DNA of 63,985 nucleotides, counting the filler, from Octopus bimaculoides (taxonomy: Eukaryota), in assembly GCF_001194135.2 (NCBI RefSeq). It is 5 parts of 5 records of this genome, joined end to end, with 100 filler letters (N's around TTAATTAATTAA, not from the genome) between each part and the next. Parts side by side here need not be neighbours in the genome. Positions count along the whole stretch, not along the records: positions 1 to 11,078 come from NC_069004.1; 4 more parts are not named here. One strand, given 5' to 3'. Position 1 is the first letter of the stretch. Each line of letters starts with the position of its first letter. A program made the position numbers and the translations under genes. Shown here piece by piece: positions 1 through 63,985 of this stretch. Under the pieces are notes generated by a model. That model saw only the letters and a list, made by a program, of their open reading frames with translations, made no database searches and was not told the origin of the DNA.

Positions 1-12
1 AGACAGACAGAC

Positions 13-102
<90 letters not shown>

Positions 103-122
103 TAGATAGATAGATAGATAGA
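1..122. repeat. (AGAC)n/(AGAT)n microsatellite, representative of dozens of di-, tri- and tetranucleotide arrays in the window
   Basis: Direct reading; most N gaps are bordered by such arrays. Confidence 0.95.
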
Positions 123-718
123 TGCACATACATGTATGCATGTGTTATAATCGGCGAACTGTACTTCATTGTAACTTGAGAACGCCACCTACTAAAGATA
201 TGTGAAGACGCTATCGTACTTTACTTGCATTATCATTTATCATTGTTGTCGCCGTCTTAGGTGGCGGTAGTGGTTACTGTAGTGGTAGTGGTGGTGACTT
301 TGGTCAGTATAGAATTAAGTTTAATCATTGTCCTGGTTAATATTTTCACAGCAGTAGTCTTACTACTGCTTTACGTTGCTATTGTTATTATTATTACTAT
401 TATTATTATTACTATTACTATTATTATTATTATTATTATTATTATTATCATCTTTGTTTACATATTTACGTACACAAATACTACTCCAGTATTGCCTGGA
501 AAGCGAAAAGAGGACACGCGCTCGGAAAGCGCAATGACATAAAAACTAAGTATATTTATATCCTGACCTGACCTAAACACGGGAAAAAAATAACCTTGAA
601 AAAAACAAAAGCAATCGAAGACAAAGCAAATGAAATAGAACAGGAAAATGTGCAAGAAATATCATCAGAAATTGTAAATCATTTATTTAAAAAAAGTTAA
701 TCTTTGCTATTTGCTGAG

Positions 719-1565
719 ATGGAAAACAATTTACCTGAAAATGAAGTGAAGTTGCCGTACTATGAGGATGTGAAATTACATAACATGAAACCTGTTGATG
801 ATAATAATTTGGACACGGTCAATAATTCGGAGGAAATTTATGAGAGAGACAATTTATTTGCCGATGCTCAACATGGCCATGAACAGCAAAAGTTAATGAA
901 TAATGACATGAAATCAATGAAAACAGACGACACAAAGAGAGAAAGTATATGTTGTTTTATATGGAAATATATCACGTTTAATCGGGGATTAAACATTGCA
1001 ACGCTCACATTTTTAGGGTCTCTTACCAATTCTTTGACAAATGCAGTAGCCCCTTATATTACATCACAAGTAAGCTCTTTAGAGAAACAGTTTGGATTGT
1101 CCAGTGCTGAGTTTGGATTCATTAATAGTGCCAATGATATAGGTTACTTGCTTATCATTCTTGCAGCTAGTCATTTCGCAAAAGATGCACATTTACCCAA
1201 ACTATTCTCTGTCTTAACATTATTTGTCGGTATCACTGTCGGTTGCATGAGCTTAACTTACCTCTTACGTCCAGTCAGTAATTTAGAACTGTTGAAAAAT
1301 TCAGATTCACTGAACGGCACCATTGGAAATAATTCTATAAACATTACAGCGGCACCAACCAATATATATCTGTGTTCTGCTGACAAGTCAACTATTGTTG
1401 AAGAAGCGAATTGTTCGATTGATCACGTAAAGAGTCGCTCTGTATATTTCTTGTTTGTCTTCTTCATGATAGTACTCGGAGTATGTAAAGGTCCAACGTC
1501 ATCCCTGTTACCAACCTATATTGATAATAATGTGCCGAAAAAACATCATTCTAATTTTTTTATCG
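719..1565 (+). CDS. SLCO: OATP/SLCO organic anion transporter, large first coding exon (N-terminus to TM4), copy 1
   Basis: ATG at 719 and an open frame to a phase-1 GTAAGT donor at 1566. QVSSLEKQFGLSSAEFGFINSANDIG...SHFA..AHLPK, a Cys-containing extracellular loop and PTYIDNNV...FIG match the OATP N-terminal half. Family call only; no orthologue assigned. Confidence 0.85.
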
Positions 1566-1675
1566 GTAAGTAAAACCTTGTTTCGTTTCTCACACGTCCG
1601 GCATCCTATATATTTGCATAACTATCACACACACACACATGTATGAATATGTCTATCTATCTATCTATCTATCTA

Positions 1676-1731
<56 letters not shown>

Positions 1732-4178
1732 TCTATACGTAACACACGGTATCATTATTATTGTTTTTCTCCGACACAGTTCATTTATGGCCGGTTTATG
1801 TGTAATTATTCCACATCTCCTGCTCGCAACTAAGAGATACAACACGTTTCTCAGCACATGAGCAGTTTCAAACACCGCAGGCATTTTTGCACTCCCTAAA
1901 CATATCTGGTATGCTCAAGATCTCGGGTATTGTAGCCAGAGCTTTTGAAATTGTTCCGAGTGCACTGATAACAAATAGGACGTTATTAACAGTTGCTCCT
2001 CAGTTTTGTTCAAAAAAGGAAGATGGCGGACGAAGATTGTTCGTCCGCTGAAAAGAACAGTCAATTAACCTCAGAATTGATAAGCCAAATTGTAAAAGTC
2101 AGTGACAACAACAACAACAGCAACAGCTGCAGCAGTAACAACAGCAATAGCAACAACAGCAACAACACAGCACGAGAAATGTATGAGACTAACTTTCCGC
2201 TCTTAGAAGTTTCAACGCTGCCACGGCGATCACAGGAACAACAAAGGGGAACAATGACAACAAAAAGCAACAACAACACTAGAGAGAAGACTGTCATCAC
2301 CGCCAGCAGCAACAGCAAGCCAAGCACCATCAGCACCACCACAACTACAACAAAAAGCATTGATACGAGAAACGAACACAGCGAGCAACGCCGAGGACAA
2401 GATGAACAAAACACCAGAAAAAAAAAAGCAACGACGTCTCCACCACCACCATCTTGCAGGCAGGGCCCTGTTAGAATTTTTTTCACGTCGAGTAGCCCGT
2501 CCAACTCAAGAGGTCCCTCAATAGTGTTCGTTTAAGGATGTTGAACAAAACACCCATGTTTCCAAAGGTGAATTATTCAAACACCAAAGAATTCCTCTCA
2601 ACACATGACTATGATGCTCCCACACCACTTCTGCTCGTGNNNNNNNNNNTGAATTATTCAAACACCAAAGAATTCCTCTCAACACATGACTATGATGCTC
2701 CCACACCACTTCTGCTCGTGATCAGAGATGCACATATCGTCAGCCACCAAGGGACGTGCTCAATTGGTTTATGGTGAAACAACTGACAAGCAAATCTGTG
2801 GTATTGAGCAGAATATTTGCCGTAGTCCATCTTTTATACCAAGACTAAACAATGTACATGATAACACTTCCAATCAGTTAGGATCAGGAGCCATTATTAC
2901 CGTTTTTCTTCTCATTATTAATTAGGCGGCAAACTGGCAGAATTGCAAGCAAGCCGGACAAAATACTTAGCGGAATTTCGTCCGTCTTNNNNNNNNNNNN
3001 NNNNNNNNNNNNNNNNNNNNNNNNNNNNNNNNNNNNNNNNNNNNNNNNNNNNNNNNNNNNNNNNNNNNNNNNNNNNNNNNNNNNNNNNNNNNNNNNNNNN
3101 NNNNNNNNNNNNNNNNNNNNNNNNNNNNNNNNNNNNNNNNNNNNNNNNNNNNNNNNNNNNNNNNNNNNNNNNNNNNNNNNNNNNNNNNNNNNNNNNNNNN
3201 NNNNNNNNNNNNNNNNNNNNNNNNNNNNNNNNNNNNNNNNNNNNNNNNNNNNNNNNNNNNNNNNNNNNNNNNNNNNNNNNNNNNNNNNNNNNNNNNNNNN
3301 NNNNNNNNNNNNNNNNNNNNNNNNNNNNNNNNNNNNNNNNNNNNNNNNNNNNNNNNNNNNNNNNNNNNNNNNNNNNNNNNNNNNNNNNNNNNNNNNNNNN
3401 NNNNNNNNNNNNNNNNNNNNNNNNNNNNNNNNNNNNNNNNNNNNNNNNNNNNNNNNNNNNNNNNNNNNNNNNNNNNNNNNGTTGGTGTATTTACGTTCCC
3501 GTAACGTAGCAGTTCGGCAAAAGAGACCGATAGAATAAGTACTAGGCTTACAAATAATAAGTCCTGGGGTCGATTTGCTCGACTAAAGGCGTTGCTCCAG
3601 CATGGCCGCAGTCAAATGACTGAAACAAGTAAAAGAGTAAAAGAGTATTAATGACGTTTGTCCTTTCATTAACGTCTTGGGAATCGAAACGGCGCTCCTA
3701 CGACCGCGAGTCCGCTGCCCTAACCACTGGGCCATTGCGCCTCCACATGTATTCATACACACACGTATATATACACGATAATAGAAGCACTTTTTTTTTA
3801 CGTTGTATATGTAAACTGATTGTCTCTTTATTAAATATTGGCTCTGGGCTAGCAATTTGGGGGGGGGGAGTAAATCGATTATATCAATCTCAGCGCTTGA
3901 CTAAGTACTTATTTTATCAAGGACGGAAGGCAAAGTCGATCTCGTCGGAATTTGAACTCAGAACGTAAAGATGAACGAAACTCCGCTAAGTAATTTGCCC
4001 GGCGTGCTAACAATTCTGCCTTGCATCTTTTTACTAAATATTACAGAAGTAAAGCGACAGGACAATTTCGTTATTGAGGCTAAATATGTAGTGTTTACTA
4101 AAATCAAATACTTGCAGGTTTAACAGCCTTTGCTAACACACACACACATACATTTATATATACATATATGTATAAATG

Positions 4179-4213
<35 letters not shown>

Positions 4214-4313
4214 NNNNNNNNNNNNNNNNNNNNNNNNNNNNNNNNNNNNNNNNNNNNNNNNNNNNNNNNNNNNNNNNNNNNNNNNNNNNNNNNNNNNNNN
4301 NNNNNNNNNNNNN

Positions 4314-5118
4314 GAGGATGTGAAATTACATAACATGAAACCTGTTGATGATAATAATTTGGAGACGGACAATGATTCGGGGGGTATTTTTGAGAGAGAC
4401 GATTTATTTACCGATGTTCATCATGGACAAGAACAACAACGAAAGTTAATGAATAATGACATGAAATCAATGAAAACAGACGACACAAATAAAGAAAGTA
4501 CATGTCGTTTTCTATGGAGATATATCACGTTTAATCGGGGATTAAACATTACAACGTTCACAATTTTAGGGGCTCTTTCCAATTCTATGACATATGCAGT
4601 AGCCAGCTATATTACATCGCAGGTAAGCTCTTTAGAGAAACAGTTCGGATTGTCCAGTGCTGAGTTTGGATTTATTAATAGTGCCAATGATATTGGTTTC
4701 TTGTTCGTCATTGTTCTAGCTAGTCATTTCGCAAGAGATGCACATTTACCCAAACTATTCTCATTCTTAACATTATTTGTCGGTCTCATTGTCGGTTGCA
4801 TAAGCTTAACTTACCTCTTACGTCCAGTCAGTAATTTAGAACTGTTGAAAAATTCAGACTCACTGAACGGCACCATTGGAAATAATTCTGTAAACATTAC
4901 AGCGGCACCAACCAATATATATCTGTGTTCTGATGACAAGTCAACTATTGTCGAAGAAGCGAATTGTGCGAGTAATTATGTAAAGAGTCACTCGGCATAT
5001 TTCTTGTTTGTCTTCTTCATGATAGTACTCGGAGTAAGTAAAGGCCCAAGATCATCCCTTTTCCCTACCTACGTCGATAACAATGTACCAGAAAAACACC
5101 ACACTGGTGCCTTTATCG
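4314..5118 (+). CDS. SLCO: OATP/SLCO large first coding exon, copy 2 (about 45 nt of the 5' end hidden in the N gap 4214-4313)
   Basis: Colinear paralogue of 764-1565, roughly 80% aa identity by eye, no stops, same phase-1 GTAAGT donor at 5119. Homology extends about 45 nt into the intron. Confidence 0.85.
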
Positions 5119-5623
5119 GTAAGTAATCAAAGATTCGAACAAAACCTTGCTTAGTTTCTCATACGTCCGACATGTCACNNNNNNNNNNNNNNNNNNNNNN
5201 NNNNNNNNNNNNNNNNNNNNNNNNNNNNNNNNNNNNNNNNNNNNNNNNNNNNNNNNNNNNNNNNNNNNNNNNNNNNNNNNNNNNNNNNNNNNNNNNNNNN
5301 NNNNNNNNNNNNNNNNNNNNNNNNNNNNNNNNNNNNNNNNNNNNNNNNNNNNNNNNNNNNNNNNNNNNNNNNNNNNNNNNNNNNNNNNNNNNNNNNNNNN
5401 NNNNNNNNNNNNNNNNNNNNNNNNNNNNNNNNNNNNNNNNNNNNNNNNNNNNNNNNNNNNNNNNNNNNNNNNNNNNNNNNNNNNNNNNNNNNNNNNNNNN
5501 NNNNNNNNNNNNNNNNNNNNNNNNNNNNNNNNNNNNNNNNNNNNNNNNNNNNNNNNNNNNNNNNNNNNNNNNNNNNNNNNNNNNNNNNNNNNATTATTAT
5601 TATTATTATCATTTTCATCATCA

Positions 5624-5658
<35 letters not shown>

Positions 5659-5790
5659 ATTATTTTAATGCTTAGCGTTATTTTGTATTGCCTTTCATCC
5701 TTTCGGGGTCGATAAATTAAGTACCAGTGAAGTACTGGTGTGGATGTGATCGACTTACCCCGCCCCCAAAATTTCAGGCCAGTAGAGCGG

Positions 5791-5856
<66 letters not shown>

Positions 5857-6775
5857 TCTTGTTTCTTTTCATTATAACTTTATTTCAGCTGCTTTAGTAC
5901 CGGGCATCCTCCGGAGGCCAAGAGTAGCAAGGACACTTTTGTTTTGCTATGCATATTAAAATTATCACCACATTTATTCCATTTTAGATGGAGAATGCTT
6001 TCCGTAGTATATGGGCTGTACCCATCAAGATTATCTTTTGTAGTTCACGGAGATTGGAGTTACCAGGGAGTTGCTTAATATACTCCTCAGCTCCCTTCTT
6101 TATCATTTCCAACCCACCAATTACCACTGGTATTATCGTAGTACTAAGCTTCCACATTTTTGTAATTTCAATTTGCAGATCTTTAGAGTGAGAAAGCTTT
6201 TCGTATTCCTTTCTCGAGACATTTTGATCTTGTGGGACTGACATATCTATTAACAGACAAGTTCCTCTGTTGTAGTCCTTGATCACAACGTCTGGTCGAT
6301 TGGAGTCAATTTCTCTGTCTGTTTGTATTGGGAAGTTCCAAAGGATAGTGACGCCCTCACCATTTACTACATCCTCTGGATGGGATTTAATTTTGTAGTA
6401 TTTACAAGCATTCCAGTGGATGTACTGCCCTAGTCTGTCATGCCTTATGTGATACTCCTTTTCAATGAGGACTGGGCAGCCAGAAACAACATGATCAATT
6501 GTCTCTGAATTTTCCGCAAATTCTGCAGAAGCGGTAAGATCCATCTTTATGGACGTTTGCATGGTAGTTTCTGATAGGTAAGTTCTGATCTTGCGCTGCA
6601 ATAACAAAACTTTCTGTTTCTCTTTTCAGACCTGTCCCTTGTAGCCATTGGTGTGTTAGGTTTTGATCAATATCTGTCTTGGACAGGTGGTTTGGGTATT
6701 TTCCATGCAGGAGTTTGCCTTTCCAGTTGTCTTCGATATTATTCATGAAAGCCTTCTTTGCTTTTTGTTTGATGT
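5857..6775 (-). mobile_element. 5'-truncated R4/Dong-like non-LTR retrotransposon remnant (zinc knuckle plus restriction-like endonuclease)
   Basis: W.GKLLHGKY...WL...LKRETESFVIAAQDQ, CRICGKF/ETIDHVVSGC (frameshifted), RPDVVI..CLLIDMSVP...KEYEK, GTAHILRK; the 3' UTR runs into (TAA)n. Confidence 0.85.
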
Positions 6776-6784
6776 TTATTATTA

Positions 6785-6992
6785 TCATTATTATTTTATG
6801 TTTGGCTCCAAGTCTCACCCAGAGACCTCAAGAGACAACAAGTTAGAAGTTCATGCTGTTGGTGTTATGCCTAGGGTGCCATATATTTGGTTTTGCACAT
6901 AGTGTTGTTCTAGAGAATGTTTAAGAAACTATAAGAAAATTACGTTTGTTTTAAAATTTGAAATTACATAGTATTTTACGTGGGCAGTTCCC
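6785..6992 (-). mobile_element. Second short 3' end of a related R4/Dong-like element
   Basis: Minus strand begins ggaactgcccac (GTAH) and ends in an AAT-rich tail; flanked by (ATT)n. Confidence 0.5.
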
Positions 6993-7069
6993 TATTATTA
7001 TTATTATTATTATCATTATTATTATTATTATTATTGTTGTTGTTGTTATTATTATCCAACTGTCTGCCT

Positions 7070-7460
7070 AGTGTATAGTGAAGATCGACACACCACCTTC
7101 CCCTAGCAAAGAAGGAAGGCAAATCTTTCTCTGCTTATTGGATATGGCAAAAGAGGCTGTGTGGTGGATCTGCCAGAATGGTTTGAAGACATTCACTTTT
7201 ACTATCTGACCAAGCCTTCATCAGTTTCTTAGAATATCATACGAAAAAGAAGGTGAGGGAAGAGAGGGAGGTGGTGCCCTCTAGTGTGTTTACCAAAAGG
7301 TGGTCGACAGTGGCAAGACTGGTGAGACCGAATGGACCGACTCTGAGTTTGCTTTTCTAAGCAGAAGGAAAGGAACTAGGAGAGGGCACTTTCTTATGCC
7401 TTGGTAATGGCAGAGTAATCCGGGATTTTTGCGTAGAGTTTACCCCGGATTACCCTAAGT
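7070..7460 (+). mobile_element. Probable L1/Tx1-clade LINE 3' remnant
   Basis: Frameshifted reading IFLCLLDMAKEAVWWICQNGLK / FLEYHTKKKVREEREVVPSSVFTKRWSTVARL resembles L1/Tx1 ORF2 C-termini (from recall, not searched). Confidence 0.4.
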
Positions 7461-7859
7461 GAACTGTCCAGCCAGTGGAGATTCTATTTATGTATCTATT
7501 TATTATTTATTTATTTCTCTAATTTCTATTATATATCCTCAGTTTGGAATTCACTTAGATCATTTCTTTTGGAATATATATATATATATATACACACACA
7601 CATACAAAGATAGAGAGTCAACAAGTGAGATCGAAAGTATCTCAATGTAGAAAACACTTTGTAGCTCTCAAATGGTTTGAACTTGCACTCCGATATCTTC
7701 ACCGATGACCAAGTGAGTAGGGTAAAGAGTAAATATATGGGGAATCCAAATGAGCAGATATGGAGACTAATTCAAATAAACAGGGTTTTCATGTACAAAA
7801 TGTATATAGATGCATAGATGTAAAAAGACAAGACAGACTTAAAGTTTTCAAAGTATAAA

Positions 7860-7893
<34 letters not shown>

Positions 7894-9327
7894 NNNNNNN
7901 NNNNNNNNNNNNNNNNNNNNNNNNNNNNNNNNNNNNNNNNNNNNNNNNNNNNNNNNNNNNNNNNNNNNNNNNNNNNNNNNNNNNNNNNNNNNNNNNNNNN
8001 NNNNNNNNNNNNNNNNNNNNNNNNNNNNNNNNNNNNNNNNNNNNNNNNNNNNNNNNNNNNNNNNNNNNNNNNNNNNNNNNNNNNNNNNNNNNNNNNNNNN
8101 NNNNNNNNNNNNNNNNNNNNNNNNNNNNNNNNNNNNNNNNNNNNNNNNNNNNNNNNNNNNNNNNNNNNNNNNNNNNNNNNNNNNNNNNNNNNNNNNNNNN
8201 NNNNNNNNNNNNNNNNNNNNNNNNNNNNNNNNNNNNNNNNNNNNNNNNNNNNNNNNNNNNNNNNNNNNNNNNNNNNNNNATATATATAATACTTTATATA
8301 GTTTATCATAAAAAATGTTGAGTCTGCCTTCTCTTTTTACATATATAGGCACATGCATGGCTGTGTGGTAAGAAGCTTGTGGGCGAATTGTCCCCTCTAT
8401 GTTTAGACCCTTTTCGTCAATAAATAAATAAGAAGCTTGTGTAGGGCGATGTGCGTCTCCCTACACATTTGCGTAGGAGAATGGTCAGTAGAAAGGTGTT
8501 TAACTGGTAGTTTGAAGTATGTGTGTGTGTGTGTATGTACATGCAGTGTGTATCTGTGTGTTTTGTTCGCAGTGTGTGTGTGTGTGTGAGTGTATGTATG
8601 TATGTGTACGCGTGAGGTTGTGTGTGGGGTTATGTCTGTGGAGTAAATGTACGTTACTCTGTGTGTGTGTGCGTGTATGTATAATTTTGTGTGTGTATGT
8701 ATGAGTGTGTGTTGTGTGTGTATGGAAGGTATGTGTGGGTTCATTTGCATGTGTGTGTGTGTGTATGTACGTGTGTGTATGTGTGTGTGTATATGTGCAT
8801 ATATGTGTTGTATGTGTGTGGTGTGTATGGGAGGTATATGCACGTTCATGTGTGTGTACGGGTGCGTTTATTTTTTCGTGTGTGTGTGTGTGTGTATGTG
8901 TGTGTGCGTCTATATAGAAATATAAATTATAATAAATTATGAAAAATAAGATTGAAAGGGGATAATTGCATGTACGTAAGTGAGCAGTCAATTTTCTACG
9001 CGGAAATCTTACTACACGTGATATTATTAGATAAACGACTACATTACATAATATCAGCACAGACAATAAAGTAATTAAACATTGGTCTAATTAAGAGATA
9101 ACAATTGTCGTTAATAGCACAATTAATCGCACAATTAATCGTTAAGACTTTGTAACTAACTAACACAATAAGAAAAAATATATCAGAAAGTTATACCCCA
9201 CTCCTCCAGATTTAAACACGATAAAATTTACATGCTTTAAAATATTACAATGACTACCTCGTTCTAAAATTTGACATCTAAGATTAATTGTAAATAAACA
9301 ATATAAATAACGACTACTTTTATTTTA

Positions 9328-9934
9328 TTTTACTTGTTTCAGTCATTTGACTGCGGCCATGCTGGAGCACCGCCTTTTAGTCGAGCAAATCGACCCCAGG
9401 ACTTATTCTTTAGAAGCCTAGTACTTATTCTATCGATCTCTTTTGCCGAACCGCTAGCTTACGGGGACGTAAACACACCAGCATCGGTTGTCAAGCGATG
9501 TTGGGGGGACAAACACAGACACACAAACACATACACACAAACACATACATATATATATATATACATATATACGACGGGCTTCTTTCAGTTTCCGTCTACC
9601 AAATCCACTCACAAGGCTTTGGTNNNNNNNNNNGATCTCTTTTGCCGAACCGCTAGCTTACGGGGACGTAAACACACCAGCATCGGTTGTCAAGCGATGT
9701 TGGGGGGACAAACACAGACACACAAACACATACACACAAACACATACATATATATATATATACATATATACGACGGGCTTCTTTCAGTTTCCGTCTACCA
9801 AATCCACTCACAAGGCTTTGGTCTGCCCGAGGCTATAGTAGAAGACACTTGCCCAAGGTGCCACGCAGTGGGAATGAACCTGGAACCATGTGGTTGGTAA
9901 GCAAGCTACTTACCACACAGCCACTCCTGCGCCT
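9328..9934 (-). mobile_element. tRNA-derived SINE family 1 (internal TA/TG tract, GAAACAAGTAAAA tail)
   Basis: Many homologous copies: about 3481-3648, 16705-16950, 35418-35506, 37661-37898, 48040-48244, 57001-57160, 61008-61290 and 63258-63490. This copy includes an assembly duplication around the 10-N gap. Confidence 0.85.
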
Positions 9935-10450
9935 ATGGTGGTACATATTTAATAGTTCGGATAGTTACTAATTATCAGTTAATGAATATAAACAAACAGG
10001 AATTCATCCCAATTCTCTGGGACATGTTAGGGCGAAATTAAATCCAATACTACCAGTTGCAAAATGACGCTTTTAAAATCTTTGTGGTTCACTCCAAAAT
10101 GTTGTCTTCATCCCGATGAGTTGGCTACCCCTTCATTACTTGTCCCTTATCTCAACTAAACTTTATAAATGCATTTTTAAACTCATTTCTGATAAAGGTT
10201 GAGAAAGCCTCGCTCCCACCCAACTACATTTCACTATCTCTCGCTCTCTTTCTTTTTTCATTCTTTGTTTCTTTCTTTTCTCTCTCTCTCTCTCTCTCAG
10301 TCTCTCTCTTTCTCGACACACATATATTGCTCTGACGAAGCTATGAGATATCGAATTAGCATACAACTCTAGATCCCCAGTTCCTTATAGTAGAAACAGT
10401 TGTAAGCTAATGAAAATATATATGTACCTACATAGGTGTATATGTGCGTG

Positions 10451-10543
<93 letters not shown>

Positions 10544-10546
10544 TCT

Positions 10547-10707
10547 CTGAGTGGTTAGCGTTAGGAAGGGCATCCAGGTGTAGAAACTCTGCCAAATTTA
10601 GATTGGAGCCTTGTGTTGCCATCCGGTTTCACCAGTCCTCAGTCAAATCGTCCAACCCATGCTAGCATGGAAAGCGGACGTTAAACGATGATGATGATGA
10701 TGATGAT
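10547..10707 (+). mobile_element. (GAT)n-tailed retroposon 3' end, probably RTE-associated
   Basis: CCAACCCATGCTAGCATGGAAAGCGGACGTTAAACGATGATG recurs at about 12620-12720, 13243-13305, 15000-15062 and 26960-27012. Confidence 0.65.
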
Positions 10708-10875
10708 ATATGCATGTGTGTCTGTGTGAGATTGTGTATGTTTCCGTCCCTTTGTTTTGACATCACATTATAGTTGTAAACTATTGTCACTGTCATACAA
10801 GCAGTGTCAATATTCTGCGAGAGAATATCTGGCAAAAGTGAAATATGAGAGCCACTGCCTGGTACTGCATCAGGA

Positions 10876-10907
<32 letters not shown>

Positions 10908-11078
10908 GTTCAGTAGTTTTATTTTTATAACGTGCTTTCACTTCACTACCGAGCGCAGCTCTGTGCGCCTTGGGTATGTGCTGTGGTTTGCTGTGGTGTT
11001 CTTATGGTTACTGTATTGAAAGTGTTTTGCGTGGGATGTGTGCTGTGCCCAGTAGTGCAATTTTCTGTATGTTATATA

Positions 11079-11178
11079 NNNNNNNNNNNNNNNNNNNNNN
11101 NNNNNNNNNNNNNNNNNNNNNNTTAATTAATTAANNNNNNNNNNNNNNNNNNNNNNNNNNNNNNNNNNNNNNNNNNNN
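11079..11178. other. Artificial scaffold-joining spacer
   Basis: 44 N + TTAATTAATTAA (stops in all six frames) + 44 N. Confidence 0.97.
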
Positions 11179-11219
<41 letters not shown>

Positions 11220-11707
11220 AATAGACAGACAGACATGCACAACCTCACATGTATATATATAAAATCTATAGTGATAGGTACATGTGTAGAAACGCACATG
11301 AAGATGTTTGAGTGTGTGCATAGAGAAATATAGATCTAAGCTGTCATGCATCTGTTTCTGTGCGGGGCACATATAACATTATATATATATTTGTATATAT
11401 ATATATATACACATGCATATATCTATGTATGTTTGTATGTGTGAGAGAGGGAGAAAAAGAAGGAGAAGACGTATATGTTAGGAGCTATTCACATCAACAC
11501 ATACACATACACACACACAGACGTATATGCTAGCATATCAACAGGAAGAGATAAAAGCATAATTCAAATGTGATAAAGTGATCTGTGCATTAACCAATTG
11601 CTCTCTGCAACTGAAATGCGGAGAAAAATTAGGGGTCAGAGTTAGGGTTCAGCAGTTTGTGATGCTGACAGACACATAACTTTCCATCACCGCCGCCACC
11701 ACTACAG

Positions 11708-11744
<37 letters not shown>

Positions 11745-11974
11745 ATTGATAACAGACAAAAGTCTTGGTACCATCAACATCATTATGTTGCTGACAAGGG
11801 TAAGACAAATAACAAAAATAAATCCTATCTATATATATATATACAAACACACAATTCTGGTGTGTAGAATACAGTGTCAGATATGGTCTGTGTATTCCAT
11901 ATTTTATTGTTTTGTGTATTTTGTGGTGGTTGAGGACTAGTTGTCAGCACTATATCTTTACAGGCTATAGGGTA

Positions 11975-12416
11975 TTAGCACTATCCCTCTACACTGTCAC
12001 ACCATTGTATCACATCATCATCATCGCATCACTGTATCTCTACACTGTTATGCTGTTGTATCTCTTCCCTGTCACACCACTGTATCTCTACTCTGTTGCA
12101 CCGCTGTATCTCTATACTGTCACTCCGTTGTTTCTCTACACTGTCATGCCGTTGTGTCTCTACACTGTTATACCACTGTGTCTCTACACTGTCATATTGC
12201 TGTCTGTACATTGTTACACCGTTGTGTCTCTACACTGTCACATCATTGTATCTCTACAATGTCACATTGCTGTCTCTACACTGTCATGCCACTGTATCTC
12301 TACATTGTCACAATGCTGTATCTCTACACTGTCACACTGCTGTGTCTCTACACTGTCACATTGTTGTTTCTACACTGTCATGTCACTGTATCTCTACACT
12401 GTCACACTGCTCTATG
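11975..12416. repeat. Minisatellite with a unit of about 24 bp (TCTCTACACTGTCA...), about 18 copies
   Basis: CTACACTGT recurs at mostly 24-nt spacing; lies in an INPP5A intron or past the last visible exon. Confidence 0.8.
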
Positions 12417-12852
12417 TATATAAGTGAGTATGTGTGTTTGTGTCTCTTTGCCTTGACAGTGTGTAATAGTTGTAAATGAATGTCCCTGACATGCAAGCAG
12501 TGTCCTTCCATTCTGTGAAAACATGTCTGATCATGCGGGGGNNNNNNNNNNNNNNNNNNNNNNNNNNNNNNNNNNNNGGGGGGGGGGGGGATATTACCTT
12601 ACATGGAAACAGGTAACAGTTGGTGGAAGGAAGGGCATCCAGCTGTAGAAAATCTGTCTCAAATAAACTCACTCTGACCCATGTAAGCATAGAACGGGGA
12701 AGTTAAACGATCAAAGAAAACTCCGAATGACCCATCCTTGTTTTCTTTGTATCGTCTTATCTGGATGTTTTGTTGTCCCTTTTTTGTATCACCTAACTGT
12801 CTGGATGTTTTGCATTCTTGTCCCCTTTTTGGTATTCCTTTAATATATATAG

Positions 12853-12895
<43 letters not shown>

Positions 12896-12936
12896 AACAT
12901 GGAGATACACATATGAACATATAGTTATATACTTAC

Positions 12937-13014
12937 CATGTTATTTTTGTTATAAAAGAATTCTGTGTGTTTATCATGATAATTAAACTGTTTGCTCTCC
13001 ACAGTCAGTATGGC
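12937..13014 (-). CDS. INPP5A: INPP5A-like exon g (AILTVESKQFNYHDKHTEFFYNKNNM), 78 bp
   Basis: atccttttgcag acceptor and GTAAGT donor; in frame; resembles VMLQLEKKLFDY. Later exons are not seen before the scaffold end. Confidence 0.8.
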
Positions 13015-13135
13015 CTGCAAAAGGATGTTAAAATATTTTTTAAAAAATATGGAAAAATAGCAACAATTACAAAACAACTAAAAAGGGTTTTCAAGAAAAA
13101 AAAATATACGGAAGAAAAGTATGCAAGTGTATATA

Positions 13136-13394
13136 CAGGGTGGCCCAAAAGTCTCAGAGGGGTCTAAAAGTTTAATTAATTTGTTTTAATCACATTTTTT
13201 TATATTTGTTATTCACAAAATGTGATTCTTCACTTCTAATCATCATCATCATCATCATCGTTTAACGTCCGCTTTCCATGCTAGCATGGGTTGGACGATT
13301 TGACTGAGGACTGGTGAAACCAGTGCTAAGTTACTGTAAATTTAAAACAGCATAAATGAATTATTAACACTTTTGTAAATTTTGGGCCACCTTG
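13136..13394. mobile_element. Tc1/mariner-type MITE with a nested retroposon tail
   Basis: 15-bp TIR CAGGGTGGCCCAAAA (1 mismatch) with TA on both sides; contains a (CAT)n-tailed fragment at about 13243-13305. Confidence 0.7.
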
Positions 13395-13471
13395 TATGTA
13401 TGTATGTATGTTTACACAAACACATACACTCAATGTGGCAACATATATTCCAGCAGCTTCTATGGACTTAC

Positions 13472-13564
13472 TTTCTCATTGTTGTCTGCTTCTATGTAGA
13501 CAATTTTGGCCAACTGGTCCTTCTTGCCTTTGGTATGTTGAGGGAGAGTTTTGTCTGTTAATTC
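13472..13564 (-). CDS. INPP5A: INPP5A-like exon f (ELTDKTLPQHTKGKKDQLAKIVYIEADNNEK), 93 bp
   Basis: tacatattgcag acceptor and GTAAGT donor; in frame with exon e; resembles KLIFRESDNDRK. Confidence 0.82.
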
Positions 13565-14028
13565 CTGCAATATGTAGAGATATGGTAGTGATAGTACAAT
13601 ATATAGGTATATATGTGTGTATGCATAAAAAGTTTGAAGAACTCTAGTTTTTTGCATTCAGATTACTCTGTCGAATATAAATGCCTATTTACTCACATCA
13701 CTTTGAATTAATCAGGATTATCAATTATATTTGATCAATGTGATCATATATTTTTAGAATGACATAGTAAGATAGGTGTGAGAGGTAAGCTCTGGCCAGT
13801 TTGAATATTTCTAGTCTAAATTCAAAAAAGTTAAGGCACAAGTTAGCTCCTTGTTTGAGAAGGAAAGTGAAAAGGTTTGAAATTATTTCTGGATACTACA
13901 CATCATTTGATTCCAAAGATTTATGGATTATCTAGAATTTAGGAGAGCTGGAATCAATTTGAGAAACAAACCAGGTTAGATCAGAACATTTGGGACAAAT
14001 TACAAAAAAAAAACAAAAAAAAACATAC

Positions 14029-14113
14029 CTTGATTAATAGATGTGAATCCAGTCGGAAGTTGAAGTCACCAAAAATAAACATTGGTAATTTTTCATATTT
14101 ATCTTCCTCGAAT
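14029..14113 (-). CDS. INPP5A: INPP5A-like exon e (FEEDKYEKLPMFIFGDFNFRLDSHLLIK), 85 bp
   Basis: ttttctttttccag acceptor and GTATGT donor; carries the 5-phosphatase catalytic motif GDFNFRL; phase 2/0. Confidence 0.93.
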
Positions 14114-15101
14114 CTGGAAAAAGAAAAAAAATGTTAAAAAGGAGTGAAAAAAACAAACAAATTTCCAAAATGATGTATATAGAAAGGTAAATTATTTACA
14201 AGTAAATATTTTGGTTTTTGTCATCGTTTTATATTCTTGATACACTCAGACAATAATTCTTTTCTCTAATGAGTTTGTATATGTTTGTGTGATCGTAATA
14301 ATTATTTTTAACAAAACAGATAGAATATGGATGGTAAATCAAATTAATACACTCGTCAATGTTATCTAATGCCTATCTTTTGAGATGTGACATCAATCAT
14401 CGTTTGTTACTGAAAGATCGCTGGTTAGTTTACATATAGTTACTGCATTAACACTGGGTAAAAATTTCTTAATATAAATAAATAAAGGACATGTATAAAC
14501 TGTTAAATTAAGATGTGGATTTATAATATACCTTTCAACTGCAGTCGTTTTATAGTCTTGATACACTTATGCAATAATTATTTTTTCTAATGAATTTGTA
14601 TGCTTGTGTAGGTGTGTGTGATTGTAATGAATATTTTTAACAAAACAGATAGAATATGGATGGTAAATCAAATTAATAGACTCGTCAATGTTATCTAATG
14701 GTTGTCTTTTTGAGATGTGATATTGATCCTCGTTTGTTACTGAAAGAACACTCGTTCACACATACATTCACATACTTCCCTTGTGCACCCACACACATAT
14801 ACACACACTTTTTTTTTTTTTTTTTTTTTTGCACTGTAGAATTTCCATCATCCCAATACCGGTTTACCATCACCCCTTCCTTCCTTCCTTCCTTATTCAT
14901 CTATCACTCCTCCCTATCTCATATGTTGTGACGGAGAAAAACACAAGATTATTATTATTATTATAGTAGATTCTGTGCTTAAAAATGCCCCTCATACTTT
15001 CATCATCATCATCATTATCATCGCTTAATGTCCGTTTTTCATTCTGGCATGGGTTGGACAGTATATTGTCACTGCTACATGAAAGAGTTGATGGCAAAAA
15101 A

Positions 15102-15320
15102 GGAAGGCACATGGCTCAGTCGTTAGAGCATCGGGCTGACAATCATGAGATAGTGAGTTCAATTCGTGGACCAGGCTGTGTGTTGTGTTCTTGAGCAAGA
15201 CACTTTATTTCACGTTGCTCCAGTTCACTCAGCTGTAGAAATGAGTTGTGATGTCACTGGCGCCAAGCTGTATCGGCCCCTTTGCCTTTCCTTTGGATAA
15301 CATCAATGGCATGGAGAGGG
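15102..15320 (+). mobile_element. tRNA-derived SINE family 3
   Basis: Head TGGCTCAGTCGTTAGAGC...GAGTTCAATTC; homologous minus-strand copies at about 27160-27490 and 35900-36205. Confidence 0.8.
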
Positions 15321-15531
15321 ATATAGTAGTGGTGAGAGGAGAATACAGCAGTAGTGATAGGGGGGAAAGAGTGGGGTGTATTATAGTGGTGGGGGTTATA
15401 TAGTAATGGTGTGAGTAGCCAAGAGACTTCAAACTATACAACATAATCATTAGCAATGAGACCTTACAACTAGTAGCAGTGGTAGCAGTGGTGGTGGTGG
15501 TAATAGTTGTAGTGTAGGTGGTGGTACTTAC

Positions 15532-15587
15532 CGTTGTAGTGTGTGCCGTAGCGCCTCTTTTCTGTTTCCACAATATACGGAGGGACT
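15532..15587 (-). CDS. INPP5A: INPP5A-like exon d (SPSVYCGNRKEALRHTLQ-R), 56 bp
   Basis: ttgatatttcag acceptor and GTAAGT donor; matches SPSVYSGIRHKAL; phase 0/2. Confidence 0.9.
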
Positions 15588-16360
15588 CTGAAATATCAAG
15601 ACAATAAGGAATAGTGACATTGAAAAGAAGGGGTCAGTTAGGAAATAGGTCAGGTTTAGTGGACAACCTGACCCCTCCCCACAGAGCTGAACATATCAAA
15701 CCTTCATAGCCATTCACAATGGAAAAGAATACCATAGCAACAGAAATTAAGGGTCGGGGAGAGAGACTTAAAATTTTGGCACAAGGGAGGGGATAAGTAG
15801 ATTACATTGACCCCAGTGATCAACTGGTACACTTTTTATTGACCCCAAAAGAAATGTTAACTTTGGCGGAATTTGAACTCAGAATGTAAAGATGAACAAA
15901 ATACTAAGCATTTTGTCTAGTGTGCTAACAGTTCTGTCAGCTTATCATCAATCATTTTGAATCCAAGTTTTGTCCCCATCAACGGGGGTGGCCAGATCTA
16001 CCTCAGTGCCATAGCAACCACCCTCACACCATCTCACCATCTTACCTGGTTTTGGGCATCCTCCCTTCTCAAGTCAACCCTCCCAATCTCTCCTTCTACC
16101 TGTCCCCTCCACATTTTCCTTGGTCTACCTTAATAATAATAATGATCCCTTCTACTAAAAGCACAAGGCCTGAAATTATGGGAGGAGGGGCTAGTTGATT
16201 ATATCAATCCCAGTATGCAACTGGTACTCAATTTATCGACCCTGAAAGGGCTGAAGGCAAAGTCAACCTCGGCAGAATCTGAACCCAGAACATGCAGATG
16301 AAATGCTGCTAAGCATTCTGCCCAGCATGCTGATGGTTCTGCCAGTTCACCGCCTTAATG

Positions 16361-16395
<35 letters not shown>

Positions 16396-16890
16396 CCTGT
16401 CTACTAAAGGCACAGAGCATGGGAGGGGACTAGTCAATTACACCAACCCCAGTATTTTACTGGTACTTAATTTATCTACTCCAAAAGAATGAAAAGCAAA
16501 TTGCTGGAATTTGATCTTAGAATGTAAATGCAGAAGAAATGGTGCGAACCATTCTATCTTGTATGCTGCTCGAAATGAAGAGTAGATAGACAGTCGACAA
16601 CTGATGAAGGGTTGTTCTTTGTATTACTGGTCCTGTTTTCCATTTTTCTCTCGTTGTTTGTGACGTCCTATACCCATATATGCATATATATACTTTTTAC
16701 TCTCTTTTACTTGTTTCAGTCATTTGACTGCGGCCATGCTGGAGCACTGCCTTTAGTTGAGCAAATCGACCCCAGAGCTTATTCTATCAGTTCTTTTGCT
16801 GAACCGCTAAGTTACGGGGGGCATAAACACACCAGCATTGGTTGTCAAGTGATGTTGGGGGGACAAACACAGACACACAAACATATACAA

Positions 16891-16921
<31 letters not shown>

Positions 16922-17845
16922 GATATACATATACATACATATACGACGGGCTAGTCCATTGCAGAGTTACCCATAGAGAAATGGGTACTGAGTGGACAAG
17001 AGCAAAGAACACAATGTGCTGCCCAGTCAGGGAATTGAAACCACAATCTAGCAGTCAAGAGCACGACATTATAACCACTAGGCTACACACACACACACAT
17101 GGAATTTGCACATTTTCTGACTGTCATTAGGCGGCCACTGAAATGAGTAGAAACACACACTGAATCCAAGAAGCAATATATTTACAGAGAGGGAGACACA
17201 GATACAATCTACACACACACACACACACTGTAATATATATATACACAAACTGTGAGCCTCTGGGAGGGGGCTGAAATTCATGTGTGGGCTATCCTGGTCC
17301 CCTTGAATGCTATCACTACATGGATGATTTGAGAACAAAGTTGGGCCCTGGGTCCTGATAATGCACACATTGTAAAATATTTACATATTTTTTTTATTTA
17401 TATAAATACACATCCTTTATTTCTTTTGTCTCCATCAGAAACACCATTAGTGTTGTTGTTGTTAATATTATTATTATTAATGTGGTTCACATTGTTGTTG
17501 TGATAGTGTTGGTGGTAGTAGTGGTAGTGGTGGTCGTTTATCAACATCGAGACCAGAAAGTGGTGCAGTGATGGTCAACAAAACCAAAAGACAAGCTAAC
17601 ATACATATCAAACTTGACCGTTGACCATTTGCTGTTCTGGGGGGAGAAGATGGTTGTTGTCATGGTGGTGGTGGTGGTGGTGGTGGGACGGGCCGAATAT
17701 AAATGAAACAGAACAGTCATTGATGAAAGCCACATAAACATATAAGTATACACACACACGGGTGTATATACATATATATATACTCACACATACACATTAT
17801 ATATGTGCATTATATAATAAATAACTATATCTATGCATGTGTGTG

Positions 17846-17878
<33 letters not shown>

Positions 17879-17935
17879 ATTATATATTATATATATATGT
17901 GTGTGTGTGTATTATATATATATGTATGTGTGTAT

Positions 17936-17966
<31 letters not shown>

Positions 17967-18279
17967 TATATATGTGTGTGTGTATTATATAAGTATGTGT
18001 GTATTATATATATATGTGTGTATTATATATATATATGTATTTATATATGTATGCATACTTATATACATATACAGTCACACAGAAACACACATATGTACAT
18101 ACATGAATATACACATAAAAATACACACACACACACACACACACGCATAAATGAAAACTATCCTTTTGTCCACAACTTTATTCCATAATAATAGAAACGG
18201 GTTGGTTTGACCAGAAAGAAAAAGATTGGGTGTATATAAATAACTCTGTATGTATTTATGAATCTGTGTGTGTGTGTGT

Positions 18280-18364
<85 letters not shown>

Positions 18365-18485
18365 ATTTATAGGAAAAAAATGAAACGACATCAAAGCTAT
18401 CAAGATACACACATATATTACACACAAACACATATATATATATACATATATATATATATACACACACACATACTATATATGCAGA

Positions 18486-18543
<58 letters not shown>

Positions 18544-18660
18544 TTGTTTCACAACTGATCATGTTTACTCAACCCTAATTAACGAATGTAAAGAAATACA
18601 AAAAATATCTACACCCACACACACATATATATATACACACATGTGCGTGAGTGTATGTAT

Positions 18661-18713
<53 letters not shown>

Positions 18714-19049
18714 TATGTATACATATGTATATATACATGTGTATGTATATATATACATACACATATATACAAACCTTCATGCACACGCATAGAGACACAC
18801 CAGGTGTGTGTGTATATTCACACATATTTGTATATAGGACCACAGTATACATTTCTACAAATATAACATCTACACACGTGCACACACACACACACACATC
18901 ATTACACTTATTAAGTGTTGTGTATGTCTATATGTATGTATGCATGTACATACGTAGAAACTGTGTGTGTGTTTATTTATATATATAATATATGTATACA
19001 CATGTGTGTTTCTGTGTGTTTATATATATAAATGGGTCTGTGTGTGTAC

Positions 19050-19100
<51 letters not shown>

Positions 19101-19507
19101 GTAAAACAAAAAATACAAGAACACAAATCACACAGTAAGACCCAATAAAAACAGAGAGGGAAAAAAAGTCAGCTCTTTTCAATCGAGTAACATAAAAAAA
19201 TGTGTTGTGAATGTATTTTTTTCGCCATGAAAGAAGATCAGTAGTGGAGTCATTTATCTGATTCTAACAGAACACATCTTGTAGGAACAGAAAACTACCC
19301 CCCCCCCCCCGCCACCACTACCGCTACCTCCAATACAACAAACAACCACAAACAGCCCCCAATACCATAAGCGACCACAATTATTATTTTCAACACCGCA
19401 ACCACTACTAACGCTGTTACAGCAACTCATACAAACCGCACACCGCATGCCAACGCTACAATAGCAATCGCAACAAAACTTTTACTAACCACGCACCACG
19501 ACCACCT

Positions 19508-19541
<34 letters not shown>

Positions 19542-19774
19542 AACCAATGTTACATTGGCGCAACAACATTGTCATTATTAGCCACTACAATCACAGTCAC
19601 CATATACTACTACATAAACTACACTGTGTCATCACTACCACTACCAACAACAGCAGATACATTGCACTTCATATAATGAATAGTTGATGGACTTGCTAGA
19701 AACAGCAGTCAAATATTCCCCCGATCCTATTGCACAGTGTCAAAAGAGGGAAGAACACACTGAGTGAGAGAGTG

Positions 19775-19843
19775 AAAGAGAGGGGGAGAGAAAGAGAGAG
19801 AGAGAAAGAACGAGAGTGAAAGAAAGGAGAGAGAGAGGGAGAG

Positions 19844-19874
<31 letters not shown>

Positions 19875-20304
19875 GAGAGGGGTAGAGAGGGAGAGTGAGA
19901 GAAAAGAGAGAAAGAGAGAGAGAGAAAAGAGAGAGAGGGAGAGAGAGAAAAGAGAGAGAGAGAAAGAGGGAGAGAAAAGAGAGAAAGAGGGAGAGAAAAG
20001 AGAGAAAAAGAGAGAAAAGAGAGAGAGGGGGAGAGAGAGAAAGAGAGAGAGGGAGAGAGAGAAAGAGAGAGAGGGAAAGAAAGAGAGAGAAAAGAGAGAG
20101 AGAGGGAGAGAGAGAAAAGAGAGAGAGAGAAAGAGGGAGAGAAAAGAGAGAGAGAGAAAAGAGAGAGAGAGAAAAGAGAGAGAGAGAAAAGAGAGAGAGA
20201 GAAAAGAGAGAGGGAGAGAGGGAAAGAAAGAGAGAGAGAGGGAGAGAGAGAGAAAAGAGAGAGAGAGAGAGAAAAGAGAGAGAGAGAGAGGGAGAGAGAG
20301 AGAA
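19775..20304. repeat. About 530-bp GA-rich polypurine compound microsatellite
   Basis: Almost purine-only plus strand built of GAGAGAGAAAA-type units. Confidence 0.9.
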
Positions 20305-20353
20305 GATCCAACTTGGGATGGAAGGAGGATAGAATGAACTTTGTGATACTTAC

Positions 20354-20417
20354 ATTTTGCATTGCAATAATATTTGAAGCATCATGGAAAAGATGAATGT
20401 TACATAGGTCGAATGCA
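20354..20417 (-). CDS. INPP5A: INPP5A-like exon c (AFDLCNIHLFHDASNIIAMQN), 64 bp
   Basis: ttgctatttcag acceptor and GTAAGT donor; matches AFDLVNIHLFHDASN; phase 2/0. Confidence 0.92.
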
Positions 20418-20477
20418 CTGAAATAGCAAACAGATGAGGGTTGGCAACAGGAAGAGCATCAAAGTCAAAAAAATCTG

Positions 20478-20905
20478 GTTCTATATTTAAGAGATGAGGA
20501 ATTATGTACATTATTTACATTTGACGGATATTTGTCCTCAACTTGTTGTCAACACAACATTTTGGCTGAAATACCCTCCAGCCTTCATCAGGTGTCTTGG
20601 GAAATTTCAAACCTGGGTTCTCATTCCTAAGGTATTTTTCGATGTTATTTTTATTATTATGCCCATGGGCATATGGCGTAGTGGTTAAGAGTGTGGGCTG
20701 CTAACCCCAAGATTCCGAGTTCGATTCCAAGCACTGACCTGAACAATAATAATAATAACATTGAAGAATACCTTAGGAATGAGAACCTAGGTTCGAAATT
20801 TCCCCCAAGACATCTGATGAAGGCTGGAGGGTATATCAGCCGAAACGTGTTAACAACAAACAAGATGAGGACAAATATCCGTCAAATGTAAATAATGTAA
20901 ATAAT
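20478..20905 (+). mobile_element. tRNA-headed retroposon with hammerhead-like core (20668-20905) plus a head-to-head inverted partial copy (20478-20660)
   Basis: A box TGGCGTAGTGG (20674) and B box GTTCGATTCC (20719); CTGATGA-A-GGCTG..CAGCC-GAAAC at 20814-20846; the inverted copy lies directly upstream. Confidence 0.75.
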
Positions 20906-22191
20906 AAAGAAAATCTGCCTCCATGGAAGAGTGAATGTAAAAATGTTGATGATCATACAATACACAGACACATAGGTACATTTTTATATATTTTTGAAAA
21001 CATATAGACATAGATATACACACACACACATACAGACAGGCTGTGGAGTTGAAGTTTAGGAGTCAGAAACAATTAAGGGGGAGTCGGTAAAACTATACCG
21101 ACTCTGACTCACAGTACCTTTATTTTTTTATATAAACCTATATAACCTATAGGCATACTCAAAGTACAAGCGTACACATATGCTTTATGAGATATGCAGA
21201 CCACAATCACTTGATTACATAAAGAGGAGTTGGAGGTACCAATCGTACAGGAGTCAGAGTCAGAGTCGAAGTTTTTGTTTTGACTCCACAGCCCTGCATA
21301 CAGACGTGATATATATTATGCATGTCAGAATAAGTATATATATANNNNNNNNNNNNNNNNNNNNNNNNNNNNNNNNNNNNNNNNNNNNNNNNNNNNNNNN
21401 NNNNNNNNNNNNNNNNNNNNNNNNNNNNNNNNNNNNNNNNNNNNNNNNNNNNNNNNNNNNNNNNNNNNNNNNNNNNNNNNNNNNNNNNNNNNNNNNNNNN
21501 NNNNNNNNNNNNNNNNNNNNNNNNNNNNNNNNNNNNNNNNNNNNNNNNNNNNNNNNNNNNNNNNNNNNNNNNNNNNNNNNNNNNNNNNNNNNNNNNNNNN
21601 NNNNNNNNNNNNNNNNNNNNNNNNNNNNNNNNNNNNNNNNNNNNNNNNNNNNNNNNNNNNNNNNNNNNNNNNNNNNNNNNNNNNNNNNNNNNNNNNNNNN
21701 NNNNNNNNNNNNNNNNNNNNNNNNNNNNNNNNNNNNNNNNNNNNNNNNNNNNNNNNNNNNNNNNNNNNNNNNNNNNNNNNNNNNNNNNNNNNNNNNNNNN
21801 NNNNNNNNNNNNNNNNNNNNNNNNNNNNNNNNNNNNNNNNNNNNNNNNNNNNNNNNNNNNNNNNNNNNNNNNNNNNNNNNNNNNNNNNNNNNNNNNNNNN
21901 NNNNNNNNNNNNNNNNNNNNNNNNNNNNNNNNNNNNNNNNNNNNNNNNNNNNNNNNNNNNNNNNNNNNNNNNNNNNNNNNNNNNNNNNNNNNNNNNNNNN
22001 NNNNNNNNNNNNNNNNNNNNNNNNNNNNNNNNNNNNNNNNNNNNNNNNNNNNNNNNNNNNNNNNNNNNNNNNNNNNNNNNNNNNNNNNNNNNNNNNNNNN
22101 NNNNNNNNNNNNNNNNNNNNNNNNNNNNNNNNNNNNNNNNNNNNNNNNNNNNNNNNNNNNNNNNNNNNNNNNNNNNNNNNNNNNNNNNNNN

Positions 22192-22231
<40 letters not shown>

Positions 22232-22689
22232 TGATGTGAAATAGTTGAAGCAAAAACAATAGAAGGGTAAATAATGTGTTTGTTTTAATAATGTTTATCT
22301 GCCCCATGTTAATAGTTTGTTAGCTTCAATGTGATAATGTCTATATTGTGTAGTTATGGAGTTGTGAAGTAGACCAGTGGGATAAAGCAGGATATAAATA
22401 TATTGCAGACACCGGAATATTGTAAAACATAAGGTTTCTATTTCAGCTGGAGGGATGTATGTGTGTGGGTGGGTGTCTGGTCTGAGTATGTATGTGTTTG
22501 TGTGTGTGTAAGGTGTATGCGTATCTATAAATGCATGCTTGTATACGAGTGTGTATGTATGTGTATATATNNNNNNNNNNATGTGTGTATATGATGAATT
22601 ATATGTATGCAAATGTGTGTGTGTGTGTGTTATAAGCACACATGTATGTGTTGGATACTATAGCTGACCATAATCAAGACAGGTCGAAT

Positions 22690-23060
22690 GGTCAATGAAA
22701 AATTTTGTGATGCAATGAAGGCATGTGTAGTGAGCCTTCTGAACACCTGCTGCAGGAGGTGTCCATCATTACCATATTTGTGCGAAACTATCGGCTACCA
22801 CTATGGATCCTCCAGAGCATTTGAAGGAATCTATTTCCAGTGTGTTCTCCATGTTTATTGTCTCGGCACATCTGCCACACAAAGACAATCTTCCCTGACA
22901 GCCTTCGCATGATTCTACTACACCCTTTATATGTCCATAGCTTGCGCTAGGTACACAATAAACACCTTTCCTACATATCAAGCAGAGATTAGTAATTTGT
23001 CAGCTCTCCTAATTACTAGGACTTTGGTCTTTGCCGAGTTAACTTTAGGGCCCTTTGATT
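22690..23060 (-). mobile_element. Decayed RTE-clade LINE fragment
   Basis: ICRKGV...LCGRC...IDSF resembles the Cys-rich insert preceding the DSFCYLG region of RTE-type reverse transcriptases; multiple frameshifts. Confidence 0.5.
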
Positions 23061-23110
23061 GCAGGCTTTGCTTCCACGCCTAGAATTTTTCCTATTATAC
23101 TAATGACTCT

Positions 23111-23427
23111 ACATTATTTACATTAGACAGATATATGTCCTCATCTAGTTTGTTGTTACCACAGTGTTTCGGCTGATTTACTCTCCAGCCTTCATCAGGT
23201 GTCCTGGTCGGATTTTGAACTCAACCCAGAGTTCTCATTCCTAAGACATTTTTTTTGCTGATGGTATTATTATTATTTATTCAAGGCACTACCTGGAATT
23301 GAACTCACAACCATGGGGTTAGTAGCCCGTGCTCTTAACCATTATACTATATGCCTGTGGTAAATAACAAACAAGATGAGGACACATATCCGTCTAATGT
23401 AAATAATGTACAGAATTCCTCATCTCA
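23111..23427 (-). mobile_element. Second copy of the tRNA-headed hammerhead retroposon (23111-23355) with an inverted tail (23356-23427)
   Basis: Colinear with 20668-20905 including head, AAT linker, CTGATGA...GAAAC and tail. Confidence 0.75.
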
Positions 23428-23870
23428 AGACCAAGGTAATCAGCATAGAGGAGCTCCCATGGAAACCCAGTCTCAAACTCCTCAGTTTTGGCCAGAAGGA
23501 GCATGTACAGAGTACTGTCCACTCTACACATATGTATATATTCCCATCTTCCTCTCAACTACTCCCTTCTGGGCTTTCTGCTGTCATCACTCCCTCTCCT
23601 AGTAACCAGGTACAAGGCAGACCCAACACCTATATTGATGTTACAATGCAACATGTTGTGTTCCTTCTACAAGGAAATGGGTGAGAATGGTGAGCTATAG
23701 TACTTGTCTAGTGTTGGTGGCAAGAAAAATAAAGCCAGTATGGTTTGTAAAGTGGTTGGTGCTAGGAAGGGGCTTCACGCCATGGAAATGAAGCCTAACG
23801 GCATGTACAGTGGAAGAATTGTTTCGGACTGTAACAACCCATCTAACCAATGCCAACATGGAAAGTGGGG

Positions 23871-23909
<39 letters not shown>

Positions 23910-24317
23910 CTCGGCATTGATGCAGCTGTAATAACTGAAACAAACTAGAATGCAGAAAACATCTATTTTTCTCTATGTAACACACACACACACACACACA
24001 AATGCATGTATGTGCATGTGCACATATGTGTGTATGTTTGTGTTTGTATACATGTGTGTCTGCATATATGTATATGAGTGTGTGCCTGTATGAATTTGTG
24101 TGTGTGTGCATATATATATACATATATATATTTGTATGTATTTTTGTGTGTATATATGTATGTATATCTGTAGGTACATATGCTTCCATGTATACACATA
24201 CACACATATATATATATATACACATATATACACACATATATATATACACACACATATATATATACACATATATACACACATATATATATACATATATATA
24301 TATATACACACATATAT

Positions 24318-24370
<53 letters not shown>

Positions 24371-26119
24371 TATATACATATATACACACACACACATATA
24401 TATACATATATATATATATCTCACAGCCTCCCTTCTTCACCCTGTCATTGAGCTGTTCTCCATGTTTCCATGATTAAATTTATTGAAGTTGTACTCAATT
24501 ATATTTGCTTGTGAATGTGTCTCAGTGGCCCACTCCGTCTAAGCATATCTCACCATCACACTTCTTCAAAAATAAAACGTCACAACAACAACAACACCAC
24601 CACCAACAACAACAACACCACCACCACCAACAACAACAATAATGATGTCGTTATTGTTGTTGTAACATTTTATTTTGTGATATTGACAAAAGATGTGTTT
24701 TCTGCTCTACATCAACATATCTACATCATTGACAACATTAAAGAGCAATGTGTATATGTGCATGTGTGAGTGCATGTGTGTGTGTATACGAGAGGGGGGG
24801 GGGAGAAGACAGAAGGACAAAGATAAATTATTGTTATTATATTGTTATTGCTGTTGTTGTTGTTTGTACATTTTCTCTCTAATTATTAAATTGTTTTCAA
24901 TTTCTTTCCCTCGTCACCAACATCGACAGCACCAGTGTCGCCACCATCATCATCCTTGTGTCTATATTCATCACCATCGCTACCACCGCACTCATCTCCA
25001 CCACCACCACAACCACCATCATCCCCACAACTACCGCCACCATCATCGCCGCCACGACCATCATCATAATCATCATCATCATCATACCAACCTTCATCGT
25101 CCTTTCACTCACCATCAGNNNNNNNNNNNNNNNNNNNNNNNNNNNNNNNNNNNNNNNNNNNNNNNNNNNNNNNNNNNNNNNNNNNNNNNNNNNNNNNNNN
25201 NNNNNNNNNNNNNNNNNNNNNNNNNNNNNNNNNNNNNNNNNNNNNNNNNNNNNNNNNNNNNNNNNNNNNNNNNNNNNNNNNNNNNNNNNNNNNNNNNNNN
25301 NNNNNNNNNNNNNNNNNNNNNNNNNNNNNNNNNNNNNNNNNNNNNNNNNNNNNNNNNNNNNNNNNNNNNNNNNNNNNNNNNNNNNNNNNNNNNNNNNNNN
25401 NNNNNNNNNNNNNNNNNNNNNNNNNNNNNNNNNNNNNNNNNNNNNNNNNNNNNNNNNNNNNNNNNNNNNNNNNNNNNNNNNNNNNNNNNNNNNNNNNNNN
25501 NNNNNNNNNNNNNNNNNNNNNNNNNNNNNNNNNNNNNNNNNNNNNNNNNNNNNNNNNNNNNNNNNNNNNNNNNNNNNNNNNNNNNNNNNNNNNNNNGGGA
25601 GGGCAGGCAGGGGGTTTCGGAAACACGGAGACTGCTGTTGCCCCTAATGTTTAAGGGAAATGTCTAAACAACAACAACGATGACAACAACAACAAGAACA
25701 ACGAGAGATAAATTTAAACGGTAATGAAATAAGATGCAATAAAGGTAATTGAGAAAGGAAGTTAAGAATAAAGAATTGAAATATTTGAAGAGTGGAAGAA
25801 AGAGTCTAAGAATTAAATGAAATTGGATATTTGTAGAGAATTTGATGTTTAAAATAAATTTATTTGTTGAATTATATATAAAATATAATGACAACAACAA
25901 CAACAACAACAACAATGGCAAACAGATTCGGTGTCTGAGAACAATGCCAATAGTTACAGCATCTCTTAAATCTTAGAATTTTCTTCTCTTCTGGTACCAA
26001 ACGTACACATATTTGAACCGTCACACGTTGACACACGTACATGCACATTCGAATATACGTAAACATACACATGCACACATATAGAAACACGAACATACAA
26101 TCATGTATACACACACATA

Positions 26120-26640
26120 AATATGCTCATGTACACACACGCGCACACACACACACACACAGAAATATGTTCACACAAACACACATTTGAACACTCACAC
26201 ATTCACACACATACATGCACACTCATACATGCACGAACACACTCATACACACACAAACATTCAATCATGTACACACACACACATTTACAAACAAACACAC
26301 ACAGATGCACATTCCAACATACATGAACACACACATACACAAACATTCAATCATGTACACACACACACATACACACATAAATATGCTCATGAACACACAC
26401 ACATTTGAACACTCACATTTACACACAAACACACACAGATGCACATTCCAACATATGTGAACACACACACACACAGATGCTCATTCCAACACACATGAAC
26501 ACACACACGCACACATACAGAAACACATTCAATCATGTACACACACGTACATTCATACACGCACGCACACACACTCAAACAAACGCTCACACACAAACAC
26601 ACTCACACACAAACACACTCATACCCCCCCCCACACACAC
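26120..26640. repeat. CA-rich satellite with a higher-order unit of about 80-90 bp
   Basis: AACATTCAATCATGTACACAC and CAGATGCACATTCCAACA recur 3-4 times. Confidence 0.6.
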
Positions 26641-27715
26641 ACACAATGTAATCTTTCTTTTACAATTATTTAAATACTTCCAACAAAGGAGGAGCAGGTT
26701 TCTAACAGAGACATCCCTTGCCGACCCATCACTTCAGTTTGAACACCAAACAACAGCTNNNNNNNNNNNNNNNNNNNNNNNNNNNNNNNNNNNNNNNNNN
26801 NNNNNNNNNNNNNNNNNNNNNNNNNNNNNNNNNNNNNNNNNNNNNNNNNNNNNNNNNNNNNNNNNNNNNNNNNNNNNNNNNNNNNNNNNNNNNNNNNNNN
26901 NNNGGGTGTTACATGCTGAACTTCAGAAAAGTTTTGCATATTTTTACTATTCCTCTTACAGATTCATCTTCATCATTTACTGTCCGCTTCCCATGCTGGC
27001 ATGGGTTGGACATTGTATCTGTAAAATGCAAAAACACCTTAACCCCTTTTTTTGCTCTAGCAAAATTAAAGAAAAAGAAAATGCTAACATTGCACAGAGA
27101 TGACAATTTTTTGGTGTTTAGGTGGTAGTGTAGTATAAAAAAAAAAAAGGACCCCCTTTGGTCATGAATTACCATGGGATTGTGGAATTACACCTAGAAA
27201 GTTCCCCTCTAAGGCACAAGTCCGGATATGGATGTTTGTGGAAGACCAGCAGTCGCTCATGCATACCAGCCTCCCCTCTCCATGCCACTGATGTTATCCA
27301 AGGGAAAGGCAAAGGGGCCGATACAGCTTGGCACCAGTGATGCCACGACTCATTTCCACAGAGGAGTGAACTGGAGCAATGTGAAATAAAGTGTCTTGCT
27401 CAAGAACGTAATACACAGCCCAGTCCAGGAATCGAACTCACTACCTCATGATTGTGAGCCTGACACTCTAACCACTGAGCCATGTGCCTCATAGTATCAG
27501 ATATATGTAATGTTTAGGAAGTAGCAGAGTGTAGCTGAGAGTAGTTGAGTTTTTGCAGGTGGTATGGTGTGGTAGTTTAGCTGTTAGTGTAGTTGGTAGA
27601 GTGTAGTAATGTGGTGTGTTGTATAAGCAGTGGTATGGTGGTAGTGTAACAGGTGGTGGTGTAGAAGTTAGGTTGTAGTGTGGTAGTAATAAATCAATAA
27701 TAAATCAATTCTTAC

Positions 27716-27768
27716 CAATTATTAATATTCCATCGAGTTCGTAAAAATCCTTTTCGGGACCATTTAAA
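27716..27768 (-). CDS. INPP5A: INPP5A-like exon b (FKWSRKGFLRTRWNINN-C), 53 bp
   Basis: ttattgttgcag acceptor and GTAAGA donor; matches KWSRKGFIRTRW; phase 0/2. Confidence 0.92.
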
Positions 27769-28818
27769 CTGCAACAATAAAAACAGAGAGTAAGGTGGCG
27801 GTAGTGGTGGTGGTGATTTAGTGGTGGTTTAATCTCGTTTAATTAAATCATGTCAAATAAGTAAATATGTAACAGTTTCCATAGCAACATGGTTCTCTAC
27901 TTGCACATGCTTCTTTAGCACCCATAACGGATATTGCGTAAAAGTGGATCTTCTCTGGTAGAGTACCCAGGGGTGGTCACTTTAGGATACCAGACTGAAC
28001 CATGTCATATCAAACCCCACAGAGAGGTCGAAGACAATGTTGGATTGCAAGAGAACTCCAAATATCTTGGTGAAAAACTGATCCTAATACATGACTGGTA
28101 CTGGTGCAATTTTTATTGACCCCACCCCACCCCACCCAAGGTGGTGCACGGGAAGAATCATTACCGCATCAGACAAGATGCATGATGGCATTTCTTCTGG
28201 TTCTTAACATACTGAGTTCAAATACCAACAAGGTCAACTTTGCCATAATTTTTTTTTTGNNNNNNNNNNNNNNNNNNNNNNNNNNNNNNNNNNNNNNNNN
28301 NNNNNNNNNNNNNNNNNNNNNNNNNNNNNNNNNNNNNGGGGGGGGGGTCTTGAGAGATTGTGGGTGGGTGTTTGAATAGGTAGTACCAAACAAAATGTTA
28401 TTTATTGTATTATCTTGGAAATACCACATAAGTAAAGTAATCAGTTAAGTTATGCCCCAGCATGGCCACAGTCCAATGAAAGACATAAAAGATAAAATCC
28501 AAATATTTTTTTTTTTCCTTTTTAGCCAAAGTAAAATAGTTCAACCCTTTTTAGTGTTTAAAACCAAACCACAATCCAACCCAAATATTTAACCTAGTTT
28601 ATGCCCAAACTAGCCAGATCCGTCCTTTCACGCCTACCCTACAATTTCATTTAAAAAATAAGAAACCTTATTGAAATCTCAAAACTATGAATTCAATGCA
28701 TGAATAATTAAAAACGATGTGGATAAACCAGCTTTACATTTTTACAGAGTTAATCTGAGCATTATAGGATTAAACACATTATAACTATTAAATAGACTTT
28801 CCCCTCAGAGGAATGACC

Positions 28819-28864
<46 letters not shown>

Positions 28865-28881
28865 ATATTAAAACTACTTAC

Positions 28882-28953
28882 ATCAGGGTAGAATCTCTGT
28901 GGGAACTTGGCTTTTTCTTTGACGGTGACATTCTCAATATTACCAGACTGGAC
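28882..28953 (-). CDS. INPP5A: INPP5A-like exon a (VQSGNIENVTVKEKAKFPQRFYPD), 72 bp
   Basis: ttttgctgtcttag acceptor and GTAAGT donor; matches INPP5A LEKEKFPQDYFPE; phase 0/0. Confidence 0.85.
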
Positions 28954-29133
28954 CTAAGACAGCAAAAGAAACATCATTAGTTGGTCAGGTAAGATAATTA
29001 ATAAAGCAATCATCAATGCATATATTAATATACAATATAACTTCATCATAATGGTCAGTTACATAATACAAACAGTGGACGCACTACCATTGACATCATC
29101 ATCATCATCAGATACATAAATAATTCTTTCTTA

Positions 29134-29760
29134 TTAGGATCAGCTGAAAAGTTCATAGGCTGACCAAGATTCCCTAATGGAATGTGACAAAATGAGGTTT
29201 ATTTTTCAACTGTGCTTGGACCTAATTAACGAAGAAAGCTTTCATTCCATTGGTCAAAAAAGTCATCAATAGCAGATATAACATCATCATCACTGCAATA
29301 CTGGTTCCCAGCTTCAAATTCCGCCAAGGTTGACTTTGCCTTTCATCCTTTCGGGGTCGATAAATTAAGTACCCATTGCATACTGGGATCGATCTAATCG
29401 ACTGACCTCCTCCCCAAAAATTTTGGGCCTTGTGCTTAGAGTAGATAAAAAGAAATAAAATACTGGTTCCCAGCCTAGTGTTTTTTCATGTTGGGGAAAC
29501 AGATGATGATAGTCAGATGGGGCCAAATCAGGAGAATAGAGGACAGCGATCAACCAGTTCAAAGCCACAGTCACACACCACAGTAGCCACTGAAACTAAA
29601 GACCCATGTGCTGGAATGTTGTCCTGATGAAATAAGACCCCTTTCATCAGTTTTCCAGCACATTTGGTCTTGATAGCCATTCGTAACTGCCTCAGCAGAA
29701 TTTCACAGCTCTAGCATCACTCCTTCATAGCCAGCCTGTGAACGTTTTAGCCCTCCCTTG
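29134..29760 (-). mobile_element. Internally deleted mariner with both TIRs and a nested SINE (29313-29458)
   Basis: YSPDLAPSDYH motif; imperfect TIRs (GCTGAAAAGTTCATAGGCTG vs GCTAAAACGTTCACAGGCTG); TA flanks; the SINE is bounded by a 16-bp direct repeat AATACTGGTTCCCAGC (29297, 29459). Confidence 0.78.
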
Positions 29761-30067
29761 TATAAATATAGAGTTTATAGAGTGGACACAGTGAAGAATA
29801 TTACTGGAGGTATGGTGAAGGGTGAGAAATACCATCGGATAGGCAGGTGGCGGAAGATGAGAGTAGTGTTGATAAAAAAAAGTTGGGTTGATGATATATA
29901 ACCCCCAGCCCCCACTAATCTTGGATGATTTAATCAGAGAAAAAACAACACTATTACTACTACTGACCATGGTAATGATGCTGCTACTGATGATGATGAT
30001 ATAAAGTGAGGAGAAACAATGTCATCAGGTCAGCAGACATTGGAGATTCAAATGAAATAAGGAAGGT

Positions 30068-30146
<79 letters not shown>

Positions 30147-30497
30147 TTAATGCCCTTTATATATAATTATATATATATATGTGTGTGTAAGTGTGTGTGT
30201 GTGTGTGTGTGTGTATAGGTGAGTATGTATGTGTGTGTGTGTGTATGTGTGTAGGTAACTTAGTATATACATATGTGTGTGTAGATATGTATGTATATAT
30301 ATATGTGTGTGTGTGTGTGTAGGTAAGTATCTATATATGTATATTTGTGTGTAGGTAAGTATGTATGTATATATGTATGTGTATAGATAACTTTGTATAT
30401 ACATATGTGTGTAGATAAGTATGCATGTATATATATATATATATATGTGTGTGTGGGTAAGTATGTATATATATATATGTGTGTGTAAGTATGTATG

Positions 30498-30529
<32 letters not shown>

Positions 30530-31861
30530 GGTGTGTGTAACCTTTCCTCTTCCTTATTCTCTCTATCATTACTATCACCATAATTTTTCTTTTATTTGGT
30601 TTGTTTTTCAGGCAATGATAACCATCACCGCCTCCATCACCATCACCGCCTCCATCACCATCACCACCACCACCACCACCACCACCACCACCACTATCAC
30701 TACCACCACCACCGCCATCATCATCATCACCATTGCAGCCATTCATTCGTTTGTTTTTTTGCATATTTTTTTTCTCTAAGGTGGGAAGTAATAATTCTGT
30801 TTTATTTGTGGTTATTAAGTTATTTAGATAACGAGGCCTAATTAGAGGGGAGGTATAGGTGAGTGGAGTGGAGTGTGGTGTGTGTGTGTGTGTGTGTGAG
30901 TGGAGTGTAGCCCTCATAGACCATCAAGCAGGAAAGTGAAAGTAGGAGGAAGAGCGTGAGTGATATGTGTGAATGTATGTATGTATGTATGTGTGTGTTT
31001 GTGCAAATGTGTATTTGCACAAGTGTGTGTGTTTGCGCATGTGTGTGTTTGTGTTTGTATGTGTGTATCTAACTAGTGAAAAGCCATCCACTACCCCCCC
31101 CCAATTTTATCTTATTTTTGCACAGAGGAGGGGTGAAGAGAGAGAGGGAGAGATGGACAGGTTAACTCATCGTCTGTGGTGGTCATGGTCGGGTCGGTGG
31201 TGTAGTGCTAGCACAGTGATGTTGGTGGAACAAAGATGGTGATGATGATGGAACAGGGTGATGGTAGTATAGGATACTAGTGATGGTGGTGGTGGTGGTG
31301 GAGGAATAAGATACTTGTGATGATGGTGGTGGTGGTATAAGGTACTAGTGATGATGATGATGGTGGTGGTGGTGGTGGTGTAGGATAGTGGTGGTGGTAG
31401 TGAAACAGTGTGGTGATGGTACAGTGTAGATGTAGTGTAATAGTGGTATAAGTAATTGTGGAGGAGACAGAGTTGATGCTGTAGTACAATAGTAGCATCA
31501 GTATTGGTGGTGACGGCAGTGTAGGTGTGGTGTTGGTGTAGGGGATTTCAGGGAGAGAACAGAGAGCAGGGGTGGGGTGGCGCAGAAAATGAGACACCCT
31601 CTGCCAGCCACATCTAAGGGTACCACTTCTTCCCCCTCCCCATCCCTGCCATTGTAGCTGTGGTGAGGGGGAAGTGGCCGAGTGGCTCCTTGGGGACATT
31701 CTGTGTAAAACAGATAAAAATGGTGACCCCTAAACAAGCTTTGATGCTTCAACAACCAGGAATATTTCTGTCTCTCAACATTATTTTTGGTTTTTGAGAT
31801 GTTTTTTTGGTCTTTTGTTGCTGAGCATATGTGTGTGAGTGTATATAAATAAATACACACA

Positions 31862-31899
<38 letters not shown>

Positions 31900-33411
31900 N
31901 NNNNNNNNNNNNNNNNNNNNNNNNNNNNNNNNNNNNNNNNNNNNNNNNNNNNNNNNNNNNNNNNNNNNNNNNNNNNNNNNNNNNNNNNNNNNNNNNNNNN
32001 NNNNNNNNNNNNNNNNNNNNNNNNNNNNNNNNNNNNNNNNNNNNNNNNNNNNNNNNNNNNNNNNNNNNNNNNNNNNNNNNNNNNNNNNNNNNNNNNNNNN
32101 NNNNNNNNNNNNNNNNNNNNNNNNNNNNNNNNNNNNNNNNNNNNNNNNNNNNNNNNNNNNNNNNNNNNNNNNNNNNNNNNNNNNNNNNNNNNNNNNNNNN
32201 NNNNNNNNNNNNNNNNNNNNNNNNNNNNNNNNNNNNNNNNNNNNNNNNNNNNNNNNNNNNNNNNNNNNNNNNNNNNNNNNNNNNNNNNNNNNNNNNNNNN
32301 NNNNNNNNNNNNNNNNNNNNNNNNNNNNNNNNNNNNNNNNNNNNNNNNNNNNNNNNNNNNNNNNNNNNNNNNNNNNNNNNNNNNNNNNNNNNNNNNNNNN
32401 NNNNNNNNNNNNNNNNNNNNNNNNNNNNNNNNNNNNNNNNNNNNNNNNNNNNNNNNNNNNNNNNNNNNNNNNNNNNNNNNNNNNNNNNNNNNNNNNNNNN
32501 NNNNNNNNNNNNNNNNNNNNNNNNNNNNNNNNNNNNTATATGCAAATATATTTGTATATATAAATGTATATATCATATATCACATGATATACATTTGTAA
32601 TCATGTGTGTATGTGAGAATAGCTACATATATGCAAAAACATACACGCACACACACCAACACACATGCACGCGTGTGCTAACAAAGATACACACAAAAGC
32701 GTTTCTGTGAGCGTCGATGTATATGTGTGCGTAGATGTTTATATATGCAGCTCAAGTGAACTATAAAAGCTATAATACCTATCATTATAGAGTAGGGGTC
32801 ATTAAGATAATGAAGCAGTCGGTATTCACCATAAAGGGACAGTGACAACGAAGGATGTTGGCTCTAATTACATACTGTCTGCGATGGGGTCTGTTGTAGC
32901 GAGGATGTTTTTTTCCTTTTTCGTTGGGGTTTTTTTTGTCAGTTTTGGTGGAGGAGGGGTACATCAGACAGTTGTGTGTGTGTATGTGTTCTCTCATGCA
33001 TATATAAGCATATACACTAACATATAGATACATTATATATATATATATATATATACCCAGACACACATAAACTGTATAGTGTGTACATGCATGCATGACA
33101 GCACATATATAAATAATATACAAATAGGAGCTAATGAGGGGGTCTCTATGTGGTCATTCAACCTGCAAAAATAGCAGGCAAATTCCCTGAAATCACATAA
33201 AAAAATAACGATAAATTGAAAAAAAAAAAATCCCAGGATGATCATAGGTGGAACATGTTTGATCAGATATTTACTTTGTCAGAGCAGACCTGTGGCTAAA
33301 CAATAACATATACACACATGTATACATAAATATACATGCATTAACATACATTTATTATACACACTCAATGATACAGTCAATTCTCTCTATATGACTAAAT
33401 GTATATATATA

Positions 33412-33468
<57 letters not shown>

Positions 33469-34141
33469 ATATCATTGCTAATGTGAATATACAGAGAAAT
33501 ACAATGATATATATGCATGTGTGTGTTCATGTCTGTGTGTATAGGCGTGCATGAGTGTATGCATGTCTGTGTGTACATGCATGTATGAGTACATATATAT
33601 GTGTGCATGTATATATATGAATGTTTACATAAATATGTGTGTACACATGTGTGTATGCCTATATACCACTTCTGCATCATGTGTGTGTTTGTGTATGTGT
33701 GTGGGGGTATATATATGTATGTGTGTGTATATGTGCATGTGTATACGTGTGTGTATATGTACGTGTGTATGTGTATGTATATATATGTGTGTATGCATGT
33801 GTTTATGTGTGTGTGTATGGTTGTATTATATCCATATGGTGAGGCAGTGAATGATCTACCATGGAACCATGGAGTGTTTGTTGCTGGACCCTACTGAGGC
33901 CCTTTTCTACTCTGAGTACCACCCAATGTGATCTGCTACAAGATTCCAAAATCACAGAGCTCTCCTGTGGACAGTCAACGGCCCGCGACTGCCTTGTCCA
34001 TTTCCAGTGCCAACAGTTGGAACAGTGTTAAGCCCTAGGTCTGAGCTTCTATGGGCAATGACCTTCCATCTGTGATAACCATTATTTATTGGTTCCTATA
34101 ATTTCGAAAATAACAACGTGCAGAAGGGATCAGCTTTTTAA

Positions 34142-34357
34142 CCCTTTCGTTACCAGACAGGCTGAAACTGGCTCTGTAATACAAAGGTCTTGTTTTCATA
34201 AGTTTTGAATTAAAATCTTCCAGCAAACCTAAGTCACGATTAACGTTCCTAACACTAGCTTAATGATAACTAAGTTATTTTACTAAATTCATTGCTATAT
34301 TTAAAATTAATTGAAAGAAACACAGAGCATCGCAACAGAAACACAGTAACGAAAGGG
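34142..34357. mobile_element. piggyBac-type MITE, 216 bp
   Basis: Perfect 12-bp TIR CCCTTTCGTTAC/GTAACGAAAGGG with TTAA on both sides. Confidence 0.85.
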
Positions 34358-35501
34358 TTAAGGGATCTTTGCATCGTTTTAAATGTTCTTTGCCAGTTTA
34401 AGGTTACAGGATTTTTGAGGAATAAATTGGATTCTCTTCAATACACACACACACAATACTATATATAAACCCGTACAAACACAAACACACAGAAAACATT
34501 ATGAGCACACACACAGCACACAAACAAACAGAATACACACACACCACACAAGCATATAAAACGCACACATGAGCACACACAATACTCCCTTACAAAGTTT
34601 ATCAGTCATTGTAACTTTGAAGCGGCTCCAACAATCATTCATCAGATTGTATGATGGGCATTGCCGGTGAAATTTCAGTCTCAGTCTTTCTGTATTGCTA
34701 TCAAATTATTTATATTTTGTATGTGTTTAATCGTATTTATATTTTATTCCAGTGACTCATAAACAGTGCATAGTAGTGCACTGGTGCACAATAGTGCATT
34801 GGTGCACAGCAGGTCGTATCTAGGTGTTCTGTGTGTTTTCAAATGTATAAGATTTTGTTGATGTATTTGCAGAAATGCTGTGAGCTGTGTGATGTCCTCA
34901 AGTATTTGCATAAATGTGGCCTGTTGAGGTGAGACAATTTCAGGTATTTGCATAAATGACAGGATGTGGTGGGACAGCTGTCAGTATTTCTATGCAATAT
35001 GATGGCTGTAGATACTACAACGTTGTAAACAAAATAAATGTTTTATTAAGGGAAGGCTAAGCATGAATATATACGTAAACAAGAGCACTCAGTGAGTGAA
35101 AACCTCCGCCAAGGCAACACCAATGTCCTCTCAACGATTAGCCAGAGATGATTTTTAAAATGAGAATATGTGAAATAAACTCAACTGCTCTCACAAACAA
35201 GAATACTAAAAATAACTGACTGCTTGCAAAAATTAAGGAACAAAACTGGAAAAATAATCCAGAATCCTTGTCCAGTACTGGATCGATCCCAAAATCTAAA
35301 TAGTTTGTGGCAGTCATGAGGCCAAACATTCCTGAAAGTTTCATCTGAATCTATCCAGCGATTCTTGAGATATCGTGTCTATGGAGAAACAAACAAACAA
35401 ACACGACTGAAAACAAAGAATAAGTCCTGGGGTCGATTTGCTCGACTAAAGGCAATGCTCCAGCATGGCCGCAATCAAATGACTGAAACAAGTAAAAGAG
35501 T

Positions 35502-35535
<34 letters not shown>

Positions 35536-35797
35536 NNNNNNNNNNNNNNNNNNNNNNNNNNNNNNNNNNNNNNNNNNNNNNNNNNNNNNNNNNNNNNNNN
35601 NNNNNNNNNNNNNNNNNNNNNNNNNNNNNNNNNNNNNNNNNNNNNNNNNNNNNNNNNNNNNNNNNNNNNNNNNNNNNNNNNNNNNNNNNNNNNNNNTATA
35701 TATATATAGTTGAAATTTACAGAAAAACAAAAGACGAAGACAGGCGTATAAACAACAAACTGGTGTATTAGTTTAACGCTCGGGAAGGTGAGAAAGT

Positions 35798-35833
35798 CTT
35801 TTACGTTTCGAGCCTACGCTCTTCATCAGAAAG
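35798..35833 (-). ncRNA. Minimal type I hammerhead ribozyme motif in a Penelope-like terminal repeat
   Basis: CUUU-CUGAUGA-A-GAGC(GUAG)GCUC-GAAA-CGU-A-AAAG: complete core, 4-bp stem I, 4-bp stem II and palindromic ACGU stem III. Activity is untested. Confidence 0.65.
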
Positions 35834-37390
35834 GAACGTGAGGAAATAAACAGAGAGAGAATAAAAAAAGCTTTAGGAGCTAGTGGTCAGATGCCCTTCG
35901 GTCATGAATGACCATGGGATTGCACCTAGAAAGTTACCCTCTGAGGCACAAGTTCAGGTAAGTTTGTTTATGAAAGACCAGCAGTTGCACCTGCATACCA
36001 GCCTTTCCTCTCCATGCCACCGATGGTATCCAAGGGAAAAGCAAAGGCCAGTGCAGCTTTGACACCATTTCTACAGCTGAGTGAACAGAAGCAACGGTGA
36101 AATAAAGTGTCTTGCTCAAGAACACAATGCACAGCTCAGTCTGGGAATTGAACTCACTACCTCATGATTGTTAACCCAACACTCTAACCACTGAGCTATA
36201 TGTCTTCATTATGTGTGTGTGCGTACATATATATAAAAGTGTATGTATGTTTGTTTATGAGTGTGTGTGTGTGTATATATGTCCGTGTGTGAGTGTATAT
36301 AATACATATATATGTATATATATATAAGTGTATGTATATTCATGTGAGTGTGTATATATATACATATATATACATACACACACACATCATTTCTACTTCT
36401 GCTTAGAACCCCACCACTACCACTTACACTAGAATCATCACAATGACCGCAACCACCACCTACACTACCACCCACATCACTGCCACCATAAATGACCACC
36501 ACCAACAACAAAGATTATTATATTACGACGATTCACAACCAAAAATTAATATAAGCAATAAAGATAGTCAAAAAGAGGAAAAAGAAAAAAACACATCATA
36601 AACAATATACGAAGAAAAACTATATAAGCAATAGCAACAACAACACGAACAAAGGGAAAATGAATGACCACCTCAACAACAACAACGAATATGAAAAAAT
36701 ATAAAGTATAAATATTAAAAAAAAAAGGGGAAATAAACAATAATGAATAAAGAGAGGAAGGTTTGTGAGTGTCCAAAAGATGGTGTGGAACAAAAGGAAA
36801 GTCTTGGGTGAATGGTCCAGCCACCATCCAGCCACCCCACGATTTAGTGGACAGAGCACTGTCCATAGCTTTCAACATCTTTCAATGACTGTTAGATACA
36901 ACAGAGCTTATAAATAGCTGAACAATATCACAAACACACGTACGCACACACACGAATGCATACGTGTTCGTGTGTGTACACACACACGTGAACACATGCG
37001 TGCACGCACGCACAGACAGAATTAATCCTCTTCACAGAAACATGATTGATTGGTTTTGGTATAGAACCGACTCAATGATGGAGAAAATGGGTGCCTCCGC
37101 GTGCGTGCGTGCGTGCATGTGTGTGTGTGTGTCTGTCTGTTTGTATAAGCATTTGTGTGTGTGTGTGTGTGTCTGGCTTCGTCTTTATGTATTAATCTAC
37201 GGCCATGAACACGGTATATAAACACAAATAGGAAAGCTTTTTACTTGTATACAAACACGTGCATAACGATATATGCATTCAGGAATACACACACACCTAA
37301 CATACATACATACATAGATGTATGTGTGTGCATGCATGCATATACATAAATAAAAAAACTTATTGGTGATTGTGTGTATATGTATGTGCG

Positions 37391-37428
<38 letters not shown>

Positions 37429-37468
37429 GTATGTATATATATATATATATATTATATATATATGTATG

Positions 37469-37500
<32 letters not shown>

Positions 37501-37529
37501 GTATGTATATATATATATATATATATTAT

Positions 37530-37629
37530 NNNNNNNNNNNNNNNNNNNNNNNNNNNNNNNNNNNNNNNNNNNNTTAATTAATTAANNNNNNNNNNNNNNN
37601 NNNNNNNNNNNNNNNNNNNNNNNNNNNNN
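37530..37629. other. Artificial scaffold-joining spacer
   Basis: Identical 100-bp structure. Confidence 0.97.
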
Positions 37630-37661
<32 letters not shown>

Positions 37662-38003
37662 GGTTGTGTGGTAAGTAGCATGCTTACCAACCACATGTCC
37701 CCCCAACATCGCTTGACAACCGATGCTGGTATGTTTACGTCCCCGTAACCTAGCGGTTCGGTAAAAGAGAACGATAGAATAAGTACTAGGTTTACAAAGT
37801 ATAAGTCCTGCGGTCGATTTTCGCGACTAAAGGCGGTGCTCCAGCATGGCCGCAGTCAAATGACTGAAACAAGTAAAAAAGTAAAAAGAGTAAAGAGTAT
37901 TATTATATTGAGTTTCAAATTCCTCCTATCAGTTGAACACTGAGTCCATGTAATCGACACAACTCCTTCCCAATATAGTTGTTCTTGTGGCAAAATTTGA
38001 AAC

Positions 38004-38036
<33 letters not shown>

Positions 38037-39516
38037 NNNNNNNNNNNNNNNNNNNNNNNNNNNNNNNNNNNNNNNNNNNNNNNNNNNNNNNNNNNNNNNN
38101 NNNNNNNNNNNNNNNNNNNNNNNNNNNNNNNNNNNNNNNNNNNNNNNNNNNNNNNNNNNNNNNNNNNNNNNNNNNNNNNNNNNNNNNNNNNNNNNNNNNN
38201 NNNNNNNNNNNNNNNNNNNNNNNNNNNNNNNNNNNNNNNNNNNNNNNNNNNNNNNNNNNNNNNNNNNNNNNNNNNNNNNNNNNNNNNNNNNNNNNNNNNN
38301 NNNNNNNNNNNNNNNNNNNNNNNNNNNNNNNNNNNNNNNNNNNNNNNNNNNNNNNNNNNNNNNNNNNNNNNNNNNNNNNNNNNNNNNNNNNNNNNNNNNN
38401 NNNNNNNNNNNNNNNNNNNNNNNNNNNNNNNNNNNNNNNNNNNNNNNNNNNNNNNNNNNNNNNNNNNNNNNNNNNNNNNNNNNNNNNNNNNNNNNNNNNN
38501 NNNNNNNNNNNNNNNNNNNNNNNNNNNNNNNNNNNNNNNNNNNNNNNNNNNNNNNNNNNNNNNNNNNNNNNNNNNNNNNNNNNNNNNNNNNNNNNNNNNN
38601 NNNNNNNNNNNNNNNNNNNNNNNNNNNNNNNNNNNNNNNNNNNNNNNNNNNNNNNNNNNNNNNNNNNNNNNNNNNNNNNNNNNNNNNNNNNNNNNNNNNN
38701 NNNNNNNNNNNNNNNNNNNNNNNNNNNNNNNNNNNNNNNNNNNNNNNNNNNNNNNNNNNNNNNNNNNNNNNNNNNNNNNNNNNNNNNNNNNNNNNNNNNN
38801 NNNNNNNNNNNNNNNNNNNNNNNNNNNNNNNNNNNNNNNNNNNNNNNNNNNNNNNNNNNNNNNNNNNNNNNNNNNNNNNNNNNNNNNNNNNNNNNNNNNN
38901 NNNNNNNNNNNNNNNNNNNNNNNNNNNNNNNNNNNNNNNNNNNNNNNNNNNNNNNNNNNNNNNNNNNNNNNNNNNNNNNNNNNNNNNNNNNNNNNNNNNN
39001 NNNNNNNNNNNNNAGCGACAGCATAAATTGAACCGCTTCAAACTGATTATTAATTAAATGGAATATGTAGGTAGGAGTAATGTAAGGTGTGAAATATAAC
39101 GACTAAAACAGATGTAGATATACTGATAAATAAATTTAAAGGTATTTTCATATATAACCGGCTTCCGTCTCTTCATGTTATATACGCTCGTTTCTGAAAT
39201 ATTTCTAGCGATCGTTTGCGTTTTGTGATGTTGTTTGTTGTTCTTGCTTTCGTTTTTTCTTTTCCTTTTCGTTTTTTTTTTTTTTTTTTACTCATCTTTG
39301 GACGTCGTCGACAAATGCCATCATGCAGTCCATAGAACTACTGCTGTCTCTTTTGCTGCCACAGATTCTACTGCTGCTGCTGCTGCTGTTGCTGCTGTTA
39401 CCGCTGCAGTTGCCGCTGCTGCTTCTCTAACTTCGACTTGCGCTATTATAGTAAGAATCGTTTCGCCGTTCAATCGCCTCCACCACCATCACTAACATCG
39501 TTGCAATTTTCATTAT

Positions 39517-39585
<69 letters not shown>

Positions 39586-40127
39586 GTTTACTGTTACTAC
39601 TACTACTACACATCATCGTATTGATTTTAATCCCAAAAATTCCTGTGACTGATATCGTTACAACGACTACCACCACCGCCTCCATAACAAGTACCAACTC
39701 CACAACCACTACCAACTTCGCTAGGTACTTCTTTCTTTTATAAATGTAAATCAGTGATTCTGTGACCGGCAATATCTAAAAAGGAAAAAAAATTAATAAT
39801 AAATAGTAATAATATAAATAATATTGAATAATATAGAATAATAAGATAGAGCTTGAAATAAGACACAATGTCCCGTAGGTAAAAATTGATGGATAGAATG
39901 ATATATTGGTTTCGGTAGATAGGTATAGATAAATAGATAACGAAAAGAGATTTAGTGGAAAGGAAGAGTTTGGTTCTGTGACAGACGGTACTTAACAGCT
40001 TTTCTCGCTGTTGCTTTCACAAAACAAGCAAACATTTCGGAACTTCTTAACTTCAACAAAACTACTTTTTTTTTTGCGAGGAATAAAACACAAAAGTGAC
40101 TTCAAGGAAAAAGGTTAAAAAAAAAAG

Positions 40128-40170
<43 letters not shown>

Positions 40171-41196
40171 CTTTCTTACTAAAGAACAACAACAACAACA
40201 AAATTTACAGAAATAGGAATAGCCTAAGAATGCAGGTAAGATTTTTTAAAATTTCCTATTTTCATTTCGAATACTTGGTTATCTTTATAAATATTTAAAT
40301 ATTTACTTTTTGGCATGAGAGAAAAAAGATAAGAACTGCTGTTANNNNNNNNNNNNNNNNNNNNNNNNNNNNNNNNNNNNNNNNNNNNNNNNNNNNNNNN
40401 NNNNNNNNNNNNNNNNNNNNNNNNNNNNNNNNNNNNNNNNNNNNNNNNNNNNNNNNNNNNNNNNNNNNNNNNNNNNNNNNNNNNNNNNNNNNNNNNNNNN
40501 NNNNNNNNNNNNNNNNNNNNNNNNNNNNNNNNNNNNNNNNNNNNNNNNNNNNNNNNNNNNNNNNNNNNNNNNNNNNNNNNNNNNNNNNNNNNNNNNNNNN
40601 NNNNNNNNNNNNNNNNNNNNNNNNNNNNNNNNNNNNNNNNNNNNNNNNNNNNNNNNNNNNNNNNNNNNNNNNNNNNNNNNNNNNNNNNNNNNNNNNNNNN
40701 NNNNNNNNNNNNNNNNNNNNNNNNNNNNNNNNNNNNNNNNNNNNNNNNNNNNNNNNNNNNNNNNNNNNNNNNNNNNNNNNNNNNNNNNNNNNNNNNNNNN
40801 NNNNNNNNNNNNNNNNNNNNNNNNNNNNNNNNNNNGGGGGGGTGATTTGATGAGTTATAAAAAAATGGTACATGGAATATTGTTTGCCAGACGTGTAAAT
40901 GATTGATGTCGACGTGTGGCATTCATACCTTTCCGAAATGAGTAACATACTTAGATAAAGTGAAAGTATGCTATTATAACCCTAACGAAATGTGCTGGTC
41001 ACTATACCTACGCGTGTGAGATGGTACCGGTGGATTGTGTGGTCATGTGCTTACTTGTTAATGTGTGGTCATGTGTGTATGTACATAGCAAATATCTTTC
41101 TTTATGCATGATGCTAAAGCGATTCTGAACAATTGCTATGTAATCATGCGCGTGTGTCAGCACGCATATAATATCATAGAGCTACTATATGTGCAT

Positions 41197-41283
<87 letters not shown>

Positions 41284-42084
41284 TATATATTTATATACTC
41301 AAAGACAACCACCCCCACACTGAATCGAATATATGTATATATGTGTGTATATATATGTGTATATACATATACATATACTTATGCACATATAATGCCTTCT
41401 GCATGTAATATGCAAGCACACACGCTCATAAATATATGCATATGTATATATATATATGTGTGTGCATGTAAGGATTTATTTTTTGTAATGAGATAAAAAA
41501 AACCAAGGTTGTGTGCATGTAGAACAGTTATAAATAGAAGGTCTTATATATATATAGATATATATACACACACATAAATAGATATATGTACACACACATA
41601 TATATATGCCTCTATATGACAATTCAAATGATACACAAATGTACATTTATATACTAATACATTAAGACATAAAGACATATATATGTATGTATGTATACAT
41701 AAATACATCTATAAGTATATATATACGTGTTTGTGTATATATATATATATANNNNNNNNNNNNNNNNNNNNNNNNNNNNNNNNNNNNNNNNNNNNNNNNN
41801 NNNNNNNNNNNNNNNNNNNNNNNNNNNNNNNNNNNNNNNNNNNNNNNNNNNNNNNNNNNNNNNNNNNNNNNNNNNNNNNNNNNNNNNNNNNNNNNNNNNN
41901 NNNNNNNNNNNNNNNNNNNNNNNNNNNNNNNNNNNNNNNNNNNNNNNNNNNNNNNNNNNNNNNNNNNNNNNNNNNNNNNNNNNNNNNNNNNNNNNNNNNN
42001 NNNNNNNNNNNNNNNNNNNNNNNNNNNNNNNNNNNNNNNNNNNNNNNNNNNNNNNNNNNNNNNNNNNNNNNNNNNNNNNNNNNN

Positions 42085-42150
<66 letters not shown>

Positions 42151-42770
42151 TACAGACGTACGTACATACATAAATATATACTATGTATGTATGTATGTAT
42201 GTACGTATTGCTGTATGCATGCGTGAATGCATGAATGTATTTTCATATGTATATACGGGGAAACATACAAGTATATTTGTATAGATAGGTAGAAAGATAG
42301 TTACATACAAAAGCAATTTAACATTAAACAGAAAGACGACTCAATACTCTTTAGTAAAATACATTTTTATTAAACTTTTACAAGAATTAGAGTGAAGTAA
42401 TATTGAAGTTTCAATCGAAGTTTCGTCAGATCCTCTGACGAAGACTAGCAAGCCGAAACTACGAAGTCAATGTCGCACTTCATCTTGTAAAAGTTTTACA
42501 TGGATATATGTGCATAGAGAGACAGACAGAGAGGAAGACAGGATGAGAGACGGAGATAGATACGGAGATATAGTGAAATAAGGAGGAGAAAGAGTACTGC
42601 ATACATAGGAGTAATAATTGGCTGAAAGGTTATGCAACTAACATAGTAACCAAGGGTTTCATGTATGGCAATTATATAGTCTTTTGTATAGAGTTCGTTT
42701 TCTCACGTGTGTTCCAGCAAATCCGTTTAGGTTACAAACTTGAGCCTTGCAACCCACTAGGGAACACACA

Positions 42771-42819
<49 letters not shown>

Positions 42820-42951
42820 ACACATATATGCATACATACATGCATATATATACGCATACGCATACGCATACACATATAAAATATATATACACACACATTC
42901 GTACCTTCACAGATACGCCCACATACACGCACACACACACACGGATACACA

Positions 42952-44168
42952 CGAGGGTCGGAGGAAAAATTAATAGGCTGACAACGATACTCTCATAAAA
43001 AATGATCAAATGAGGTTTATTTTTCAACACTGTACCTCTTGCTGCTCACACACTCATGCAATCGGTGTTGCAGTATTTGGATTCCATCGGTGAAGTGGCT
43101 TTCATCCTGTTACTCAAAAAAGTCATCATATATGACTACTTCATCACAATGATACTGCTTCTCAGCCATGTGGGGGTTTTTTATGTTGGGGAACAAATGG
43201 TAGTCAGATGGGTCCAAATAATGAGAATAAGGATGGTGATCAACCAGTTCAAAAACACAGTCACACACAGCGGCCATTGAAACCAAGGACTTCTTTCCTG
43301 GAGCACTGTTCTGGTAGAACAAGGCTCCTTTCGACAGTTTTCCTAAGCGTTTGGTCTTGATAGCCTTTTGTAACTACCTCAGCAAGTTGGTATGGTACTT
43401 TTGAAAAGAGAATATAAACCACAATGTATTTTGCATCCCATAAAACTGAAGCTATCACCTTCCTTACAGATGAAATGACCTTGCCCTCTTTTGCAGCGGT
43501 TGAGGAGGGGATGTTTCCACTGCATAAATTGTCTCTTTGTCTGTGGATCAAAGTGGAGAAACCAACACTCATCCCGGATTATGAAACGTTTAAGAAAACC
43601 AGCTGGATCTACTTCAAACAATATTAAATTTTCCCGTTATGTGATCAGCCTGGTGATCAATTGTCAGAAGACATAGCACCCACCGAGCAGAAAATCCGTC
43701 ATGTCAAGTTCATCTTGCAGAATATTCTCACCTCTCTCACGGGATATGCTAATAGCTTTGGCTATTTGATTTATAGTCAATCGCCAGTTTTCAATCGTGG
43801 TGAACACAGTCAATGTTTCCTTTGGTGGTGGCAGTTGTAGGACGTCCAGACTTTGGATGATTTTCAAGACTCTCCCTTCCCCTCCGAAATTCGGCTGCTC
43901 ACTGTTGCACTGTTAATAAAACTGGAGTGCTATCCTCTAATGTAAACCCATTCTAGTCAGCATGAATGTCCTTTGAAGCTAAACCGTTTTTCTGCAAGTA
44001 CTTAATAATACCATGGTGCCAAACTTTGTGCATTTTCAAGAGAAGTCGCTACTAGTTACTTTTTAAGCCTTCTTTGAACGGTCAGATGTCAGTTTATCTG
44101 TGGCAAAAAGACAATGCCGATATTATTACGAAGTTTAAATTAACTCATACATGATTTCACAGCCCTTG
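42952..44168 (-). mobile_element. Near full-length decayed mariner (DD34D-type transposase pseudogene)
   Basis: Fragments in order: WRLTINQIAKAISIS, ECWFLHFDPQTKRQFMQWKHP, RKVIASVLWDAK, HPYSHYLDPSDYHLFPNIK; left end CGAGGG shares subterminal sequence with the 29134 copy. The right end is weak. Confidence 0.8.
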
Positions 44169-44231
44169 TATAACTCCTTCAGAGTCAGCCTATGAACTTA
44201 GTGCATGCGTGCGTATGTATATATGTGTGTG

Positions 44232-44321
<90 letters not shown>

Positions 44322-47300
44322 GAACTTGGTTCTTCCGATCGAGCGAGAGAAACTTGGTCACAATTCCTACCAGAAGTGTTTCTTTGCTAACAGCATTAAA
44401 TGTGTTCTTAAAATGCGTCAAGCCGGAACTAATAATGCTGTTCAACATTCTAACAGTATTACCAGTCCACTGCGCTCGACTGCATTTGAACCTAGATATG
44501 CAAGATGTCGACACGGATACCAGGATACATTTTTTTCTATCCATTTTGCGACTGTCAATTCGCCCACACTTAAGCAGACTGACATACCCACGCACACACA
44601 CACATACACACATACATACATACATACATACATACGCATATATCCCTACCATTCGACCTGCATACCTGTATTTAATATAGTGTATGTGCGGGCGTGTTTA
44701 CATAAATGTATATATATATGTGTGTATATAGTGATAGAAAAGGTAAGACAACAAAAGAAAGAAAGAGACCTTGATATGTAAATAGAGGAATTTATCTGTA
44801 AATAATATGTGACAATTATTCGGTAGCCATGATAAAACTCCAAGTCTCCGCCCCGTCATTCGAAAATCGAAGTTTTATCATGGCTACCGAATAATTGTCA
44901 CATATTATTGACAGATATATATATANNNNNNNNNNNNNNNNNNNNNNNNNNNNNNNNNNNNNNNNNNNNNNNNNNNNNNNNNNNNNNNNNNNNNNNNNNN
45001 NNNNNNNNNNNNNNNNNNNNNNNNNNNNNNNNNNNNNNNNNNNNNNNNNNNNNNNNNNNNNNNNNNNNNNNNNNNNNNNNNNNNNNNNNNNNNNNNNNNN
45101 NNNNNNNNNNNNNNNNNNNNNNNNNNNNNNNNNNNNNNNNNNNNNNNNNNNNNNNNNNNNNNNNNNNNNNNNNNNNNNNNNNNNNNNNNNNNNNNNNNNN
45201 NNNNNNNNNNNNNNNNNNNNNNNNNNNNNNNNNNNNNNNNNNNNNNNNNNNNNNNNNNNNNNNNNNNNNNNNNNNNNNNNNNNNNNNNNNNNNNNNNNNN
45301 NNNNNNNNNNNNNNNNNNNNNNNNNNNNNNNNNNNNNNNNNNNNNNNNNNNNNNNNNNNNNNNNNNNNNNNNNNNNNNNNNNNNNNNNNNNNNNNNNNNN
45401 NNNNNNNNNNNNNNNNNNNNNNNNNNNNNNNNNNNNNNNNNNNNNNNNNNNNNNNNNNNNNNNNNNNNNNNNNNNNNNNNNNNNNNNNNNNNNNNNNNNN
45501 NNNNNNNNNNNNNNNNNNNNNNNNNNNNNNNNNNNNNNNNNNNNNNNNNNNNNNNNNNNNNNNNNNNNNNNNNNNNNNNNNNNNNNNNNNNNNNNNNNNN
45601 NNNNNNNNNNNNNNNNNNNNNNNNNNNNNNNNNNNNNNNNNNNNNNNNNNNNNNNNNNNNNNNNNNNNNNNNNNNNNNNNNNNNNNNNNNNNNNNNNNNN
45701 NNNNNNNNNNNNNNNNNNNNNNNNNNNNNNNNNNNNNNNNNNNNNNNTATATATATATATAAATATTGTCTGTGTGTGTGTAATAAATATTGTGCATGTA
45801 TATATATATATATATATGTATACAATATATATTGTATATATGGTAGCCCAAAAGTTAACCTTTTCTTAGAATTCCATATGAATTCATATATTTCGTTATT
45901 AATCAGGTACATATATATGTGCATGTGTCTGCGTATGTGTGTGTTTGGGTGTGGTGTGTGTGTGTGTGTGTGTTCTAGTCTGCGTGCGCGCGTGTGTGTA
46001 TGTAATCAATATTTTATAGTGTCTGCGAGGGAGAATTCGTAGAACCATTCGAGGTCAGTGGATATGCTTTAAGATTTTGAAATAATTGATGAAACTGTTT
46101 ACATTCTCTGTTCAAATCTTGAGAATGTCAGGCATGTCTTTCCTACTGAAGAGGTCGATAAATAAAAATACTGGGGCCGAGTTAACCAGCTAACACCTTC
46201 CCATATTTCAGGCTTTGAATTTCTCTTAATAACAATTATTTTATACTGCTTTCTTAGAATTGAGGGCCGTAGAGTAACAAAGCAGTAAATTGCCAAACTA
46301 TATAATTTACAGTTTGTCTTTTATCTCACTACGTTTCCCCCTTATACTTTAGTTTGTATCCCATGTTCGTCTGTTTTCCTTTTATGTGCCAGTACCAATA
46401 CACACCAATTAGGAACTGTGGATCTTGTTCAAAACGGGGGCACCAGTTTTCATTAATGTTTTATGTAGTGTTTTTTCAAACTTCGTATACTTATCTATTT
46501 TGTGTTATAGAACAGAAAAAAATTTTTGTATTCGAATTTATTTCATGTAAAAAATTGTCTTATTTCGATAATTTCAACCAATCACTGACAAGTATTCAGC
46601 TGTTTATACTTACTCCTTTGGCAGTTTAAGCGGTGTAAAGCGTATTTAATCTCCATTTAAAATTTCGTTAACATCTGCCTGAACTGTATGTGTACAACAT
46701 TTGCTTTTTTCATTTTCTTTCACGCGTGTTTATTTCGTTAACATCTGCCTGAACTGTATGAAAGGTTTATNNNNNNNNNNNNNNNNNNNNNNNNNNNNNN
46801 NNNNNNNNNNNNNNNNNNNNNNNNNNNNNNNNNNNNNNNNNNNNNNNNNNNNNNNNNNNNNNNNNNNNNNNNNNNNNNNNNNNNNNNNNNNNNNNNNNNN
46901 NNNNNNNNNNNNNNNNNNNNNNNNNNNNNNNNNNNNNNNNNNNNNNNNNNNNNNNNNNNNNNNNNNNNNNNNNNNNNNNNNNNNNNNNNNNNNNNNNNNN
47001 NNNNNNNNNNNNNNNNNNNNNNNNNNNNNNNNNNNNNNNNNNNNNNNNNNNNNNNNNNNNNNNNNNNNNNNNNNNNNNNNNNNNNNNNNNNNNNNNNNNN
47101 NNNNNNNNNNNNNNNNNNNNNNNNNNNNNNNNNNNNNNNNNNNNNNNNNNNNNNNNNNNNNNNNNNNNNNNNNNNNNNNNNNNNNNNNNNNNNNNNNNNN
47201 NNNNNNNNNNNNNNNNNNNNNNNNNNNNNNNNNNNNNNNNNNNNNNNNNNNNNNNNNNNNNNNNNNNNNNNNNTTCTACCAGTGTCCCAAGTTTCAAAGT

Positions 47301-47922
47301 GTTTCGTTAAGAAAATACTGGTGCTCCCGTTTTGAACAAGATCTGAAACTGTTATCGATTCAACAAACTATTTGTGATGCATCGAGGAAAAGTGTGGATT
47401 ACGGAATTGTGTTTGACATTTTTTTTAGATTAGGTTAGAGTTATCTGTGTAAAATAAATGTTTTATCTTCGGGAGAATGAAAAATGTATATCTTTTCAGT
47501 TGAAAAGTATGTTGCTCTTCTGAAGAAAAGATATCTGCGAGTACTGAGACACGCAATTACCTATATTAACAGAATGATAACCAGATACATTATACATGCG
47601 TGTGTATGCGCGCGCACGTGTGTGTTCATATATATATATATATACATACATAAATGCACACATGCATATTGTTGTTGTTGGCACTCCGTCGCTTACGACG
47701 TCGAGGGTTCCAGTTGATACGATCAACAGAACAGCCTGCTCGTGAAATTAACGTGCAAGTGGCTGAGCACTCCACAGACACGTGTACCCTTAATGTAGTT
47801 CTCGGGGATATTCAGCGTGACACAGTGTGACAAGGCTGGCCCTTCGAATTACAGGCACAAAAGAAACAGAAAGTAAGAGTGAGAGAAAGTCGTGGCGAAA
47901 GAGTACAGCAGGGTTCACCACA

Positions 47923-48022
47923 NNNNNNNNNNNNNNNNNNNNNNNNNNNNNNNNNNNNNNNNNNNNTTAATTAATTAANNNNNNNNNNNNNNNNNNNNNN
48001 NNNNNNNNNNNNNNNNNNNNNN
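47923..48022. other. Artificial scaffold-joining spacer
   Basis: Identical 100-bp structure. Confidence 0.97.
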
Positions 48023-48246
48023 TATATATATGTGTGTGTGTATGTGTGTTTGTCCCCCCCCACCATCGCTTGACAACCGATGCTGGTGTGTTTACGTCCC
48101 CATAACTTAGCGGTTCGGCAAAAAGGGACCGATAGAATAAGTACTAGGCTTACAAAGAATAAGTTCTGGGGTCGAGTAGCACGACTAAAGGCGGTGCTCC
48201 AGCATGGCCGCAGTCAAATGACTGAAACAAGTAAGTAAAAGAGTAA

Positions 48247-48363
48247 CACGTGATACAAGCGGAGGCGGAAGTGTGAGAATACCCCGCACCGTCACATTTA
48301 ATTTCTGCTAATGTTAAAGGTGATCGCTTCAGAACGTAATCGAAGGCGGACGAGTCTCTACAG
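48247..48363 (+). promoter_or_regulatory. Candidate promoter and non-coding first exon of the 15-finger ZNF gene
   Basis: CACGTG E-box (48247), ETS-like GGCGGAAGTG (48264), locally CpG-richer sequence, CAG|GTAACA donor at 48364 and a tttatttacag acceptor at 49556. Motif-level evidence only. Confidence 0.3.
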
Positions 48364-48891
48364 GTAACAGAGTTGACTACAGCTACTCAAAGGAAGGATT
48401 TGTAGTGTCTCCTCTAGGAGAAGCTATTTTTGCCTAAACTTTGTTGCCATAAGCCAAAAATAATATTCTGCGACGTCCAGATTTGAAAACATGCTTCATT
48501 AGAATTCCTCAAATACACACATTAGCTACCTCTCGTACAGTTGTAGAGTTTCTCCATACGCACAACAATACACTGTGAGCCGCTGAGAAAGAAGCCTCCG
48601 CGTGGTTTTTCGATCTGCTAGAAATGGCAGCTAAGTATCTTCAAGTCATACCCTGCAATCTTAATGAAAGCACATTGGATAAAGTAAAAATTGGGAAAAA
48701 CATGGAATGGTAAAAAAAAAATGGGTAAACAAGATCTTTAATCATGGGTCTACTCGGTCAGGCTTGACCTTGTATCTAAACAACCTTAGATACTTCTGTT
48801 ACCACTATCCGAAATTTATATATATGATTGACCGTTGACTGAACACTATTCAATTATTTTTTTCTCCGTGTTTTTCTCCTTGTCTCCGTAT

Positions 48892-48928
48892 TCTTTCTGT
48901 TGAAGAGCGTAGCTCGAAACGTCAAAGA
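48892..48928 (+). ncRNA. Hammerhead motif of the same family with the core mutated (A6>U), probably inactive
   Basis: UCUUU-CUGUUGA-A-GAGC(GUA)GCUC-GAAA-CGU-C-AAAGA; about 80 nt downstream is homologous to the 35.8 kb copy and both end at (TA)n. Confidence 0.55.
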
Positions 48929-49019
48929 CTTTCCGTATTCCCGAGCGTCATACTAATATATACTTTTGTTATTTACACCACCTGTCCTCGTCTGTTGTTA
49001 TTATTTGTATATTCTCCCT

Positions 49020-49052
<33 letters not shown>

Positions 49053-50051
49053 GGCTGGGCTTTCAATATACAGAACAGCCAACTGAACATATGCAGTGAT
49101 CTCCCCTGTCAGCATCAGCTGTGACTGTTCAATAATCGATTTTACACAAGCAATTTTAAGTTTGATCAGATTTCAACGCATTTTAAGCAGTATAGTCAGA
49201 TTTTCTGTCCTCCAGATTGTTTTGCTTTTTGTTACTTTGTCATAATAGATACGAAAAAAATATGGCTCTAATTCAGTTCAGTTCGAAGTTATTAAATAAT
49301 AATAACTATACGCCCATAACTAAATCATTGTTATTTCATTTTATTACGTTTAAAGACTAGTTTTTTAAAAAACTTTTTAATTTCATTATATTATGTAAAA
49401 AGATGGGCTGTCCTTAATATTTCATGGTATTCCAAACAAGGAAACTGAACCACATATGTACTTTTAAAATTCCCTCGTTGTGGAACTCTAATACAGAACA
49501 AATATTATGCATGGTTAATTATAACGTGTTTTTCACATTTTAATATTTATTTACAGAGACATTGAAAGTGAAGCATACAATGCGAAATTTAAGCTTGTTT
49601 AGTATCTGCATTTTGTACCATTATTTACGATTTATATCAGTGTAATGGCTCTCCTAAATTTTAGTACCTGTCTCCAACATTTTGAACAGATATTGTCAAT
49701 GAATGAAGTGAATGTCCTATGTGGGGAATCTGTGTTCAAGCAAAAGTACCCAAATATTTTGTGATTTTGGAGATGTCCTTCGTCCGTAATATTTATATAA
49801 ACACACTTTACGATAGTTCACTATGATTATGAAGTTAATATTATATCTTTTGCTGGTGATAATCGATTAAAATAGGTAGAAGACTATTCAGTTTGAAGAA
49901 ACGTCATTTTGCTGTGGAATTGACGAGGAAATCAGATTCGATTTTTAAAAAAAAGAAAAATGTAATCTTGTAGTCCACAAATGTGTAAATGCTAGAAAGA
50001 AAAAACTCTGAAATTTAAAGGAAATCTACTGTCAACATTTGAGATTTAGAG

Positions 50052-51338
50052 ATGCACAAGGGAATAAATGCTGGAGAAGAGCGTTTTCACTGCGAAACAT
50101 GTGGAAGATCATTTAGTGATAATTGTGGTTTAAAGACACATAACAGAAGACATACGGGTGAAAAACCCTATCACTGTGATATTTGTGGGAAGTCGTTTGT
50201 CACTACTGGGGATTTAAGAAAGCACAAAAGAATACACACTGGAGAAAAACCTTATCGTTGTGAAATTTGTGGGAAGGCTTTCAGTTATAATAATAGTTTA
50301 AGATCACACAAGAAGACACACACAGGGGAAAAACCATATCACTGTGAAATTTGTGGTAAATCTTTCAGTCATAATAGTGATTTAAAAACCCACAAAATAA
50401 GACACACAGGGGAAAAAGCATATTCCTGTGATACTTGTGGGAAATCTTTTGTAACTGTTGGGGATTTGAGTAAACACAAAAGAACACATACCGGAAAAAA
50501 ACCATTTCATTGTGGAATATGTAGTAAGTCGTTCGTCTGCAACAGTGGTTTAAAACGACACAAACAAATACATACTGGAGAGAAGCCCTTTCACTGTGAG
50601 ATATGTGGGAAAACTTTCAATGATAATACTTGTTTAAAAGCCCACAAGACTATACACACTGGAGAAAAACCTTTTCGTTGTGAGTTATGTGGAAAGTGTT
50701 TCAGCCATTACAGTAATTTGAAAACACACGAAATGATACATACTGGAGAGAAACACTTTCACTGTGAAATATGTGCAAAATCGTTCAGGAATAATGGAAG
50801 TCTAAAAAAACATAAAACTATACACACTGGAGAAAAGCCATTTCGCTGTGAAATTTGTGGGAAGTCTTTTAGAGAGAACAGTTGTTTAAAGACCCACATA
50901 AGGATACACACTGGAGAAAAACCATATCACTGTGGGATATGTGGGAACTGTTTTAGCGATAACAGTAGTTTAAATTCACACAAAAGAACGCATAGTGGAG
51001 AGAAACCGTTTCAATGTGAGATATGCGGCAAGTCTTTTCTTCGAAGTAATCATTTAAAAATACATGTGAGAACGCACACTGGAGAAAAACCATTTCACTG
51101 TGAAATATGTGGGAGAGCTTTTGCCTTGAAGACTTTACTTGTAGCCCACACACGTGTCCATACAGGAGAAAAGCCATATTATTGTGAAATATGTGGAAAA
51201 TCTTTCTCTGGAAATTCTACTGTGATTGTACATAGACGACTACACACGGGAGAAAAGCCATATCAGTGTGAGACATGTGGCAAATCTTTCAGTGCCAGTT
51301 CTAATCTTGTAAGCCATAAAAAAATACACAGGCTTTAA
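50052..51338 (+). CDS. C2H2 zinc-finger protein, 15 tandem fingers, 428 aa, single coding exon
   Basis: 15 CxxC-12-HxxxH repeats with TGEKPY/F-type linkers, uninterrupted; no effector domain visible. Confidence 0.92.
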   Translation: MHKGINAGEERFHCETCGRSFSDNCGLKTHNRRHTGEKPYHCDICGKSFVTTGDLRKHKRIHTGEKPYRCEICGKAFSYNNSLRSHKKTHTGEKPYHCEICGKSFSHNSDLKTHKIRHTGEKAYSCDTCGKSFVTVGDLSKHKRTHTGKKPFHCGICSKSFVCNSGLKRHKQIHTGEKPFHCEICGKTFNDNTCLKAHKTIHTGEKPFRCELCGKCFSHYSNLKTHEMIHTGEKHFHCEICAKSFRNNGSLKKHKTIHTGEKPFRCEICGKSFRENSCLKTHIRIHTGEKPYHCGICGNCFSDNSSLNSHKRTHSGEKPFQCEICGKSFLRSNHLKIHVRTHTGEKPFHCEICGRAFALKTLLVAHTRVHTGEKPYYCEICGKSFSGNSTVIVHRRLHTGEKPYQCETCGKSFSASSNLVSHKKIHRL

Positions 51339-51588
51339 AGAGAAATAATTGTCATAGAATTTTGTTTAGTAATAGAGACAGATATATATATAATGCAAAT
51401 TGATATTGTCACTTCTATAATTGTGAACAATTGTTCATACAAAGATTTGATATTAATCATATGTGAAAAGATCATTGATTAAACTTGGTTTAATGTATAC
51501 TGTTGATGAATATTACTTCATAGTAGTCATATTGACCATTTAAAACATACACACACATATATATAGATGCTTTTCCATTATTTGTTGT

Positions 51589-51958
51589 GGAGGCGCAATG
51601 GCCCAGTGGTCAGGGCAGCGGACTCGCGGTTTCAATTCCCAGACTGGACGTTGTGAGTGTTTACTGAGCGAAAACACCTAAATCTCCACGAGGCTCCGGC
51701 AGGGGATGGTGGCGAACCCTGCTGTACTCTTCCACCACAACTTTCTCTCACTCTTATTTCCTGTTTCTGTTGTGCCTGTAATTCAAAGGGTCAGCCTTGT
51801 CACACTGTTACGCTGAATACCCCCCCAAGAACTACATTAAGGGTACACGTGTCTGTGGAGTGCTCAGCCACTTGCACGTTAAATCCACGAGCAGGCTGTT
51901 CCGTTGATCGGATCAACTGGAACCCTCAACGTCGTAAGCGACGGAGTGCCAACAACAA
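51589..51958 (+). mobile_element. tRNA-derived SINE family 4 (CAA tail)
   Basis: Head GGAGGCGCAATGGCCCAGTGG; homologous minus-strand copy at 47668-47922 and a head fragment at about 3668-3744. Confidence 0.8.
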
Positions 51959-51989
51959 GTGCCATTATTTGTAACATTAGTATGTATTG

Positions 51990-52202
51990 GTTTCAAATTT
52001 TGGCACAAGGCCAGAAATTTAGGGAGCAAGGCAGGTAAATTACATTGACCCCAGTGTTCAACTGGTACTTATTTTATCAACCCAGAAAGAATGAAAGGCA
52101 AAGCCAACCGTGGCGAAATTTGAACTCAGAACATGTAGACCTGACGAAATGCTGCTAAGCATTTTGTTTGGTATGCTAATGATTCTGCGAGATCACCGCC
52201 TT
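51990..52202 (-). mobile_element. SINE family 2 (core GACTTTGCCTTTCATCCTTTCGGGGTCGATAAATTAAGTACCAG, resembling the Meta-SINE domain)
   Basis: Copies at about 2925-2988, 3835-4022, 5680-5790, 15770-15950, 16140-16350 and 29313-29458. The sense strand carries the tRNA-like head followed by the core; the domain name is from recall. Confidence 0.7.
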
Positions 52203-52669
52203 TGACATTAGTATATATCAATGTCCTTTATCTCACTTATAGTCTATGTTATAGTAAATACCAGTGCCATAAAATAAAAGCACATATGTCAGCATATATG
52301 TATTTCAAATTACCTAATATGTCTTTACTACAATATAGTTGTTTGCATTTGGCAAACAAAGTACAACTAAAAGATTGATTGAAAATAATTTGAAAATAAA
52401 AATATGTACAAATAGAAATTGGTTTAATTATATTCTCACTTCAAACTCACAACCTCACGATCGTAAGCTTGGCGCTCTAACCACTGAGCCATGCACCTTC
52501 ACATACAGTAATGGCAATTATATAATACAGTTCATTGAAATTGGTAATTTAGTCATTCCTGAATGTAATGATAGTATTGGGAAATCAAGTTATTGAAGTA
52601 TTCATGTTGTGTTAAGAGTGAATATTTCTTAATAAACAATGTTCTTTGTTTTATTTCAGGGTGGATAAG

Positions 52670-53262
52670 CAATAAGATTTGCTTTTGCTCCTACACATGA
52701 TGTTCCTACATAAAGTTGGCCATGTGAACAGCATGGTTCTTCAAGTATTCTTTTAGTGTTTAGCCCTGACTTTTATTAATGCTCATGGCAAAAGAAGCTC
52801 GGATAGGAAACTGTAACCATTTAAATTGGAATGGGGCATTAGATGGTATAACTGGTATGTGAGGAATTAAGACGGTGTCACCTTTACCACAATCAGAGAG
52901 AATACTTGCTTCAATGCAGTTCCTCATAAGTTTGTGCACAATTAGTCTTGTACCATTGCATAATTTTGGTTGAGACAAATTAGGCAGTAGCATAATAGGA
53001 GTCCCTTTTTTCAGCTGAAGACAATGAAGAGCTGTATCTGGTGGTTCTTGTGAGTTAAAAAATTTGATGGGGTAGTTAACACTATCCTGATCATCAACAC
53101 TGTCAATTTAGTTATAAGTGAATACTTCTCCTGGAAGTTTATTCAATGGCATATTATTAATGCTATGAACTGCATCATTTTTTGGAGTCAGGATAGCTCG
53201 ACCACAGATCCAATCTGTATTGTTGGAATTATGAAGATTAGGAAAGATGTGGGTGTTTGTTC
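52670..53262 (-). mobile_element. Helitron PIF1-type helicase C-terminal remnant
   Basis: IFPN...[59 protein letters not shown]; contains stops and frameshifts. Confidence 0.88.
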
Positions 53263-53530
53263 TTTTAGTGAGGGAAAGGGAAATGGATAGACAGGTAGAG
53301 AAGAAAGAAAATCATAGAGATGGTTTCACTTCGCAGAACAAACAAAGGCAGAATCTCTTTGAAGTAGCATGACTGAGAATATAGAGGAGGAGACAGAAAG
53401 AGAATCAGAGATGGTGTCTGGTTTTAGTTTCACTTTGTGGGACAAACTGACAGAATCTCTGGTTTTAGTTTTATTTTGTGGGACAAAAGGACAGAATCTC
53501 TCTATATATAAAGAAGATATATTTGTTTGA

Positions 53531-53746
53531 CTCTTTGGCATTCAGATTACTGTGTCAAATGTAGTACTTATTTATTAACATTGTTTTGAATTAATCATGC
53601 ATTATCTAACAGCTTCAAGACTGATGATGTGCTTGTTTTTAGAATGACATCGTACGGTAGGTGTGAGAGACTAGATATCTAGCCAGTTTGAATGAAAAAC
53701 AGTTAAAATATTTGGGCCAGAGATGGCTGGTTTAAATGCTAAAGGG
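53531..53746 (+). mobile_element. Second piggyBac-type MITE family, older copy
   Basis: Ends CTCTTTGGCATT/AATGCTAAAGGG with decayed TTGA/TTCA flanks; related copies at about 13655-13810 and about 28538-28775 (minus). Confidence 0.6.
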
Positions 53747-54000
53747 TTCATACATTTTTCCTGTCTCTTTTTTGAGAAAACTCTACCAATATGAATACTG
53801 TATAGACATGAAGCTGAACTCTTTGGTGATACTGTCATAGATTGACACTTTTTTTTCCTGATTCTAACATTAAAAATTTCATTCAGAATGGCTGACTGCT
53901 ATAATATGACTTGTGCAGGTTGAACTATGTAAAATGTTAGAGAAAGAAACTAGTTTCTTGCAATGCATAACCAATACATACATCTGTAGCAAAATTTTTT

Positions 54001-54115
54001 CAGGGCTTCTTAAGATGCTATTGCAGATCCCCAATTTACTATTTCACAGTGTAAACCCCACCAAAATCTTATATGGACCCTCAGGGGCCATGTGCATCCC
54101 AGTTGAGAACCACTG
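54001..54115. mobile_element. Possible hAT/Charlie-type MITE
   Basis: Right end reads CAGTGGTTCTCAAC on the minus strand; left end CAGGGCTTCTTAA (10/13 match); no TSD found. Confidence 0.35.
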
Positions 54116-57100
54116 GTCGAACCCATGCAAACATAGAAAAACATGTAAAACAATGAAAAAGATATATTCAGATAGTGGATTTTTCTCTGATAATGTTATT
54201 TGAGGCATTGTTTTACAGCTGGCTTGCTGACACAAACCCTCACCAAGTAAGGAGTCAGTTATTCCACATGGCTTGATGTACAACTATGCTGCTGTTAGAG
54301 TACCACACATGTACTATATTAGTTAGAATACCATACATGTATTGTATTGTGTTAGCTATGGACATATACACTGCAAGTACTTTATTTAATCATCCCCTCA
54401 AAAGAAGAAAAACAAAGATTACCATGACAGGATTTGAACTCAGAGTATAAAGGATTCTAGCTAAACCACCAGATAGCATTCTTTTGTCTGTCACTCCACA
54501 ACTCTTCTACAGTAAATAAGCAAATGTTAATACTTCTAAAAACAAATACAACAGTACAGAAATATTGAAGAAAGAAAATAAAGAACACAAAGATAACTTA
54601 GAACTTTATTTACAGATGTAACAGGATATAACCAAATATCAGTTTCCTTTTTCTTTTAGAACATGACACACATTGGTACTGTTAAAGGAGACTAAATTAT
54701 CATGTACCTGCAAGAGGGTGTTTTAAAGTCTGTTTGTGTTTATTTGTTTAGACACTTGCTGTGTGGTTCTTTGTTTGATCTCACTGCACAGAAAATTAGG
54801 CAAGCATTTTTTGTACCAAAGAAGACTTGAACTGACCCAAGAATGAGTAAAATTGGGTACATGGAGTCCATTTGAGGCATTGTATTAGTAATTCAAACAG
54901 CCAGCTATCTCATACTGATGATTATGTAAAATGTACAAGTTTCCATGGAATTAATATTCAGTCATTTATACTACAATGCCATGAATAGGAATTGGTTGAA
55001 TGATTAGAATTCTGAGACTGCCAAAGGAGAAATTATTCAGTTATGGTCGTCATGTGGAAGGTTAAAATTAAGGAGGGATGAAGGGCTGTCTATGTTGCTT
55101 TCCTTGTTTGCATAGATGAAGATTTGTTTATATGGCTAGCAATAATATAACCATCTCTTAGCTTTTTAACCACTGGCTACATTGCTGGAGGTGATAATAT
55201 TACATTTTTACATTTCTTCAATACTATATCCATTGGAAGAGCTTGTATTTTTCTTCACCTTTGGCTTCCACTTAGCATTTAGTGTTTTTACCTCTGGTCC
55301 CAGAAGCTGTGGCACGTTTTGATAAGTGAACTAAACTTGGCGAGGGTAGCTGATGAATTACACAACTCTTGGTTGAGTTAGAGCATGTGAAGACTGAGGC
55401 AGATCAAGCAGACGAGAACAGTGGGCTTCATGGGTTAAAAAAAGAAATAACAAAAAGCTTCAGCAAGCATTGTAGAGTGCTAAGAGCATGACAAGATATT
55501 ACAAAAATCTTGGTAACCCACAGTATCCAGATCTACTACCATGTCTCTAAATTGCAACTTGAATGAGAGTTTGATGTTGCCCAAAGTTCCTGCACTTAAA
55601 TCCAATTCATGTACAAACACCATGTGATGACACTGCCATTATCCTATGCATCAACAAAGGATGATTGATTTCTGACATTATATTAACAATTTCCTCAATA
55701 AGTACATAGTCAACAAGAGCTTTCTCAATCAAAGTAGATATACTGAGTATTGTTGAAGCTTTAATAGTACATTCAAAGATGTGTCACAATCATAAAACAT
55801 ACCTTTTTGCTATGATTTTTCTGTTATTTTTAAGTGTAAAACAAGGAATTGGTGGAATTGTTTGTCATATTGGATTAGAATGTATGAAGAAATGGTTGTC
55901 TGCAGTCAACTGATATAGTTGTGTTCCGATACAAATACTGATTTCTTTCATATATTCAAAGGTTTCAAACTCTGAGGAAAGATGTTTGACTTCAGTACTT
56001 AGTTGCTGCTCCTTTTAACAGTGGAAAGATGAAAAGACAAAGTTGGCCTTGGTATGTAAATGAACGTAACTAAATAATGTAAGGTATCGTTGTGTCCTTC
56101 ACTTCACTGACTTTACCATTCTCCATCATGATTCCATATTACATATAAACAGCATTAGCAAAATTTCATGTCATTCTGAGCAGACGGTTGTAATGTGGAA
56201 GGTTAAAATTAAGGAGAGATGATGGTCTGTCTATGTTGCTTTCCTTGTTTGCATAGATGAGGATCATATGGCTAGCAAAAAATAACCATCTCTTAGCTTT
56301 TTAACTACTGGCTATGTTATAAGAGGTGATATTACATTTTTACATTTGTTCAATACTATAGCCAGAGTTTTTAACATTAGAAGAACTTGTATTTTTCTCC
56401 ATTTTTAGCCTCTACTTAGCATTTAGTGTTTACGTCTGGTTGCAAAAGCTGTAGCATGCTTTGATAGGTGAACTAAACTTGGATAGGATAGATGTTAGAT
56501 CGTACAACTCTTGGTTGAGTTAGAGCAGGTTTATCTGATCATGTGAAAACTGAGGTAGATCGAGCAGACAAGAATAAAAGTGGACCACATGGTTAAAAAA
56601 AAAAAAAGCTTTAGTAAGCATTGTAGAATGCTAAGAGCATGATAAGATATTACAATCTTGCTAACCAACTGTATCCAAACCTACCCTCAATCATTTAGCA
56701 GTGAGTTCATTTTTTTGATTACATATATTTCATTGTCCATAGGAACAAACATTTTTATGACATCAAGGGATAGAAATATAGGCATCAACATAAAAGTTCA
56801 GTAACTACTTGTCTCAATTAGTCATTAGTCTCGTTATCAGTGATCTGATCTCTGATCATCACTATGTGTCGTACATTATACCAGACTAGATTGAAACAAA
56901 AGATCTTTGTTCCTAAGGCCGATAACATTTGTATTCACCAGGAAACTGACACATAAACACATTTATACGAATATTACACTTAGATTAACGAATAAGAAAT
57001 ACAGGCATGGGTGTGTGGTTAAGAAGTTTGCTTCCAAGCCACTTGGTTTCGGGTTCTATCCCAATGTGTGGCACGTTGGGTGTCTTCCACTGTGGTCCTG

Positions 57101-58024
57101 GACCAACCAAAGCCCTGTGAGTGAATTTGATAAACAGAAACCAAAAGAACACTGTCGTGTGTGTGTGTGTCATTGTCTTGGCATCACACAATGGCTATAA
57201 ATGAGCAATACCCTCATTCAAGCAGTCTCCCAGGAAAGCATGTCCAACCATAGAGAAATATTAGCTTGCTTGGAAACGGATGAGGGTTAGCAACAGGAAA
57301 AGCATCTGGCCATAGAAAATCTGCATCAACAAATTGTCCTATGCATATGCAAGCATGGCATCATGGACATTAAAATCATGACAATCCTTGATAAAGATCA
57401 TTAATCAATCCAACTGAAGTATAAGTGCATGTATAAACATTAGAGCAAAAACAAAACAAAACAACAAAAAGTACTCTTTTCTCTCCCCAAACAAGAAGTT
57501 GATTGTCTAATTCATAAACTTATTTCAGAACTTTAAAATGTCTTGTTGTGTAGGTATAATATAATGTGATATTTCAGGCTTTGAACACAGAATTAATGAT
57601 ATAAATTCCCATATATATTTAAAATGTCTTTTTTCTTCCATAATCAAATAGTGACTCCTTCTACAGCTACATGGCTCCTCAGTGGTATGTGGTCTAATAA
57701 GTTCTCAGAAAGACACACACCCCCAGACTGTGTTAAAAATGAGTTTGTTCTTACTTGATCTTTGATGCATTTTCATTTTGTTTCCAGGAAAACTTTCAAC
57801 AAGTCTTTATAAAGCTGTATAACCGAACTAATAAGAAAAAGTAGTACAGTTAGTGGAAAAAAGAAAAAAAAAATCATTACACACTTCATAAAATGAAAAA
57901 AATGTTTTGCTGTGACAACTTGTGTTTTCAAGCAGATCCAAAATCCGAAAGGCAACCAATGAAATAATCACTGATCTATACCATTTCTGGTGAATGATCA
58001 AGTAAAAGAAAGTCATAGAAACCA

Positions 58025-58897
58025 TCAGTGATTTCGCTTTTTATGGTTGGTCAAGGATTTTTTTTTAGTAAAGGATTTATTACAGAGTGAACAGCTGTAG
58101 GTATTCCTTGAATGTAAAGTTTGGTGCCTCTTTAAGTGATCCTTTTTCGAAAATGACTTATTGCATACATCACAGCTGAAGGGTCTGTGGCCTGTGTGTG
58201 TTTTTTTGTGCCTTACTAGAATACTCATTTTATTAAATGTCTTGCTACAAATTATACACTCGTAGGCATTTTCCCCTGTATGTACTCTACCATGCTCCAA
58301 CAGTTTACAACTTTCAGAGAATGATTTGCTACAAATTTTACACAGATATTCATTCTCGCTATTGTGCAACACTTTATGCTGAGTTAAGGCACCATACTGA
58401 GCAAAAGTTTTACCACAAATTTCACAGCAGTAAGGTTCTTCACCAAAGTGTACACGAATGTGTTTCATTAATGATTTTTTGGCTAAGAAGAATTTTCCAC
58501 AGTCTAAACAGTGATGGTATCCTTTACCAACATGTGAGCGACTGTGTTCAATCAAGCGTAAATCAGTTTCAAACGATTCTTCACACACTTCACAGCAATA
58601 AATCTGGCCGGATATTTCATTATTCTTAGATTGGCAACCACAGTCAGACAAAGATTTACCACAATCTCCACACTTGGAAGTTCCTTGCTCAATCCCCACT
58701 TTCATGTGTTCCATTAATGGTGTCCTTTTTTTGTGTATTTCAATGTGTACAGATAAAGCCAAATTTGTTGAGAAAGATTTCCCACATATTTCACATTGAA
58801 ATAGTATCTCATCCTTGGGTGCATTTTCATCATCAATTGAAATCATTTCACATTTATTTCGGTCATATGAAAAACCAATTTCTTGGTTAAATTTCAT
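58025..58897 (-). CDS. C2H2 zinc-finger protein, 290 aa, 8 intact fingers plus 1 degenerate
   Basis: Eight CxxC...HxxxH units with mostly non-canonical linkers; tttttggttcag acceptor about 20 nt upstream of the ATG (exon start 58917). Confidence 0.88.
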   Translation of the reverse strand: MKFNQEIGFSYDRNKCEMISIDDENAPKDEILFQCEICGKSFSTNLALSVHIEIHKKRTPLMEHMKVGIEQGTSKCGDCGKSLSDCGCQSKNNEISGQIYCCEVCEESFETDLRLIEHSRSHVGKGYHHCLDCGKFFLAKKSLMKHIRVHFGEEPYCCEICGKTFAQYGALTQHKVLHNSENEYLCKICSKSFSESCKLLEHGRVHTGENAYECIICSKTFNKMSILVRHKKTHTGHRPFSCDVCNKSFSKKDHLKRHQTLHSRNTYSCSLCNKSFTKKKSLTNHKKRNH

Positions 58898-61800
58898 TTT
58901 TTTAAATATGTTATAACCTGAACCAAAAACATCCTTTATCTCATCATTCTGAGTATTTCTCCTCGCTTAGCTGTTTGTGTTTTATAAAAGAAATATATTT
59001 GTAAAAGTATGCCTTTATTGCATGCTTATCAGAAATCTAACCTCTATTATTTGATGTTCTTCTCCACATACAGATATATCTTAAAACAAATCTTTTAGGC
59101 AAAGCGTCCCTCCATATTTAGTTGGTGTAAATTCATCCAAATTAACTTTGTCGTCAGTGAATCAGTTGTTTCCATGAAGTGATAATGGTTATATTTTACT
59201 AAATAAAATAACTTCCATTTCGATTGTAAGCCACCGGGGCTAATCTTATCTGGTAAAGTGTCCTGAAGAAAGAATTAAAAATAAATAAACCAACAAAAAT
59301 GTACGAACTTTAGTTTCAATGGTATAAAGAAAGCATCTTACCGAAAGGTAAATCGGATGACGTATAGAATATGTTAGCAAGGATTTACAACTATTCTTTA
59401 TGAAATAAGTGGACGAAGAACATGCAAGGAAAACAGAAAGCTATATAGACTAAATACACAACCTTTGATAAAACTGTGAGATTAGGGATTAAACAATAGT
59501 TCAATTAATGCGGCCTTCAAACACGGAAAGATTGCTGCCTCTGAATTAAAGTGACCTGTTCCCCAATTCTCCTCCTCCTGCTGTGTCAAATGACCGACAT
59601 ACTGACCCCGTCAGCTCTATTAAATCTCAACAAGCAGCGAAGACAATAAATAAAACATTCCGGTACACTTGAATAAAGATGTCCACCCGTTTGGTTTCGA
59701 AATACTGAGCCGTCCTACACATTAAAATAACTTTTGTTTGTTTAAGGAACAATATATTTGCGAATAAAAAACGTAAAGATAACTATATTAAGCTTTTTAA
59801 TCCAATTAATTATGATAAAGTAATTTTTTTCATTCATTCGATTGTAATAGGCTCCTTAGTGTCACTAACCTTTTCCAAGTTTTGTCGGCAAAAATTAGAT
59901 TTAAAAAATACAGTAAGCAAAAAAAAAAAACAACCCACAAACTCCTCTAACTTTAAATTATACACAGACAAAAAAAATGTTACTTTGAATGGAAGCCACA
60001 GTTTTTTCGTATTATTAAAAAAGTTTTGAAGGTAAATCCTTAAGGTTTTCCACAAGGATTATTTCTTGAATCAACGGTATGCATTTGAAAGAATAATAAA
60101 AAAAAAAGAAAGCACATTAGATAATCTCACACTTACAGATTATTAAATACAATAATTACTTCATAATTTCGTTGTACATTTCATGATATAAGTCTTCGAT
60201 TTCTATCTTCCATTCACAACTGGAATCTTCAGTAGTTTGATCTAAGTTACAAGACAACCTGTACAACCGGTCCGCTTTGTAAATTATTTACATCCACATT
60301 TGAACGCAAAATAATTTGGTCTAATATTCCAAATACTAACCTATAACAGAGAAGTTATTTATTTTAATAAAATAAACCTTAATACAAAAATATCTTCGTT
60401 AATTAAAAAAAAACCAATTAAAACACATGGCATGTATTTTGTAAGAAATATGGCCACGAAAGGGTTAATCGCAGTAGAAGATGATTCAGAATTTGATGAA
60501 TAAAAGACAAACGCACGACCAATATGTAAATAATTTCTTCTTGATTTCTTCCCCAGGCCATAGTCGTTTAAGTATAGTTTTAGTAGAATACTTACAATGA
60601 AAACACAAAGCATCAATGTGACTATATTCATCCAGTGTCAAACAACAAAAAGAAACATTGTTAAACAATTAATTACAATGAGAAAGAGCAATGTATTACT
60701 GCCACAACATCTTTGGATGTAAAATATAATAGAAACGTAATCTGAGTATCTTGTTTTTTTCTTTTTTTTAAATGATACTTACATAGAAAGAATAATGCAT
60801 CAGTACCGATGCTTGTTCCCAATAATCCGTAGGATTTTTGTATAAAAACGGAATGACATGGATACAGCCAGACCAAACTAACTGATAGACTTAGATGTCT
60901 ATAAACAAACTCATCTCAGTGGTCACTCGATCTGCCAGAAATAGAAGCCAAATTTCCTCGCAGAAAAAGGGCGACAAAAACCATTAAGTACTTTAAAAAT
61001 GTGAGTCCCAAAGCCTTGTGAGTGGATTTGGTAAACGGAAAGTCAAAATAACATGTGTGTGTGTGCACGTGTTTGTGTTTACCCACCACCACCGTTTAAC
61101 AACCGGTATTGGTTTGTTTATGTCTCCGTAACTTAGCGATTTGGCAAAAAGAGACGATAGAATAAGTACCAGGCTTAAAAAATAAAAGATTACCAAACTA
61201 AATACTGGGATCGATTTGCTTGACTAAAATTCTTCAAGTCGGTGTCCCAGCATGGCCGCAGTCTAATAACTGAAACAAGTGAAAGATAAAAGGAAAAGAA
61301 AATATCTATCTATCTAACAGCACCAGCAACAACAAATATATATATACACACACACACACACAAAGACAAGCTGAAGGTTTCGGCCATAAAGTTTTTTAAT
61401 CATAGGCTGACCTGGGACTAAGCGACAACATTTACCAAATATGAGAAAAGAACACATTACATATGTATACGTATAAAAGGTACAATAGAGATACAATTAG
61501 GGAACCTATACAGACATGGTCAGTCACTTAACTCGCTAGCAGCCAAATCACATTCTTCACATGGTTATAGGTGCACTTAAAAAAAAAGACGAGATGGTCA
61601 CGGTTGAAATGCGTGTGAATATAAGTTTGTTCAGTTCGGGCTGATATGAGATACGTCGTAACTACGCGCACACATAAAAGTTTGGTAACAACTAGGTAGA
61701 TTTTTAGAAGATAAATATGCTTTTTTGCCCAATTTAAGTTAATGATAGAGTGGGGGAGAGTTTAAATATGTGTAATGAAAAAAATATCAACTTTTATGGT

Positions 61801-62328
61801 ATAAAATTAAATTAGAAACAAATCGTAATAGGGTCAGAAAATGATTTTTAAAAAAATAATGTTAAATAAATATGACAATCTTTGGTTTTAGGTATTTATA
61901 ACTGTGGGATTGACTGATAACCAAAGAACACGATAAGAGGGACAGAATCCGAAAGCAGAACAGGAGCGAGGGAATGAATGAGAGAACAAGAAATAGAAGA
62001 ATAGAAGCAGAATGTCAGCGTGAATGTTCTAAAAATAAAATCTAAGCTTGGTAGGATATTGGAAAAGAGAACACATTAGAAAACAGTAGAGAACACGCTC
62101 TCAACCAAATAAATATACGTAGTATTTTTTTTTTTCGTGGTGGAATGGGGAGAAGCAGGGCTGGATTAAGGCCCATGAAGGCCCTAAACACTTAAAATAT
62201 TTTGGTGCTCCCATATCAATATAATTCAAAATATAAAGAATAGTTAACCATAAAATGAATTACTTTTCGAAATGAAACAAAAGTAACAGTAAGATGGAAA
62301 ATTTCTTTATTTTCATATATAACATTAG

Positions 62329-62392
62329 GGTACTACTAAAGCAGCGCGGACCCGAACGCGCAGTCGCGCGTCCGCGCTGCTTTAGTAGTACC
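62329..62392. mobile_element. 64-bp palindromic MITE with 9-bp TSD (Mutator-like)
   Basis: Perfect 23-bp TIR GGTACTACTAAAGCAGCGCGGAC, 18-bp spacer, flanked by the TAACATTAG direct repeat. Confidence 0.8.
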
Positions 62393-62882
62393 TAACATTA
62401 GACTTTTTTTCACTTTATCTAGTTACAGCTCATGAGCTGTGGCCATGCTGGGGCACCGCCATTAAAATGTATAGGAAAGTTGGTTATACATCATCAGATG
62501 TATACCTGACTTTCCTATATAAAATTAATGAATATAACAGAACGCTGAACTCCAGACTATCAACTTAAACAACATTTATTCAGGTGGTAAATATATACAT
62601 CTTTAGCTCTTGTTGTTACAGCTTCTGTGTGTGTGAGCATAGTTGTTGGGACGTTGTTATGTAGATGTAAGCGAGCTGTCGAGTGTAAGTCCGAAAGATG
62701 GAGAGTGACAGCTAAACACGTAAAGAGACTGTCTCCAGAGTTGGAATGTTGCACAGAGACACTGCTTGACACGTCCATGCTCATGGCCGGCCGACCGAGA
62801 AAGAGATAGAATTAAGCGGGAAAGCTTGCTTGTTTAATTCCACGCATACGTGAGACTACGCATGCGCACGGCGTTACTACAA

Positions 62883-62982
62883 NNNNNNNNNNNNNNNNNN
62901 NNNNNNNNNNNNNNNNNNNNNNNNNNTTAATTAATTAANNNNNNNNNNNNNNNNNNNNNNNNNNNNNNNNNNNNNNNNNNNN
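62883..62982. other. Artificial scaffold-joining spacer
   Basis: Identical 100-bp structure. Confidence 0.97.
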
Positions 62983-63135
62983 AAAAAAAAACAACAGACA
63001 GTCCCTGTCATTGTATAACATACACACTCTATCATTGTGTGATGGATTCTGAGTTTTCGTTTCTTTTTAGGGTTGTTATACTCAACGCGAATTCCTGCAA
63101 CAACCGAGAGATTTACTGCAAACATAAATGAATAA

Positions 63136-63166
<31 letters not shown>

Positions 63167-63457
63167 AATATATAAACAAATAAATAAATGTATAAACAAA
63201 TAAATAAATAAAACAGCAGCTATTCAACATCTGGCGTTTGGCATATTTCTTTTATAGGCGTAGGTACGCCTGTGTGGTAAGAAGCTTGCTTCCCACCCGA
63301 ATTGGTTTTGGGTTCAGTCCCATTGCAGGGCACCTTGGGCAAGTGTCTTCTACTATAGCCTTGAACCAACTAAAATTTGGTGAAAGGATTTGGTTGACAG
63401 AAACGGAAAGAAGACCGTCGTATATACCTACACACACACATATATGTATTTATGTGT

Positions 63458-63496
<39 letters not shown>

Positions 63497-63985
63497 ACTA
63501 TAATAAGTATTACTTATCTTAATGGACAAAAGAAAGATTCTAATTGTGTACTCGATCTTGTAGTAGTAAATAGTCAGAGATATGGTAATGTTACAGAGAA
63601 GTGAAAGTTGCAGAGTGTGGCACGTTGTGTCTCACAGTTGTCTCGTTGTAACCTTCTTTCTCTCTCTGGTCGTTTTGTCTTTAGTGGCTGCCTGCTTGTG
63701 ACTATATCTCTAGATGTCCGTTAACTAATTAATTGAGTTGTCACAAGCTGCTTCGCTCTGTTGTCGCCAAGTGACTACTGCAGTTTTGCTTGGGGTCTCT
63801 TGTTTTTATAACTATCTAGAAGGATAGATATATTATTGAGAACAATGGATTCAGTTGGTGGTCTTGTTATCTCTATTCTAGATTTTGGTGATGTAGCAGA
63901 GGTTAGAAAGGGTCAAGTGGTGAAGACATTGTTTCGGCCTAGCTAAAGGCATCTGGAAAATATTAAACTGCTGTCAGAAAAAAAC

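What the first reader, a model, noticed from the sequence alone, without database searches (positions are those of the whole stretch)
719..5165. Tandem SLCO first exons with no intervening downstream exons: possible variable-first-exon transporter locus
Seen: two intact paralogous exons of about 850 bp, each encoding the N-terminus to TM4 and ending at the same phase-1 GTAAGT donor. They are only about 2.7 kb apart, and I found no exon for the rest of an OATP between them or before the scaffold end. Known: UGT1A and the vertebrate clustered protocadherins splice alternative large first exons onto shared constant exons, and vertebrate SLCO genes normally spread this region over several exons. 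Inference: this may be a cassette array producing OATP variants with different N-terminal bundles on a common C-terminal half. A 492-N gap (2989-3480) could hide sequence but is too small for the roughly 400 remaining codons plus introns.
Basis: partly seen in the sequence, partly recalled or inferred. Interest (0 to 1): 0.78.

Follow-up and report, generated by a model that had tools for sequence, protein, structure and literature searches.

The report
Octopus OATP gene, duplicated first exon
An octopus organic-anion transporter (OATP/SLCO) gene carries two tandem copies of its large first coding exon ahead of one shared set of later exons, and the same layout in a distant octopod (Argonauta) shows it is a real, old feature that probably gives two transporter variants with different N-terminal membrane bundles.

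Summary
The window is Octopus bimaculoides chromosome CM046624.1. Copy 1 (719-1565) is a complete ATG-to-donor exon. Copy 2 (4314-5118) sits alone on an 865-bp contig between gaps, and its first 15 codons are not assembled. Both match Pfam OATP (E=3e-20) and both end at a phase-1 G|GTAAGT donor. They are 89.8% identical in nucleotides and 81% in amino acids.

The "missing" constant exons lie beyond the piece. There is a single TM5 exon 9.4 kb past copy 2, then a nested intronless PDE gene, then the TM7/8, TM9 and Kazal exons.

The gapless Argonauta hians assembly has the same layout: two intact first exons 19.5 kb apart, no OATP exon between them, one downstream set and the same nested PDE. 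This argues strongly against misassembly and against two separate genes.

Regional dS between the copies runs from 0.04 to 0.64, and rooted site patterns are mixed. This indicates a duplication older than the O. bimaculoides/O. sinensis split, patched by gene conversion. The oldest segment has omega 0.23.

RefSeq already models both exons as isoforms X1 and X2. Transcript-level use of each exon was not testable here. This is a two-member variable-5'-exon locus, not a UGT1A- or protocadherin-scale array.

The parts
719..1565 (+). Copy 1 (exon 1a). ATG at 719 and 282 codons plus 1 nt. It encodes the cytoplasmic N-terminus, TM1-TM3, the large extracellular loop 2 and TM4 of an OATP.
   Evidence: ORF and translation. 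Pfam OATP E=3e-20. 100% identical to residues 1-283 of RefSeq XP_052832328.1. Aligns to solved OATP1C1/1B1/1B3/2A1 structures, about residues 45-253 when exon 2 is appended. Hydrophobic segments at 132-150, 157-186 and 236-265.
1566..1604 (+). Donor GTAAGT (1566-1571) and the first ~40 nt of the intron, homologous to the sequence after copy 2.
   Evidence: Alignment A1. Sequence context TTATCG|GTAAGT.
4214..4313 (.). Assembly gap (100 N, estimated) hiding the first 15 codons, the ATG and the upstream flank of copy 2.
   Evidence: Gap map. The alignment shows that the copy 2 contig begins at the position equivalent to copy 1 base 764.
4314..5118 (+). Copy 2 (exon 1b), visible part: 268 codons plus 1 nt, open throughout, with the same domain content as copy 1.
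   Evidence: 100% identical to residues 1-262 of XP_014774754.1 and to residues 16-283 of XP_052832327.1.
5119..5178 (+). Donor GTAAGT (5119-5124) and the start of the intron. It carries a 16-nt insertion relative to copy 1. The contig ends at 5178.
1605..4213 (.). Spacer between the copies. It holds microsatellites, a low-complexity ORF (1993-2535), SINE-like repeats and two gaps, and no OATP-coding sequence.
   Evidence: tblastn with the full-length orthologue. Repeat matches elsewhere in L001 and L002. No Pfam hit for ORF 1993-2535.

Best explanation
This is the 5' end of a single octopod OATP/SLCO gene in which a unit of about 1 kb was duplicated in tandem. The unit holds the large first coding exon with a few tens of bases on either side.

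Each copy supplies the N-terminus and TM1-TM4, and each ends at the same phase-1 donor. Either copy can therefore be joined to the one downstream TM5 exon and the rest of the transporter (TM6-TM12 and the Kazal-like loop). The result would be two isoforms that differ mainly in TM1, TM2 and the TM4/intracellular-loop region.

Shown here:
- the two exons, their shared donor phase and the single downstream exon set;
- the absence of OATP exons between the copies;
- conservation of this layout in Argonauta;
- a duplication older than the O. bimaculoides/O. sinensis split, with later patchy gene conversion;
- purifying selection in the oldest, unconverted segment.

Inferred, not shown:
- that both exons are actually transcribed and spliced in a mutually exclusive way;
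- that copy 2 has its own ATG inside the gap;
- that the two N-terminal bundles give different substrate or regulatory properties.
For: 1. Both exons are OATP and share phase and donor.

2. There is a single constant set. The TM5 exon is at L001 23867-23953, with acceptor tttttcag and donor GTAAGA, phase 1 to 1. TM7/8 is at L001 33295-33462. TM9 and Kazal exons are at L004 about 19700-19903 and 21527-21640. No OATP exon lies between the copies.

3. Argonauta hians locus L003 has no N. Exon A is 10001-10890 and exon B runs from an ATG at 29456 to 30291. Both are intact and both end G|GTAAGT in phase 1. They are 86% identical in nucleotides and 74% in amino acids. Nothing OATP-like lies between them. 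They are followed by single exons 2 and 3, a nested intronless PDE gene, and the remaining exons, in the same order and orientation as in Octopus.

4. Rooted site patterns, with Argonauta as outgroup, are mixed. Copy 1 and O. sinensis share derived states at 19 aa and 29 nt sites. Copy 1 and copy 2 share them at 8 aa and 18 nt sites. The third pattern occurs at only 1 aa and 3 nt sites.

5. dS between the copies is 0.146, 0.043 and 0.641 in three segments, against 0.273, 0.162 and 0.064 between copy 1 and O. sinensis. This is an old duplication with later conversion. In the old segment (residues 233-282) omega is 0.23, with an excess of synonymous changes at p=0.0017.

6. Copy 2 is closer to Argonauta than copy 1 is (57% against 50% amino-acid identity), so it is not simply decaying.

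7. Independent NCBI models join each exon to the same exon 2.
Against: - No RNA evidence was examined. The RefSeq models are computational, begin at the ATG without a UTR, and are truncated by read-through into intron 2.
- Isoform X1 is chimeric: 15 aa of copy 1 followed by copy 2.
- The start codon and promoter region of copy 2 are in a gap.
- Over the whole exon, the changes assigned to the copy 2 side in the unrooted three-sequence comparison (17 synonymous, 43 non-synonymous) are not distinguishable from neutral (p=0.12). An open frame after 60 random substitutions is expected 10-20% of the time.
- The gapless 14.5-kb O. sinensis contig holds only the copy 1 orthologue and no second copy in the 11.5 kb downstream.
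- In Argonauta the A-versus-B omega is 0.67, only marginally below 1 (p=0.057).
- The TM6 exon is missing from the O. bimaculoides assembly, so intactness of the whole gene is not shown there.
Confidence: 0.68

Rival explanations
1. Same architecture but a different mechanism. The two copies are internal, mutually exclusive exons that follow a shared non-coding 5' exon and promoter, and are not alternative first exons with separate promoters. Including both would shift the frame, because each is 1 mod 3 in length.
For: The duplicated unit carries very little upstream sequence. In Argonauta it is only about 48 nt before the ATG, and the homology starts right after a YAG (TTAG or GTAG). In O. 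bimaculoides an AG preceded by a T-rich run abuts the ATG of copy 1. Gene models start exactly at the ATG, so the true 5' end is unknown.
Against: No upstream exon has been identified. Splice-site-like strings of this kind are common by chance. Nothing here distinguishes the two mechanisms.
Confidence: 0.25
2. Copy 2 is a dead duplicated exon lying in intron 1. It was retained by chance and by gene conversion from copy 1, and is never used productively.
For: The whole-exon substitution pattern on the copy 2 side is compatible with neutrality (p=0.12), and open-frame retention is not significant. The start codon is not visible. The current RefSeq isoform that uses copy 2 is chimeric. No second copy is seen in the O. 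sinensis contig.
Against: In the segment that escaped conversion (dS 0.64) omega is 0.23 (p=0.0017), so both copies were constrained over a long time. Copy 2 keeps more ancestral residues than copy 1. The donor is intact. Argonauta keeps two intact exons, each with an ATG and a donor.
Confidence: 0.15
3. Assembly artefact. The 865-bp copy 2 contig is either a paralogue from elsewhere or a divergent haplotype, wrongly scaffolded next to copy 1.
For: Copy 2 is an isolated contig bounded by gaps, and the v2 assembly adds no independent sequence. The same scaffold shows unmerged contig overlaps at its 10-N gaps.
Against: The gapless Argonauta assembly has the same order: exon, second exon, TM5 exon, PDE, remaining exons. 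Divergence of 10% overall, with regional dS up to 0.64, is far beyond allelic. Patchy gene conversion between the copies implies physical proximity.
Confidence: 0.03
4. Two complete tandem OATP genes, each with its own downstream exons, with the exons of the first gene hidden in gaps.
For: There are gaps of 10, 492 and 100 N between the copies, and their sizes are only estimates.
Against: In Argonauta the constant part spans about 21 kb and 9 exons, and none lies in the gapless 19.5 kb between A and B. In Octopus, only one copy each of the TM5, TM7/8, TM9 and Kazal exons was found, all downstream of copy 2.
Confidence: 0.02

Closest known systems
UGT1A locus and vertebrate clustered protocadherins (variable first exons spliced to shared constant exons)
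   Same: Tandem paralogous large 5' coding exons, each with an ATG and a donor of identical phase, precede one shared set of constant exons with none in between. The variable part carries the presumed specificity-determining region, here TM1-TM4. This comparison rests on established knowledge of those loci, not on a test run here.
   Different: There are only two variable exons, not 9-13 or dozens. Separate promoters are not shown, and only about 48 nt of upstream homology exists in Argonauta. The copies are homogenised by gene conversion. The family is an MFS-type transporter.
Mutually exclusive exon pairs created by tandem exon duplication (for example SLC25A3 exons 3A/3B, ion-channel and insect ABCC/MRP exon clusters)
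   Same: The origin is tandem duplication of one exon. The copies have equal length and phase, and the length is not a multiple of 3, so double inclusion would break the frame. The two alternatives encode the same structural segment with substitutions in the transmembrane helices.
   Different: Those are internal exons, usually 50-200 nt. Here the unit is an 847-nt exon that contains the start codon and a third of the protein.
[quoted passage not shown]
   Same: An OATP whose N-terminal part can come from a different genomic segment than its C-terminal part. LST-3TM12 is described as a functional hybrid of SLCO1B3 and SLCO1B7 sequences (PMC7214651, citing Malagnino et al. 2018).
   Different: LST-3TM12 arises by read-through between two whole neighbouring genes. 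Other human SLCO alternative first exons, recalled from memory and not checked here, are mostly non-coding or truncate the N-terminus. None is a duplicated full TM1-TM4 coding exon. Full-text searches found no description of such an arrangement for SLCO/OATP or for this octopus locus.

Membership tests
OATP/SLCO transporter family (Pfam PF03137) | Significant match to the OATP profile above the curated cut-off | tested here: met
   Both copies score 72.5 bits against a cut-off of 25.8, E=3e-20, profile positions about 10-168 of 545. phmmer hits to solved OATP1C1, 1B1, 1B3 and 2A1 structures reach E down to 4.8e-11.
OATP/SLCO transporter family (Pfam PF03137) | Kazal-like cysteine-rich extracellular loop between TM9 and TM10 | tested here: met
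   A downstream exon at L004 21527-21640 encodes SLIDDCNCDVRQYFPICGSDQQNYFSPCHAGC, 74% identical to Argonauta residues 532-569. The RefSeq C-terminal fragment there carries OATP plus a weak Kazal_2 hit.
OATP/SLCO transporter family (Pfam PF03137) | Family signature W-x-G-x-W-W-x-G at the extracellular loop 3/TM6 border, and a complete set of 12 TM helices | tested here: inconclusive
   The signature is present in the Argonauta orthologue (NWIGAWWIGF; exon at L003 34984-35223). The TM6 exon was not found in the O. bimaculoides assembly, which has gaps of 824 and 633 N in the expected interval.
Variable-first-exon loci (UGT1A / clustered protocadherin type) | Two or more tandem paralogous 5' exons, each with its own start codon | tested here: inconclusive
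   Copy 1 has an ATG at 719. The first 15 codons of copy 2 lie in gap 4214-4313. In Argonauta both copies have an ATG.
Variable-first-exon loci (UGT1A / clustered protocadherin type) | All variable exons end at a donor of the same phase, compatible with one downstream acceptor | tested here: met
   G|GTAAGT in phase 1 at 1566 and 5119. The acceptor of the TM5 exon is at L001 23867 and restores a Gly codon. The same holds in Argonauta.
Variable-first-exon loci (UGT1A / clustered protocadherin type) | One shared set of constant exons downstream, and none between the variable exons | tested here: met
   tblastn with the 725-aa orthologue against L001, L004 and the gapless L003.
Variable-first-exon loci (UGT1A / clustered protocadherin type) | Each variable exon has its own promoter and is observed spliced to the constant exons in transcripts | not testable with these tools
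   No RNA data are available. The only support is computational RefSeq models X1, X2 and XP_014774754.1. Upstream homology between the Argonauta copies is only about 48 nt.
Mutually exclusive tandem-duplicated exons | Adjacent homologous exons of the same length class and phase, whose joint inclusion would break the frame | tested here: met
   Copy 1 is 847 nt. Copy 2 would be 850 nt if its missing 45 nt are like those of copy 1, given its 3-nt insertion. Both are 1 mod 3. The existence of an upstream shared exon was not testable.

The most novel reading that the evidence does not exclude
Octopods have kept, for a long time and under concerted evolution, an OATP gene with two alternative N-terminal four-helix bundles on a common C-terminal half. 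The pair predates the O. bimaculoides/O. sinensis split and possibly the Octopus/Argonauta split. The bundles would be chosen by alternative promoter or by mutually exclusive splicing. That would be a UGT1A-like way of diversifying the substrate pocket of an MFS transporter, which to my knowledge has not been described for the SLCO family.
Probability: 0.45. Interest if true: 0.6.

Novelty: new member of a known kind. Interest (0 to 1): 0.5.

Why it matters
OATPs are multispecific uptake carriers, and the substrate cavity is lined by helices from both halves of the protein. If a gene can swap the whole TM1-TM4 bundle, it offers a natural experiment on how the N-terminal domain sets substrate range, regulation or trafficking. 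It would also extend the variable-5'-exon strategy, known from UGT1A and the protocadherins, to a solute carrier in a lineage known for unusual transcript diversification.

There are practical consequences for annotation. The current gene models are wrong in several ways: the gene is split into an N-terminal and a C-terminal "gene", both isoforms end in intron read-through, one isoform is chimeric, and the second exon is unannotated in Argonauta.

Tried and rejected
- **Chromosome-level assembly.** I used the v2 O. bimaculoides assembly to resolve the gaps. It contains the window verbatim with the same N runs, so it adds nothing inside the scaffold.
- **O. sinensis as outgroup only.** This made copy 2 look three times faster-evolving and near neutral. 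The reading was overturned once Argonauta was added as the root, because copy 2 holds the ancestral states.
- **Orthology between Octopus and Argonauta copies.** I looked for positional orthology (copy 1 with A, copy 2 with B) and found 0 and 1 supporting sites against 62 species-specific sites. A single ancient duplication with concerted evolution cannot be separated from independent duplications.
- **Annotated C-terminal half.** A word-index protein search for an O. bimaculoides C-terminal protein found none with high identity. The exons were found through the neighbouring PDE gene instead.
- **O. sinensis PDE contig.** A search of L005 for exon 2 at 3 mismatches or fewer, and for a long ORF, was negative.
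- **Rfam.** A scan of the piece gave nothing.
- **Apparent TM7/8 duplicate in Argonauta.** An apparent second copy of the TM7/8 exon was an alignment artefact.
Full report
**Identity of the window.** The piece is Octopus bimaculoides. Window 1-11078 is 100% identical to GCA_001194135.2 chromosome CM046624.1 (L001 9283-20360), including the same N runs. The chromosome-level release therefore adds nothing inside the scaffold. The piece consists of seven contigs: 1-2639, 2650-2988, 3481-4213, 4314-5178, 5593-7893, 8280-9623 and 9634-11078.

**Gap tests.**
- Neither exon contains a gap.
- The 10-N gap at 2640-2649 is flanked by an exact 71-nt overlap, and the gap at 9624-9633 by an exact 189-nt overlap. 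Both are unmerged contig joins.
- Gap 4214-4313 follows a (TG)n run and cuts off the 5' end of copy 2. The contig begins at the base equivalent to copy 1 position 764, which is codon 16.
- Copy 2 therefore stands alone on an 865-bp contig between two gaps. Its start codon is unread, and its placement rests on scaffolding.

**The two exons.**
- Copy 1 is 719-1565: an ATG, 282 codons and 1 nt.
- Copy 2 is 4314-5118: 268 codons and 1 nt.
- Both are open and both are followed by G|GTAAGT in phase 1.
- Both match Pfam OATP at E=3e-20 over profile positions about 10-168 of 545.
- With the next exon appended, the sequence aligns to residues about 45-253 of solved OATP1C1, 1B1, 1B3 and 2A1 structures.
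- The copies are 89.8% identical in nucleotides and 81% in amino acids, with one in-frame 3-nt indel. Overall dS is 0.175, dN is 0.094 and omega is 0.53.
- Homology continues about 40 nt into the intron.

That holds for copy 1 only.

**Where the rest of the gene is.** Protein searches returned three NCBI models.
- XP_052832328.1 (isoform X2) is copy 1 joined to GLMVTFSILGNGLIFVLGGFISQIPVDLE.
- XP_014774754.1 (older annotation) is copy 2 joined to the same peptide.
- XP_052832327.1 (isoform X1) is the first 15 residues of copy 1, then copy 2, then the same peptide.

That peptide is an 87-nt TM5 exon at L001 23867-23953. It has acceptor tttttcag and donor GTAAGA, phase 1 to phase 1, and lies 9.4 kb past copy 2 and beyond the piece's edge. 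The current models end by reading through into the next intron (GKNYSLPQGSDF*), so they are truncated.

A phmmer search of 1.8 billion representative proteins found a full-length 725-aa relative from Argonauta hians, GAB1609125.1, at 54% identity. Using it as a probe gave the following.
- The TM7/8 exon is at L001 33295-33462, downstream of an intronless GAF-PDE gene at 29441-32362.
- Further exons matching residues 464-525 and the Kazal region 532-569 are in L004.
- RefSeq calls this C-terminal part a separate 315-aa gene.
- Only the TM6 exon is missing, most likely in one of the gaps after exon 2.
- No OATP exon lies between the two copies or elsewhere in the piece.

**Comparative test.** The Argonauta locus (L003, 65 kb, no N) has the same architecture.
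- Exon A is 10001-10890 and exon B runs from an ATG at 29456 to 30291. Both are intact and both end G|GTAAGT in phase 1. They are 86% identical in nucleotides and 74% in amino acids.
- No OATP exon lies in the 19.5 kb between them.
- They are followed by single exons 2 and 3, the nested intronless PDE, and the remaining seven exon hits.
- The duplicated unit is about 1 kb and includes only about 48 nt upstream of the ATG.
- The order and orientation of every element match O. bimaculoides.

This is strong evidence against a mis-scaffolded copy 2 and against two complete genes.

**Age and selection.** With O. sinensis alone as the comparison, copy 2 looked fast-evolving and nearly neutral. The sequence came from L002, a gapless 14.5-kb contig with a single copy. 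Substitutions on the copy 2 side were 17 synonymous and 43 non-synonymous (p=0.12 against neutrality). An open frame after 60 random substitutions is expected 10-20% of the time.

Rooting with Argonauta reverses that reading.
- Copy 2 is closer to Argonauta than copy 1 is: 57% against 50% amino-acid identity.
- Copy 1 and O. sinensis share derived states at 19 aa and 29 nt sites, mainly in TM1, TM2 and the TM4-to-end region.
- Copy 1 and copy 2 share derived states at 8 aa and 18 nt sites.
- The third pattern occurs at only 1 aa and 3 nt sites.

Regional dS shows the same mosaic:

| Residues | Copy 1 vs copy 2 | Copy 1 vs O. sinensis |
|---|---|---|
| 76-165 | 0.146 | 0.273 |
| 166-232 | 0.043 | 0.162 |
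| 233-282 | 0.641 | 0.064 |

The duplication is therefore much older than the split between the two Octopus species, and parts of the exon have since been homogenised by gene conversion. In the old segment, omega is 0.23, with a significant excess of synonymous changes (p=0.0017). Both copies have therefore been constrained as coding sequence.

Between Octopus and Argonauta there is no positional orthology signal: 0 and 1 supporting sites against 62 species-specific sites. A single ancient duplication with concerted evolution and two independent duplications cannot be told apart.

**Interpretation.** The best-supported reading is one OATP gene with two alternative, tandemly duplicated 5' coding exons feeding one constant region. 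The structure, its conservation and the selection signal are shown. The actual use of both donors, the start codon of copy 2 and any functional difference are inferred.

The amino-acid differences between the copies cluster in TM1, TM2 and the TM4/loop end. From general knowledge of OATP structures, these helices line the substrate cavity, which suggests a change in specificity. I did not test that.

Whether the exons are alternative first exons with their own promoters, or mutually exclusive exons behind a shared 5' exon, is open. The short upstream homology and the AG just before it fit the second option, but they are weak evidence.

**Comparison with what is known.** The layout works like UGT1A or the clustered protocadherins on a minimal scale of two exons. 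It also resembles mutually exclusive exon pairs born by tandem exon duplication.

[quoted passage not shown] That transcript arises by read-through between whole genes. Full-text searches found no description of a duplicated TM1-TM4 coding exon in any SLCO gene, or of this octopus locus.

NCBI's isoforms X1 and X2 already encode the idea computationally, so the finding is not new to the databases, only undescribed and poorly modelled. I rate it a new member of a known kind, of moderate interest.

Noticed in passing
window 2640-2649 and 9624-9633: Both 10-N gaps are flanked by exact repeats of the same sequence, 71 nt and 189 nt. Overlapping contig ends were left unmerged, so the assembly carries artificial local duplications here.
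   Followed up: yes
L001 29441-32362; L003 38307-41270: An intronless 973-aa GAF + PDEase_I gene (RefSeq 'cGMP-specific 3',5'-cyclic phosphodiesterase-like') is nested, on the same strand, in an intron of the OATP gene in both O. bimaculoides and Argonauta. A 67%-identical 1091-aa paralogue lies on the same chromosome. It may be an old retrogene.
   Followed up: partly
L001 10001-23991 and L004 16674-22922: RefSeq splits the OATP into an N-terminal gene and a separate 315-aa C-terminal gene. Both N-terminal isoforms end in read-through of intron 2. The TM6 exon is absent from the assembly.
   Followed up: yes
window 719-763 plus 4314-5118: RefSeq isoform X1 (XP_052832327.1) is a chimera: the first 15 codons of copy 1 are joined to copy 2 across a non-canonical 'intron' that ends in the gap. 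It may reflect transcript evidence for a copy 2 mRNA with the same N-terminus, but this could not be checked.
   Followed up: partly
window 1993-2535: This is a low-complexity Asn/Ser/Thr-rich ORF. UniProt A0A0L8GP64 (455 aa) splices it onto copy 1. It has no Pfam match, and the region is about 85% conserved in O. sinensis, like its surroundings. The join is probably a mis-prediction.
   Followed up: partly
window 5984-6818, minus strand: Two adjoining ORFs of 207 and 107 aa resemble the C-terminal part of a non-LTR retrotransposon ORF2. That resemblance is my impression only. The only Pfam hit is a sub-threshold one.
   Followed up: partly
window 3483-3647 and 9315-9480 (inverted); also L001, L002: SINE-like repeat copies about 90% identical, present several times in the O. 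bimaculoides and O. sinensis loci. They account for most of the non-microsatellite cross-matches.
   Followed up: no
L002 (O. sinensis VCDQ01009465.1) 2134-2988: Only the copy 1 orthologue is present on this gapless 14.5-kb contig. No second exon copy lies in the 11.5 kb downstream, although the duplication predates the species split. The O. sinensis second copy is either further away or lost.
   Followed up: partly
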